64,000 nucleotides of DNA, from positions 23,215 to 87,214 of the IMG/VR virus record IMGVR_UViG_3300031857_000082; one strand, 5' to 3'. The DNA is from a virus. The notes beneath the pieces were generated by a model that saw only the letters and a program-made list of their open reading frames with translations, did no database searches and was not told where the DNA came from. Below are positions 1 to 64,000 of the stretch, one piece after another. Position numbers and translations under genes: made by a program. Numbering within the stretch: the stretch's first letter is position 1; every line of letters begins with the position of its first letter.

Positions 1-1031
1 GAGAATCCATAGTTAGGAGTATATTGTTCCCATATCTTTTTATTGTTATTATCATTCCAGATATAAAGAGTTCCTATGTTTGATTGGCTACCCCCAACTA
101 AATAGGCGTCTCCATGGTTATTGTTAAAGTCTTTGCCAGGCAATTGGCTTTCTAAATCAAGATAGTCTACAAAGTTAAAGTATTGTTTATAGTCATTTGG
201 TGCAATTAGCCCATAGTAAAGTTCTACGTATCCATCCCATGGAACTATTTCTGTTCCGTCTCTACGAGTAGAGGTTTCATCAAATGCTACAGCATCTACC
301 CATGTATCTGTTTCATCTAAATATTGTATAGACCATACTTTAGGTATGCTAGATCTTGTTCTATCATTAAGAGGATTTTTAATAACTTCATCTGTATATA
401 CTCTTACTGTCTCTGAAGAGTTTTCATCATCTGACAAATTTGTTTGCATCTTAACAACAATTCTGTTGGCAAACATAGATTCTTTATACACTACAAATGG
501 GCAAGCATCTTCAATATAATATCCTAGTGCCGTTTCTGTTTGAGAAGATATTCCTCTTTCAACATTCTCTTCTTTTCTATATGATGTCCAATATTTAAAT
601 TTATCATATTTAGAAGCAAGATAGTATCTAGGTCTTGTTCCAGATCTTATGTTATCTATATACTTTTTATTTCTAAAGACTACCTTGTTAATTCCAGACC
701 TTGGTCTAAATGGAAGAAAGCAATCTTCTAAACTATAATATAACTTTCTAGATAATTCAGGGGTAACAAAAGGAATAGGAGTCTGTCCATCATTTTCTAC
801 TACGTATTCTGATTTAATAGAAGAGTCTAAAGCATTAATGAAGGTAGGATCTTCATTACTAAAATTGATGGGTAGAATATTAAATTCATTTCCTAATGGC
901 CTATATCTATAATTACCAGATGCTGATATATCCTCTAGATCATTTAAATTCCATTCTGCTACTACAAATGATTTAATTTGTAAGGTAGTATTTTGCTCAA
1001 TATGAGACTTTAAAACTGTATCTTGAAACAT
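1..1031 (-). CDS. Minor tail protein, partial (runs off window start)
   Basis: ATG at 1031 overlaps the stop of the upstream gene; reads MFQDTVLKSHIEQNTTLQIKSFVVAEWNLN...; second gene after the tape measure. Confidence 0.6.
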   Translation of the reverse strand, partial: MFQDTVLKSHIEQNTTLQIKSFVVAEWNLNDLEDISASGNYRYRPLGNEFNILPINFSNEDPTFINALDSSIKSEYVVENDGQTPIPFVTPELSRKLYYSLEDCFLPFRPRSGINKVVFRNKKYIDNIRSGTRPRYYLASKYDKFKYWTSYRKEENVERGISSQTETALGYYIEDACPFVVYKESMFANRIVVKMQTNLSDDENSSETVRVYTDEVIKNPLNDRTRSSIPKVWSIQYLDETDTWVDAVAFDETSTRRDGTEIVPWDGYVELYYGLIAPNDYKQYFNFVDYLDLESQLPGKDFNNNHGDAYLVGGSQSNIGTLYIWNDNNNKKIWEQYTPNYGF

Positions 1032-1666
1032 TAGACTTCCTCTAGAGTTACAGACACATTACAAAAATCGTAAGTATTTCTACCTCTTTTAACAACTGAC
1101 AAATCAAATGAGGCAAAGTATACTTCTACTAATTCGTTATACTCGCCAAGTCTATTAAATTGTGGATCGTCATTTTCATCCAGCATATTACTATATCTAT
1201 CTGCAGCAATCATAACCCAAAATGAACCTGGATTATTGTTATACCAGTTTCTCATTTCTTCTGCTCCAGCACCACCGTCTGAGGTATATTGAATAAGGTT
1301 TGAGGCTGTAGGTTTTCCAGTGCTAGCACTAAACTCTGGATTTTTATTAAAGGCTCTTGAGGGTAGCATTTCCCAATTTAAAGATATTCTAAGTTTATCT
1401 GCTACATGGTATGAACGCATTTTAGCATTAATAGTTCTTTTTCTATTTTCAATTCTTTCACATGAGTATTCTATTGGTTGTCTATTATCATCAGATAGAA
1501 TTATAAAATCTTCATATTCTACCCCCGTTGGAACTAGAGTAGTTGCTCCAGCAATAGATATATGAGTATCTTTTGTCCCATAGGTTTTAGACCAAGCAAT
1601 TGCTTGTGGTCTTTTTGGAAGGCTGTTTAGATTCCAACGACCATTTAGATATGAACTACTAGCCAA
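1031..1666 (-). CDS. Minor tail protein (distal-tail position)
   Basis: 211 aa, directly after the tape measure; ends in LEEV. Confidence 0.6.
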   Translation of the reverse strand: MASSSYLNGRWNLNSLPKRPQAIAWSKTYGTKDTHISIAGATTLVPTGVEYEDFIILSDDNRQPIEYSCERIENRKRTINAKMRSYHVADKLRISLNWEMLPSRAFNKNPEFSASTGKPTASNLIQYTSDGGAGAEEMRNWYNNNPGSFWVMIAADRYSNMLDENDDPQFNRLGEYNELVEVYFASFDLSVVKRGRNTYDFCNVSVTLEEV

Positions 1667-4600
1667 CTTTTACACCTCTTAGACTTCTTGACTCTACTTG
1701 TTTAATCTTTGACATTACGGCATTTGCTATTTCATCAGGAGATGCGTCTGTTCCTGCAACATTAACATTAATGCTATAACTATTATTATACAGGCTAGGA
1801 TTAGTTTTTGCACTACCCTTTGGCATTGCTCCGCCAGGATATATATTTCCGTTTAATTGTTCAAGCAATGGCATATAAGCACTAGCAACTGATTTTCTAA
1901 TTACAAATTCTCCAGGAGTTAGTAATGCTGGAACACGATCTGTATTTCCCATTCCTGGAACCATACTTCCATATGCCATTTTTATTGCTGGAGGTGGCTC
2001 ATTTGATCCCTTGTAGTTAACCCTTCCACCCATTGCATATAGCGGTGGATTTATTTTTAATTTGTATCTACTGATTAATAAATCTCTTTCTCCTTCACTT
2101 AAAACTTTATTAGCACTATTATTAATAAATCTATTAAAATCTGAAAGTGCTGCACTTTTTGCAGATCCCCTTAATTGACCATTAATTGCTTTAGTTATTT
2201 GCTCTGCCCTCTTAACATATTTATCTTGTTGTGCCATTGGCGTTCCTGATCCTGTGTTGCTTGCTCCTCCAGAACCACCTCCGCTAAATGAGACCCCGCT
2301 TGCCTGACCTATTTTTTGTAACTCTGCAAAAATTTGTCTATAAACTTCAAGATTTGCAGTATTGTTTGCAAGACTTTTTAACTCTAACGCATATCTTTCA
2401 TCTGCTAATTTTTGTTGTAACTGTAATATAGGAATTTTTTCTTCTTCTATTTTTTTAATATCTAAACCTATTTGGTATATTCTTTCATTTGATGCTTTAA
2501 TGGCATCTTCAATTTCTTTTCTTGTCATCAATACGCCATTGACGCTTATCTTTATTGCCTTTATAGCATTTTCTCTTTGAACTTCTAGGGCTTTTCTAGC
2601 ATCTTCTATTTTATATAATGCTTCTTGAGATGTTATTTCTGCAGCCGCTTGTGCTGCAGCCCCAATATCTCCGCTAGTAAGGGCTGTTGCTAAATTAATT
2701 CTTGATTTTTGTCTATTTGCATTTCTTTGATTTGCATTATCAACCTTGTCTAATGCCTCAACTCTCTTATTATATTCTTCATTAATTTTTTCTTCTTGTT
2801 CTGATATTTTATCTAAAGCATGCTGTCTTACTTCATTTAAATCTTGTTCTTTTTCAATCTCATCTTGCTTTGCATTTATTCTTCTATCAATCAATGTTAT
2901 TTGTCTATTATAAATTTTATCTTGAATGTCAAGAACTTGCATTCTTTTATCTTCAGCACTTGTCAATCTATTTGTAATATCTACAGTATTTTTTAAATAG
3001 TCTTGATATGCTTTTTCTAAACTTATTCTTTGTTTTTGTGCCTTATTAGCAATTTCAATAGCAAGTGCTGGATCCATTTGTGCTATCTGTGCATCTGTCA
3101 GCATTGATTGTTTCTTATCAGAATTTAATACCTTTAACGCTGCTATGTATTGTTTTGTTTGTTTAATTCTTTCTTGCATCATTTGAATTTCAGTTTTATC
3201 TCCAGTGCCTGTTGTAGAGGCTGGGGTGGTTTGTTGATTCATTGCTAATAATGTTTTGTTCATTTCATCCATTTGTCCATAGGCAGCCACTGCACCAGAT
3301 AATGATATATTTTTTCCAGCCTGTGTTATTCTACCTTGTATGTCTGCTATTTGTACTGCATATGTTATAGAAGCAAACTTGTTTTCTAATGTTAAGTTAT
3401 TAAAGTCTTTTATTTTATTTAAAACATAATCAAACGATGATTCGCTACCACCAATTTTAATTGCAAAATCTATAGCGGCTTTCTTCATTTGACCTGGTTT
3501 GCCACTACCCATATTTTTATAAATATCGCTAAATTCTTTTATTGCATCTTTATTTCCTGTTTCAATCTCTAATAATAACTTGCTTCCACCCAATGCTAGA
3601 TTTCCATTTTTATCAAATCCAAATGAGTATAGTAATTCTTGTAATTGTCCTGCTTTATCTAATCCAACAATGTCTACCGCTGCTTTAAATGATGCTGCAT
3701 TAGATGAAGAAAGATTATTTTGTGCCCACATTGCAAATTTTGATGCTTCAATTTCATTTCCAACAAACTTATTGGTCCACTCCACTGCTACAGAATTATC
3801 TTTGTTTTGTATAAAATCAACTAACATAACCAAATCTTCTGGCCTTATTTGACCAGATGATACCTGCAATAGTACCTGTGCTGACTTTCCTTCATCTAAC
3901 TTGTTAGAAATTTCATTTATTTTCTTTACCTGTTCTTCTGTGTATCCACCAAGTATCAACTGATCCTTTAATGCTTGTGCAGTAGCACCTTTATCAGAAG
4001 TTGCATTTAATGAAAATTGAATTTGTTTTTGTGCTTCTTGTTGTAATGAATTTGTTTTTTCAATTATTTCATTATATTTAGATTGAGTAATTGCACCCTT
4101 TTGTAATTCTATATTTGCAAGTGCTTGTGTTTCTTCAGCAGATTTAAATGTTTGTATTGCAGATGAGATATTAAAAGAAGAGTCTTTAAAGTCTTGATTT
4201 CCTATTGTGTAAGTTCCTCCCCTACCCGCTGATATAGCAGTTCTTGCTGGCCCCTCCATAGAACCTTTATATTGACCTCTTTGTTGTGTCAACCTTAATA
4301 AGGCTTCAGAACCTGATCCTTGTGAAGATATTTGTCTTATAACTTGATTTGACAAAAGAGAGTCTTTAAGTTCTACGCCCACTACTCTTGCAAACTCTCC
4401 ACCAGAAGTTGCGTCCATCATTCCACTTGCTATTGCGTTTTGAATATAAGAAGACAGTTCAGAACTTCTTTCTGTTGAAGACATCCCTCTTAGACTTTGT
4501 AAAAATGCTTGACCTTGCTCTGTTTGTAATGCTGCAAAAGATTCTTCTTGTGCTTGAAGTTGTTTATCTGTAAATTTAACGCTATTAGATAAAGAAATTT

Positions 4601-7600
4601 GTAATGGAGTTTGTTTTCCTAAAATTTTTGCCATTACATCTAGTGCATTTGCTGCTCCACCTGCAGATGCACCTTGTTTAGCAGACTCTCTTGCTGCCTT
4701 ATCTATGCTTTCTCTATATTTCTTTAATCCTATGGCTGTTGCAGTAACTGCTGCAATTAAAATTCCCCATGGTCCAAAAAGTTTCGGTATTAAACTAGGA
4801 AATATAGACATTGCTAAAATAGCAGGAGTAAGTGTATTTATAAAATTTCCTACTCCATTTACGTATTTATTTGTGGCTTGTTGCATTTGCTGACCTATCA
4901 TTGGAAGAACAAATCCAGCACTCATAAGGCCCATTCCCATTGCTGGGTTTTTTGCCATATATTGAGCAACTCTTGATTGCATATTTGGTCTTAAACTAGA
5001 AGTTGGTCCTGCAACCCCTCTATTATTTGTTGCTAGATCCATAACTAATCTATTTTGTTCATCTGTTGCAAAATATTGAACGCCTGGAATTTTTCCACCC
5101 TTGTTATATCCAGCCATACTGCCGTTATTAATTGCTTTTAATAATGCCATATTGTTTCTAGTTGCTTCTTTGTTTACTACAAATTCCCCTGGAGTTAGCA
5201 TTGCTGGAACGGTATCTGTGTTTCCAGATCCAGGAACTATATTTCCTCTATTAAATTTAGCAATACCACCTTTATTAAGGCCTAGTGTTCTTTTAAGATT
5301 TTCATTATAGTCATCTACTAAAGATGGTCTACCTCTAGAGATTCTTGAAAATTCATCATCAGTAACTTGTTTTCTAATTTTACTTAATGCTCTATCTCTT
5401 ACATCTTGGTACCCAGGACTATATACTGCCCATTGATTTTGGCTTTTCCATTCACTATATCTGCTTTGAACAATGTCTTCTAAGCCTTTTGCTTTTCTAA
5501 AAAATTGTCCTATATCTAATTTGATAGAACCTTTTTGTAAAATTTTTGCATAATCTACTGCAGCATCTGCACCAACAAAAGGTGCTAATTCATCAATCAT
5601 ATTCATAGATTTTGGATCTAATCCAGAAAGATTCATAATTGCAGGTTTGCCAACTCTTCCTCTTTCAAATATTGCTTTTCCTCTTAATCCACCTAATGCG
5701 TATCTAGGAATCATGCCACCTTTATTTCTAAAAATTGGTTCATCTGGAGATAGTAAAATTTGTGATTCAAAATCATAAAAATCTTTTAATAACCTAGAAG
5801 TTTTTTGTTTTTTTCTTGGAGAATATGGAATACCTAATAATTCAGACACAATCATTTTTTGTTTTTCAAATTCTTTAATATTTATTGGAGCACCTATTCC
5901 TAAACTACTATATAGTTTACTTTGATTAAATTCTTTTGGTTCTACAACTGCTTGACCTAAATATCCTTTTAAACTATAGCCCCTACCAGACTGTCTTTGT
6001 TTTTCTATTCTGGTTTGGGTATGGTGTGATCTATCTCCAAGTTTTCTTCCATCTCCTCCTATAAATGCTAACTCAGCAATATCATCTCCTACGTATCCTT
6101 TATTTTTCAAAAAACTTGTTAAGTCAAGAATCTCATTACTTTCATTTGAAATTGTATTCCATCTTAAATCTTTAGGATCTGTTTTAATTTCTATTTGTCT
6201 TATCTTGTTTGCTTCAGAATATAATTTTTTTCTAATAGGAGCAAGATCTTCTATTCCGCTATTATTAAATCCAGATTTTTTAAATAACATGTCTATTTCA
6301 TCATTACTAAATCCACTTTGTCTTAATGCCATAGCATCATTAAGTCTTGCACCTTCTACAACATCTGTCCAACTTCTTGATCTTAATCTTTGTAATACAT
6401 TTTTATCAAATGCACCTAATTGTGGCCTTAGTTGTTTAATTTGCTTTCTCATTCTTGCACCTATAAGCATTCCTATATTTGCATATTGAACACCTGGAAT
6501 TTTTCCACCCATACCATATTTAGGTATCTTTCCACCCATACCATACATATGAGCACCTTCAAAGCCAGCAGGTCTCTTAGTACCTCTCCAACTTTGTTGC
6601 ATTCTTGTATATGACTGTCTATTTAAATCTTCATAAGTAGATCTATTAGCCATTTGACCAGTGCTACTTCTCATTCTTTGTTTCATTACATTTGCAGTAT
6701 CTTCTGATAATAATCTTTGTAAATGATCTGGAGATAGTCTATTTAATAGTGCTTCATTTTGTAATTCTTTTACAGAAACAAATTTAACATTAGCATATTC
6801 AGGTTTATCTATTACATCTTGAATTCTTTCAAGTCCTTTACTATCTAAGAATCTTACTTCTTTACCCGCATTTTTTGCTGCTATAGAATCAAAATTATTT
6901 TGTAGTGTTGTCTTATAAGCAGTCTTTGCCCATTTTTGACCAGCGTATGCATCTATCATCCACATACCAATGTCGCTTGTCATTTCTCTTCTAAGTTGAT
7001 CTAGTGGTACGCCTCTCTTATCAAACCCACCCATTACTCTATTTCCAACTAATTGTTTATTTGTAGTTGGATTAACAAGATATACAAGATTATTTAGTTT
7101 ACCTAATACTTCTCCAGTTGCTCTTGAAGATACTGATGCAGTTCCTAAAGGCATTCTTCTTCTATTTGGTGCAAATACTGAAAGTTCTGATGCTGCTTTT
7201 TCTGCTGCTTGCCTTGGTCCTAAGTAAGCACCAGGGTTTGCATATGTAGTGCCACCCTTATTGTATCCAGCACCTCCACCATTAATTGCGTATAGTAATC
7301 CTAAATTCTTTTCAGTTGCCTGTTTATTAACAATAAATTCTCCAGGTGTAAGCATTGCTGGAACGGTATCAGAATTGCCAGTTCCTGGAACAGTAGATCC
7401 GTCACTCATAAATATTCTTCCACCAGAATTTCTCATTTGTGGTGGTCTGATTATTCTTCCACTTGCTGCTCTTCCTGTTTGAGCAAGTCCTGCTGCAGTT
7501 TGTCCAATACCCATTGTATAAGGTGCAAGTCTTGCTGCTTCCATCATTTTTGCTATAAGAATAGTATATGAATCGCCTAAGTATTTAACTGCACCTGCTG

Positions 7601-9488
7601 CACCCATTGCTTCTGAAACTTGTTTTCTAAGTGCACTATTGGTAAATTCTGTTGCAGTTCCTAATTGTTGTGCAGCAAGGGCTGCTTCAATTTCTGCTGT
7701 TGAAAAATACTTAGTTGACTGGGTTGCATTTTTAAATGCTCCAACAATACCACCTTGTAAAAATCCTTTACTAAAAGCACCCATGAACTGAAATAGTTTT
7801 GCAAGAGTACCAGTTAAGTTCATCAACAAACCAAAGAACATCGTTCCAGCGGGTATAACAAGACCAGTAATAATAGTTGCAAATGCTATAAACCTCTTTG
7901 AAAAATCTGGTAGGCTATTAAATGCATCTGCGATGCTAGTAGCAAAATTAACTAATGGAATTGCTAACTTAACAAATATTTCACCTATAGGGGCTATTGC
8001 TAATTTAAACTTTTCTACTGCCGCTTTTAATTGAACACTAAATGCTTCTTCAATAGTTTTTAATTCTCGATCAGCAGTCATGGCTAATTCTTCAACACTG
8101 TACCCCATAGTAGCCATAACCTGTTGAGCCTGAGATCCATCTCTAATAACGTTTTCAAATAAAGCACCTAATCTTGCATATTGGTACTTACCAAATACTT
8201 CTTCTAATGCCTGTTGTTGTTCAAATTCTCCTAGTGTTGATAAGGCCTTAGCAAATGCAGTAACTGTCTTCATTAAGTCACCTTGATTAGTTTGAATAAT
8301 TGCATCTAAATTGACGCCAAACTTACCTAGTGTTTCCGTTGCTGATTTGCTTGGATTAATTAAAGATGCAAGACCAGACTTTAAAGCGTTTGCACCCTGT
8401 TCTGCACTCACACCACCTTCTTGCATTGCTGCTAGAAATACGGTTAAATCTTTTACGTCTCCACCCAAACCTTGAATTACTGGTGCTACACGTGGTATTG
8501 CTGCTGCAATATCTTGTAGGCTTACTACAGTTTGGTTTTCTACCATATTTAGATAGTTAATAGTATCTGCTAATTCATTTCCTGAAAGTTTAAAAGCACT
8601 TTGAAGTGCAATGGTTGTTTCTAATGCTGCATTTTGATCCATCTGGCCAAGGGTTGCTAGTCTTGTAGCCTGACTTACTGCATCTGTTAAATCTGAATTT
8701 CTTCTACCTGCTGCTGCAGCCTGGGCTGCTAGACTCATTGTGTCTTTAACTGCTATACCATATTTAGTATATTCTCTACCAAGATCTTGTACTGCTTTTA
8801 AGTTATCTTGCATTTCTCTTGGAGTTGTAAATAAGTCTCCATATACTTTCTTAAATGCTACCGTTTGTTTTTCTAAATCAGCAAATACCTTGCCTGCTGT
8901 TGTTCCAAATATAGTTAATGGAACTGTAAAACCAACCATAAGTTGACGTCCAGCCCATTGTACGTTTTTACCAAAATTTACAAGTTGAGTTGTTCCCTGT
9001 CTAAACATTGATGAAAGAATCTGAGTTCTTTGAGAAGCAATAGTAGCCTGATCGGCAAATGCTTGTAGTGGTCTAATTGCAAGAGCGTCTTGCATTCCTT
9101 TTGATGATTTGGCTGTTGCGATAAATTGAGTTTGAAGTACGCTAGCCTTTTGTCTTGCTAAGTCTAATGTTTCTGCAAATAGTGCACCATTTTTTACATA
9201 TCTTGCACTAAAATACTGTCCAAGTGTTGCTTGTCCTTTTTTAAGAGTATCATCTAAGGCTCCAGCAGCAGTACGCATTCTTACTGATTCAGCAGTAAAT
9301 ACCTTGCTGGAGTTAACCATATCTGCAAGGCTAGAGGCGTATTTTTGAGAGGCTGCTAATGAAGCAGCGTTATTTTTATTTAATGATAGGAAAACAGAAT
9401 TAATCTGTTGTTGTAAAATCTTTAGTTCTGCAGCAGATTTGCCAGTATTGATTTCAATGTCAACAATACCTTTTACTACTTCAGCCAC
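1659..9488 (-). CDS. Tail tape measure protein
   Basis: 2609 aa; TP901-like TMP core in the N-terminal part, hydrophobic segments, coiled coil; follows the tail chaperones. Confidence 0.92.
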   Translation of the reverse strand: MAEVVKGIVDIEINTGKSAAELKILQQQINSVFLSLNKNNAASLAASQKYASSLADMVNSSKVFTAESVRMRTAAGALDDTLKKGQATLGQYFSARYVKNGALFAETLDLARQKASVLQTQFIATAKSSKGMQDALAIRPLQAFADQATIASQRTQILSSMFRQGTTQLVNFGKNVQWAGRQLMVGFTVPLTIFGTTAGKVFADLEKQTVAFKKVYGDLFTTPREMQDNLKAVQDLGREYTKYGIAVKDTMSLAAQAAAAGRRNSDLTDAVSQATRLATLGQMDQNAALETTIALQSAFKLSGNELADTINYLNMVENQTVVSLQDIAAAIPRVAPVIQGLGGDVKDLTVFLAAMQEGGVSAEQGANALKSGLASLINPSKSATETLGKFGVNLDAIIQTNQGDLMKTVTAFAKALSTLGEFEQQQALEEVFGKYQYARLGALFENVIRDGSQAQQVMATMGYSVEELAMTADRELKTIEEAFSVQLKAAVEKFKLAIAPIGEIFVKLAIPLVNFATSIADAFNSLPDFSKRFIAFATIITGLVIPAGTMFFGLLMNLTGTLAKLFQFMGAFSKGFLQGGIVGAFKNATQSTKYFSTAEIEAALAAQQLGTATEFTNSALRKQVSEAMGAAGAVKYLGDSYTILIAKMMEAARLAPYTMGIGQTAAGLAQTGRAASGRIIRPPQMRNSGGRIFMSDGSTVPGTGNSDTVPAMLTPGEFIVNKQATEKNLGLLYAINGGGAGYNKGGTTYANPGAYLGPRQAAEKAASELSVFAPNRRRMPLGTASVSSRATGEVLGKLNNLVYLVNPTTNKQLVGNRVMGGFDKRGVPLDQLRREMTSDIGMWMIDAYAGQKWAKTAYKTTLQNNFDSIAAKNAGKEVRFLDSKGLERIQDVIDKPEYANVKFVSVKELQNEALLNRLSPDHLQRLLSEDTANVMKQRMRSSTGQMANRSTYEDLNRQSYTRMQQSWRGTKRPAGFEGAHMYGMGGKIPKYGMGGKIPGVQYANIGMLIGARMRKQIKQLRPQLGAFDKNVLQRLRSRSWTDVVEGARLNDAMALRQSGFSNDEIDMLFKKSGFNNSGIEDLAPIRKKLYSEANKIRQIEIKTDPKDLRWNTISNESNEILDLTSFLKNKGYVGDDIAELAFIGGDGRKLGDRSHHTQTRIEKQRQSGRGYSLKGYLGQAVVEPKEFNQSKLYSSLGIGAPINIKEFEKQKMIVSELLGIPYSPRKKQKTSRLLKDFYDFESQILLSPDEPIFRNKGGMIPRYALGGLRGKAIFERGRVGKPAIMNLSGLDPKSMNMIDELAPFVGADAAVDYAKILQKGSIKLDIGQFFRKAKGLEDIVQSRYSEWKSQNQWAVYSPGYQDVRDRALSKIRKQVTDDEFSRISRGRPSLVDDYNENLKRTLGLNKGGIAKFNRGNIVPGSGNTDTVPAMLTPGEFVVNKEATRNNMALLKAINNGSMAGYNKGGKIPGVQYFATDEQNRLVMDLATNNRGVAGPTSSLRPNMQSRVAQYMAKNPAMGMGLMSAGFVLPMIGQQMQQATNKYVNGVGNFINTLTPAILAMSIFPSLIPKLFGPWGILIAAVTATAIGLKKYRESIDKAARESAKQGASAGGAANALDVMAKILGKQTPLQISLSNSVKFTDKQLQAQEESFAALQTEQGQAFLQSLRGMSSTERSSELSSYIQNAIASGMMDATSGGEFARVVGVELKDSLLSNQVIRQISSQGSGSEALLRLTQQRGQYKGSMEGPARTAISAGRGGTYTIGNQDFKDSSFNISSAIQTFKSAEETQALANIELQKGAITQSKYNEIIEKTNSLQQEAQKQIQFSLNATSDKGATAQALKDQLILGGYTEEQVKKINEISNKLDEGKSAQVLLQVSSGQIRPEDLVMLVDFIQNKDNSVAVEWTNKFVGNEIEASKFAMWAQNNLSSSNAASFKAAVDIVGLDKAGQLQELLYSFGFDKNGNLALGGSKLLLEIETGNKDAIKEFSDIYKNMGSGKPGQMKKAAIDFAIKIGGSESSFDYVLNKIKDFNNLTLENKFASITYAVQIADIQGRITQAGKNISLSGAVAAYGQMDEMNKTLLAMNQQTTPASTTGTGDKTEIQMMQERIKQTKQYIAALKVLNSDKKQSMLTDAQIAQMDPALAIEIANKAQKQRISLEKAYQDYLKNTVDITNRLTSAEDKRMQVLDIQDKIYNRQITLIDRRINAKQDEIEKEQDLNEVRQHALDKISEQEEKINEEYNKRVEALDKVDNANQRNANRQKSRINLATALTSGDIGAAAQAAAEITSQEALYKIEDARKALEVQRENAIKAIKISVNGVLMTRKEIEDAIKASNERIYQIGLDIKKIEEEKIPILQLQQKLADERYALELKSLANNTANLEVYRQIFAELQKIGQASGVSFSGGGSGGASNTGSGTPMAQQDKYVKRAEQITKAINGQLRGSAKSAALSDFNRFINNSANKVLSEGERDLLISRYKLKINPPLYAMGGRVNYKGSNEPPPAIKMAYGSMVPGMGNTDRVPALLTPGEFVIRKSVASAYMPLLEQLNGNIYPGGAMPKGSAKTNPSLYNNSYSINVNVAGTDASPDEIANAVMSKIKQVESRSLRGVKVG

Positions 9489-9868
9489 TATTCAATCACC
9501 TCATAATCTAACCCTTCGCCAATACCGAATCCTGCTCTTTGTGCTGCAGCACCCTGTAATGAAACTATGTCATTTGGATTAGTTGTTTTACCACCACTAA
9601 ATGCTTTGGCCTTAATTCTTTCCCAAGCATCTTGACCATTGGACGAATCGGAGTTCTTATCTAAATCAACGCCTTGCATTGCTGCCAGGAATTTACGATT
9701 ATCGTTTTCTTCCTTTTGCTTTGCTTGTAGTATTGCTACTAACTCTGGCATCGATATACTGTCCTCCATCTCCTCGTAATTCTTCCAAAAACCTAGAAGA
9801 AATACTTTGGATTCTAGTTCGGCTAGATCTAGTTCGTTCCAACTAGAGCCGCCGCTAGTGCGTTTGGG
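9488..9868 (-). CDS. Tail assembly chaperone, frameshifted C-terminal part (gpGT-like)
   Basis: The -1 frame is open from the CCCAAAC slippery site through SWNELDLAELESKVFLLGFWKNYEEMEDS... Confidence 0.8.
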   Translation of the reverse strand, partial: PKRTSGGSSWNELDLAELESKVFLLGFWKNYEEMEDSISMPELVAILQAKQKEENDNRKFLAAMQGVDLDKNSDSSNGQDAWERIKAKAFSGGKTTNPNDIVSLQGAAAQRAGFGIGEGLDYEVIE

Positions 9869-10164
9869 TCGTTCAACTTAATACCTGCCGCTACTTCAAT
9901 AACTTTATAAACAGTTGGAAGATCAATTAAATCTTCTAATTTTGCTTTATCAGCAATATCTGGCTTATATTGTTTCATTGCAATAACTGCACAATCAAGT
10001 AGAAGGTCCATAGATTTAATGTTGTCTTCTGCTATTTTTTCATCTGATATTTTTTGAAATTCTTTCATAAAATCTCTTAATACAGAAATTTTTAATGGTT
10101 TCATTTCTACTTTTGTACCATCTTGTAATTCAATTTCTACAACTTCGTAAACACTTGTTGCCAC
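9829..10164 (-). CDS. Tail assembly chaperone (gpG-like)
   Basis: GTG start with AGGAGG RBS; lies between tail tube and tape measure. Confidence 0.8.
   Translation of the reverse strand: MATSVYEVVEIELQDGTKVEMKPLKISVLRDFMKEFQKISDEKIAEDNIKSMDLLLDCAVIAMKQYKPDIADKAKLEDLIDLPTVYKVIEVAAGIKLNDPNALAAALVGTN
9862..9868 (-). other. -1 programmed ribosomal frameshift site C CCA AAC
   Basis: X XXY YYZ heptamer in the correct phase; the -1 frame has a TAA four codons upstream, so the shift must occur in this short window. Confidence 0.75.
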
Positions 10165-10201
10165 GTAAAGCCTCCTTAAGACTATATAAAAATTATAGCA
10201 C

Positions 10202-10230
10202 AAAACCCACCCCCCAAAAAGGAGAGTGGG
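10202..10230 (-). terminator. Intrinsic terminator after tail tube gene
   Basis: CCCACTCTCC/GGGGGGTGGG stem followed by a T run. Confidence 0.6.
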
Positions 10231-10252
10231 CCAAGTGTTTTATTAAGTTGTA

Positions 10253-10936
10253 TTACATTTGTGCTGGGGCTTGTCCAACTGTTCTGTCGACAATTTTGCC
10301 GTATGAACCGTTAGATGCTGACAACAGACGGAATGTAACTTCGAACATAGAAGGTGTATCACGCTTTGCAGAAACTGATACATTCTCGATTGAGAGTGCA
10401 CGGTTTGCTACGTAAATACGTTCTACTGCGTTGTTTCCTGTTTTTGTTGGATCTCCAGATCCTGGACCAACAGCAACAAGAGCACGCTCTACTGGAACAT
10501 CGCCAATATCTCCTGAAGAGAGATTTAAGCGAGCACCGCCGAATCCTTTGTCTGCTTCTTTTGCTGCAATTGCAGTAACCAAGTTATCAAGTGTTGCTTC
10601 TGCAAAACCTGTAACCATAGAAACTTGCATACCTTGTTTGTAAAGTTTTGCAACGTCTAGCAATTGATCAACTTGAACTTCACCAAAGTCTGGTTGGAAT
10701 TGTAATTCCAAACCATTCATTGTGTAGCCAACACTTGACCAATCTGCTGAATCAGCAAGGGTGTCTTTGTAGGATGAGTTAGCCTGAAATGCTGGAAGAT
10801 CAGAAGTTCCTGTTCCAGTAAATGAGTAAATTGCTGATGCACCTGTTCCTGAAACGTATTCCAGTGGGCTATCTGCAATAAACAATGCTGCTGCACCTAC
10901 GATGATTTGTTTTGAATCACCACGTGTATATGCCAT
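10253..10936 (-). CDS. Major tail (tube) protein
   Basis: 227 aa; GYTMNGLELQFQPDFGEVQVDQLLD motif typical of actinophage tail tubes; position. Confidence 0.85.
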   Translation of the reverse strand: MAYTRGDSKQIIVGAAALFIADSPLEYVSGTGASAIYSFTGTGTSDLPAFQANSSYKDTLADSADWSSVGYTMNGLELQFQPDFGEVQVDQLLDVAKLYKQGMQVSMVTGFAEATLDNLVTAIAAKEADKGFGGARLNLSSGDIGDVPVERALVAVGPGSGDPTKTGNNAVERIYVANRALSIENVSVSAKRDTPSMFEVTFRLLSASNGSYGKIVDRTVGQAPAQM

Positions 10937-10985
10937 ATTTTTTTCCTCCTCTATTTTTTAACATAGTGGGGGCGTATCCTCAATA

Positions 10986-11510
10986 TCAATTATAACTTGT
11001 ATTTACATGATAGTCAAACTTGACTATTAGGTCAGTTTGATAAGGGGTTCTTGTAGTATCTAGATTAGTAGCGTCTTTCATATAAGTAACTTGGTATGCA
11101 TTTACGCATTGAAATTTAACATCTGATGGCCCAACAAAGTTATTTATGTCCTCTGCAGCAGCATCTTCCCTGTCTAGAGAAGAAAGCATTATATGCCTCA
11201 TTGCATATACGTCCTCAACACTTGCACCTCTAATTGAGTAAAGCATTTGTTGGGATTTAATAGGATAGAAATACTTATCTTTTCCAGTTCTAGCCTTTAC
11301 AAAATTATCATATAAAATATATGGTCTTGACCCCCATGATATTGCTCCAGCATTTGGATCATTTACGGGGAATATAGGAATAAATCTTCTTCCATTTTCT
11401 ACATATTCATTATAGAAGTCCTCATCATTTAATCTAAATTGTTCCCATACATATTTATTTACTAATACTTCTGGTGTTTTATCGCTTAAATTAGGTATAT
11501 TAATTGTCAA
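10986..11510 (-). CDS. Tail terminator/completion protein (putative)
   Basis: Size and position just before the tail tube gene. Confidence 0.5.
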   Translation of the reverse strand: MTINIPNLSDKTPEVLVNKYVWEQFRLNDEDFYNEYVENGRRFIPIFPVNDPNAGAISWGSRPYILYDNFVKARTGKDKYFYPIKSQQMLYSIRGASVEDVYAMRHIMLSSLDREDAAAEDINNFVGPSDVKFQCVNAYQVTYMKDATNLDTTRTPYQTDLIVKFDYHVNTSYN

Positions 11511-12195
11511 TTTGATCTTCTCCTGGTAATTTTGATATCCAAGAAAGGGCAGTCATTTTTCCTATACCCGCCGCATTTGTACCTTGTAAGGCTTTTTTAA
11601 AGTTTCTTTCATATTCTTTTGGAGACTCAAAATGTTTGTAAAACTTTATTGCCTTTAAGTATACTTGGCTTAAATAGTTATTATAGAATTCTTGAAAGAC
11701 ACTTACAAAGCCACCCCTTGTTTCTGCTCCTCCAGGATTAAGAACTGTTATAGGTCCCATTCTAAAATACTCTAAACCGTCTATTTCGAAAAATAAGGCC
11801 TTTGCTTCCTTTTCCTTGATAACTACTGGGATGCCCTCTTCCATGACCTCTGCTTTGTCGTAAAACGGCTCAGTGGACCCATCCTTGACTGTCTGTGATT
11901 GTAAAAATTCTGCAGTGATTGTAGATCCTCTTCCAGAGGATATAATTCCTAAATCTACCAGTCTTGCTGTTGGGTTTCCTACTTGACCCCATTCATATAT
12001 ATGGTGAAGCATTCCTGGATGCATTCTTGCAACCCCATCTAAGTATTGATAAAAAGCATTAACACTAGTGTTTGCTACTTTTCTATTTATATATCCTTGT
12101 TGTGCTTTTGTTTCAGTAATAAACCCATCTGAGTATTTAACAAGGTTATTTAACATCTTATTTAATTTCTTAGTATCTATTTTTGCTGTAATCAT
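11500..12195 (-). CDS. Neck/tail completion protein (putative)
   Basis: 231 aa with HHIYEW motif; synteny. Confidence 0.45.
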   Translation of the reverse strand: MITAKIDTKKLNKMLNNLVKYSDGFITETKAQQGYINRKVANTSVNAFYQYLDGVARMHPGMLHHIYEWGQVGNPTARLVDLGIISSGRGSTITAEFLQSQTVKDGSTEPFYDKAEVMEEGIPVVIKEKEAKALFFEIDGLEYFRMGPITVLNPGGAETRGGFVSVFQEFYNNYLSQVYLKAIKFYKHFESPKEYERNFKKALQGTNAAGIGKMTALSWISKLPGEDQIDN

Positions 12196-12647
12196 TAGTA
12201 GACTACCTCGTATTGTTTAGTTGATCTAGTTAAGTATCCACGATAGAAATCTACAGCATGAAAGGCGTTGTATGAAGGAACAAAAGATTGAATTTCATAT
12301 TGAGTTTTGGAATCTTCTCTTTCTGTCCATACTACTTTGCCTTCTGAGTCTTTTATGTTAGTAACCAAAACCTCTGTAATAGGGTAGTGTGTTCCACCTT
12401 TTTTTCTTTGAATATCATCAGATGTTCTAAAGGCAATATCAGAGTTATATTGAAAAAAAGCAGTTGTAGACTTTAGTTCACTATTTAATGTTTTATCTGC
12501 CATTGCTGATACGGCTGAGCATTTAACTGTTCTATCAAAAACCCAAGTTCTTTCCATTGTTCCAAAATCGTTCTGTCTAGTTTCTGCATAAAATATTTCA
12601 GCAGTCATAGGATAGAGTATATTATCTATTCCAGCACCTGGGAGCAT
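12195..12647 (-). CDS. Head closure/stopper protein (putative)
   Basis: 150 aa, beta-rich; synteny. Confidence 0.5.
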   Translation of the reverse strand: MLPGAGIDNILYPMTAEIFYAETRQNDFGTMERTWVFDRTVKCSAVSAMADKTLNSELKSTTAFFQYNSDIAFRTSDDIQRKKGGTHYPITEVLVTNIKDSEGKVVWTEREDSKTQYEIQSFVPSYNAFHAVDFYRGYLTRSTKQYEVVY

Positions 12648-13544
12648 TTACAACACCCCAACACGAATTGGTCTCTTATATCTCTCCAAGATCCTGTCAA
12701 CTATAAGGTTGCCAGTTGTGGCCGTCCAATTTTTAGCAAACTTAATCTTAAAATCATCATTATCAAAGGATTCAATATATCTATTTATATATTTGATATT
12801 ATCTTTAAATATATCTTGAACCAATAGTTCACATGCTTCTTGAATATCTTGTGGTATAACCTTCCATCCATAATCAGCATCTACGATATATTCATACCCT
12901 TCAAAAAAGTCTACATCTAAGAATCTATCTCTCCATACCTTCTTATAGTTTATTCTATTTGATTCTGGGATATCTAATACTATGGCATTTAATTGTTTAT
13001 TAATCATATAGTCTGCCTCGTTATTTTGAGAAGAGGCATCATACATCAATTCTCCATTTTCATAAATCTTGTATAGGTTATGAATTTTTTCGTCTATAAG
13101 TAATTCATCTGTTCCTGTGCCAATAAATTCTTTTTCTTTTCTGATATATCCAAAGCCGTCTGTGTGTGAGTCAATTATGTATCTTGCTAGTCTTTCGTAT
13201 TCAACTATGCTATTTCTTTCTACAGTTGTAAGAGTTGTTGTCTTTCCGTATAACTTTAGGCCTGTAGCATCTATATTGCAGTATGGCCTTACTATTTCAA
13301 TATTTGTAATATTTACAATGTCATTTTGAGGATCTTTTACTGTTGCTACCAGGGAGCCTGTATAAGTTAAATAATGCTCTGGTATTGAGAATACCACTAC
13401 ACCAGATCCATTTGAATTTGCACTTGCTGAATATGACTGTGAGGTTATTAAGTCATCTAATTCTATTTTATAATTTACGCTTGAACTTAATCCAGAAAAT
13501 GATGCAGACAAACTTGTTGTGTTATTCAATCTTAAAAGTTCCAT
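12648..13544 (-). CDS. Head-to-tail adaptor (putative)
   Basis: YGWKVIPQDIQEACELL and TGNLIVDRILERY connector-like motifs; follows the capsid gene. Confidence 0.6.
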   Translation of the reverse strand: MELLRLNNTTSLSASFSGLSSSVNYKIELDDLITSQSYSASANSNGSGVVVFSIPEHYLTYTGSLVATVKDPQNDIVNITNIEIVRPYCNIDATGLKLYGKTTTLTTVERNSIVEYERLARYIIDSHTDGFGYIRKEKEFIGTGTDELLIDEKIHNLYKIYENGELMYDASSQNNEADYMINKQLNAIVLDIPESNRINYKKVWRDRFLDVDFFEGYEYIVDADYGWKVIPQDIQEACELLVQDIFKDNIKYINRYIESFDNDDFKIKFAKNWTATTGNLIVDRILERYKRPIRVGVL

Positions 13545-13573
13545 GTGCACCTCTAAATTATTATATCATTTAT

Positions 13574-13607
13574 AAAAAATAAGAGGGGAGTATCTCTACC
13601 CCCCTCT
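13574..13607 (-). terminator. Intrinsic terminator after capsid gene
   Basis: AGAGGGG/CCCCTCT stem plus T tract. Confidence 0.65.
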
Positions 13608-13625
13608 CTGATTTCGTAAAGCAAA

Positions 13626-14606
13626 TTATGCTGTACGTGCGATTGCATCAGTTTCTTCGATTTGAACACCGAAACGTAAGAATACAGTATATTCTACTGT
13701 GTCTTTCTTAGGTTGGAATTCACGATGAACTGTGATATCTCTTTGGAAACCCCAAATTCTATTTTCAGGGAATGTCAAAGTGATACGGTTTGCAGGCATC
13801 AAAGGAACTTCCAATAAAGGAAGACCTAATACACGGTACTGGATTGGAGCACCTAGTATTTGTGGTTCTTGGCCAGCAACAACTCTTTCAACGATTCTTT
13901 CGCTGTTCAAGTTGCCTGAAGATCCAAGGCCATTGATGATGTTTGATACTGTTTCTGTATCTGCATAGAACTTCATTGCTGCACGTGAGGCACGGTATTT
14001 ACGAGGCATTGCAAGCACAAGTGCTTGTAAGTCTTCGATATTTGTACCAAATGTTGCAGTGTTTGTTGAAGTATTTTCTTTTGTGACAAATCCTTCAAGG
14101 ATGTTTAGGAACGCATTTGATCCTGTTCCAGTTCCGTTGATTGCAAGATCTTCAAGATCGTTTGCAAACGCACGGGTCATGGTACGGACTAAGTGGTCTT
14201 CTAAACCTGCTCCTTCTAGGTTGTCTTCTAGTGCTTCTGTTGATACTTCCCAATCAAGACGAATCTTCTTTGTTGAAAGTTCAACCTTTGTGAAAGTTAC
14301 GCCAGCGTTTGTGTAAGTTGCATCTGCTTGTGCAGCGGCACGGATTACACGTTCGCCTACGTTTAACTTTTCAAGTTCTGAAGCGTTTGTACGCATTGTT
14401 ACTCTGCGTCCATCTCTTGCAAGAACTTGTTGTTCGAAAATGTATTCGATAAATTGGCGTGATTGCTCAGGAGCAAGAATACCGCCGTCATTAGCGGCAC
14501 TTCCTGCGACACCAAGGTCTCCTGCGGCTGGGGTTGTTACACCACCAATACCACCAGAAACGATAGATCCTGTAGCAGCAGCCTTTTCTAAAATTTCATC
14601 TGCCAT
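13626..14606 (-). CDS. Major capsid protein (HK97 fold)
   Basis: 326 aa; GGILAPEQ, EVSTEALEDN and DLEDLAINGTG motifs. Confidence 0.9.
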   Translation of the reverse strand: MADEILEKAAATGSIVSGGIGGVTTPAAGDLGVAGSAANDGGILAPEQSRQFIEYIFEQQVLARDGRRVTMRTNASELEKLNVGERVIRAAAQADATYTNAGVTFTKVELSTKKIRLDWEVSTEALEDNLEGAGLEDHLVRTMTRAFANDLEDLAINGTGTGSNAFLNILEGFVTKENTSTNTATFGTNIEDLQALVLAMPRKYRASRAAMKFYADTETVSNIINGLGSSGNLNSERIVERVVAGQEPQILGAPIQYRVLGLPLLEVPLMPANRITLTFPENRIWGFQRDITVHREFQPKKDTVEYTVFLRFGVQIEETDAIARTA

Positions 14607-14628
14607 AATATTTTCACCTCCCAGTGAA

Positions 14629-15240
14629 TTAACGATATAGGTCAGCGGAATTGAGGAAACGCCCGCCCCACATCGATCCTTTTCTTATTTGTGTTTCCTG
14701 AACGACCCCGCCGAGGTCGCCAGACTTACGGACAGCGGTATCGTCTTCTAGTGAGTCGACACGCTTTCCAAACTCATCAACATTGTTTTTTACTCCTGCA
14801 ATTTCCTCTTTTGCGGAAACAATGCTTTTTTGTAGTTCTGTCATTTTTTCGTTAAGTGACTTAACTGTTGCCACCAAATCTCCAAGTGCTGAAGCAACTG
14901 TATTTTGAACCTCGTCAATAGATTCTTGTACTGTATCTACAGCCTTTGCCAATTCTGCGTCTTCGCTATCTTCGGCGGGAGTGGCGGCATCTTCTGCTGG
15001 TGCATCTGTTGCTGCTTCTGCTGGTGCATCTGCTGCTTCTGCTGGTGCATCTGCGGCTGGTGCTACTGCTTCTGCTGGTGCTTCTTCTGCACTATCAGAT
15101 TTTTCAATGTTTTCTTCGGTAGCAACTTCTTCAGCGGCTGGTGCTTCTGCTGCAACTTCTGCTGCGGCTGGTGCATCTGCGGCTGGTGTTTCAACAACTT
15201 CTTCAGTTGCTGGTGCTACTTCTACATTTTCTTCTGCCAT
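14629..15240 (-). CDS. Nested in-frame scaffold protein (internal start)
   Basis: AAGGAGGGG RBS just upstream of the in-frame ATG (MAEENVEV...). Confidence 0.6.
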   Translation of the reverse strand: MAEENVEVAPATEEVVETPAADAPAAAEVAAEAPAAEEVATEENIEKSDSAEEAPAEAVAPAADAPAEAADAPAEAATDAPAEDAATPAEDSEDAELAKAVDTVQESIDEVQNTVASALGDLVATVKSLNEKMTELQKSIVSAKEEIAGVKNNVDEFGKRVDSLEDDTAVRKSGDLGGVVQETQIRKGSMWGGRFLNSADLYR

Positions 15241-16023
15241 ATTATTCCCCTCCTTATCAGGATTTTCAGCCTTGGTTATTTTTTCACCAAGTCCAATTTT
15301 CTGCGATTTCAATAAATCTTTGATCACAGAATTCTTTTCAGTATCGTTTGATTCTACAAAGCCTATATTTATCATATGTTTTTCACATGATGGACATGAA
15401 GAATCTTCTTCTTGAGAAAGTCTTACTAGGGAATCTGATTCGCACCAGTAAACATTTTCAAGATCTACTTTACTAATAATACCATCTATTTTGTTTGTAC
15501 CGTCTGCTACTTTTTCAATTGACACAATATTGGCAAATTGATTAGCAGGATTGTCTACTAATGAAAGTTCGTGTAGGTCATATTCTTTAATAACCCTAAT
15601 TGCTTTATCCATCTTGGAGTCATACATTTCTTCAGAATCTTTAATGCTACCACCAATAGAAAAGCCAGAAAGAGTACCATCAAGAACTTTTTCCCAAGTG
15701 TCTTGAGCACCTTTTGATATATATGCATTTACGAATACTCCATTGTAAAATTTGTCTTCTTCTTTATTATAAAATTTATCTGATTTAAATGACACTACCC
15801 TGCCGACTGCGATAGGCATGTGCATTTCACGTAGGTTGCCACGGAATCTTTCAAACGCTTTAATACTGACATCGGTTGGAACGATGTCTGCTTGCTTGTC
15901 AATGTTGTCAAGGGTTGCAAAACCAGAAACTGTTCGTTTCTCTTTATCGACTTTAGCGATTGGCATGGACAACTTGATGCTGTTGTCTTCTGAGTGCCAA
16001 AATGCTTTATGCAAATTAGTCAT
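14629..16023 (-). CDS. Prohead protease fused to scaffold
   Basis: HK97-type protease motifs (EMH, GFSIGG, ELSLVDNPAN), then an acidic Ala/Pro/Glu linker and a coiled coil. Confidence 0.85.
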   Translation of the reverse strand: MTNLHKAFWHSEDNSIKLSMPIAKVDKEKRTVSGFATLDNIDKQADIVPTDVSIKAFERFRGNLREMHMPIAVGRVVSFKSDKFYNKEEDKFYNGVFVNAYISKGAQDTWEKVLDGTLSGFSIGGSIKDSEEMYDSKMDKAIRVIKEYDLHELSLVDNPANQFANIVSIEKVADGTNKIDGIISKVDLENVYWCESDSLVRLSQEEDSSCPSCEKHMINIGFVESNDTEKNSVIKDLLKSQKIGLGEKITKAENPDKEGNNMAEENVEVAPATEEVVETPAADAPAAAEVAAEAPAAEEVATEENIEKSDSAEEAPAEAVAPAADAPAEAADAPAEAATDAPAEDAATPAEDSEDAELAKAVDTVQESIDEVQNTVASALGDLVATVKSLNEKMTELQKSIVSAKEEIAGVKNNVDEFGKRVDSLEDDTAVRKSGDLGGVVQETQIRKGSMWGGRFLNSADLYR

Positions 16024-16074
16024 ACTACCTCTATTATAATTAGTCTTTATAGGGCTTTACAATATTATAACAAA

Positions 16075-17631
16075 TTATTCTTGAGATCTACCTTCACCCT
16101 GGGCATTTCGTCCAGTAGTGGTGGATGCAGAATCGGAAGCATTATCTGTTCTCTGTTGGTCTCTACTTCTATTTCCAGTTGATTGAGCGACTTGTTCTGC
16201 TCTGGCTTGTGCACCTAGAACAATGGGGTCTGAGCCGCCAGGTCTAACTGGATACCCTAATCTTTCACGAACTTCATTTGGAACAACTACCTGCATACGT
16301 AGGTATCTCTCGTCAATTTGACTTTGAGTTTGTTCGTCTGTCAATGTTAGTTCATTGAATTTAAGGGCAAGCATATCTGTTTTTTCCTTAACAATCTTGT
16401 TAATGGTTTTTTCTAGATTTCTTTGTGCTGGTCTTGCTACTTGTTCCTTAAATGTTCTATCTGCCACCAATGCTGATGCGATAGAAACTCCCGCTCCACC
16501 ACCAACTTTTGAATAAGGCACTTGGTGTGCCATTAAGATATCGTCACGATTTGACTTACGGTATTTTTCAAACGATCCGTCTTGAATACCATTCTCAATT
16601 GGTTTTAGATCAAAATCTACTTTATTATCTGGTCCATCTCCAGGAAGAGGGATGTAGAGTGTTCTGTGGTTTTGTCCACGAAGTCCAGCCTGCATGAATC
16701 TAAAGAACTTATCTTCTGCTTCTGGGCTAAGTTTTGCACCCTTTACCAAGGCAATGTATCTAGGAACTGCTTTGTTTTCAAAGTAATCAACATTGTATTT
16801 TGCTGCTAGTTCATTACCAACCATAGAAGTTGCTGCTGACACTGTATCTGGAACTCCATAGTATGAGTTCTTTGGAGAATACTTTTTAATATGAATTAGT
16901 TCATTTGGCCTATTGTCGCTTGTTACAGGGTTGATATTTCTTTGTTCTTGGAAGTTTCTAAAGTATACTACCTTTTGATTTACTATTTGAATATACCCGT
17001 CACGCATACGGCGTACACGAATTGTGGTTGCTGGGATATGACCAATGTAACCAATATCTCCATTTACTTTTCTACCAATTTCAATGTATCCATTACCTAC
17101 TGTTTCAACATCTGTATATACTTTTTCTAAAACATGTGTAAATGTATCTTCATCATTTAGGCTTTCTAGCCATTCGGTCATTTGAGCCTTAGTTCTTTGA
17201 ATCTTTCTTTGTGCCCTCATTAATTGATCTTCTGATTCTGACTCTTCTAATTTTGCAACTGTTGAATCAGTCATTTCAAAACTATATCCTAGCCCAACTG
17301 TATTGGCAACCTTTGCATTAATAGCGGCATGATTAGCATATGAATTTTCATAAAAGTATGCCAACTCATCTAGGTTATATGGTGGAAGGACTACGTCAAA
17401 AAGACCATAGGCTGTAACCATATCCATTTCTGGAAATAGTTGTTTTGATTTAGTATCGTCTATTCCTTGAAATGCTTTATTAACTGTTCTTGAAATTTTG
17501 CGTTTAAAATTTTGATGTAGCCCATCATAGGACTTTACAAGTTCTCCATCTGTTGTAAATGGATCGACCTTAGTTTTCTTTTCAACCTTGTCTAAATTAT
17601 CTATCCTTGCTATTGCTTCGTTATCTTCCAT
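16075..17631 (-). CDS. Portal protein
   Basis: GNGYIEIGR, YYGVPD and PNEVRERLG portal motifs; precedes the protease. Confidence 0.9.
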   Translation of the reverse strand: MEDNEAIARIDNLDKVEKKTKVDPFTTDGELVKSYDGLHQNFKRKISRTVNKAFQGIDDTKSKQLFPEMDMVTAYGLFDVVLPPYNLDELAYFYENSYANHAAINAKVANTVGLGYSFEMTDSTVAKLEESESEDQLMRAQRKIQRTKAQMTEWLESLNDEDTFTHVLEKVYTDVETVGNGYIEIGRKVNGDIGYIGHIPATTIRVRRMRDGYIQIVNQKVVYFRNFQEQRNINPVTSDNRPNELIHIKKYSPKNSYYGVPDTVSAATSMVGNELAAKYNVDYFENKAVPRYIALVKGAKLSPEAEDKFFRFMQAGLRGQNHRTLYIPLPGDGPDNKVDFDLKPIENGIQDGSFEKYRKSNRDDILMAHQVPYSKVGGGAGVSIASALVADRTFKEQVARPAQRNLEKTINKIVKEKTDMLALKFNELTLTDEQTQSQIDERYLRMQVVVPNEVRERLGYPVRPGGSDPIVLGAQARAEQVAQSTGNRSRDQQRTDNASDSASTTTGRNAQGEGRSQE

Positions 17632-17986
17632 GTTTTCTAAAACCTTCTTCTGCTGCCATCCAGGCACCGATATCTGTTTGACTTGGGATTAAGCCATCTT
17701 TCATTCTTTGTGTTTGTTCTGCATATTCTTCATCTGTAACTCTAGTCACACCAGCCATGAATTCTACTTTGCCTTCTGGAGCACCATAGTACTCTGCTGC
17801 TTTTCTTATCTTTGACATTTTTTCAATATCATAAGGTCTTCCAGGGATATTCATTATATTTCCCTTGCCATCTCCAAAGGGCTTGCCATCAAAGTCACAT
17901 TTCCAGACATATATGCCCCAGTCAGACTTTTTTTCTACTACACTTACTCTAGGCTTACCATTATTTTTTAATTTCTTTGGATTCAT
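17621..17986 (-). CDS. Hypothetical protein upstream of portal
   Basis: 121-aa ORF; TATACT 7 nt upstream of the start. Confidence 0.6.
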   Translation of the reverse strand: MNPKKLKNNGKPRVSVVEKKSDWGIYVWKCDFDGKPFGDGKGNIMNIPGRPYDIEKMSKIRKAAEYYGAPEGKVEFMAGVTRVTDEEYAEQTQRMKDGLIPSQTDIGAWMAAEEGFRKHGR

Positions 17987-18004
17987 GTACTCAAGTATAC
18001 CATA

Positions 18005-21000
18005 TTAAACTGCAGTGACATCTTTTTTGACCCAGGTTACGTTAGTTAATGCATCAAAACCATCTGAATTTGTTACAGCAGTTGCAGAATCATCAAATAC
18101 TTGTTCAGAAAGACCTAGATAAGTCTTAAAAGTACTGTCTCCTGTTTGAGAAACGATATCTGTAATAGCAATTTCTCCCCATTGTTGCCAAGTTAGTGGT
18201 GTTGCTAACTGTGTTGGATAGTCCCAGTTTTGATCATCTATGTTTGTCCACTGCAAGCCAGTAGTTAACTTTGAGAAGAAGTTAACAAATTCTTGTTGGA
18301 AGAATGCTATATTGTTGGCCAAGAATCCTTCATATATTTCAAACTTGCCCTTTTTACTATTAAGAGTTATGTCTGTACTATCTGTAAATGATATTAATAT
18401 AGATGTCCATTCTAATGGGACGACTTTCATTTCATCTATAATTCTTCCATTAACAAAGAACTTGGCTCCTGTGTATAAAACATTATTCTTATAGACTTTT
18501 AGGCTACCCCTTTTTCCATTTAATTCTGGAACTAGGTATATATCGTAATAATCATTGATTCCAGCATTTGCCTCTGTTGCTATAATCGTTCCCATTTTTT
18601 GGGTAGAAGATATAGTTTTATCTTTGTTATAAAACATCCAGAACTGTAGACCAGTTAATTTGTAAGAGGAGGCCTCGTGGTCGTTTATTGGAAATGAAAG
18701 ACCTCTTAGTTTTGTAGATTGATATGGCAAAACTGCTATTCCAGAGTCACCAGTTAAATATAGATAAGGGGTTGAATCTCTATATATTGTAAATGGGTTC
18801 TTTTCTTTATAGTCATAATTTAATCCAGATCTAGTAAATGGAATTATGGAGTGTCCACTCCTAGTGCCTATCTTATATTCAGAAGTTTCATCAAATGCTA
18901 ATGAGGTTAGAGACATTCTTTTAATATTGACTGGCTTACTTTTTATACCTCTTACTCTCATTTCTAAATGAATGGTTATATAGTAGTTTTCAAAATCTAT
19001 AAGTTCTTTAGGTGGATAGATGATTGTTCCATCTACTACCTCAAATTTTTTAGTAAGAGTTGAAAATTCTGGGACTAAGTCAAGGACTCTTGATGCACCT
19101 ATATTTTGAGTATTGGTATAACTTGAATATGTTTTCTTACCTACCAGTTTAAAATCTTGTAGTGTTATATATGACTTCATACTAAATGCGTCTGCAACAG
19201 ATGCTGAGTTTGTCATTGTTATTGGTCCTGGAACATCTATATTAAATTGAATTAAATCTAAATCATAATATGGAGAGGAGTTTGTATCCTGAACATATGT
19301 TCCAAAGTATGAAAGGGGTAATGAATCTTCCCAATATCCAGCAGACCCTATATCAAAAAATATTTCCCCATAAGAACTTATTGGAAGAAATGTATAACTA
19401 CCAACGTAAGTAAATGGGTATAGACCTTCATTGTTAGCCTCTGCCTCAGTAAAGAACATAGTTCCATTGGTATTTATTAGTTCTGAAGTGTCCTTTATGG
19501 TAAACATCTTATTATTAAATGTTAATGATCTTATCTTTCCTGTAAAGACTTTATCTTCATACCCGCCTAGGTTTAATGATACATTTTGAGGATTATTAAA
19601 AAAGTTTCCTATAATAGCAAAATTGCTTTTAATTAACTCTTCTAACTCAATACCAACAAATAGGTCCTGAGATGCTGATGCTGAATAGTTTGCTATTTGA
19701 TATGTAGATGCTGATGTTTGAAATTCATAACTAAGTCCACTTTGACTCAAGCATATTTTAAACTTGTCAGAAGTAAATGAGTTGGTAAATGTCATTATAG
19801 GCTCTCTGTTTGAATAAGTAGGCAAAGACTGTGGTGCTTCAAATACTCCAAAGATAGACGCTACTGGACTATTTATTGTATTTATAGAATTAAAATATAT
19901 TGATCCGAGAACATTATCGTAAGAAGCATTTGGCCTCATTTTGATAAAGGTAGGTTCTCCATTTTGAATATTGTAATTGTCTATTAAAAAGTTATTAGAT
20001 ATATCATCATCTATTGTTACAGATGCTGAGGTATAAGAAAACTTAATTTCTGGAAGTTCATAATCAACAAAAGAAAGAGATCTTGAGTTACCGTTTAGAT
20101 TTGAAAAAAATCCAGAAGACCATCTGTTCATATCTGGATAGGTCATTGAGGATGTATATTTTGCAAATGGAAAGTCAACAAAGAAAGATTCTCCTTTAAA
20201 GTCGCTTACTATTTCTTCTGGGTTATCCACAGCCTGTGCATAAACAAACCTTCTTCTTGCTATTTGTTCTGGAACAATATATGGATAGATTGCAACAGCA
20301 TCTAATTCAAATGGATAAACCGTATTGTGGGAATAAAATCCTAACCAATCATGACTTGAACTAGCAAAATTTACATTATTTACATCTATGTCCATGTCTA
20401 TAACTAAGTCTCCATTTAACAAAACACTAACATTAGAACTGGTATATCTAATATCTAATAACATTGGCCTATACCATTTGCCAACAAAATATGATTTTGT
20501 ATAAGATCCTACCTTTAATGTTAAAAATTCTTGTTCTACATAAAGTCCATCTGAATTACTTACTGGGCCAAATACTCTTATTGGCTCTTGAGAATCTGTG
20601 TAAACTCTTATCCAAAATTCTGCAGTTAGGTTTTTATACTTGCCGTTATCATTTAAAAATGTTTTTCCAGGTATTGCTATTGACGGAACTCCTGAATCAA
20701 TTGGACTATTAACCCTGGTTATATTTCCAGATCCAAATACCATAGGAAGGCTTGTATTGTTAGCAAGCATTTTATTTCTATTTATAAAATAGTACCCTGT
20801 GTCTTCATCGTTAAATCCGTATGGTTGTATTTGAGATACTTTATAGGCACTAGCATTTACCGATATAGCACTAGATAAAGAATTGTCTGATAGTACTATT
20901 GGCTTAGTTCCAGAGGTGTCTCTGTTGTAAACTTCAGACCATTGAGCAAACGATACTCCATTAAAATAAACGTTAAAGTTAGATCCAGTAGATTCAAAAT

Positions 21001-21490
21001 TTAAATAACCAACTCTTACTATTGGTTTGAATGTTGATGATGTTGGAATATCTACTGAGTAAGAAGCGTGTGTCCATGTTGAGGGACTTTCGTTTTCAAA
21101 TCTTTTATAAGTAACGCTTCCAGATACATCTATCCCTAAATCTATATAGTCTACTGTTGTTCCAGAAAAAAACCAGGTACTTAAAGATATTGATCTTTTA
21201 TCTGTATCTATATTTGATTCAGTAAAATAGGTTGGAAAAGTTGAGGTTGTAACTGATACGCTTGCAGACTTTGTAATATAAGATAAGCCGTCTTCTAATA
21301 TTGGTCTATTTGGGTATGTAGAAGATGCTACCGAAGCAGATGTCCCACCCGAAGTATTCCAGGTAGATAGGCTCTGAGTGGAGGCACTAAGTAGATTTGT
21401 AAAAGCAAAATCTTCATCTAGTGTCCATAAGGCTATTGGATGTTCTGCAAATATTTTTGAAGCATATAGATTAGAAACGGTATATGACAT
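18005..21490 (-). CDS. Large virion structural protein with LamG/carbohydrate-binding-like domains (putative)
   Basis: 1161 aa, beta-rich; HPIALWTLDE and TAEFWIR LamG-like motifs. Confidence 0.55.
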   Translation of the reverse strand: MSYTVSNLYASKIFAEHPIALWTLDEDFAFTNLLSASTQSLSTWNTSGGTSASVASSTYPNRPILEDGLSYITKSASVSVTTSTFPTYFTESNIDTDKRSISLSTWFFSGTTVDYIDLGIDVSGSVTYKRFENESPSTWTHASYSVDIPTSSTFKPIVRVGYLNFESTGSNFNVYFNGVSFAQWSEVYNRDTSGTKPIVLSDNSLSSAISVNASAYKVSQIQPYGFNDEDTGYYFINRNKMLANNTSLPMVFGSGNITRVNSPIDSGVPSIAIPGKTFLNDNGKYKNLTAEFWIRVYTDSQEPIRVFGPVSNSDGLYVEQEFLTLKVGSYTKSYFVGKWYRPMLLDIRYTSSNVSVLLNGDLVIDMDIDVNNVNFASSSHDWLGFYSHNTVYPFELDAVAIYPYIVPEQIARRRFVYAQAVDNPEEIVSDFKGESFFVDFPFAKYTSSMTYPDMNRWSSGFFSNLNGNSRSLSFVDYELPEIKFSYTSASVTIDDDISNNFLIDNYNIQNGEPTFIKMRPNASYDNVLGSIYFNSINTINSPVASIFGVFEAPQSLPTYSNREPIMTFTNSFTSDKFKICLSQSGLSYEFQTSASTYQIANYSASASQDLFVGIELEELIKSNFAIIGNFFNNPQNVSLNLGGYEDKVFTGKIRSLTFNNKMFTIKDTSELINTNGTMFFTEAEANNEGLYPFTYVGSYTFLPISSYGEIFFDIGSAGYWEDSLPLSYFGTYVQDTNSSPYYDLDLIQFNIDVPGPITMTNSASVADAFSMKSYITLQDFKLVGKKTYSSYTNTQNIGASRVLDLVPEFSTLTKKFEVVDGTIIYPPKELIDFENYYITIHLEMRVRGIKSKPVNIKRMSLTSLAFDETSEYKIGTRSGHSIIPFTRSGLNYDYKEKNPFTIYRDSTPYLYLTGDSGIAVLPYQSTKLRGLSFPINDHEASSYKLTGLQFWMFYNKDKTISSTQKMGTIIATEANAGINDYYDIYLVPELNGKRGSLKVYKNNVLYTGAKFFVNGRIIDEMKVVPLEWTSILISFTDSTDITLNSKKGKFEIYEGFLANNIAFFQQEFVNFFSKLTTGLQWTNIDDQNWDYPTQLATPLTWQQWGEIAITDIVSQTGDSTFKTYLGLSEQVFDDSATAVTNSDGFDALTNVTWVKKDVTAV

Positions 21491-21519
21491 TTTTACCTCT
21501 AATCTATTTTAGCATGCGG

Positions 21520-23460
21520 CTACTTGCTAATATCTACTATTTCGCATACCCCTGCTACACAAGACAATTCTTGGCTTCCAGTTGTGCCATCTTCTTTTTC
21601 GTACATAGAAAGCATTTCCCATTGAATATTTGAAGGAGATTTTTTTACCCATTCTTCATACTCATCTTTATAAATTTCTTGATATGGGGCTTGCTTATAA
21701 GTATGTTCACTCGCTGGTAAGAAAGATACACCACCAATTGAATCAAAGTTATCAAAAACCCATGCACCTACTCTTAGCCATTCATCTTCATGAACGTTGA
21801 TCGTAACACTAGGGTTATGTTCTGTCCAATAAGTTCTATAAATCTTCCACATCTCTAGATGATCTATGGCTGTTAAATCTTTTGTTATTGTTGCATTTTT
21901 TGGAGCCTTTTGAGGAAAATAAAATACTGTTGTTTCATCAGGCTTCATTACATCTGGTTCGTTTGGAACTCCTGAATCTTTTAAAAATTGTGTTAATGGA
22001 TCATTGTTTGAACCACGAACACTTCTAATATAATATTCTGAATACCACGGATGAATTCCGCTAGACACCCCGACCAGTTGACTTACAGTGCCAGAAGGCT
22101 TAACACAAGTAATTGATACAGAAGGATTGATGTTTAATTTCTTTGCTTCGTGATCATTAACCCTAACTGACTCTAATCTCATATCAGTCAACAACTGCTC
22201 TAATGCTTTTCCTGCTGTTGAAGTAATCTTATTGCCATAGATTCCCGTTAAAGAAACTCCTAGCAATCTTTCTTCTTCACAATTATCTTTCCATGTTTTG
22301 CGAAGATATTTAAAATTGGTCAAGGTTGACTGCCATGTTCCTAGGATAGTGGCTAGTTTAACTTTTTCCATTAAATCTTCTCTAGTGTCTTCTGCAGAAA
22401 TAACTACTTCTGTTAAATTGCAAAATTCATTTGGGCGAAGAATAATTTCTCCACATGGATTTGTTCCTGCAATTAACGAGGCATCTCTTCTTCCAAAAGA
22501 CTCTACGTGTTTACGTACTGAGTCAATATTGTAAATTCCTCTTTCTCCAGATTTTGATTCGTAAAGATTTCTCCATTCACGTAGGAACTGTGCTGTGTTT
22601 GGCTTAGTGTTATAAACTGCTGAATTGTTTGCCAAAGATCTTTGTGCTTGAGTTTCCCACCAAGATCCACTTTTTGCTTTTGCCATTTCAAAATCATCAA
22701 GATTAGAAAGGCTGATTAAAGCACTACGGCGAACTCCTCCAACTACAACCACTTCTCCAACCTTACACATTAGATCATGTGCTTCAATTGGTTTTAATCT
22801 ACGACCTGCAGCATTTTTAAAAGTATCTGTTGTAAATGTAAATAATGCACTTAGTGGCCCTGGTCCAGAAGCACGACCACCAAAAGTTTTTAGTCTTGCT
22901 CCTGCAGGACGAACTTTTGACATATCCCATTGTGGTATTTGACCTTGTGATAATAATGCAATTAATTCTTTAAATGCTTTTGCCCATCCAAGTTTAGAAT
23001 CTTCTACAACAATGGTAGTTGCTGTTTGATTAAATGATTCTGCAATTATAGGAAGTTCATCTACATATTTTGCTTCTACTGAAAACCCTACCCCAGTTCC
23101 GTTCATCAATACATACATTGCTTCATCAAATGCACGTAGACTGTCTACTGCAATAAAAGAACAGTTGTATGCTGCAATATGATCACGTTCTAATGCTGGA
23201 CCTGCAGTCATCAATGCTCTCATTGAAGGCATAATTCTATGACTTAAAATTGCTTCTTTAACTTCGTCAAAAATTTTAGCATTTGGGCTATAGCCATAAT
23301 TTAATACTAGATGATCTTTCATAAAGTTAATATAACGATCGACTGTTTCTACCCAAGTTTCTCTTCTATTTTTTTCTTCTATCCACCTTGCATATCTTGA
23401 GATATGTATAAAGTTTTTGTATGGGTCTGTTATAGATCCGTTTTCATTAATAAATGACAT
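21520..23460 (-). CDS. nrdJ: Adenosylcobalamin-dependent (class II) ribonucleotide reductase
   Basis: MPSMR, YNC, TNPCGEI, TCVKPSGT and C-terminal CVAGVC; no beta-subunit gene nearby. Confidence 0.9.
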   Translation of the reverse strand: MSFINENGSITDPYKNFIHISRYARWIEEKNRRETWVETVDRYINFMKDHLVLNYGYSPNAKIFDEVKEAILSHRIMPSMRALMTAGPALERDHIAAYNCSFIAVDSLRAFDEAMYVLMNGTGVGFSVEAKYVDELPIIAESFNQTATTIVVEDSKLGWAKAFKELIALLSQGQIPQWDMSKVRPAGARLKTFGGRASGPGPLSALFTFTTDTFKNAAGRRLKPIEAHDLMCKVGEVVVVGGVRRSALISLSNLDDFEMAKAKSGSWWETQAQRSLANNSAVYNTKPNTAQFLREWRNLYESKSGERGIYNIDSVRKHVESFGRRDASLIAGTNPCGEIILRPNEFCNLTEVVISAEDTREDLMEKVKLATILGTWQSTLTNFKYLRKTWKDNCEEERLLGVSLTGIYGNKITSTAGKALEQLLTDMRLESVRVNDHEAKKLNINPSVSITCVKPSGTVSQLVGVSSGIHPWYSEYYIRSVRGSNNDPLTQFLKDSGVPNEPDVMKPDETTVFYFPQKAPKNATITKDLTAIDHLEMWKIYRTYWTEHNPSVTINVHEDEWLRVGAWVFDNFDSIGGVSFLPASEHTYKQAPYQEIYKDEYEEWVKKSPSNIQWEMLSMYEKEDGTTGSQELSCVAGVCEIVDISK

Positions 23461-23534
23461 AATTCTTCCAACTCCTGATTTTTTGATTTATGAGATAATA
23501 GTATTCTACACTAGTTTATGAGAGAGGTCAATAT

Positions 23535-23762
23535 ATGTTATCAGTCCAGGAAGTAACCTTTTATAACAATTTAGTTGAAAAGGGTAATGCAGGAAAAATA
23601 AACTGTCCTTTTGATACTAATGATGTTGTTGTTACTAAAGTTAATGATAAAGATGAAGTATATTTTAAATGCCTTGGCTGCGATACAATATTTTATCCAG
23701 GTTTAAAAATAGAGCAAATAATTAAAAATACAATAAATACTTTTGCTGCTAATAAAAAATAA
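23535..23762 (+). CDS. Small Cys-containing hypothetical protein
   Basis: 75 aa with CP and CLGC; GAGG RBS. Confidence 0.6.
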   Translation: MLSVQEVTFYNNLVEKGNAGKINCPFDTNDVVVTKVNDKDEVYFKCLGCDTIFYPGLKIEQIIKNTINTFAANKK

Positions 23763-23814
23763 AATAGTATCACAAATGCACAAATTTGTCAATTATAACA
23801 ATTTTTATAAATAG

Positions 23815-23843
23815 TTGATTTTCTGGAATAAAAGGGTTATACT
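23815..23843 (+). promoter_or_regulatory. Sigma70-type promoter
   Basis: TTGATT-N17-TATACT. Confidence 0.55.
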
Positions 23844-23883
23844 AGTAGGGTATCTAAAAATGGCTTCTTCAAGGAGGTAACTT

Positions 23884-24393
23884 ATGAAGAAAGTATTATT
23901 AGCATTATTGGCATTTATTATTGTAGGAACGTATATTAATCGACTGGATAGATCGTATATTCAATACCCCGCAGAACCGTTAGTGGTCGTCCCAGAGGGA
24001 CAGACCACTTCAAGTGTTTTAGGGGCTGTAAAGGCCGCTAGAGAGGCTTCTAGCACCATTGCAGCACGCTCTAGGGCTAGGTTTGAAGATCCTAAATCAG
24101 ACAAGGCTATTTCTGCCTATCAAGAGTATTTAAAAGACATAGTTCCAGATCAAGAAGAATCTTGTTATTTTAAAATTGTTGATAGAGAAAGTGATTGGAA
24201 TCCTCTTGCTCAAAATCCAAAATCTACAGCATTTGGAATAGGTCAATTCTTAAATAGCACTTGGGGATTAGTAGACTATAAAAAGACTAAAAACCCATAT
24301 GATCAAATTGATGCAATGGTTCTATATGTTAAATTAATTTACGGTGATGGATGTAATGCTTGGCATTTTAAAAGCCAGCACGGTTGGTATTAA
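23884..24393 (+). CDS. Secreted/membrane-anchored lytic transglycosylase (SLT/Rpf-like)
   Basis: N-terminal hydrophobic segment; RESDWNPLAQNPKSTAFGIGQFL...AW..GWY lysozyme-like motif. Confidence 0.8.
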   Translation: MKKVLLALLAFIIVGTYINRLDRSYIQYPAEPLVVVPEGQTTSSVLGAVKAAREASSTIAARSRARFEDPKSDKAISAYQEYLKDIVPDQEESCYFKIVDRESDWNPLAQNPKSTAFGIGQFLNSTWGLVDYKKTKNPYDQIDAMVLYVKLIYGDGCNAWHFKSQHGWY

Positions 24394-25481
24394 AGTTCTC
24401 TAATTTCTTTATAAACCTTATCCCATTCAGGACCACGTTTTTCCATGGTATGGAACTCTCTAACTATTTCCATATTACGTTGTCTTTCTTTATTCCTTAC
24501 CTTTTGATTTGATAGTTCTTCTAAATGAGATATCCATTCATCTTCAGTATGGGCTATTCTTCCTACCCCAAATTCTTCATTAAGATATGTATATTCTTCA
24601 AAGTCTGTAGAGATCCATGGAACTCCTGCTGCTGTGTACTCAAGACCTTTAATAAATGATTTTGCTCTATTAAATTCAACATGGTTTAGTGGAACAATTC
24701 CTATGTCTATTTTATTAAACATCTTTGTATAACTTAATATTGGCTGCATACCTTCTGATGAATATAGTTTATGTGGTATTCCTAATTGCTCTTCTACTGT
24801 AGGAGCATTTATAATATGTCCTGAATGATGAAATCTCCAACTTTTCTTTTCTAAGAATTGTCCTAAGAATGGATTTAATGTTTGAAGATCATTAGAACGC
24901 CAAGGTGTTGCTCCAACCCAGCCAACGGTAGGGTATAAGCCAGATAGATCTTTTCTAAAATTAAAGTATTGATTGTCTATTCCATTACGAACCATAAATA
25001 TTGGTTTGTTAGGATATTCTTTTTTGTAGTAATTATATAAAAATGGGGTAGAGGTAACTAAAGCATCTGCTAAATCCATACCTTTGAAATAGTGATCTCT
25101 ATTGTTTTTAGGATTAGTCTTAGGATCTGTTGCTACATAAGCCATATTAGATGGCTCTAGTCCAGCGTGATGATCGTCTATATCTATAACTATTTTTTGA
25201 CCTATAGATTGTGCTTGAGGTATTTGTTCAACTATACTTTCAAGCATCATTAATTTTAATACAACAATGTCCCAGCCGTGTATTGCTTTTTTGTCTGGTA
25301 TTAATAAACCATATCCATGCTTTGGGTCAAACCCAGGAAATCCCATTCCTGTTTCCCAACCAAGTTTTTTTAATTCTGTCATTGGCAAGTAGCAACGATA
25401 CCAAGCACATCCATTTGGTTGTAGAGGATTGGTTCCAAAAGCCCAGTCATAAGTTAAAAATGCTATTGTTGGCTTTGCCAT
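24390..25481 (-). CDS. Glycosyltransferase (GT-B, GT4-like)
   Basis: DIDD, VGWVG, DIGIVPL...FNRAKSFIKGLEY.AAGVP motifs. Confidence 0.85.
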   Translation of the reverse strand: MAKPTIAFLTYDWAFGTNPLQPNGCAWYRCYLPMTELKKLGWETGMGFPGFDPKHGYGLLIPDKKAIHGWDIVVLKLMMLESIVEQIPQAQSIGQKIVIDIDDHHAGLEPSNMAYVATDPKTNPKNNRDHYFKGMDLADALVTSTPFLYNYYKKEYPNKPIFMVRNGIDNQYFNFRKDLSGLYPTVGWVGATPWRSNDLQTLNPFLGQFLEKKSWRFHHSGHIINAPTVEEQLGIPHKLYSSEGMQPILSYTKMFNKIDIGIVPLNHVEFNRAKSFIKGLEYTAAGVPWISTDFEEYTYLNEEFGVGRIAHTEDEWISHLEELSNQKVRNKERQRNMEIVREFHTMEKRGPEWDKVYKEIREL

Positions 25482-25500
25482 TATATTCTTTCTCTGAGAA

Positions 25501-25529
25501 GAAGGGGTAGGATTTTGTCCCACCCCTTC
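25501..25529. terminator. Hairpin/terminator
   Basis: GAAGGGGT...ACCCCTTC inverted repeat. Confidence 0.5.
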
Positions 25530-25546
25530 GTATATCTAATTTATAA

Positions 25547-25789
25547 CTATTTCTTTTTAGAAGCAGTTTTTGCTGCTACTGCGTTAATTCCAAACTTTGT
25601 ATCTTTTGGATTAACAGCACGAATGACTACCCATGCTGCTGCTGATAATGCTGAGTTTAGGATTGTACCTAAAGCATCTCCACTTAAAGCAGAAAAATCT
25701 GCTCCAGAAGCAGTGAATTGTGTAATTAATGCAATTACAAAAGCATTTACTGCTGACTCTAGCACTTTCTTGTTTAGTAATGATTCCAT
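25547..25789 (-). CDS. Holin-like membrane protein
   Basis: 80 aa, two hydrophobic segments, RAVNPKD..FG motif, basic C-terminus. Confidence 0.6.
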   Translation of the reverse strand: MESLLNKKVLESAVNAFVIALITQFTASGADFSALSGDALGTILNSALSAAAWVVIRAVNPKDTKFGINAVAAKTASKKK

Positions 25790-25848
25790 TATTTGTCCTC
25801 CTTTAAGAACATTAGATAATTGTACCTTACATAGTTAACCATTGTCAA

Positions 25849-26004
25849 CTACCACTTGCCTATAGGGCAAGAAGCCTCTGGTATGCCAACCTTTAAAGGC
25901 ATAATACATGCACATAAATCACATTGTTTTGTTGTTTTAAAAAGATGTTCGCATGACTTACAAATGTCATATCTTTCTTTTGGATCAACAATCTTATTGT
26001 CCAT
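25849..26004 (-). CDS. Small Cys-rich protein
   Basis: ERYDICKSC...CDLCAC...CPIGKW. Confidence 0.65.
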   Translation of the reverse strand: MDNKIVDPKERYDICKSCEHLFKTTKQCDLCACIMPLKVGIPEASCPIGKW

Positions 26005-26302
26005 TGTTATCTGCTTCTTTAAATCTTGGCAAAGCATTAAATTCAAACTCTTTAATAGTGTTTATTGAATTAATGTATATTTGAAGTAGCCCTTGACCAG
26101 GGGTAGCGGGATCAAATAAAGCCTTAGATTCTAATTCTGCATATTCTTTAATTTTTTCTGATATGAATGTCTTTATCTTACTAACAATATCTTGATCTTC
26201 ATAATATAACTCCATTAGATGACCATATTGAAACAAGAATATAACTTCATCTTCATCTGTTAATATAACAGGTCCTTGTTGAGATGGTAGTATTTTATAC
26301 AT
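25994..26302 (-). CDS. Hypothetical protein
   Basis: 102-aa ORF with RBS. Confidence 0.6.
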   Translation of the reverse strand: MYKILPSQQGPVILTDEDEVIFLFQYGHLMELYYEDQDIVSKIKTFISEKIKEYAELESKALFDPATPGQGLLQIYINSINTIKEFEFNALPRFKEADNNGQ

Positions 26303-26323
26303 TAGTGCCTTTCTTTTGTATTA

Positions 26324-27517
26324 TTATACCGCTGATAGGGTAAAGTTGTCAAGAGAGGTGGCCTGGCTTACATTTGAGTCGCCTCTAGGTCCAAGCATAA
26401 GTCCGTGCCTAGTTCCTCTATTTGGATTAGTTGCTACATAATTTTGTACCCATGAACTTCCAGTATTATCATCATTGGCATACGCTCGTAGTGTAACGGT
26501 GTTTCCAGATGTGCTTACTGAAATATTTGCGGGTATCCAGGTATTATCATTTACAGTATATGTATTAATTGTAGCAACACTATTATTAACTGAATTTATT
26601 AATTTTATTTTTTGTGAATATGAATATGATGTTCCAGTAGTAGCGGAGTTGCTTAATAAACAAGTTGTTCCACTTAGTGTTCCACCATTAGGACATGAAT
26701 ATGATGTTGTTGGCGGACTTGTAACAGCAGGTATATAAGAAGTACTTGAATAACAATTTCCATATCCATCATAAGCCACTGTTCCAACATTACATGCACC
26801 AGTTCCTCCCAATTTACCTTGACTTCCGCATGGTCCAAAACTTTGATTATATGAGCCGCTTCCTCCAGCCGTTATACATACCCCAGAAGCAATATATGAT
26901 GAGGATGTACAACTGTTTAATCTAATAAAATCTCTTGGGCCTGTTCCACCATTTGAACAAGAAGTTGATCCTGGTATTGATGTAGCAGTAGCAGCGTAAT
27001 CATAAACACAAGTTGGTGTTCCTTGACCACTTTGTAAAGCCTGTCCATTAAATGTTGAGGCACATGTATAAGTTGTTGTTCCAGTTAAAATAACGTCATT
27101 GTAAGCAGCCCACCAGTTTGTTGCATCAACAATCCAAAACGCAATTCCAGCACCATATTTGCCAGATGCTTGAGAAGTTCCAGTTGGATTTATTGTTGTT
27201 CCTATTTGTACATTTTGTGTACTAAAGTCAACGTCTATCATTGGATAAGATGCAGCAGATGTGGCACTTTCAACCCTGTTAGTATTAATTGACCAAGACC
27301 CATCAGTTTGTGTCCAAGTATAATCTGTATCTGGAACATTTCCTAGGCTTGCACTATTTGCTCTATCAAAATTATCAGATATTGAAGAAGTATAAACTGT
27401 TTGCCATGTTCCATTAACTTTTGCAAATACTTGTTTTGCTGTAGTCCATGAATTAGAAGTTTTTATAAAAGGTGTTCCATTAGACCAGGAGCCATTATTT
27501 TTTGCATTTATTGGCAT
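26324..27517 (-). CDS. Fibre tip/adhesin with Cys-rich insert
   Basis: N-terminal GxW repeats, DNFDRANS lectin-like domain, central Cys-rich segment (YSCPNGGTLSGTTC). Confidence 0.55.
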   Translation of the reverse strand: MPINAKNNGSWSNGTPFIKTSNSWTTAKQVFAKVNGTWQTVYTSSISDNFDRANSASLGNVPDTDYTWTQTDGSWSINTNRVESATSAASYPMIDVDFSTQNVQIGTTINPTGTSQASGKYGAGIAFWIVDATNWWAAYNDVILTGTTTYTCASTFNGQALQSGQGTPTCVYDYAATATSIPGSTSCSNGGTGPRDFIRLNSCTSSSYIASGVCITAGGSGSYNQSFGPCGSQGKLGGTGACNVGTVAYDGYGNCYSSTSYIPAVTSPPTTSYSCPNGGTLSGTTCLLSNSATTGTSYSYSQKIKLINSVNNSVATINTYTVNDNTWIPANISVSTSGNTVTLRAYANDDNTGSSWVQNYVATNPNRGTRHGLMLGPRGDSNVSQATSLDNFTLSAV

Positions 27518-27525
27518 ATTATCTC

Positions 27526-28059
27526 CTAGTATTTAACCCAGATATCACCATTATTACCATCACCAGATGTTGGTGTAGATGTTGATACTGTTATATTTCT
27601 TACCCTCGATGTTAATGCTTGTTCTCCTTGCATTATTATACTTGTTGCTTGACCAGAAAATCTTCCAGCAAAGTCTATTAATGATATTGTTGTGGCACTT
27701 GAATTTTTAAATTCTATTAAGTTTGCACTTTGACTTGCTGCTGCTGTAATGCTAATAGGCACAACAGATGCAGAAGATGGAAGCATTACGTTGGCACCAG
27801 TTTTAGTTAAAAGATTAGCAGTGTTTGGCAAAGTTGTTAATGTTGATTCTATTGAGTCAAGTCTAGACTCATGACCTTCAAAAGCACCTACTACTCCAAG
27901 AGGTGATCCAGAAGAAGGAGTCCAATTAGATACACCAAAATGGTAGGCACGAAATGCTTCAGTAATATCAGCAGTATCGCTTAAATCTGGAACTAAGGAA
28001 TCAAACTTAGATTCAACACTTCCAGTTGAACCAGTAAGTTCTCTTAAACTCCTAGCCAT
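27526..28059 (-). CDS. Fibre connector protein
   Basis: 177 aa ending in PTSGDGNNGDIWVKY. Confidence 0.55.
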   Translation of the reverse strand: MARSLRELTGSTGSVESKFDSLVPDLSDTADITEAFRAYHFGVSNWTPSSGSPLGVVGAFEGHESRLDSIESTLTTLPNTANLLTKTGANVMLPSSASVVPISITAAASQSANLIEFKNSSATTISLIDFAGRFSGQATSIIMQGEQALTSRVRNITVSTSTPTSGDGNNGDIWVKY

Positions 28060-28069
28060 CTCTTACCTC

Positions 28070-30574
28070 CTATCCATTTGTAGTAGTTGTAGAAGCACCT
28101 GAATTATCTTGATATGCTGTTGTCGCAGCAGTACCAACAAAATTTCCGAATGCTCTCATTCCACTACATGTATTTGTTATTTGAATTCCGTATAAAGCCA
28201 CATTTGCATTTTCTTTAAATCCTCTATTTGCAATAATTGATGTATTTGTTGTTGAGTCACTTATGTATATAAATCTATGGGTATTGTTTGTAGCCTGAGA
28301 AACATCTTTTATAACATTGTTAGATAACATCAAAGCAGAACTATTTGTTCTTACATCAATACCGTCATTTCCTATATTTTCTAATCTATTTGCATTTATT
28401 GTTCCATCTACTACTGTTGTAAATGCAATTCCATCTACCCCAAAATTTTTAACATGGTTGTCATTAACTGTTACCCCATCATAATTTACAACATATATTC
28501 CCATATGTCCAGATGTAGAATTTACACCTTCAACTTGATTTCCAGTTATAATAAGGTTTTTACATTGTTGAGCACTGCTAACTCTATCAGTAGTATCAAA
28601 TCCAGCACCAATACCTGCATAACAATTTTTAATTATATTGTTTGAAATTATTGTGTCATCATGTGTAACATCAAGTCTTATTGCGTATTCTGTCATAGAG
28701 TCAAATGTATTGCCAATCATTTTTATATTTGTATGTTTTACTCCAGAGGTATAAGAATGTGATCCTATCCCTGTTGGCCATGATGTTGTGCCAGCAGTTC
28801 CTGAAGGCCCAAAATAGCAATTTTCTATTACAACATCTGTGCAAGGAGTATTGTCATAAGATCCAAACGCACCAAATACTGATGAACTTTTTGCAAGATC
28901 AATTTGAACAGCCTCTGAAAATCCTCTACTTCCAGTATCTTTAAAACCAACAAATCTACAATTTGATATTCTTACATTTTTACTAGAGTTAATTTCAATA
29001 GCATGATATCCACCAACATTTGATACTGTTAAATCTTGAATAATAATATTTGATCCATGGCCTATACTTATACCCATTGCTGGTGTTGAAGGAAATGCTG
29101 TTCCTCTACATTCCCAAATTCCACCAATTATTTTTATATCTGTTTGTCCAGCATATCCTGAATAAGATGCTCCAGCCAATCCATTTATAATCATGTTTGA
29201 ATTATGATTTCTAAACATAACTGCTTTTTGAGATAGTAATAATGTTGTTCCTGTATAAATTTCTAATCTACTTCCTAGGTTATAAGTACCAGTAGGAATA
29301 TATACAGTTCCACCTCCAGCATCTCTTGCAGCATTTAGTGCATTTTGAATTTTTGTTGCAGAGTCGCCTTCTCCAGCAGCAACGCCATAATCTCTTACTA
29401 CATCGTAAAAATTACTTGCTTTTTGATTTACTGATGCTGATGAGGCACCAAGATCTTCATAGGTAACGCCGTCATTTGTAAATTGCCACTTGTCAGATCC
29501 TTCGTTCCATAAAATAGAAACGTTATTTGAAGATCCTCTTTCAACCTCTATGCCAGCATTTTCTGTGGGTGTAGCACTAGCAGAATAATTCAAAGTAATA
29601 AAATTATCTTCTACCATTAACTCTGTAGTATTTATTTGTAAAGTATTACCTGATACATATAGTGATCCATCTATATTTAAATTTCCTATAACACTTGCTG
29701 ATCCCAATACAGAAATATTTCCTGGGGTAATAATATTATTTGGTAATCCAACTGAGGCTGTATTATTAAAAACACCTACTTCTATTTCATTATCAGTTCC
29801 TATAATTGTTAAAAGTCCATTATTTGTTAATGTTATTAATCCATTGCTGTCATTATAAGAAGCACTTATTCCATTATGAGATCCAGAAAAAGAATTTGCT
29901 ATTTCATCTTGAACTTGTTCTTGTGTATAGTTTATAATTTTTATCCATGCATTATTATGAGAATAATACATTGATCCTGTACCGCTCACATATGCCCACT
30001 TACCAGTATTAGATGAGGCTGATGGTAGTGCACCTTCGTTAGCATATGTTGTTATGCTGACGTTACTATAATCAATTCCAGTTACAGCAATGCTTAGAGC
30101 ATTTCCAGCATCGTTATAAACCACTGATGCACCTGTGTGAGTTCCTGCAGCAAATAATGCTGCAACTGTATCTTGAACTTCTTCTGTAGTTAAAACATTG
30201 TCTGATGAAAATAAAAGTCTGTTATTAGCGTCATCATAAGTTACTGTAAAGCCTGTATGATATGCATGGTTAAATAATGGCACTGCTGCGTCTTGTACTT
30301 GCTCTGTAGATATTGGAACAGTATCTCCAGCAGGACCTTGTGGCCCAGTAGAACCAGTTTGTCCTTGAGGTATTACAAAATTTAATATTGCATTTGTTAA
30401 TGATCCAGCATTATAAACAGATGCTGATGTTCCAAAAGGAACAGTTGCAACAGTTCCAACTTGAACTGTTCCTGCATTTCCTTGTGCACCAATATCAACA
30501 GATAAATCTATTACATCTGGTGGACCAAATATTGTTAAGTTATCATCATCGTAGATTACGTCTACTACAGCCAT
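28070..30574 (-). CDS. Tailspike/depolymerase with right-handed beta-helix
   Basis: Collagen repeats, EEVQD repeats, VRDYG...IQNALNAA...GGTVYIPTGTY pectate-lyase-like start, PbH1-type repeats. Confidence 0.8.
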   Translation of the reverse strand: MAVVDVIYDDDNLTIFGPPDVIDLSVDIGAQGNAGTVQVGTVATVPFGTSASVYNAGSLTNAILNFVIPQGQTGSTGPQGPAGDTVPISTEQVQDAAVPLFNHAYHTGFTVTYDDANNRLLFSSDNVLTTEEVQDTVAALFAAGTHTGASVVYNDAGNALSIAVTGIDYSNVSITTYANEGALPSASSNTGKWAYVSGTGSMYYSHNNAWIKIINYTQEQVQDEIANSFSGSHNGISASYNDSNGLITLTNNGLLTIIGTDNEIEVGVFNNTASVGLPNNIITPGNISVLGSASVIGNLNIDGSLYVSGNTLQINTTELMVEDNFITLNYSASATPTENAGIEVERGSSNNVSILWNEGSDKWQFTNDGVTYEDLGASSASVNQKASNFYDVVRDYGVAAGEGDSATKIQNALNAARDAGGGTVYIPTGTYNLGSRLEIYTGTTLLLSQKAVMFRNHNSNMIINGLAGASYSGYAGQTDIKIIGGIWECRGTAFPSTPAMGISIGHGSNIIIQDLTVSNVGGYHAIEINSSKNVRISNCRFVGFKDTGSRGFSEAVQIDLAKSSSVFGAFGSYDNTPCTDVVIENCYFGPSGTAGTTSWPTGIGSHSYTSGVKHTNIKMIGNTFDSMTEYAIRLDVTHDDTIISNNIIKNCYAGIGAGFDTTDRVSSAQQCKNLIITGNQVEGVNSTSGHMGIYVVNYDGVTVNDNHVKNFGVDGIAFTTVVDGTINANRLENIGNDGIDVRTNSSALMLSNNVIKDVSQATNNTHRFIYISDSTTNTSIIANRGFKENANVALYGIQITNTCSGMRAFGNFVGTAATTAYQDNSGASTTTTNG

Positions 30575-30936
30575 TAGACCCTACCAGTGATGTCATCTGT
30601 TACTGATAGATTTCCAGTTAGCAGAGTATAAATAGATGAGGCACCGCCACCTAGATTCTTTCTAATTTCTACGTCATAAACATATGTTCCTGATGCTGCT
30701 AGTGCACCACCAGTTGTAGGATCAATTGCTACAGCAATAGTTCCAGCGTTTGAATCAACAGTAACTGCTTTTTCTGCAATTTTTGTTCCTGTTATTCCAC
30801 GTGCTGTTGATACTGTAAATAGTCCTGAAAAGTTTGTTAAATCAAAGGCTACGCCATTTGCATTTTTTGGGCTAATTAAAAATTCGTATGAATCCCCACG
30901 GTAGTAGGTTATATTATATGTTGATGGAAATGCCAT
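30574..30936 (-). CDS. BppU-like fibre anchor protein
   Basis: YNITYYRGDS...YVYDVEI...LLTG; paralog of 54248-54595. Confidence 0.6.
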   Translation of the reverse strand: MAFPSTYNITYYRGDSYEFLISPKNANGVAFDLTNFSGLFTVSTARGITGTKIAEKAVTVDSNAGTIAVAIDPTTGGALAASGTYVYDVEIRKNLGGGASSIYTLLTGNLSVTDDITGRV

Positions 30937-30962
30937 TATTGATCACCCTTTTTATTATATCA

Positions 30963-31241
30963 CTAAGGAGTTATTTCTACCCCTGAAAAATGGAAAGCAC
31001 AAGATGTTCCAGTAAAACTTACTTGTTGATTTGCTGGGACTACTTGTTTTAAATCTAGAATTACTGTATCATTTGCTGGAATAACAGTTGAGGTAGTTAC
31101 AGAAACTCCATTTATTGATATTGAATAAGTTTGTTGAGAAGCACTAGTATTTGATATTACAATGCTATTAATAAGAATTTTGTTAGTAGGAGTAAAGTTT
31201 CCTGCAGTACTTCTATAAAATACTTGTAAATCAGTTGCCAT
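30963..31241 (-). CDS. Small adaptor protein (divergent member of the ~110-aa family)
   Basis: INSIVISNTS...IPANDTV...SGVEI pattern. Confidence 0.55.
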   Translation of the reverse strand: MATDLQVFYRSTAGNFTPTNKILINSIVISNTSASQQTYSISINGVSVTTSTVIPANDTVILDLKQVVPANQQVSFTGTSCAFHFSGVEITP

Positions 31242-31267
31242 TGTTCACCTCTATTGATTATAGCATT

Positions 31268-32137
31268 TTAGATATAATAACGAATTACACATAATCCACT
31301 ACCGCCCGATCCGCCACTGCCTGTAGGAACTCCTCCACCGCCACCACCACCAGTGTTTGCAGTTCCATTACTTCCAGATCCTCCAGCACCAGAGCCACCA
31401 CTTGTTCCACCACCACCTGCTCCACCGCCACCAATTGCTCTTCCTAATAATGTAACTCCTGCTGCACCAGTTCCTTGTGTTCCTGCTGCAATAATACTTC
31501 CTCCACCACCTGCTGTAGCATTAACATCTCCAGGTGATCCACCACCATTAAAACCTATTCCTAATTCCATTGTTCCTTGATTATTTCCTTGATAGTTTTG
31601 TGTTGGATTTGCGTCACTTCTAGAAGATCCAGACCCTCCACCACTTGCAACCTTATGTCCATATCCACCACATGGATGTCCACCTCCACCTCCACCTACT
31701 ACTACATATCCATGATTTGAAAAGTTAGCACTTCCTGTTGCTTTAAAAGATGAAGTATTTCCAGATCTACCCCAAAGTTCAGGATTGCAATCTCCACCAT
31801 ATCCATTACCACTACCACCACTTCCTATTGCTATTGTCCAACTAGAACTATATCCAACATAAACCCAACCATAAAAAATTTGTGCACCACCACCTCCACC
31901 ACCCTTTCTATTACCACTACCAGATGAACTACCACCTCCACCGCCTCCGCCAGCAACTAATAATAACTCTACAAAGTCAACACCGTTAGGTCTTGTCCAT
32001 GAATTAGATCCAGTGAATGCTTGTTCAACAAATTGTTTTCCAGCATTAGCATTACGATAGGCTACGGCATCAAAACCAGGGGTAGTAGAATAATCTTTAC
32101 CATAAATATTACTTGTAGTTGCTCTATATACAGCCAT
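31268..32137 (-). CDS. Glycine-rich fibre tip protein
   Basis: LLVAGGGGGG...GGSGLCVIRY. Confidence 0.7.
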   Translation of the reverse strand: MAVYRATTSNIYGKDYSTTPGFDAVAYRNANAGKQFVEQAFTGSNSWTRPNGVDFVELLLVAGGGGGGGSSSGSGNRKGGGGGGAQIFYGWVYVGYSSSWTIAIGSGGSGNGYGGDCNPELWGRSGNTSSFKATGSANFSNHGYVVVGGGGGGHPCGGYGHKVASGGGSGSSRSDANPTQNYQGNNQGTMELGIGFNGGGSPGDVNATAGGGGSIIAAGTQGTGAAGVTLLGRAIGGGGAGGGGTSGGSGAGGSGSNGTANTGGGGGGGVPTGSGGSGGSGLCVIRYYI

Positions 32138-32162
32138 AGTTTAATTATACTTCATTAAGAAA

Positions 32163-32194
32163 TGGGGGATATTAATTTTTATACCCCCCAATTT
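32163..32194. terminator. Hairpin/terminator
   Basis: TGGGGGATA...TACCCCCA inverted repeat. Confidence 0.5.
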
Positions 32195-32198
32195 TGAA

Positions 32199-32564
32199 TT
32201 ATTCGGAAACTACTAGTTCCCATTCACCTTTGTTGTCATTCCAAATGTAGCGATCTTCGCCCTCTGGATATGCAACTGGTGCTTCCCATTGACAGGTATC
32301 TTCATTTAATACCCATTTACTATAAGGTTTTGGTGGAATAAAAGCATCTCTGCCTTCATCATATGTGTAACCAATTCCTGCATAGTTTTTACGAATATTT
32401 CCGTTATAAGATGTTTGTTTCCAAGTACCGCCTAGAAGAGTGTTGCAGAATGCAGCACCAACTGCTTCTGATTCATTACCTTCGGCATCTTTGCAATCGT
32501 TGTTGTCAACAACAATTACTCTTTGAACAATTCCATCTGCATTTATCTCTGCAAAATGTGCCAT
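32199..32564 (-). CDS. Fibre-associated small protein (MAHFAE family)
   Basis: MAHFAEI...WKQTSYN...RKNYAGIGYTYD...FIPPKPY; a type often found beside Gly-rich fibre genes. Confidence 0.65.
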   Translation of the reverse strand: MAHFAEINADGIVQRVIVVDNNDCKDAEGNESEAVGAAFCNTLLGGTWKQTSYNGNIRKNYAGIGYTYDEGRDAFIPPKPYSKWVLNEDTCQWEAPVAYPEGEDRYIWNDNKGEWELVVSE

Positions 32565-32591
32565 ATTTATTACCTCCTTTTATATTATATC

Positions 32592-33437
32592 CTATGCAAT
32601 TCTATATCTTAAAATTACTATTCCACTACCGCCATTGCCTCCAGGAGCACCACCGTTTTGTCCAGATCCTCCACCGCCACCACCAGTATTTGTTTGACCA
32701 GCACCTCCAGCAGTTGTTGTAGCACCAGTTGCACCATTTCCTCCACCACCAGTTCCTCCAGCAGCACCAGTTGGACCGCCACCTCCACCTCCACCTGCAT
32801 ATCTTGTAGATGTTCCAGATATTGATGATAAAAATCCAATTCCACCAGTTCCACCAACACTTCCTGTAGAAGCAGTTCCTACTGCACCTCCACCACCACC
32901 TCCAGCACCAGAAATTATACTTGTAGTATTGTTAGAGCCTCCAGCAAAACCTTGTCCTGATATTCCAGCACCTCCAGTTTGAACTGCTCCACTATTTGGT
33001 CCACCAGCACCTCCACCAGATCCACCAAGTCTTCCAGATTTAGTTAATCCACCTCCACCTCCACCACCAGTTGTACTAATTCCAAAAGCAGATGAAGAAA
33101 CACCGTCTGCACCAGTAACACCACCAGATAAACCTACAGCACCTCCACCAATTACAACTGAGTTAGATGATGATCCAGAAAGTGATGTATTTCCAGAGAT
33201 AACTCCACCACCTCCACCGCCACCACCTTGATCTGATCCTCCAGCACCCCCACCTGCAACAATTAAATATTCAACAGTTCCAGTTCCAGAGGTAGTAGAA
33301 AAAGTTCCAGATGATGTAAATGTATGGCATCTATATGTAATTCCACTTTCAACATAATCATTAACTGAGTTTCCTCCAACTCCAACTAAAAATTGACTTG
33401 GATTTTTATTAATACTATTTAATGAACTAATTGGCAT
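32592..33437 (-). CDS. Glycine-rich fibre tip protein
   Basis: HTFTSSG...YLIVAGGG...GGSGIVILRY. Confidence 0.75.
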   Translation of the reverse strand: MPISSLNSINKNPSQFLVGVGGNSVNDYVESGITYRCHTFTSSGTFSTTSGTGTVEYLIVAGGGAGGSDQGGGGGGGGVISGNTSLSGSSSNSVVIGGGAVGLSGGVTGADGVSSSAFGISTTGGGGGGGLTKSGRLGGSGGGAGGPNSGAVQTGGAGISGQGFAGGSNNTTSIISGAGGGGGGAVGTASTGSVGGTGGIGFLSSISGTSTRYAGGGGGGGPTGAAGGTGGGGNGATGATTTAGGAGQTNTGGGGGGSGQNGGAPGGNGGSGIVILRYRIA

Positions 33438-33769
33438 TATGCTGTTACCTCCGCATATGATAAATTAAAACTTACACTACCGCTTGAAGACCATACCGAC
33501 AAAACATCGGAGGCATCCATGGTTATTCCATGTCCAAATTCTACTGTGTCATTTGCAGTAATCATTAAACCAAAGAATAAGTAATGTTGGTCAGCAATTG
33601 ATGCACCATCTGGCCTTACTGCTACACGAATTGATGCAGATGTTGCACCTAAATTACATGCATGAATATTTGAAATTACAGCCTGAGTATCAGCAGGAAC
33701 TGTATATAAAGTTGAAAGTGTTTGTGCAGCAGGTTCTAACTGTGCAGGTGACTTATAAGTTGTTGCCAT
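33437..33769 (-). CDS. 110-aa adaptor protein
   Basis: TLYTVPA.TQAV family, five close paralogs. Confidence 0.7.
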   Translation of the reverse strand: MATTYKSPAQLEPAAQTLSTLYTVPADTQAVISNIHACNLGATSASIRVAVRPDGASIADQHYLFFGLMITANDTVEFGHGITMDASDVLSVWSSSGSVSFNLSYAEVTA

Positions 33770-33990
33770 TATTTAAACGCTCCAAAGAAAGAATTAAATC
33801 CACCTTCTGCAGTAGATCCTACGTCTATCCATTCATTACCATTATAAGCCTTTAATAAATGTGTATTTGCATTTGTTGTATCTACCCAAAGTTGTCCAGT
33901 AGTTGGACTTGAGGGTGCAGAAGTACCATAATGAATATCTTTTTCAAAATTAGTTAATGCTTTATCTGCTAGATCTCTGGCTTTACTCAT
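33769..33990 (-). CDS. Short linker protein (MSKARD start)
   Basis: 73 aa; one P..GQLWVD...YNG.EW domain. Confidence 0.7.
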   Translation of the reverse strand: MSKARDLADKALTNFEKDIHYGTSAPSSPTTGQLWVDTTNANTHLLKAYNGNEWIDVGSTAEGGFNSFFGAFK

Positions 33991-34952
33991 ATTAGATACC
34001 TAATTATTACTATTCCACTACCGCCATTTCCTCCACCACCTGTTGAAATTGCCATTCCACCGCCACCGCCACCAGTATTTTCTGTTCCATTTATTGCTGT
34101 AACATAATTTCCACTAACATAACCACCAGCACCTCCACCACCTAATCCACCAGAACTTCTTGTTGCACCACCATTTTGTTGTCCACCTCCTCCACCTCCT
34201 GCATAAAATACTGATGTTCCACTTATTGATGATTGAAGTCCAACCCCTCCATTTCCAGGATTTCCACTAGTTGCAGTAACTCCAATAGCACCAGCACCTC
34301 CACCACCTCCTGCAACATATGCATACGTATTATATGGAAAACCATTACCACCAATATTTCCTTGACCAGCAGTTGCTGATCCTCCTTGTCCAGCGGTTGT
34401 GGAAGATGTACCTCCTCCACCACCAGATCCTCCAGAAGTTCCATTTAAATATGTGTTTCCAGTACCAGTATATGCACCACCTGTGCCTCCGCCAATTGCA
34501 GTTAATGAATTAAATGAAGAATTTGTGCCGTTAGTTCCAATTGTAGATGTTCCTCCTGGTGCTGTATTTCCTCCAGCACCGACAACAATTGAATATGTTC
34601 CAGGATTAATAATAGTACTTCCTTGAATTAAACCTCCTGCTCCACCGCCTCCAGCACCTCCACCTCCACCGCCACCTGCAACAATTAAATAATCAATACT
34701 GGTTTGTCTATTTACAATAAAAGTTCCACCACTTAAAAAAGTATGAATTTTATATCCACCAACCGTAGTTATGTTTCCACCAGTTGCTTTATTAATTAAA
34801 GAAGTTTGAAACAATTCAGAATATGATTTTCCTTGTGATAATTGTGTGGAAAAATCTGATGTTGTTAGTCCACTATTTATTAAAGATTGAATCTGTCCAT
34901 ATGTTAATCTATTTGTATTATTATTTGAAGCATTACTACTATTAATTGCCAT
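33987..34952 (-). CDS. Glycine-rich fibre tip protein
   Basis: Gly-rich domain ending in GGSGIVIIRY. Confidence 0.75.
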   Translation of the reverse strand: MAINSSNASNNNTNRLTYGQIQSLINSGLTTSDFSTQLSQGKSYSELFQTSLINKATGGNITTVGGYKIHTFLSGGTFIVNRQTSIDYLIVAGGGGGGGAGGGGAGGLIQGSTIINPGTYSIVVGAGGNTAPGGTSTIGTNGTNSSFNSLTAIGGGTGGAYTGTGNTYLNGTSGGSGGGGGTSSTTAGQGGSATAGQGNIGGNGFPYNTYAYVAGGGGGAGAIGVTATSGNPGNGGVGLQSSISGTSVFYAGGGGGGQQNGGATRSSGGLGGGGAGGYVSGNYVTAINGTENTGGGGGGMAISTGGGGNGGSGIVIIRYLI

Positions 34953-35284
34953 TATGCAATCTCCATTTTAAAAGCATTAAATGCTACCGAAGCAGTACTT
35001 GCAAATACGGACAATACGTCCTGTGCTCCCATCGTTATACCTTGGGTAAATGCTACAGTTTCATTACCTGCAATAGTTGCATTAAAAACAATATAATTAG
35101 CATTTGTAATTGAGACACCATTTGGCACTACCGCAATTCTGTAGGTTGCATCTGTAGATGCTGTATTGCAAACATTAATTGTTGAAACAACAGCCTGTGT
35201 AGAAACAGGAACTGTATAAAGCGTTGTAAGGGTGTTTGCCGCTGGCAAAACATAAGAAGGTGATTTAATTGTTTCTGTAGCCAT
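34952..35284 (-). CDS. 110-aa adaptor protein
   Basis: TLYTVP.STQAVVSTINVCN. Confidence 0.7.
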   Translation of the reverse strand: MATETIKSPSYVLPAANTLTTLYTVPVSTQAVVSTINVCNTASTDATYRIAVVPNGVSITNANYIVFNATIAGNETVAFTQGITMGAQDVLSVFASTASVAFNAFKMEIA

Positions 35285-35860
35285 TTAAGCCCCCATAAGC
35301 AAGAAGTGAGTCTTTAATCCCCCACCACCGCCTGCACCTGACATTATAATCCACTCATTACCATTATACACTTTTAATATTGGAGTGGCTGGTTCTGTAG
35401 TATCAACCCATAACTGTCCTAGTAAAGGAGAAGTCGGGGTAGTTGAAGAATATACAATATCTCTTTCAAAATTTGCACTAGCACTAGTAGATAAATATTT
35501 TGCATCACTTTGTTCTTGAGTATATACATTTGCAATAGAAAGAGATTTTAAAGAAATAATTTCAATTACACTACCCGCCCCAATTGAGGCAAGTCCTGTA
35601 ATGCTTGTGCCATTTGAGGCGGTATAGTCAGAATTTCTAACCAATAAAATTCCATTTAAAAATACTTGTTCATATCCTGGAGAATAAGAAAGATTAAGAC
35701 CATTATCATCATATCCAAATAATGTTGTTTCTCCACCTGTGGCAATTTTTTGCCATCTTGTGGAATTAATAAGATTATTTTGTGCGTTTAAAGGAAGCCA
35801 ATTTGTACCATTCCATGCATACATTGCTTTTCCTGTATTTAGTATTGATGCTGATGCCAT
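35285..35860 (-). CDS. Fibre backbone/branch protein
   Basis: N-terminal YAWNGTNW, GYEQV..NG...DYTA domain, C-terminal FLLMGA. Confidence 0.65.
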   Translation of the reverse strand: MASASILNTGKAMYAWNGTNWLPLNAQNNLINSTRWQKIATGGETTLFGYDDNGLNLSYSPGYEQVFLNGILLVRNSDYTASNGTSITGLASIGAGSVIEIISLKSLSIANVYTQEQSDAKYLSTSASANFERDIVYSSTTPTSPLLGQLWVDTTEPATPILKVYNGNEWIIMSGAGGGGGLKTHFLLMGA

Positions 35861-35863
35861 TTA

Positions 35864-36823
35864 TTATGCTCCAAAGACTGATGGTATGTTTAAAGCAAAT
35901 CTAATCATGACTATTCCAGTTCCACCATTGCCACCATTACCTCCACCACCACCGCCTGTATTGGAAACACCATTTGTTCCACCTTGACTATTGCCTCCAT
36001 ATCCACTTCCTCCACCACCAAATCCTCCTACTCCAGGTGCACCACTATCATCTGCTCCACCACCACCTCCTGCATAATACGTTGTTGATCCAGATAAAGA
36101 AGATTGTAGTCCATTTCCACCATTTCTTCCAGAACCTCTTCCTGGGTTTAATGATTGTGCTGCTCCTGCTTGACCAGCACCTCCACCACCTCCACCACCT
36201 CCAGCGTTGCTTTGGCCACGACCTCCAGCATTTCCTTGTCCAGATGTTCCAGGTGCTGCGTAAGTAGAGTCTGCGTAAGCAGTTCCTCCACCAGATCCAC
36301 CACTTAATCCATAATCATTATTGTCTGTACCTCCACCTCCACCACCAATTGCTGTTAAAGATAAAAGTACTGAGTCTCCTCCGTTTGATCCCCTACTTCC
36401 AGTTGCCCCACCTGCTCCACCAGCACCAACTGTAACCGTAGTTGTTCCACTTGGAATTGTTAATGATTGTGCTATAAATCCACCAGCACCGCCACCGCCA
36501 CCATAATTATTGCCACCACCACCTCCACCGCCTGCAACAACTAATACTTCAGAAATACAGCCTGCAAGTGGTCCTGGATTATAAGATGATGTAGATGTAA
36601 ATGTTTTTAATGCATAATATGTTCCACCAGTTTGATAACTTGTATATCCATTTGTATTTAAATAATTTAAAAATCTTGCAGTACTTCTAATTGTAGAAAT
36701 ACTACTTCCTATACTTTTTTCATATTCAACATAAGAAAATAAACCATTAGCAGTAACATTATTTGCTAACCCTGTTATTTCTGAATAAGTACTTCCACTA
36801 CCGCCAAGTCTTGATATACCCAT
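35864..36823 (-). CDS. Glycine-rich fibre tip protein
   Basis: Gly-rich domain; paralog of 37370-38356. Confidence 0.75.
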   Translation of the reverse strand: MGISRLGGSGSTYSEITGLANNVTANGLFSYVEYEKSIGSSISTIRSTARFLNYLNTNGYTSYQTGGTYYALKTFTSTSSYNPGPLAGCISEVLVVAGGGGGGGNNYGGGGGAGGFIAQSLTIPSGTTTVTVGAGGAGGATGSRGSNGGDSVLLSLTAIGGGGGGTDNNDYGLSGGSGGGTAYADSTYAAPGTSGQGNAGGRGQSNAGGGGGGGGAGQAGAAQSLNPGRGSGRNGGNGLQSSLSGSTTYYAGGGGGADDSGAPGVGGFGGGGSGYGGNSQGGTNGVSNTGGGGGGNGGNGGTGIVMIRFALNIPSVFGA

Positions 36824-37158
36824 TAAGCCGTTACCTCCATTTTAAATGCTGTAAATGCAAGGGTAGAAGCAGAAGAATAAACTGCTAATATATCTCCAGC
36901 ATCTAATATAATTCCTTGATTAAATATGATTGATTCATATGCACTAATATTTGAATTATATACTAAATAATTTTGTTGTTCAATTGCTGCCCCGCCTGGT
37001 CTGATACCAATTCTAAATGTTGCAGCAGATGCACTTGTATTGCAAACGTTAATTGTAGGAATAACTGCTTGTGTTGAAGCAGGAACTGTATATAAAGAAG
37101 TTAAAGTATTTGCTGCAGGTGCAGAAAAAGAAGGCGTTTTCATTGTTTCTGTAGCCAT
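36823..37158 (-). CDS. 110-aa adaptor protein
   Basis: Start MATETMK at 37158 chosen by paralogy. Confidence 0.7.
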   Translation of the reverse strand: MATETMKTPSFSAPAANTLTSLYTVPASTQAVIPTINVCNTSASAATFRIGIRPGGAAIEQQNYLVYNSNISAYESIIFNQGIILDAGDILAVYSSASTLAFTAFKMEVTA

Positions 37159-37370
37159 TATGATGCTCCTATTGTCATTAGTGTGGCTGCCATTCCGCCA
37201 CCACCACCAGCACCTGACACGAGTTTCCACTCAGTTCCATTATACACTTTTAATGATGGTGAATTTGGATTAGAATTGTCTGTCCATAGTTGTCCAATTA
37301 CTGGACTAGTTGGCTCGGTTGAAGAAAATGATCCACCTCTTGCTTTTGATACTTCTCTTGCTCTAGACAT
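37158..37370 (-). CDS. Short linker protein (MSRARE start)
   Basis: 70 aa; paralog of 33769-33990. Confidence 0.7.
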   Translation of the reverse strand: MSRAREVSKARGGSFSSTEPTSPVIGQLWTDNSNPNSPSLKVYNGTEWKLVSGAGGGGGMAATLMTIGAS

Positions 37371-38356
37371 TATGCAAATGAGGATGGAATTGTAAAAGCA
37401 AATCTTATTACAACTATTCCAGATCCCCCTCCTCCAGCAATAGTTCCGCTAATTTGACCTCCGCCACCACCAGCCCCAGTATTTGCTGTTCCAGCAGTTA
37501 ATGAAGGTGTAGAACTACTTGATGCATTAGTAACCGATGTAGAATAGCCAGGAGCGTGAAACCCTCCATTACCTCCAGCACCATAAAATATATTTTGTCC
37601 AGTTATTGAAATTTGTAATCCAGGACCTCCTCCTCCAGCAGATCCTCCAGAATACCCTCCTATACCTTGTATTCCAGGTCCACCAGCACCTCCACCCCCA
37701 CCAGGTGTACCGTCATTTGTTGCAGAAGATGTTCCACCATTATTTCCCTGTCCAGCAGTTCCCGCACCACCAGCATAACTATTTGTTACAGAATAATTAC
37801 TGCCACCGCCGCCAGAACCTCCATTATTTCCAATATTTGTTCCACCACTTCCTCCACCAGCACCTCCACCAATTGCAGTATATGAAGAAAAAATACTATT
37901 ACTTCCATTTGTTGATCTAGTTCCTCCAGCACCAACTGTAATAGAATAAGAAGATTGATTTACTAAGACGTTACTTGCTTGAATAACTCCACCGCCACCA
38001 CCGCCACCAGAATATCCACTTCCACCTTTATCTCCACCTCCACCGCCAGCAACAACTAATATGTTTGCATTTGAATTTAAAAATGGTCCAGGTGTAAAAG
38101 TTCCTGAATTTAAAAATTGTTGAAAAGCATAATATGTTCCACCAGATTGATATGTTGTATATCCAGCATTTTGAATATATGTTAAATATCTTGAAGCACT
38201 TAATATTTGATTTTTTGGAATACCTAAGCCAGAAGCGTTTGCTAAATAATTTGATAATGCAGTATTAGTTCCTGCTTGAGAAAACATAGTACTTAGTTCT
38301 CCAACACTAAAAGAGTTACTAGATATTCTTGATTGATTTAAACTTGAAAATCCCAC
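37370..38356 (-). CDS. Glycine-rich fibre tip protein
   Basis: Gly-rich domain ending in GGSGIVVIRF. Confidence 0.75.
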   Translation of the reverse strand: MGFSSLNQSRISSNSFSVGELSTMFSQAGTNTALSNYLANASGLGIPKNQILSASRYLTYIQNAGYTTYQSGGTYYAFQQFLNSGTFTPGPFLNSNANILVVAGGGGGDKGGSGYSGGGGGGGVIQASNVLVNQSSYSITVGAGGTRSTNGSNSIFSSYTAIGGGAGGGSGGTNIGNNGGSGGGGSNYSVTNSYAGGAGTAGQGNNGGTSSATNDGTPGGGGGAGGPGIQGIGGYSGGSAGGGGPGLQISITGQNIFYGAGGNGGFHAPGYSTSVTNASSSSTPSLTAGTANTGAGGGGGQISGTIAGGGGSGIVVIRFAFTIPSSFA

Positions 38357-38689
38357 TTATGCAGTCACCTCAGCGTAAAATCCTACAAAGCATACGCTGG
38401 CGGTAGATGCACGAACTGATAAAATATCTCCAGCACCCATGCTCATTCCTTGATTAATCATATATGTATCATTTCCAGCAATTGTTGCATCATAGATAAT
38501 ATGATTTTTATCTTCTAATGCAGCACCTCCTGGTCTAAAAGCAATTCTAAATGTTGCATCAGTAGATGCTGTGTTACAAATATTTATAGCAGAAAATATT
38601 GCTTGAGTTGCAGAAGGAACTGTATAAAGTGTTGTATAAGTATTGGCTGCTGGTTCAACCTGAACTGGTGACTTATAATTATTTGCCAT
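38357..38689 (-). CDS. 110-aa adaptor protein
   Basis: TLYTVPSATQAI family. Confidence 0.7.
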   Translation of the reverse strand: MANNYKSPVQVEPAANTYTTLYTVPSATQAIFSAINICNTASTDATFRIAFRPGGAALEDKNHIIYDATIAGNDTYMINQGMSMGAGDILSVRASTASVCFVGFYAEVTA

Positions 38690-39505
38690 TTATATACCTG
38701 CCTGAAAGAATGGGTGGAGTCCTGCTTCTGACGCTCCAGATACAGCAATCCAAGTACTTCCATTATACACTTTTAATGCAGGAGCATTTGAATTTGTTGA
38801 GTCTATCCATAGGGTTCCAGCATTTGGAGCCGATGGAGATGCTGAAACATAAGCAATATTTGGTTCAAAATTAGCACTTGCAGTAGTTAATAAATACTTA
38901 TTATCACTTTCATTCTTTGTATATACATCTGCAATTCCAAAAGATTCAAAGGCATGAATTTCTATTAAATCCCCCGAAGATGCTGGCTCAGTTAAAGCAA
39001 CACTTGTTCCATTTGAAGCGGTATAGTCAATTCCTCTATTTATCAAAGTTCCATTTATATATACTTGTTCAAATCCAGGAGTATATATAAGATTTAAATT
39101 ATTATTGTCATACCCCGAAATTGTTGAAGTAGATGCTGATAGTGTTTTAGACCATCTTAAGAATGTTTGAATGTCAAGGCCTGTGCCTACGTCTTCGTTA
39201 CTGTCTACCCATAATGCACCTGGCTCAAGATCTGTTATATCTGGTTGTTCATTTTGAAATAATACAGTTCCTCCGCCACCACTAATTTCAGCCCACTCTG
39301 TTCCGTTCCATACTAATACTTGATCAGTATCAGTTTCAAATATTAATTGGCCTTCAGTTGGTGAACCTGGGCGGGTAGAAGAAGTACAAGTTAAAATTCC
39401 TTTTATTGATATTACTATCCAAGATTCACCATTAAAAATATAAGTAATATTAGAAGATGTTGTAAATTGCTGTCCTGCTGATGCACTACTTGGAAAAATT
39501 GACAA
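38690..39505 (-). CDS. Fibre backbone/branch protein
   Basis: FPSS...GQQF start, GALWVDS half-domain, DYTA domain. Confidence 0.65.
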   Translation of the reverse strand: MSIFPSSASAGQQFTTSSNITYIFNGESWIVISIKGILTCTSSTRPGSPTEGQLIFETDTDQVLVWNGTEWAEISGGGGTVLFQNEQPDITDLEPGALWVDSNEDVGTGLDIQTFLRWSKTLSASTSTISGYDNNNLNLIYTPGFEQVYINGTLINRGIDYTASNGTSVALTEPASSGDLIEIHAFESFGIADVYTKNESDNKYLLTTASANFEPNIAYVSASPSAPNAGTLWIDSTNSNAPALKVYNGSTWIAVSGASEAGLHPFFQAGI

Positions 39506-39541
39506 TTATATCACCTAGTTTATTATAGCATTATGAAAAAA

Positions 39542-40936
39542 TTAGACTGGATATCTAATTACTATTATTCCTGAACCACCATTAAATCCATTATGGTCAT
39601 TGTTTTCTTCAACAACACCACCACCTCCACCGCCAGTGTTTGCACCACCATCAGAACCACCAGTGCGACCGTTACCATAACTTCCCTGAGCACCAGTTCC
39701 ACCACCACCTAAACCACCAGGAGTTGAAGTTCCATACTGTCCACCAGAACCTCCACCACCATAATAAACACTTGTACTATCTCTAAAAGGATTTATGTGT
39801 CCAATGCCTCCAGCAACTCCACTACTTGCTGCTCCAGCACCACCACCACCTAAGCCACCACTATTATTACCAAATGTAGTTGCGTCCCCATCTGATGCAT
39901 AAGTTCCAGAACCACCGCCACCGCCACCAGAAGCACCAGAAGTAGCACCGCCACCACCTGATCTTCCACCACCACCGCCACCTGCCGAAGAAACAGTTGC
40001 AAGCCCAGTACCGATAATTGTTGAAATTCCTCCTGTGCCACCTGCTCCACCAGTTGCTCCACTTCCACCGCCACCAATTGTGCAAGTAAGTATTGCATTT
40101 GGAAAAGTTTGAGATGTTCTAACTATTACACCACCAGCACCTCCACCGCCTGTACCAGAACCATTATAGCCACTTGATCGCCCACCACCGCCACCACCTG
40201 CTACAACAAGATAATCAACTATTGCAGAATTTCCAGTTATTGTAAAGTTAGAAGTTCCAGTAAATGTGTGAGAACGAAATCCTGAATATGTTGTAATAGT
40301 TCCACCAGTTGCAGTAAAAGGTGTTGCTGAATTAGAAATTGAAGAAGCAGCAGATACGCCATTAGCATTTGTAGCAGTTACTGTAAATGTATAAGATGTT
40401 CCTGCAGTTAAAGATGTAACATTAATAGGAGAAGATCCTCCTGATTGACTTGATCCAGTGTTTGGTATTGCATTATATGAAGTTATTGTTTTACCGCCAG
40501 TTCCATTACCAGTAAAAGCAACAGAAACCTTTTCAAATCCATGTGTAACTGATGTAATTGTAGGTGCTTCTGGAACAGTAGTTGCTGTAATTAAATTTGA
40601 AGGAATAGAATCTTCAGAAAATCCTACAGAGTTTGCAGAGTTAACTACAAATGTATATTGAGTGTTAGATTGAAGACCAGTTATTACTATTGGTGACGTT
40701 GTTCCTGTTGCTGTATAAGATCCTGGAGTTGATGTTACTCTATAAGATGTCGCAACCTCTCCTTCTATTGCTGGAGTAAAAAATACTGATGCTGCCCCAT
40801 TATTATATGAACGATTAATTCCTATATCAACTGCTGATATTCCACTTGGGCTTTGTGGAGTGTTGCCTAAAACTGCTTTTATTTTTTTTGTTTTAAATCC
40901 GTCTAATCCGCTTTCGCTAAATGAACTATATGCCAT
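39542..40936 (-). CDS. FN3 + glycine-rich fibre tip protein
   Basis: Two FN3-like repeats (GLQSNTQYTF, SLTAGTSYTF), then a Gly-rich domain. Confidence 0.75.
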   Translation of the reverse strand: MAYSSFSESGLDGFKTKKIKAVLGNTPQSPSGISAVDIGINRSYNNGAASVFFTPAIEGEVATSYRVTSTPGSYTATGTTSPIVITGLQSNTQYTFVVNSANSVGFSEDSIPSNLITATTVPEAPTITSVTHGFEKVSVAFTGNGTGGKTITSYNAIPNTGSSQSGGSSPINVTSLTAGTSYTFTVTATNANGVSAASSISNSATPFTATGGTITTYSGFRSHTFTGTSNFTITGNSAIVDYLVVAGGGGGGRSSGYNGSGTGGGGAGGVIVRTSQTFPNAILTCTIGGGGSGATGGAGGTGGISTIIGTGLATVSSAGGGGGGRSGGGGATSGASGGGGGGSGTYASDGDATTFGNNSGGLGGGGAGAASSGVAGGIGHINPFRDSTSVYYGGGGSGGQYGTSTPGGLGGGGTGAQGSYGNGRTGGSDGGANTGGGGGGVVEENNDHNGFNGGSGIIVIRYPV

Positions 40937-41271
40937 TAAGATACTTCGCTTCCAAATGCACTGAATGAAACAGATGCAGTTGAAGCGTATACACTTAAAG
41001 TATCTCCAGTTCCTAGAGTTACTCCAATTGTTAGTGATACAGAGTCTTTTGCTGTTACAGTTGCATCATATGCTATGTAGTGTTCTAAAGATAAAGATTC
41101 TCCGTTTGGTACAGCGGCAATTCTACAAGTAGTTGCAGACGCTGTAGTGTTACAAACATTTATTGTTGAAACAACAGACTGAGTAGATGCAGGAACTGTA
41201 TATAATGTTGAAACAGTTGCAGCGTTAGGTGAAACTTGTCCTAATATTTTAAAATTTTCTTGTTTTGCCAT
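40936..41271 (-). CDS. 110-aa adaptor protein
   Basis: TLYTVPASTQSVVSTINVCN. Confidence 0.7.
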   Translation of the reverse strand: MAKQENFKILGQVSPNAATVSTLYTVPASTQSVVSTINVCNTTASATTCRIAAVPNGESLSLEHYIAYDATVTAKDSVSLTIGVTLGTGDTLSVYASTASVSFSAFGSEVS

Positions 41272-41272
41272 C

Positions 41273-41707
41273 TTATGCTCCCATCGTCATAAAGTTATTT
41301 GCTTTTAATGACGAGCCTGTGCCTGAAACTTCAATCCACTCTGTTCCATTATACACCTTTAGATTTATTGCATTTAAATCAGTATTGTCAAACCATATAT
41401 ACCCTGCCGATGCTCCAACTGGAGATGCTGAAGAATATACTGCATCTAGAATTCCAGAATCACCTTGTGGTCCTTGTGGTCCTGTTGCACCACTTGCACC
41501 CTGTGGTCCTTGTGGCCCACTTATGTTTACCCAATATTCTCCATCATATACAAATAATCCACCAGCCTCATCGTCATACCAAATGCTTCCAGTAATAGCA
41601 CCTTGTGGTGCACTTTGTGCAATATCAATTGTTGTTTGTGGTGTAGATGCATCACCAACTTGAACCCAAGAAGATCCATCCCATACATACATTGGTTTTA
41701 ATGACAT
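41273..41707 (-). CDS. Collagen-like fibre backbone protein
   Basis: GPQGPQ repeats between two W-x-D domains; ends in FMTMGA. Confidence 0.7.
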   Translation of the reverse strand: MSLKPMYVWDGSSWVQVGDASTPQTTIDIAQSAPQGAITGSIWYDDEAGGLFVYDGEYWVNISGPQGPQGASGATGPQGPQGDSGILDAVYSSASPVGASAGYIWFDNTDLNAINLKVYNGTEWIEVSGTGSSLKANNFMTMGA

Positions 41708-41730
41708 ATTTTAATTATAACACCGTCCTA

Positions 41731-42366
41731 TTAAATTGGATATCTTAAAATAACAATTCCATTTGCACCACTACCACCATTAGCATTACCTTGTTCATTT
41801 TGTCCGTTACCTCCACCGCCACCACTACCTGGTGTAGATCCATTAGATCCAGGAGAGGTAAATCCAAAATTACCTCCAGGACCAGGTTGTGAATAAGTTA
41901 CAGAAGTACCACTAATAGAAGAAACACTATTACTTCCAGAACCTGCACTACCGTTTGCTCCAAATCCACCTGCCCATCCTGCACCACTACCACCATTAGA
42001 AGTTATATTATTAAAACTACTACCAGTACCAGTTCCACCAGTACCTCTAAATCCACCACCTCCAGCACCACCTCCCACTGTTATTGAATAAGATTGAATT
42101 AATGGTGCAAATGTTCCGCTATTAAAAATTCCTGCACTACCACCATTTCCAGCACCTGATCCAGCACCTGATCCACCATAACCTGCACCACCACCACCAC
42201 CTCCGCCTCCCACAATAATATAACTTATTGCAGAAACTCCTTTAGTTATTGAAAAACTAGTACTTCCTGTAAATGTATGTATTCTAAAATTATTTAAATC
42301 TGATATTGTTCCACCCGTTGCTCTTGGAACTTGATTTGCTGTTGCTAATATACCTGGAATTGGCAT
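41731..42366 (-). CDS. Glycine-rich fibre tip protein
   Basis: MPIPGILA start; ends in GANGIVILRY. Confidence 0.7.
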   Translation of the reverse strand: MPIPGILATANQVPRATGGTISDLNNFRIHTFTGSTSFSITKGVSAISYIIVGGGGGGGGAGYGGSGAGSGAGNGGSAGIFNSGTFAPLIQSYSITVGGGAGGGGFRGTGGTGTGSSFNNITSNGGSGAGWAGGFGANGSAGSGSNSVSSISGTSVTYSQPGPGGNFGFTSPGSNGSTPGSGGGGGNGQNEQGNANGGSGANGIVILRYPI

Positions 42367-52429: not shown

Positions 52430-53710
52430 TTAGCCTATTACAACTACGTTGAAGGTGTTTACTCCAGGTGGTGTTGCAAAGCCAATTACTACGTTATTAG
52501 CATCTATTCTATCAATATCAGTTTCTACTGTTTGATAAGCATATGCAGATAACTCAGTTCCATAAACTTGGACCTGTACATTTCTAGTTCCTAGATTATG
52601 TGTAACTGTGTAAGATGTACTTGCACTGTTGCCAATGATTTGTGAGAATTTACGAGTAAAGGAATCTGCTACTAAAGCGGATTCTAATGCTCCTTTATCT
52701 ACAGCAAGTCCGTTTGCGTTTGTTAAGTACGGTGTAGATGCAGAAAGAACTGTATCAAGAGTTAAACTATTTGATCCGTCATTGTAATTAACAGATAAAG
52801 AGTTACTTCCTCCTACTAGTCCTCCAACCACATCTTGAACTGCTTCCGTAAAGTCAGTTACATCAGTTGATACGTGAGTATGTCCTTCTACGGATACTCT
52901 GTATACTGCAGAACCGCCTTGGGTTAAAGACCATTGATCTTGTGTTTCATCCCAGTACAGTTTTGCATTAGTTGATGTACCACGTTCTACTTCAATACCA
53001 GCATCTAAACTAGGAGATGTTGTAACGTTGCTATTTAAAACAACGAGATTATCTTCTACATTTAGTGTTTGAGTATTTAAAGTAGTTGTATCTCCATTTA
53101 CAGTTAAATCACCACTAATTGTTAAATTACCGCCAACTGTTACGTTGTCTGGTAATCCAATTGTGATAGATCCATTTGCAGCAGAAACTTCAATTTCATC
53201 TTGAGTTCCAGCAATGTTTGTTACTACTGTTGTAGATGCAGATCCAATGGAAGTTACACGACCATATGAATCAACGTTTACAACTGGTGTAGTAATTGTG
53301 TTTGTTCCTGAATCGAAAGATCCTGTTCCTGAACCTGTTGGATTTACTTGTGCAAGATCTACAGTTACTCCTCCAGCAGAAGCACTTAATGTAGTTCTTC
53401 CAGCGGTACCAGCAATACTTGTTACACCAGTGTTTGTTATGGTAAGGGTATTACTTGGATCATTGTAAGTAAGTGAAATGCCAGTTCCTGATTGCAATAA
53501 GTTTGCAACAGTATCACCAATATATTCAACACTGCCTACAGCGACCCATGCAGACGCAGAACCACTATAAACTTTTAGTACATCATCTGCAGTGTTGTAG
53601 TAGATTTGACCTGCTACTCCACTTGCTGGATCGGTAGTTGCATTTTGTACAACTGCTCTAAGTAATTGATTTTGTACTAAATCTAAATTAGTTAAAAATT
53701 GTCTAGCCAT
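52430..53710 (-). CDS. Fibre protein
   Basis: 426 aa; VEDN..AGIEVERG domain, C-terminal THNLG domain. Confidence 0.65.
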   Translation of the reverse strand: MARQFLTNLDLVQNQLLRAVVQNATTDPASGVAGQIYYNTADDVLKVYSGSASAWVAVGSVEYIGDTVANLLQSGTGISLTYNDPSNTLTITNTGVTSIAGTAGRTTLSASAGGVTVDLAQVNPTGSGTGSFDSGTNTITTPVVNVDSYGRVTSIGSASTTVVTNIAGTQDEIEVSAANGSITIGLPDNVTVGGNLTISGDLTVNGDTTTLNTQTLNVEDNLVVLNSNVTTSPSLDAGIEVERGTSTNAKLYWDETQDQWSLTQGGSAVYRVSVEGHTHVSTDVTDFTEAVQDVVGGLVGGSNSLSVNYNDGSNSLTLDTVLSASTPYLTNANGLAVDKGALESALVADSFTRKFSQIIGNSASTSYTVTHNLGTRNVQVQVYGTELSAYAYQTVETDIDRIDANNVVIGFATPPGVNTFNVVVIG

Positions 53711-53725
53711 TTATTTCGCCTCCTT

Positions 53726-54166
53726 TTATGATAAAAATGCCCTTCCAGAAAACGGACTGGAAAAGGTTAAAACAACAGTTGTTGCATTTGGATAATCGTA
53801 TGACCCCTCAATGACTGTTCCAAATGTATCAACTACTGTTATATTAGGCATAAATTCAAGATTATGATTGATAGTCCATGTTGCACTTGAAACTGTTTGA
53901 GTGTGAACATATCCTAATTCAGCCTGTCTTAAAGATATTCCTAATCCCCATGCACCATTTGTTTTTGGTCCATAAAGTTCTGTTGCTACGGTATCTAGGT
54001 AAAAATCTCCTTCAATACCAAGAGATGAATTTGGTTCACCCAAGCCATTAAGAAGTTGAGTTCCTCTTGGCCCTTGTGGTCCTCTTTCACCTAAAACTAA
54101 TGTTGTTATTTGATCTTCTACTAATACCTGAACTGTTGTCTCTGTTACATTTACAATTTCTGGCAT
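53726..54166 (-). CDS. Short collagen-like fibre connector
   Basis: GERGPQGPRG, GDFYLD, C-terminal NHNL domain. Confidence 0.65.
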   Translation of the reverse strand: MPEIVNVTETTVQVLVEDQITTLVLGERGPQGPRGTQLLNGLGEPNSSLGIEGDFYLDTVATELYGPKTNGAWGLGISLRQAELGYVHTQTVSSATWTINHNLEFMPNITVVDTFGTVIEGSYDYPNATTVVLTFSSPFSGRAFLS

Positions 54167-54173
54167 TAACTAA

Positions 54174-54248
54174 TCACCTATTTCCTGCTGTTTTAACTTC
54201 TACTATGATATTTACGATAGTCTCTGTTACTTCTACAATTTTTGTCAT
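54174..54248 (-). CDS. 24-aa peptide resembling the N-terminus of the next gene
   Basis: MTKIVEVTETIVNIIVEVKTAGNR; TAATG overlap with the upstream stop. Confidence 0.45.
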   Translation of the reverse strand: MTKIVEVTETIVNIIVEVKTAGNR

Positions 54249-54595
54249 TAACGTGTCACCTCGGGGGTAACGTTAAAACGTCCTTCTATTAATCTATCTA
54301 TAATGTTACTTGGAGATATTAATTCTAAATCATAGACATGATCTCCATCAATAAATAATGCTGTTGCTGATGCTGCGATAAATATATCAATTGTTCCTGC
54401 AGATCCACCCATGGTTAGTCCATTGCCATCAGATGTTAAGTATGCAATGTAATCTGCTGCATCGTGTGTTTCACGAACTTGAAGTCTAGATGAGTATCCA
54501 CTTAAGTTGACTGGTGTCTCATCGTTCTTGTATGTGATAGTAGATTGAAAAGTACTACCTTGTGGACAAGTAAAATTATAACGCCCTGGGGTCAT
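54248..54595 (-). CDS. BppU-like fibre anchor protein
   Basis: YNFTCPQGSTF...VYDLEL...LIEGRFNVTPEVT. Confidence 0.65.
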   Translation of the reverse strand: MTPGRYNFTCPQGSTFQSTITYKNDETPVNLSGYSSRLQVRETHDAADYIAYLTSDGNGLTMGGSAGTIDIFIAASATALFIDGDHVYDLELISPSNIIDRLIEGRFNVTPEVTR

Positions 54596-54642
54596 GAGGG
54601 TACTCCTAAAGAGGCGGAAGCCTCATTTTCATTATACCAAAT

Positions 54643-54954
54643 CTATTTGTCTACTATTGAGATTACTATATCTTTAACTACTTGCAATTCCCCTGAAATT
54701 TGGGAGAGTTCATTCTTCATTTTGTTTTGGTCTCTACGGATGTAGTCAATTTTGTCTGACATGGAAGATCCGCCATTTGGTGTTAATTGTCTTTCAATTT
54801 TTTCTAGTCTTTCTAAAACTGTATTTCCTTTTTTATCTTTTCCAAGAAGACCTTCGAATCTGCGAGCCATCACATATCCAACACCTAGGGCTGCTGCGAT
54901 AATTGTTAACATTTGCCAGGTATCTGAAATCATGGCTAAGATATTTTGATCCAT
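54643..54954 (-). CDS. Membrane protein with coiled coil (lysis-associated?)
   Basis: One TM segment, PNGGSSM.D motif seen in actinophage membrane proteins. Confidence 0.55.
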   Translation of the reverse strand: MDQNILAMISDTWQMLTIIAAALGVGYVMARRFEGLLGKDKKGNTVLERLEKIERQLTPNGGSSMSDKIDYIRRDQNKMKNELSQISGELQVVKDIVISIVDK

Positions 54955-54980
54955 AATATTTAATAATTATAACATTGTTA

Positions 54981-55009
54981 TTGACTTACACTTATATACC
55001 CCATATAAT
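54981..55009 (+). promoter_or_regulatory. Sigma70-type promoter
   Basis: TTGACT-N17-TATAAT. Confidence 0.65.
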
Positions 55010-55033
55010 TAATATATAAGGAAGTGGTGAAAA

Positions 55034-55270
55034 ATGGCAAAGTCCAAAGTAAAAGATAAAGAAGAGATTAAGTACGAGTTAACCGCCTTAGATCGTTGCG
55101 ATCGTTGTGGCTCTCAGGCGTGGGTCAAAGTCGGCGGGGTAAATGGAGAATTACTATTCTGTTCTCATCACTACAATAAAGTCGAAAAAAGTATTAAAGA
55201 ATGGGCATTCAATATCCTAGATGAAAGAGAACGTTTAATCGAAAATCGATTGACAGGCTCGGACAAATAG
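55034..55270 (+). CDS. Small actinobacterial-type Zn-binding protein
   Basis: LTALDRCDRCG.QA.V...GELLFC.HH. Confidence 0.7.
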   Translation: MAKSKVKDKEEIKYELTALDRCDRCGSQAWVKVGGVNGELLFCSHHYNKVEKSIKEWAFNILDERERLIENRLTGSDK

Positions 55271-55278
55271 GATATAAT
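55250..55278 (+). promoter_or_regulatory. Consensus sigma70 promoter
   Basis: TTGACA-N17-TATAAT, exact match. Confidence 0.8.
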
Positions 55279-55284
55279 AGATAT

Positions 55285-55368
55285 ATCTTCGGGACATATA
55301 CAGATCCCGACTAAACCGTGAGTCAGTCCTACACCACCACACCACCAGGGCTGGCTCACACTTCTTTT
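55285..55368 (+). ncRNA. Candidate small RNA
   Basis: Perfect promoter, two hairpins, U tract, no ORF on this strand. Confidence 0.5.
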
Positions 55369-55511
55369 ATAAGGCATTTAAATCGAAAAATTTGGCACTT
55401 AAATTAAGTCGGCGATATATGAACACCATCTCCACCTTCTTCCCTTATTTATGCCTTACGGCATGTTTAAAGGGTATGGAGGTTATTTCTCCCATTGACA
55501 TATTATGATAT

Positions 55512-55540
55512 TTGACATGTGTTTTAAATGTGTGTATAAT
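55512..55540 (+). promoter_or_regulatory. Consensus sigma70 promoter followed by G7-AAA-G7
   Basis: TTGACA-N17-TATAAT, exact match. Confidence 0.8.
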
Positions 55541-55737
55541 TGGGGGGGAAAGGGGGGGCAATAAACTATCAAAAGAAAAAAAACAAAAGATAGTAAATAT
55601 AATCCCCGTATCCCCAATAATAGATATCCAGATATAATCCCTAATCTTTATTTATCCAGATAGCCAGAATAAGGCTGAATATTGACATAGAACAAATATA
55701 ATAAAATAGGAAGATGTCTTCTGGAGAACGAATTTTT

Positions 55738-55854
55738 CTATTCCCCCGAAAATTCTCTACGATGCCTATCGCAAACAAATTCTTCTTTATTATCTATAGT
55801 TACATCATAATAGGCTATATCTTCACAATTATCCATAGAGCATGGTTTATGCAT
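55738..55854 (-). CDS. 38-aa Cys/His microprotein
   Basis: MHKPCSMDNC...VCDRH; TAATG coupling to the upstream gene. Confidence 0.45.
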   Translation of the reverse strand: MHKPCSMDNCEDIAYYDVTIDNKEEFVCDRHRREFSGE

Positions 55855-56003
55855 TATTTCCTTACCCCCGATTTTTTTGATCTATTAAGACACAATTTAC
55901 ATTGAGATCTATATCCATCACTAGATTTATCATATTTATCAAAATCTGAAAAATTTTTCATTTCCAAACACCATATGCATTTCTTAGTATTGGATTTGAT
56001 CAT
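55854..56003 (-). CDS. Zn-finger microprotein resembling the N-terminus of HNH/EndoVII homing nucleases
   Basis: KKCIWC..K...F...DGYRSQCKLC with no nuclease domain. Confidence 0.5.
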   Translation of the reverse strand: MIKSNTKKCIWCLEMKNFSDFDKYDKSSDGYRSQCKLCLNRSKKSGVRK

Positions 56004-56274
56004 ATATCTATTATAGCCAAGATATCTATATACCCCGAAAAATGAGATACCCCCCACGTACCGAAGTAGAGGTGGAGGGCCTGGTTCTCAGGGAACATAT
56101 CCCTTACTAGATCCGTATAAAATATTATAAACCCGTTTTTATAAAAATCTGAATTTTTGTCTGATTTGTACGATACGTGATTTAAAAAGATTTTTCAAGA
56201 TAATTAGTGAGCCCATATGGGATAAGATTTAATTATCCTACCCCGATAAGATTTTGAACATCTAACTTTATAAG

Positions 56275-56559
56275 TTAAACAAGTCCTTCATTCTTAAGGC
56301 ATGGGAATATAACCTCAACATCTGGCGTGTGTTCATCTGTAATCCATCCACCATTGTTATAGATTGCAGTGATTGCTCGGTCTACATCTTCGCCCTCGCC
56401 ATATAGGAATTGTGTTGCTAATATATCTGCTGTGTATTTATCTACACAACCTTTTCTATCATACTTATTCCATACCCCGACTAGTAGTAGTGTCATTAGT
56501 ATTGTGTAAAGGACAATAACTAGATTCTTTCCTCTGCGTGTTAGTCTGTTCCAGTTCAT
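56275..56559 (-). CDS. Membrane-anchored hypothetical protein
   Basis: MNWNRLTRRGK plus a TM segment. Confidence 0.6.
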   Translation of the reverse strand: MNWNRLTRRGKNLVIVLYTILMTLLLVGVWNKYDRKGCVDKYTADILATQFLYGEGEDVDRAITAIYNNGGWITDEHTPDVEVIFPCLKNEGLV

Positions 56560-56711
56560 TAGTTCACACTCGCAACATAGGCACAGAATATCCATGTGCT
56601 AACTAGTAGTATTGCTAGCCATGTCTCATCATTGGCATATTTAACATCTAGCCAACGCATTTCGATAAAGTGTTTAATCTCTTGACCTGCTAGCCATAGT
56701 TTGTAGTTCAT
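56559..56711 (-). CDS. 50-aa membrane microprotein
   Basis: MNYKLWL...WLAILLVSTWIF; abuts both neighbours. Confidence 0.5.
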   Translation of the reverse strand: MNYKLWLAGQEIKHFIEMRWLDVKYANDETWLAILLVSTWIFCAYVASVN

Positions 56712-56870
56712 TTATTTATTCCAATCATTTAATTTAATTATCTTTTCTAATTGCTCATTGGTAACTATTGCTTTTAGTGTGCCTAGTAGTGCATAGTCTG
56801 CTAACACACTATCACCATATTGGGCATTTAATTCGCTGTGAATTAAATCTATCATTGTATCCTTAGTCAT
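56712..56870 (-). CDS. 52-aa hypothetical protein
   Basis: MTKDTMIDL...; AGGT RBS; abuts both neighbours. Confidence 0.5.
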   Translation of the reverse strand: MTKDTMIDLIHSELNAQYGDSVLADYALLGTLKAIVTNEQLEKIIKLNDWNK

Positions 56871-56951
56871 TTATTTACCTGCTTCCATTTCGTATTGTAG
56901 ATTTTCTAATAGTATAGCCTCTTGCTCTGACAACCAATTCTCGTAGGTCAT
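56871..56951 (-). CDS. 26-aa acidic peptide
   Basis: MTYENWLSEQEAILLENLQYEMEAGK; fills the gap between neighbours exactly. Confidence 0.4.
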   Translation of the reverse strand: MTYENWLSEQEAILLENLQYEMEAGK

Positions 56952-57080
56952 TTAGTAACCTGCCTTATCCATAGCACAATCGTTGCATAGTGCGAACAAT
57001 TCTAAACTAGGTGTGCTTAGTTCGATTTCTTCTAAGCATTTGTAGCACATGGCTATTGTTAGTGTTGATTTCTTTTTCAT
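56952..57080 (-). CDS. 42-aa Zn-ribbon microprotein
   Basis: CYKC...CNDC; GAAAGG RBS. Confidence 0.55.
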   Translation of the reverse strand: MKKKSTLTIAMCYKCLEEIELSTPSLELFALCNDCAMDKAGY

Positions 57081-57106
57081 TTATTTACCTTTCTAGTAAT
57101 AACTTA

Positions 57107-57128
57107 AACCTATCATATACCCCCGACA
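57107..57128 (-). promoter_or_regulatory. PafBC/RecA-NDp-type promoter
   Basis: TGTCGG-N10-TAGGTT. Confidence 0.7.
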
Positions 57129-57150
57129 GATTTGGGAGGGGGTCTTGCAT

Positions 57151-57214
57151 GTCTCTGGCTTATTTGCTAGGGCTCATCCCTTTCGGGCTTATTTGCCTAG
57201 GCTCATCCAGAGAC
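57151..57214 (-). ncRNA. Symmetric structured RNA element
   Basis: 8-bp stem, two identical internal loops, GAAA-capped hairpin. Confidence 0.55.
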
Positions 57215-57226
57215 TAAACCTGTGGG

Positions 57227-57328
57227 CTATTCGCCTCGCCAGATTTTGTAGAACTGGTCGTAATCAGGTTCTACACCCTCTGGGAGTTCTTGCTCCCAAG
57301 CCTCTAGGGCTTCAACGTATCCTCTCAT
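57227..57328 (-). CDS. 33-aa acidic microprotein
   Basis: MRGYVEALEAWEQELPEGVEPDYDQFYKIWRGE; AAGGAGG RBS and its own promoter. Confidence 0.6.
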   Translation of the reverse strand: MRGYVEALEAWEQELPEGVEPDYDQFYKIWRGE

Positions 57329-57361
57329 TTGGATACCTCCTTAATTTCTATCTATACTTTA

Positions 57362-57383
57362 ATCATAAATGGGGGGTCTGACA
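57362..57383 (-). promoter_or_regulatory. PafBC/RecA-NDp-type promoter
   Basis: TGTCAG-N10-TATGAT. Confidence 0.7.
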
Positions 57384-57397
57384 ATTTTGGCCTATTT

Positions 57398-57427
57398 AGA
57401 TGAACGCCAGGTTAACAATAGATGAAC
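57398..57427 (-). promoter_or_regulatory. PHO-box-like triple 11-bp direct repeat
   Basis: GTTCATCT-att-GTTAACCT-ggc-GTTCATCT. Confidence 0.5.
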
Positions 57428-57473
57428 AAATTTAGGGTTATCAACAGGCAACACGCCGTATATGTTAATAAAG

Positions 57474-57503
57474 TTATACACAATGTTAGTAACCTGTGGA
57501 TAA
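57474..57503. promoter_or_regulatory. Inverted pair of DnaA boxes
   Basis: TTATACACA (+) and TTATCCACA (-). Confidence 0.6.
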
Positions 57504-57573
57504 AGCGGGCGTCAGGATCGGGCGTGTCGCACCTTTACGTTAAGACACGCCCTTGCCGAATGCAGGCTATTGG

Positions 57574-57636
57574 TTAGTTATAACTTCTAGCACAAGAACG
57601 GCACATGTAATTAGAGGTGCAAGAACATTGAATCAT
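57574..57636 (-). CDS. 20-aa Cys4 micropeptide
   Basis: MIQCSCTSNYMCRSCARSYN; GAAAGGA RBS and its own promoter. Confidence 0.5.
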   Translation of the reverse strand: MIQCSCTSNYMCRSCARSYN

Positions 57637-57657
57637 TTATTTCCTTTCGTTAATTAA

Positions 57658-57679
57658 AACCTATCACTACCCCCTGACA
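57658..57679 (-). promoter_or_regulatory. PafBC/RecA-NDp-type promoter
   Basis: TGTCAG-N10-TAGGTT, also TTGACT at -35. Confidence 0.7.
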
Positions 57680-57759
57680 AAGTCAAATCGACACGCCGCT
57701 GACGCCCCGATCGGGCGTGTCGCACCTTTACGTTAAGATGCGAGGGTTCCCGATGCAGA

Positions 57760-57954
57760 CTACCTTAGTCTAACAAATGTAGGCCAGGTAATTCCACAAG
57801 CCTCTTGAAATTTAATGTCATTAAAGTTTTTATTTTCTGCAAAAAACAAATCACCAAATTCCAAAACAATTTCTTCAAAAGTAGTTTGAGGAATTTCATC
57901 CTTAAATTCTTTTAATAGGGAAGCAACCTTTTCAAAGTGTTGTCTAGTCATCAT
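57760..57954 (-). CDS. Hypothetical protein
   Basis: MMTRQHFEKVA...F...F.EACG; AAAGGA RBS. Confidence 0.65.
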   Translation of the reverse strand: MMTRQHFEKVASLLKEFKDEIPQTTFEEIVLEFGDLFFAENKNFNDIKFQEACGITWPTFVRLR

Positions 57955-57983
57955 TTTTATTTCCTTTGTTTGTAGTTAGTTTT

Positions 57984-58005
57984 AATTTATCACATACCCC
58001 CGACA
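57984..58005 (-). promoter_or_regulatory. PafBC/RecA-NDp-type promoter
   Basis: TGTCGG-N10-TAAATT. Confidence 0.7.
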
Positions 58006-58109
58006 ATTTGCAAACCGACACGCCGATCCTGACGCCCCGAAACGGACATTTAGGTCATTTAAGATGTTAAGAAAAAATATGCCGACATGCCGACCCCCTT
58101 GCTATACAT

Positions 58110-58131
58110 TGTCAGACCCCTATGCTAGGAT
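58110..58131 (+). promoter_or_regulatory. PafBC/RecA-NDp-type promoter
   Basis: TGTCAG-N10-TAGGAT. Confidence 0.7.
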
Positions 58132-58161
58132 TTTAATATGATAAAAGATAAGGATACAAAA

Positions 58162-58278
58162 ATGAAATATACAGCAAAATGTTGGTATTGTGAAATTGAT
58201 ATTGAAATGCCTACCCCCGACTTTCTAAGTGATGAGGTAGTTTGCTACGATTGTGGCATGAGTAAGGTAATGGCATAA
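58162..58278 (+). CDS. 38-aa Zn-ribbon microprotein
   Basis: CWYC...CYDC; AAGGA RBS. Confidence 0.55.
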   Translation: MKYTAKCWYCEIDIEMPTPDFLSDEVVCYDCGMSKVMA

Positions 58279-58424
58279 TGTTAAATGATGAGTGGAAAGG
58301 CATAACCTGTTTATTCTGTGACGAATATGAGATTGTGCATATAAGTAGCAAGGATTGGTTTTTATGTCTGCCATGTGGGCTAGACTATGAGTTATCAAAA
58401 GAAAAGGAAAAAATAAATGAATAA
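58278..58424 (+). CDS. 48-aa Zn-ribbon microprotein
   Basis: CLFC...CLPC; TAATG coupling. Confidence 0.55.
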   Translation: MLNDEWKGITCLFCDEYEIVHISSKDWFLCLPCGLDYELSKEKEKINE

Positions 58425-58578
58425 TATAATCAACTTACAGAGTTGCGTGGTATGCACTAAAATTGGAATTCATTGGCTATGTCATAAATGTGAGTCAAGA
58501 ATTCATCACCCTAGTGTCTATGTAAAAGTTGAACGCTATCGTGATAGAATAAATCAAAAACTAAGTGAGGTTAAATAA
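58417..58578 (+). CDS. 53-aa Zn-ribbon microprotein
   Basis: CVVC...CHKC; AAGGA RBS. Confidence 0.55.
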   Translation: MNNIINLQSCVVCTKIGIHWLCHKCESRIHHPSVYVKVERYRDRINQKLSEVK

Positions 58579-58826
58579 TGAGTAATTCAACACAACTATG
58601 GTATGCAGGAACTATCACAAAATTTGGTGATATACAAAAAATCTATGATGATGAAACACTATGGACTCTTGAAAGTAAAGACGGCTCATATGCTAGTGTT
58701 ATTCTAAATAAAGAAATGATTGCTAGTTGGCGTTGTGAGGGTGCATGGAACTTAGCAAGACAAAAGGCTGAGTCTCTAATTCTTGAAAGAGAACAACTAG
58801 AACAAGAGGGATGGGTTACTAACTAA
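58578..58826 (+). CDS. Hypothetical protein
   Basis: 82 aa, translationally coupled. Confidence 0.6.
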   Translation: MSNSTQLWYAGTITKFGDIQKIYDDETLWTLESKDGSYASVILNKEMIASWRCEGAWNLARQKAESLILEREQLEQEGWVTN

Positions 58827-59014
58827 TGAATACATATTCAGAAGATAACGATTGCCCTAAGTGTGACCATAGTGGTGAAATTATCTTTCATCAATATGTA
58901 AATAGTTTCTCTTGCCAATGGTGTGGTTTTTGGTGGGACTTTGGTGTTGATATTGACAAATTAACAAATCTATTGAATAATCATAATATCAAAAGAACAG
59001 AGGTAATTCAATGA
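58826..59014 (+). CDS. Zn-ribbon protein
   Basis: CPKC...CQWC. Confidence 0.6.
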   Translation: MNTYSEDNDCPKCDHSGEIIFHQYVNSFSCQWCGFWWDFGVDIDKLTNLLNNHNIKRTEVIQ

Positions 59015-59109
59015 TAGCAACATGTCAAGAGTGTAATAAAAAGTTTGACATATTTGATGAACTAGAGGCTAGCGAATTGCTAGACGGACACGATTGTATC
59101 TCATACTAA
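59011..59109 (+). CDS. 32-aa Cys/His microprotein
   Basis: MIATCQEC...GHDC; GAGG RBS. Confidence 0.55.
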   Translation: MIATCQECNKKFDIFDELEASELLDGHDCISY

Positions 59110-59216
59110 TGACTACTTGCATAATTTGTAATGATGATATAAACTATGACGAAGACGGAGGACACATATATCCAGACGGATGTGTAGTGTGTCCAGATTG
59201 CGAGGGTAAGGAATAA
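59109..59216 (+). CDS. 35-aa Zn-ribbon microprotein
   Basis: CIIC...CPDC; TAATG coupling at both ends. Confidence 0.55.
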   Translation: MTTCIICNDDINYDEDGGHIYPDGCVVCPDCEGKE

Positions 59217-59404
59217 TGCAAGCACAATGGATAGATTTGCTTAAACAAATACAAGGCAAACTAAAAACATCAGGCTACCAATTACAAGAGGTTGCAACTT
59301 ATAGTGAAACTAACTATAATGAAGAAATAATGAGATTGTCAGAGCATTGTGACAAAATGGTTAGAAACATAGACCTACTACTATCGGGAGTTAAAAGTGC
59401 CTAA
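59216..59404 (+). CDS. Hypothetical protein
   Basis: 62 aa, coupled. Confidence 0.55.
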   Translation: MQAQWIDLLKQIQGKLKTSGYQLQEVATYSETNYNEEIMRLSEHCDKMVRNIDLLLSGVKSA

Positions 59405-59666
59405 AGAAAAGCCAATACATAAAATGGTTGAAGAAGTATTTGATAAAGATGTAACTCAAGATTTAATAGATGAGTTAGCAGAAGAAAAAACTTTCATAGT
59501 TAATACAATGAAAAAATTTGTAGAGACAGATGAAATATGGCAACAACTAGTAGATAACATTGAAGCCAGAAAAGCATTTCTAGTTAATTTACAAATGCTA
59601 TTTCTAAATGATATAGAAAATCAAACTCTAATTGAATTAGCAACTACTAAATGGGGTAATGACTAA
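59397..59666 (+). CDS. Hypothetical acidic protein
   Basis: 89 aa, GTG start with GGAG RBS. Confidence 0.55.
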   Translation: MPKEKPIHKMVEEVFDKDVTQDLIDELAEEKTFIVNTMKKFVETDEIWQQLVDNIEARKAFLVNLQMLFLNDIENQTLIELATTKWGND

Positions 59667-59894
59667 TGGAAATAATGTTTATTGGATTTATATTCTTATG
59701 TGTATCCTGGTATTTAATTAGTAAAGAGAAACCTTTGTAATTACCCCGAAATTTGCGGGGCGTCCGCAGGATCTAAAAGTGATCGATTAAGATGATAATT
59801 AAGATGCCCCAGCCTAGGAACGGAGCAGAACCAGACTGGGGCTTTAGTTCTTAGTCTAGGAAAAATGAAGTAAACCTAGACCAAGAAGTTTTTA

Positions 59895-60071
59895 CTAGAT
59901 TGCTACTTGAACAATCTTATATTCTGGCTTAACAGTTGTCCAGCGTTCTTTACCTCGAACATCTAAACGAACACGCACCGAGCCAGATGGGTTCTGTATA
60001 ATCTCTTTGACTATACCTTTTGCACCACTCTTTTGAGTAGTGAGTTCTTGACCTAATTGAATTAGTGTCAT
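59895..60071 (-). CDS. 58-aa SH3-like small protein
   Basis: MTLIQLGQELTTQKSGAKGIVKEI...VRVRLDVRGKERWTTVK; GAAAGGA RBS and its own promoter. Confidence 0.65.
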   Translation of the reverse strand: MTLIQLGQELTTQKSGAKGIVKEIIQNPSGSVRVRLDVRGKERWTTVKPEYKIVQVAI

Positions 60072-60098
60072 TTGCTTCCTTTCGTTGTTGTTGATACA

Positions 60099-60120
60099 AA
60101 CTTATCATACACGACTGACA
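60099..60120 (-). promoter_or_regulatory. PafBC/RecA-NDp-type promoter
   Basis: TGTCAG-N10-TAAGTT. Confidence 0.7.
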
Positions 60121-60138
60121 GGTGCAAGTCAATAGCCG

Positions 60139-60154
60139 TGTGATGTTCGTCACA
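60139..60154. promoter_or_regulatory. CRP-family binding site
   Basis: TGTGA-N6-TCACA, exact match. Confidence 0.7.
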
Positions 60155-60200
60155 TCTGGGGCGTCCTGTCCGATTTGTCCCTGTTTAAGATCCTTGATTT

Positions 60201-60222
60201 TGTCTGCCCGATATGGTAAGTT
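60201..60222 (+). promoter_or_regulatory. PafBC/RecA-NDp-type promoter
   Basis: TGTCTG-N10-TAAGTT. Confidence 0.6.
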
Positions 60223-60228
60223 AATCTT

Positions 60229-60384
60229 ATGAGTAACACATACAAAGATAGAAAAGTACAGCATGTTCAAGGCTTGAGGCGTTCAGGTGCTTCTGGCATA
60301 CATAAAAATAAAGTAAAAGATAGACAGAAAAGACTATCCTCTGCTAAGATATGGAAAGACTACCTAAAGGATGAAAATGAATAA
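60229..60384 (+). CDS. 51-aa basic protein, probably leaderless
   Basis: MSNTYKDRK...LRRSGASGIHKNK; ATG lies 6 nt after the -10 element. Confidence 0.55.
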   Translation: MSNTYKDRKVQHVQGLRRSGASGIHKNKVKDRQKRLSSAKIWKDYLKDENE

Positions 60385-61099
60385 GTTAAAACGCTCACAC
60401 GATAGAAAAGTTACTAACCTAGTTAATAATGCAGGCAATGGTAGTTTAATTCAAAATACATTCGGTCTACCTGCAGGAAAAAATTATTCATGCCCTAGTG
60501 CTACATCCATATGTGAAAAAGTTTGCTATGCAGGAAAATTAGAAAAATTATACAAGGCTGTCAAGGCTAATCTATTACACAACTGGGAATTGTTACATAA
60601 TGCAAGCCGTATAGAAATGTATGAATTGCTTTCAGAAATGGTAGCAGAATTCAAAAAAGATTGTGTTAAGCGTAATGCAGAAATGTTATTCCGTATTCAC
60701 TGGGACGGTGACTTCTTTAATGAAGACTACACACAAGCATGGCGTTCCGTTATTGAGGAACAACCAGATATACAATTCTGGGTATATACAAGAGTAATGT
60801 CTGCTGCTCTTACTCTTAAAGATATTCCTAATCTATCTTTATATTATTCTACCGACAGTGATAATGTTGATAATGCCAAGGTGCTATCTAATGACCATGG
60901 AATTAAACTTGCATACCTTGCAGATACATTCGCAATGGGTAAGGAACAATTACTATCCCTAGTTAATAAAACTGGTATTCCATGTCCAGAAAATAATAAG
61001 AAAATTCCTCTTATTGACAAGGGTGGCTCTGCATGTGTAAAATGTAGTCAATGCGTAGTGGGTCGTAACAATATCTTATTCTCTGCTACTAAAAAATAA
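60377..61099 (+). CDS. Gp88-like protein (radical-SAM-related fold)
   Basis: FGLPAG...CPSATSICEKVCYA, FRIHWDGDF, FWVYTR and C-terminal CVKC..C. Confidence 0.7.
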   Translation: MNKLKRSHDRKVTNLVNNAGNGSLIQNTFGLPAGKNYSCPSATSICEKVCYAGKLEKLYKAVKANLLHNWELLHNASRIEMYELLSEMVAEFKKDCVKRNAEMLFRIHWDGDFFNEDYTQAWRSVIEEQPDIQFWVYTRVMSAALTLKDIPNLSLYYSTDSDNVDNAKVLSNDHGIKLAYLADTFAMGKEQLLSLVNKTGIPCPENNKKIPLIDKGGSACVKCSQCVVGRNNILFSATKK

Positions 61100-61354
61100 G
61101 GTGGCTATGATAATATTCTTAATGTTCTTAACACTAGTATTGACTTTTTTATTTGGATTGGCTATACTTGGATTTATTGACGGATTTGGCTATACTGCTG
61201 ACAATGAGGGTGTTCATGGAGATGGGGCATGGCTAGACAGAAAATAACATTTTTAGATTTAATTATAAAAATTCTTGCTATCATTGCATTCTTTGTATCT
61301 GCTAAATTATATTGGGGATGGTTTTAAATACCCCCTGGATCTGCGGGCGTCCCG

Positions 61355-61370
61355 TGTGAGGAACATCACA
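61355..61370. promoter_or_regulatory. CRP-family binding site
   Basis: TGTGA-N6-TCACA, exact match. Confidence 0.7.
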
Positions 61371-61448
61371 CTATTAAGTTAAGAAGGGGCTTGCCCAGAC
61401 CCCAGTTATATGATATGTTTTATATACCCTACTAACAAAGGAATACAA

Positions 61449-61904
61449 ATGGCAGGAAAAGCAATAAATGTCAAGGTAGCCAGAACTAAGGTTATCAAAG
61501 CATTAGAAATCAAACTAGAAGAAATGCACAACGCAAAAATGAACTATGATTTAGCGTTTAGCAAATATGAAACAGATATGAAAGAGTGGAAAGATAAGTG
61601 TGCTCAAATAGCATATGCTAACTTTGACATATCTTCATCTAACAAAAAATCTGTTTGTGTTAGAAATTGGTCACAAGACCCTAATGTCAGGGTTGAAGTA
61701 GAAGTAGAGATTGACAGAACCAAGTTGCCAGAAGAACCAAAGAGTCCAAAAGACCCTTTCCAACAACAAGGCTATGGTCGCAACTACATTGGTGGCTATG
61801 AAGATAGAGTTGCAGATATATCAAATGCAATTCGTATTCTATCTATGTCAGATGAGGAAGTTGTCTCAACCTCAACTTACCAATCTGTGAGTCGCTACTT
61901 ATAG
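61449..61904 (+). CDS. Hypothetical protein
   Basis: AAAGGA RBS; MAGKAINVKVA...AIRILSMSDEEVVSTSTY. Confidence 0.7.
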   Translation: MAGKAINVKVARTKVIKALEIKLEEMHNAKMNYDLAFSKYETDMKEWKDKCAQIAYANFDISSSNKKSVCVRNWSQDPNVRVEVEVEIDRTKLPEEPKSPKDPFQQQGYGRNYIGGYEDRVADISNAIRILSMSDEEVVSTSTYQSVSRYL

Positions 61905-61905
61905 A

Positions 61906-62091
61906 TTTTGGCAAGAACCAAACACATGGATATTAGTTCCATATACTTGGTAGCCAAAAGGTCAAGTGCCTATACGAAATGAGTAGTCACTAGGCACTTG
62001 ACAACAACCTGAGCATGTTGTTAAACTGCTCGTAGACCCAGCCCTTGTGTTCCACGCTAATTTATTAGCAAGTGTCCCCTAGGGCTCGGTC
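61906..62091 (+). ncRNA. Structured intergenic RNA with pseudoknot
   Basis: Three hairpins plus an H-type pseudoknot at 62003-62031. Confidence 0.5.
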
Positions 62092-62114
62092 ACCCTACTA
62101 ACAAAGGAAAATAA

Positions 62115-62555
62115 ATGGGATTAGATATGTACTTGAATGCTAGACAATTTACTGCTAGACAATTCGCTAGGCCTGAACTGTTTAACAGACTAGTTCAAGA
62201 AGCACCCTTTGCCGTTAAAGACTATGCAACTCTAGAAGTGCAGGTAGCCTATTGGAGAAAAGCAAATCAGATTCATGCATGGTTTGTTAAGCACGTCCAA
62301 AACGGTGTAGACAATTGTGAAGAGTACTACGTATCACGAGAGCAACTACAACTATTGCTTGATACTTGCAAATTAGTATTAATGCAAAAAGAAGAGGCTG
62401 TTAACTTATTACCAGTACAAGAGGGATTTTTCTTTGGTTCATATGAATATGACGAATACTATTTTAGTGATATTCAAGATACTATAGACCAGTTAGAGTC
62501 AGTACTAAAAGATATTCCAGCAGGCTGGGAACTTAGATACCATTCTAGTTGGTAG
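62115..62555 (+). CDS. Conserved phage hypothetical protein
   Basis: MGLDMYL...YWRKANQIHAWF...GFFFGS.EYD...Y.SSW. Confidence 0.75.
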   Translation: MGLDMYLNARQFTARQFARPELFNRLVQEAPFAVKDYATLEVQVAYWRKANQIHAWFVKHVQNGVDNCEEYYVSREQLQLLLDTCKLVLMQKEEAVNLLPVQEGFFFGSYEYDEYYFSDIQDTIDQLESVLKDIPAGWELRYHSSW

Positions 62556-62717
62556 GTGTGGTGTGGGCTGGTTTGAACTGTGTAATCACCTAGGTTCCAG
62601 CCCTCATCCAAAGCAGCACGATCGCCTGGCCCGCATTCGTAGGGTTTGCGGGATCCAGGTCTGACGCCCCGCATGTCCGATTTATACCTTTAAGAAGACC
62701 AGTTGAGTATCCCAGTC

Positions 62718-62746
62718 TTGACATTGTCGGTGGGTTAATGTAAGAT
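62718..62746 (+). promoter_or_regulatory. Dual promoter: -35 TTGACA and PafBC-type TGTCGG sharing one -10
   Basis: TTGACA-N17-TAAGAT containing TGTCGG-N10-TAAGAT. Confidence 0.75.
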
Positions 62747-62774
62747 AAATATATCTACAACGAAAGGAAATACT

Positions 62775-63782
62775 ATGGCACACGCCTTAGAAGAAATGAA
62801 TGGCGAAGTGGCTTTTGCTTTAAGAGGCAAACCTGCTTGGCATGGTCTAGCAAATGTGTTATTCGATAAGGATGAACACGTTGAGACTAGCACAATGTTG
62901 GATAGTGCAAAACTATCTAATTGGAATATCGAGTTAGAGGAAATTCAAAATCCTACTGGCTATCGTAGTCACAAGTCATCTTACTATGTGACACGCACTA
63001 ATCCTTTTGACAACGGCAAAGATATTTTAGGTGTCGTTGGTGAAAGATACAAGGTTGTGCAAAATGAACAACTATTTGATTTTGGCGATAACCTATTGCA
63101 TGGTGGTGCAAGTTGGGAATCTGCTGGTTCAATCAAGAACGGCACAGTAGTGTTCGGCTCATTGGTAGTTCCAAAAGAATTTACCTTAGACCCTAGTGGT
63201 GCTAATGATAAGACTACAACTTATTTATTAGTTCACACCTCACATGACGGCTCAGTCTCAGTTCAGGCTAGCATTACACCTGTTCGAGTTGTCTGTCAAA
63301 ATACTCTTAATCTTGCATTGGGTAGCGTGAAGCAATCTTTCAAACTACGCCACACAGCAACAGTTGAGGGCAAAATCCAGTTGGCTCGAGAGACTCTTGG
63401 ATTAACAATTCAATATATGGATGACTTCGAGAAAGAAGCCAAAGCCTTATTTGAAACACCTATTAACGATAAACAAGTGTACGACATAATTACTGCTGTT
63501 TATCCAAAGCCAGACGAAGCCAAAAAGGCTAGTCTAACTAAGTGGGACAACAAAATAAATCTAGTTAATGATTTATATTTTGACTCACCTACAAATGCAA
63601 ATATCAAAGGAACTGCTTGGGGTATGTTCAATGCCTTAACAGAACGTTTGGATTATTACAGAGCAGAACGAAAGGGTAATTCCGAAAATCGTTTTGCTTC
63701 TGCTTCTGGATTTGACCCAATGACAAATGCAGAAAAGAATAAATTATTTCATCAAGTTAAACAACTTGCTGGGGTAAAATAA
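62775..63782 (+). CDS. DUF932-family phage/plasmid protein
   Basis: PAWHGL, Y.VVQN, SHDGS, TPVRVVCQNTL, RHT and GTAWG..NA..E motifs. Confidence 0.85.
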   Translation: MAHALEEMNGEVAFALRGKPAWHGLANVLFDKDEHVETSTMLDSAKLSNWNIELEEIQNPTGYRSHKSSYYVTRTNPFDNGKDILGVVGERYKVVQNEQLFDFGDNLLHGGASWESAGSIKNGTVVFGSLVVPKEFTLDPSGANDKTTTYLLVHTSHDGSVSVQASITPVRVVCQNTLNLALGSVKQSFKLRHTATVEGKIQLARETLGLTIQYMDDFEKEAKALFETPINDKQVYDIITAVYPKPDEAKKASLTKWDNKINLVNDLYFDSPTNANIKGTAWGMFNALTERLDYYRAERKGNSENRFASASGFDPMTNAEKNKLFHQVKQLAGVK

Positions 63783-63804
63783 AGATTGCCAATAAAAGGC
63801 AACT

Positions 63805-63832
63805 GACCTGAGCATGTCTGAGGAAACTGCTT
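63805..63832 (+). ncRNA. Second copy of the pseudoknot motif
   Basis: GAC-CTGAGCAT-GTC-N5-AAACTGCTT. Confidence 0.5.
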
Positions 63833-63835
63833 ACC

Positions 63836-63866
63836 TAGCCCTCACTTAATCGGTGGGGGCTATTTT
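63836..63866 (+). terminator. Intrinsic terminator
   Basis: TAGCCCTCAC/GTGGGGGCTA stem plus TTTT. Confidence 0.7.
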
Positions 63867-63940
63867 AATTCCAGGATCAAATTTTGCGGGCGTCCAATGT
63901 CCGTTTTGTCTCTATTAAGAAGACCTGATTAAGAACCCAG

Positions 63941-63969
63941 TTGACATAACCCCATTAAGATGATAAGAT
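63941..63969 (+). promoter_or_regulatory. Sigma70 promoter
   Basis: TTGACA-N17-TAAGAT. Confidence 0.7.
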
Positions 63970-64000
63970 TTTTTATGGTGGAACTATCAAAGGTGGTATA

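What the first reader, a model, noticed from the sequence alone, without database searches (positions are those of the whole stretch)
57151..57214. Two-fold symmetric RNA hairpin with twin identical internal loops
Seen on the minus strand: GUCUCUGG-AUGAGC-CUAGG-CAAAUAAG-CCC-GAAA-GGG-AUGAGC-CCUAG-CAAAUAAG-CCAGAGAC. The two 19-mers differ only in the central 5 nt, which are complementary (CUAGG/CCUAG). This gives an 8-bp stem, an AUGAGC x CAAAUAAG loop, a 5-bp stem, the same loop inverted, and a GNRA cap. It lies in the 3' UTR of the 33-aa gene. Inference: a binding site or decoy for a dimeric protein, or an unrecognised ncRNA class.
Basis: partly seen in the sequence, partly recalled or inferred. 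Interest (0 to 1): 0.72.

Follow-up and report, generated by a model that had tools for sequence, protein, structure and literature searches.

The report
Twin-loop RNA hairpin in phage early transcripts
The symmetric hairpin is real and belongs to a large family of folded RNAs, apparently undescribed, that sit at the start of the early genes of uncultured lake phages and probably serve as a docking site for a host factor still to be identified.

Summary

It is not a chance hairpin. The same design recurs in well over 100 distinct forms in uncultured viral contigs. The loop core is invariant (UGAGC opposite CRAAUAA), while all three helices change by compensatory mutations. 16 of 19 pairs show double changes, and P2 is Watson-Crick in 581 of 581 cells.

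The two inverted loops are always 4-5 bp apart. Some relatives add a third loop. Many phages carry one element on each arm of the divergent early region, just after a promoter.

There is no Rfam 15 match, no match in cultured phages, and no description in the searched literature. A 2023 IMG/VR catalogue may list it in supplements I could not open.

Function is unproven. My best guess (about 0.4) is a docking platform on nascent early RNA for a host factor. No phage-encoded partner was found.

This scan has already found the same module on at least eight other genomes. I reached the same structural reading independently.

The parts
57151..57214 (-). Whole twin-loop RNA element (64 nt)
   Evidence: Sequence and fold. 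Covariance-model hit of 68 bits, E 1.4e-15.
57207..57214 (-). P1, 5' strand GUCUCUGG. It pairs with 57151-57158.
   Evidence: The inner P1 pairs covary across the family, with up to four pair types per position.
57201..57206 (-). Lower module, short strand: junction A plus invariant UGAGC
   Evidence: UGAGC in 124 of 124 distinct elements at this position. The pattern required TG.GC. In loci retrieved through a protein, 27 of 28 short strands (lower and upper together) read UGAGC.
57196..57200 (-). P2, 5' strand CUAGG. It pairs with 57167-57171.
   Evidence: P2 is Watson-Crick in 581 of 581 cells, with 10 different sequence pairs. Its length is always 4 or 5 bp.
57188..57195 (-). Upper module, long strand: CAAAUAA plus junction G
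   Evidence: CRAAUAA is invariant.
57178..57187 (-). P3 CCC/GGG with GAAA cap
   Evidence: P3 and its loop vary across the family: CCC-AAUC-GGG, GUC-GCAA-GAC, UGUGA-N6-UCACA. The AAUC variant is also seen in public contigs.
57172..57177 (-). Upper module, short strand: junction A plus UGAGC
57167..57171 (-). P2, 3' strand CCUAG
57159..57166 (-). Lower module, long strand: CAAAUAA plus junction G
57151..57158 (-). P1, 3' strand CCAGAGAC
   Evidence: The natural variant ...GAGAU keeps the terminal pair as G.U.
57227..57328 (-). 33-aa gene directly upstream on the same transcript
   Evidence: ORF. It is conserved in 6 relatives, and synonymous codon differences outnumber non-synonymous ones in 3 of them, e.g. 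8 against 2.
57356..57384 (-). Promoter-like block upstream: TTGTCA-17-TAAAGT, overlapping TGTCAG-N10-TATGAT at 57362-57383. The predicted start site is about 140 nt before the element.
   Evidence: The motif gives 12 matches in the window against 1.9 expected.
57107..57128 (-). Next promoter-like block TGTCGG-N10-TAGGTT, beginning 22 nt after the element and pointing into the 42-aa gene (56952-57080)

Best explanation
**What it is (shown; confidence about 0.9)**
This is one member of a large family of small structured RNAs found in the early regions of uncultured tailed phages from lakes. The hosts are probably actinobacteria.

- The conserved unit is an asymmetric internal loop. 5'-UGAGC-3' faces 5'-CRAAUAA-3', and the two adjoining base pairs of the inner helix are conserved.
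- Two such loops sit in opposite orientation, 4-5 bp apart. This forms a two-fold symmetric core.
- The outer and apical helices are free to change by compensatory mutation.
- The element is transcribed with the early genes and is usually the first structured thing to emerge after an early promoter.
- In this window it follows a 33-aa gene, about 140 nt from the predicted start site.

**How it works (inferred; confidence about 0.4)**
The loops form a rigid non-Watson-Crick structure that displays the A-rich strand. This serves as a docking platform on the nascent early transcript for a host factor with two equivalent RNA-binding surfaces, either a dimer or a two-domain protein. The factor marks each early transcription unit. 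The likely outcome is a change in the behaviour of the transcribing polymerase or the fate of the early RNA, in the manner of nut/put-type leader signals.

A concrete but weak candidate is NusA. Its two KH domains bind an AUA-containing single strand in the mycobacterial rrn leader.

The fold, conservation and placement are shown. Transcription is inferred from promoter motifs and orientation. The partner and the outcome are inferred.
For: **Fold**
- 88.4% of cells pair, against 69.8% in shuffles (0 of 500 shuffles reach it) and 29-42% when partners are slid.
- 16 of 19 pairs have changes on both sides.
- RNAalifold finds the same three helices.
- P2 is Watson-Crick in 581 of 581 cells, with 10 sequence pairs.
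- In bacterial-genome chance matches to the same pattern, only 6 of 111 have a fully complementary P2. In viral loci it is 120 of 121.

**Loops, without selection bias**
- 29 loci were fetched through a downstream protein, giving 20 distinct upstream contexts. 14 carry the element.
- In those, UGAGC appears in 27 of 28 short strands and CRAAUAA in 28 of 28 long strands.

**Folded, not linear**
- Three-module variants place an extra UGAGC and CAAAUAA far apart in sequence but opposite each other across a helix.

**Symmetric core**
- The inter-module helix is always 4 or 5 bp, while P1 and P3 range from 3 to 8 bp.

**Loops must be structured or held**
- Short-stem members fold no better than shuffled sequence (z +1.6 and +0.95), although covariation supports the fold.

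**Placement**
- A promoter-like motif ends 14-45 nt upstream in 85 of 106 contexts.
- The element is always co-oriented with the downstream gene array, at or near the divergence point of the early region.
- 33 of 121 loci hold 2-3 elements, typically one per arm, pointing outward.

**Independence from any one gene**
- The first downstream ORF varies widely. The commonest family follows only 58 of 146 elements.

**Host rather than phage partner**
- No protein family is universal near the element.
- The phage contig encodes no CAT_RBD, L7Ae, dsrm or ANTAR domain.

**A-rich word as the thing read**
- An extra unpaired AAAUAA lies mostly 18-22 nt upstream of the hairpin in 105 of 141 elements. Only 343 of 5000 control windows contain it.

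**NusA lead**
- M. tuberculosis NusA binds rrn boxC RNA through its KH domains, with AUA critical (PMC2724277, introduction passages).
Against: - There is no expression data. No RNA run is on record as holding the region, and the runs I laid were contigs that are probably DNA.
- The G.U versus A.C count does not single out the sense strand: P1 has 14 G.U against 20 A.C, and P2 has no G.U at all. RNA rather than single-stranded DNA therefore rests on promoter placement and orientation.
- Co-oriented terminator-like hairpins are not enriched downstream: 0.46 per kb, against 0.63 on the antisense strand and about 0.7 upstream. An antitermination need is not evident. Rho-dependent sites cannot be predicted.
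- Promoter assignments are consensus matches only.
- In this window and in the long-P3 type, a promoter lies between the element and the next gene. Many transcripts of that gene would therefore lack the element.
- The NusA link is a three-letter match. The published complex has the RNA fully extended, which may not suit a structured loop.
- The loci cover only about 14 kb each and the contig is 76% complete, so a phage partner encoded elsewhere is not excluded.
Confidence: 0.4

Rival explanations
1. Autonomous decoy or sponge RNA. The element is made in bulk from strong early promoters. Its repeated loops soak up a host RNA-binding protein, such as a nuclease, a defence sensor or a global regulator. 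It does not matter which mRNA carries it.
For: - Its function seems independent of the neighbouring gene and of the distance to the start codon.
- It has one to three modules per hairpin and up to three hairpins per locus.
- In the long-P3 type it sits between a near-consensus sigma-70-type promoter and a second promoter, like a small unit of its own.
- No phage partner was found.
Against: - No terminator or defined 3' end follows it.
- In compact short-P3 leaders it lies 21-25 nt from the start codon with no room for a separate unit.
- No target is known.
Confidence: 0.2
2. Double-strand-specific processing signal of the kind phage T7 uses between its early genes. The homodimeric host RNase III would sit on the two-fold axis, cut in or near P2, and leave stabilising hairpin ends. 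The T7 comparison is from my own knowledge, not from a call.
For: - The core is two-fold symmetric with fixed 4-5 bp spacing.
- There is one element per early transcription unit.
- In this window it lies between two genes.
- A dsrm domain (found in RNase III) is found in the actinobacterial control genome.
Against: - There are only 13-19 Watson-Crick pairs, broken into 3-8 bp pieces by two 5x7 loops. Energy is marginal. This makes a poor double-stranded substrate unless the loops stack.
- Strict conservation of about 12 loop nucleotides is more than a structure-reading nuclease should need.
Confidence: 0.15
3. Operator for a phage-encoded dimeric RNA-binding regulator. The regulator would shut off or tune all early transcripts together. 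The structural analogue is the RAT hairpin bound by LicT/SacY dimers.
For: - The architecture matches RAT as described in PMC3575810 (passages): a central stem interrupted by two asymmetric internal loops, a variable apical loop, homodimer binding, and a 5' leader position.
- In some leaders the hairpin ends about 8 nt before the ribosome-binding site.
Against: - No overlapping terminator or alternative fold is seen.
- No CAT_RBD or ANTAR domain is encoded in the contig.
- No protein family is shared by all architecture types.
- The commonest neighbour family is absent from this window.
- A promoter often lies between the element and the gene.
Confidence: 0.12
4. Ligand-sensing RNA. Each module would be a small aptamer, and the twin arrangement would bind two molecules or one symmetric ligand.
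For: - The loop nucleotides are invariant while the helices are free to change.
- It sits in a 5' leader.
- The Watson-Crick energy is marginal, which suits a ligand-stabilised fold.
Against: - No expression platform is present: no terminator and no helix that hides the ribosome-binding site.
- The downstream genes are unrelated small phage proteins.
- The module number varies from 1 to 3.
Confidence: 0.06
5. DNA-level element. It could be a single-stranded DNA hairpin at a replication or priming site near the strand-switch point, or part of promoter architecture.
For: - The element lies where GC skew turns and transcription diverges.
- There is no G.U excess over A.C.
- In the long-P3 type the apical hairpin is a TGTGA-N6-TCACA palindrome. 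The same palindrome also occurs upstream of promoters that lack the element.
Against: - The three-module nesting and the loops facing each other across helices need a folded single strand.
- The 5x7 loops disfavour cruciforms.
- The element tracks the presence of the upstream promoter: 5 of the 6 element-less relatives also lack that promoter.
- Short-P3 types have no palindrome.
Confidence: 0.05
6. Pair of five-codon mini-ORFs. Each repeat reads NUG AGC CUN AGC AAA UAA.
For: The reading frame exists in most copies, and the variable centre of P2 falls on the third position of a Leu codon.
Against: - The two centres are always complementary rather than free.
- AGC and AAA never change synonymously.
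- This window's copies encode different peptides.
- No consistent ribosome-binding site precedes the NUG.
Confidence: 0.02

Closest known systems
HK022 put RNAs (putL, putR)
   Same: - About 70 nt of folded nascent RNA placed downstream of early phage promoters, one per early operon. putL lies just after PL and putR about 270 nt from the start site (PMC9378689, passages).
- Orientation-specific and independent of the downstream gene.
   Different: - put is two stem-loops with a triple helix and acts on the RNA polymerase beta' zinc-binding domain without any protein.
- This element is one extended hairpin with repeated internal loops.
- It shares no sequence with put, and its action on polymerase is untested.
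Lambda nut sites and rrn leader antitermination signals (boxA, spacer, boxB, boxC) with NusA
   Same: - A conserved single-stranded word followed by a hairpin in each early leader.
- A-rich or AU-rich single strands are what NusA reads, and AUA is critical for M. tuberculosis NusA (PMC2724277, passages).
- Here an unpaired AAAUAA word precedes most hairpins.
   Different: - I did not look for a boxA-like word.
- No N-like arginine-rich protein was identified downstream; the downstream proteins were not screened for one.
- The A-rich strands here lie inside structured loops.
RAT hairpin bound by BglG/SacY/LicT antiterminator dimers
   Same: A hairpin in a 5' leader with a central stem interrupted by two asymmetric internal loops and a variable apical loop, read by a homodimer (PMC3575810, passages).
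   Different: - RAT is 29 nt and works by blocking an overlapping terminator.
- No such terminator is present here.
- The phage contig encodes no CAT domain.
Kink-turn
   Same: - An asymmetric internal loop with a three-nucleotide A-rich bulge next to non-Watson-Crick purine pairs.
- Conserved C-G pairs on the canonical-helix side.
   Different: - The standard K-turn has the bulge followed by G.A and then A.G pairs (PMC5061560, abstract).
- In the best register I could draw, the first of these positions is U.A and one C is left over.
- No L7Ae-family protein is found in the phage or in the actinobacterial control genome.
RNase III processing signals of T7-type early transcripts (recalled, no call)
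   Same: Irregular hairpins with internal loops between or ahead of early genes, read by a symmetric homodimer.
   Different: - Far fewer Watson-Crick pairs.
- Much stricter loop sequence conservation.
- Cleavage is untested.
UAA/GAN internal-loop motif of ribosomal RNA, introns and RNase P (recalled; my search for the phrase found 0 papers)
   Same: The sequence signature 5'-UAA-3' opposite 5'-GAN-3' is present in every module.
   Different: The three-dimensional identity cannot be tested here, and the module has extra bulged nucleotides.

Membership tests
Any Rfam 15 family | Covariance-model score at or above the family's gathering threshold | tested here: not met
   0 matches at gathering score in the 64-kb window. 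In 56900-57500 at E <= 10 there are only two chance-level lncRNA fragments, with E of 1.9 and 5.9.
HK022 put RNA | Two adjacent stem-loops of about 70 nt in total | tested here: not met
   A single extended hairpin with three coaxial helices. The put definition is from PMC9378689.
HK022 put RNA | Located downstream of an early promoter, in each early operon | tested here: met
   A promoter-like motif lies within 45 nt upstream in 85 of 106 contexts. There is one element per divergent arm in many loci. In this window the predicted start is about 140 nt upstream.
HK022 put RNA | Binds the RNA polymerase beta' zinc-binding domain and suppresses pausing and termination without protein factors | not testable with these tools
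   Needs in vitro transcription.
RAT / BglG-family antitermination | Hairpin with a central stem, two asymmetric internal loops and a variable apical loop | tested here: met
   The RAT definition is from PMC3575810. The element is about twice as long as RAT.
RAT / BglG-family antitermination | Overlap with an intrinsic terminator whose formation it prevents | tested here: not met
   No terminator-like site on the minus strand at or just after the element. No competing hairpin in the context folds.
RAT / BglG-family antitermination | Cognate CAT-domain protein | tested here: not met
   PF03123 is absent from the 87-kb contig at E <= 0.1. A host copy cannot be excluded.
Kink-turn | Three-nucleotide bulge followed by tandem G.A and A.G pairs | tested here: not met
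   Reading the sequence directly, after the RAA bulge the long strand continues U-A-A, opposite G-A of UGAGC. This gives U.A and then A.G. The consensus is from the PMC5061560 abstract.
RNase III processing signal | About two turns of mostly double-stranded RNA cleaved by RNase III | tested here: inconclusive
   About 30 stacked layers if the loops stack, but only 16 Watson-Crick pairs here. Cleavage is not testable.
Riboswitch | Aptamer coupled to an expression platform (a terminator or a helix occluding the ribosome-binding site) | tested here: not met
   No platform in this window or in 4 relatives.
UAA/GAN internal-loop motif (recalled) | 5'-UAA-3' opposite 5'-GAN-3' in an internal loop flanked by helices | tested here: met
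   Sequence signature only: CAAA-UAA opposite U-GAG-C in every module. The three-dimensional geometry is not testable, and the motif definition comes from memory.

The most novel reading that the evidence does not exclude
The twin-loop module is a new kind of nascent-RNA signal. Actinobacterial phages would use it to load a host elongation factor, perhaps NusA through its paired KH domains, onto every early transcription complex. It would be an RNA-only functional counterpart of nut/put in a phylum where no phage antitermination system is known to me. The alternative is a new RNA decoy that disarms a host RNA-binding defence at the very start of infection.
Probability: 0.25. Interest if true: 0.8.

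Novelty: new variant of a known kind. Interest (0 to 1): 0.6.

Why it matters
Nothing is known about how the abundant phages of freshwater actinobacteria control their first minutes of infection.

- This is a small RNA with very strong comparative support. It is present in hundreds of uncultured phage contigs, is placed at the head of early operons, and has no match in Rfam.
- It gives a concrete handle. Its 12 invariant loop nucleotides define a bait for finding the host or phage factor that reads it.
- Its modular build (one to three identical loops on interchangeable helices) is unusual among natural RNAs. It could also serve as a compact, repeatable protein-docking part.

If it turns out to be an antitermination or decoy signal, it would extend a mechanism that has been worked out almost only in lambdoid coliphages.

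Tried and rejected
**Known families and cultured phages**
- Rfam gave nothing.
- Cultured phages gave no match, either for the 4.5-kb region or for a 161-nt relative of the element.

**Linear direct repeat or DNA-binding site**
Rejected. The two pentamers are always complementary rather than identical, and three-module variants only make sense when folded.

**Mini-ORF**
Rejected. There are no synonymous changes, and the centres are always complementary.

**RNA activator of PafBC at the adjacent TGTCNG-type promoters**
Disfavoured. PafBC is activated by ssDNA, and the one 12-nt ssRNA tested did not activate it (PMC11804915, passages).

**Antiterminator need**
Terminator-like hairpins are not enriched downstream.

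**Strand test by G.U against A.C counts**
Inconclusive.

**Phage-encoded partner**
- Clustering 2,993 ORFs from 114 loci gave no universal family.
- The commonest family is absent from this window and has no Pfam match.
- No CAT_RBD, L7Ae, dsrm or ANTAR domain is encoded.

**Host identification through bacterial genomes**
Only 6 real elements turned up. All are on MAG contigs from unrelated bins and are probably misbinned phage DNA.

**Expression**
No RNA holder is listed. The four runs I laid are contigs, probably DNA, and show nothing about transcription.

**Literature**
- Searches for loop words found only unrelated papers.
- The phrase for the recalled UAA/GAN motif found 0 papers.
- The RecA-NDp consensus letters are not in the text of PMC6789036.
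The element may be among them, unnamed.

**Not tested**
I ran no search for a boxA-like word, no whole-contig co-occurrence analysis, and no metagenome-contig scan.

Full report
**Observation**

The minus strand of 57151-57214 reads GUCUCUGG-AUGAGC-CUAGG-CAAAUAAG-CCC-GAAA-GGG-AUGAGC-CCUAG-CAAAUAAG-CCAGAGAC. The two 23-nt units occur nowhere else in the window: 2 matches against 0.05 expected. The fold is kept when the whole 291-nt stretch from the predicted start site to the next gene is folded.

The window lies in an 87-kb IMG/VR viral contig, rated 76% complete. The contig is from a tailed phage with portal, protease, capsid, tail-fibre and ribonucleotide-reductase genes. The portal is 53% identical to those of large Streptomyces phages.

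**A large family with compensatory changes**

27 of these, including the window's own locus, carried the word twice at a spacing of 29 or 35 nt.
This brought 83 distinct elements into view, one of them (L149) a false positive.
- On an alignment of 26 distinct copies, the three-helix structure pairs 88.4% of cells, against 69.8% in shuffles (0 of 500 reach it) and 29-42% when partners are slid. 16 of 19 pairs have changes on both sides. RNAalifold predicts the same helices on its own.
- Over 124 distinct elements, P2 is Watson-Crick in 581 of 581 cells, with ten different sequence pairs.
- As a control, 111 matches to the same pattern in 185,579 bacterial and archaeal genomes have a chance-like distribution of P2 complementarity, except for six. 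In the viral loci, 120 of 121 are fully complementary.

**Loop conservation without ascertainment bias**

My patterns required the loop words. I therefore also fetched loci through the small protein encoded downstream of many copies (29 loci, 20 distinct upstream regions).

- 14 of the 20 carry the element. UGAGC appears in 27 of 28 short strands and CRAAUAA in 28 of 28 long strands.
- They include a 4-bp palindromic P2 (CUAG) that my patterns could not have found.
- Of the six without the element, five also lack the upstream sigma-70-type promoter. One keeps the promoter, the leader and an apical-type hairpin but has no modules.

**What the conserved unit is**

- The invariant core is 5'-UGAGC-3' opposite 5'-CRAAUAA-3', plus the two nearest pairs of the inner helix.
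- The outer junction pair varies: A.G, G.A, A.A, C-G, U-A, G.U or missing.
- Some relatives nest a third module outside a 3-bp or 8-bp helix. One has a single-module hairpin. Only a folded strand explains these variants.
- Among all twin elements, the helix between the two inverted modules is 4 or 5 bp. The 5-bp class was fixed by my patterns. The 4-bp class came from unconstrained second copies and from the protein-based retrieval, and no other length appeared.
- The two-fold symmetric core is therefore real and is the conserved unit. P1, P3 and the apical loop are free to vary.
- Short-stem members fold no better than shuffled sequence under nearest-neighbour energies (z +1.6 and +0.95). The loops must therefore form their own non-canonical structure or be held by a partner.
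- The loop carries the sequence signature that I recall as the UAA/GAN motif. It can be drawn in a K-turn-like register, but with U.A where the standard K-turn has G.A (definition from the abstract of PMC5061560).

**Placement**

- In 85 of 106 distinct contexts, a promoter-like motif ends 14-45 nt upstream. 76 have the TTGAYN-16..18-TAnnnT kind and 12 the TGTCNG-N10-TAnnnT kind; a few contexts have both.
- In every long-P3 copy, a TGTCNG-type block begins 9 nt after the element. The first ribosome-binding site and start codon mostly follow 21-92 nt downstream.
- The element always points the same way as the downstream array of small genes, and lies at or near the point where early transcription diverges.
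- 33 of 121 loci hold two or three elements, typically one per arm and pointing outward.
- Close relatives of this phage have a second copy 165-195 nt further on (a promoter lies between the two in L054, L092 and L076). This window and its whole contig have one only.
- In this window the element follows a conserved 33-aa gene, about 140 nt from the predicted start. It is followed after 22 nt by the next promoter-like block.
- That block type is strongly enriched here: 12 matches against 1.9 expected, with 0 of 100 shuffles reaching 12. I confirmed only the enrichment.

**Partner and mechanism**

- The first gene after the element varies widely. The commonest family follows 58 of 146 elements, and none of the 44 short-P3 ones.
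- No family is universal within the roughly 14-kb loci. The commonest is absent from this window.
- The contig encodes no CAT_RBD, L7Ae, dsrm or ANTAR domain.
- This points, weakly, to a host factor or an RNA-only action.
- An additional unpaired AAAUAA word lies mostly 18-22 nt upstream of the hairpin in 105 of 141 elements, against 343 of 5000 control windows. This suggests that the A-rich strand is itself what gets read.
- In M. tuberculosis, NusA binds rrn boxC RNA through its two KH domains, with AUA critical (PMC2724277, introduction passages). The invariant long strand contains AUA. This makes NusA a testable candidate and nothing more.

Evidence against an antiterminator role:
- Co-oriented terminator-like hairpins are not enriched downstream.

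Evidence against a RAT-like mechanism:
- No terminator overlaps the element.

Evidence against activation of PafBC by the RNA:
- PafBC responds to ssDNA, and the one ssRNA tested did not activate it (PMC11804915).

Limits of the evidence:
- The wobble-pair strand test was inconclusive.
- There are no usable expression data.

**Comparison and novelty**

By position and logic, the closest known systems are the HK022 put RNAs and the lambda nut sites. By architecture, the closest is the RAT hairpin read by LicT/SacY dimers (PMC9378689 and PMC3575810, passages). The element fails a defining feature of each. put has two stem-loops, RAT overlaps a terminator, and the K-turn has G.A then A.G. I therefore file it under none of them.

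It matches no Rfam 15 family and no cultured phage, and I found no description in the searched literature.

This scan has noted the same module on at least eight other genomes, with the same structural verdict and the same open question. I read those notes after reaching my own reading. I add the following:
- the fixed 4-5 bp core spacing;
- the retrieval that did not depend on the loop words;
- the terminator, partner-domain and wobble tests;
- the leader AAAUAA word;
- the NusA lead.

**Verdict**

This is a real, strongly supported structured RNA of an apparently undescribed family. Its function is unknown. Most likely it is a docking platform on early transcripts for a host factor.

Noticed in passing
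window 56911-62746, both strands: TGTCDG-N10-TAnnnT blocks: 12 matches in the window against 1.9 expected, 10 of them in the early region and each pointing into a gene. I confirmed only the enrichment.
   Followed up: partly
L016, L033 and other long-P3 loci; window 60139-60154 and 61355-61370: A TGTGA-N6-TCACA palindrome (CRP-like consensus, from memory) forms the apical hairpin P3 of the long-P3 elements. It also lies about 28-33 nt upstream of TGTCNG-type promoters that have no element. The DNA that encodes the RNA's tip may therefore double as a promoter-upstream operator. In this window it occurs twice exactly, which is not above chance.
   Followed up: partly
relatives, mostly 18-22 nt upstream of the first UGAGC: An unpaired AAYUAAAUAARG word lies in the leader of 105 of 141 elements, against 343 of 5000 control windows. 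It is absent in this window, where a 33-aa gene occupies that place.
   Followed up: yes
window 57227-57328 (-): The 33-aa ORF MRGYVEALEAWEQELPEGVEPDYDQFYKIWRGE is a conserved gene in 6 relatives (same length; in three of them synonymous changes clearly outnumber non-synonymous, e.g. 8 against 2). It has no Pfam match.
   Followed up: partly
relatives, e.g. L024:11767-11952 (-): A 58-68-aa beta-rich protein family (MTYTI.LETF.G / MIKVTL...) is present in 85 of 114 loci. It is often duplicated on both arms and is often the first gene after an element. It has no Pfam match and is absent from this window.
   Followed up: partly
relatives, directly upstream of the -35 hexamer: A conserved ACGGCGTGTCG word abuts the sigma-70-type promoters that drive the element. 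It could be an activator site or an UP-like site.
   Followed up: no
L210, L237, L244, L245, L248, L294: True elements sit on MAG contigs assigned to unrelated groups: Saccharibacteria, Methylococcus, Flavobacteriia, Beijerinckiaceae and Bacteroidia (the title of L294 was not shown). They are most likely phage contigs binned by mistake.
   Followed up: partly
window 55250-55278 and 55512-55540 (+): Two perfect TTGACA-17-TATAAT promoters lie on the plus strand, facing against the minus-strand early genes.
   Followed up: no
window 57112-57139 (-): A hairpin ACCCCC...GGGGGU directly after the element overlaps the next promoter-like block. The same arrangement is found in L107.
   Followed up: no
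window 57151, 57181-57184: Public contigs from lake and wastewater runs carry natural variants of the element: the apical loop AAUC instead of GAAA, and a G-C to G.U change at the base of P1. Both keep the fold.
   Followed up: yes
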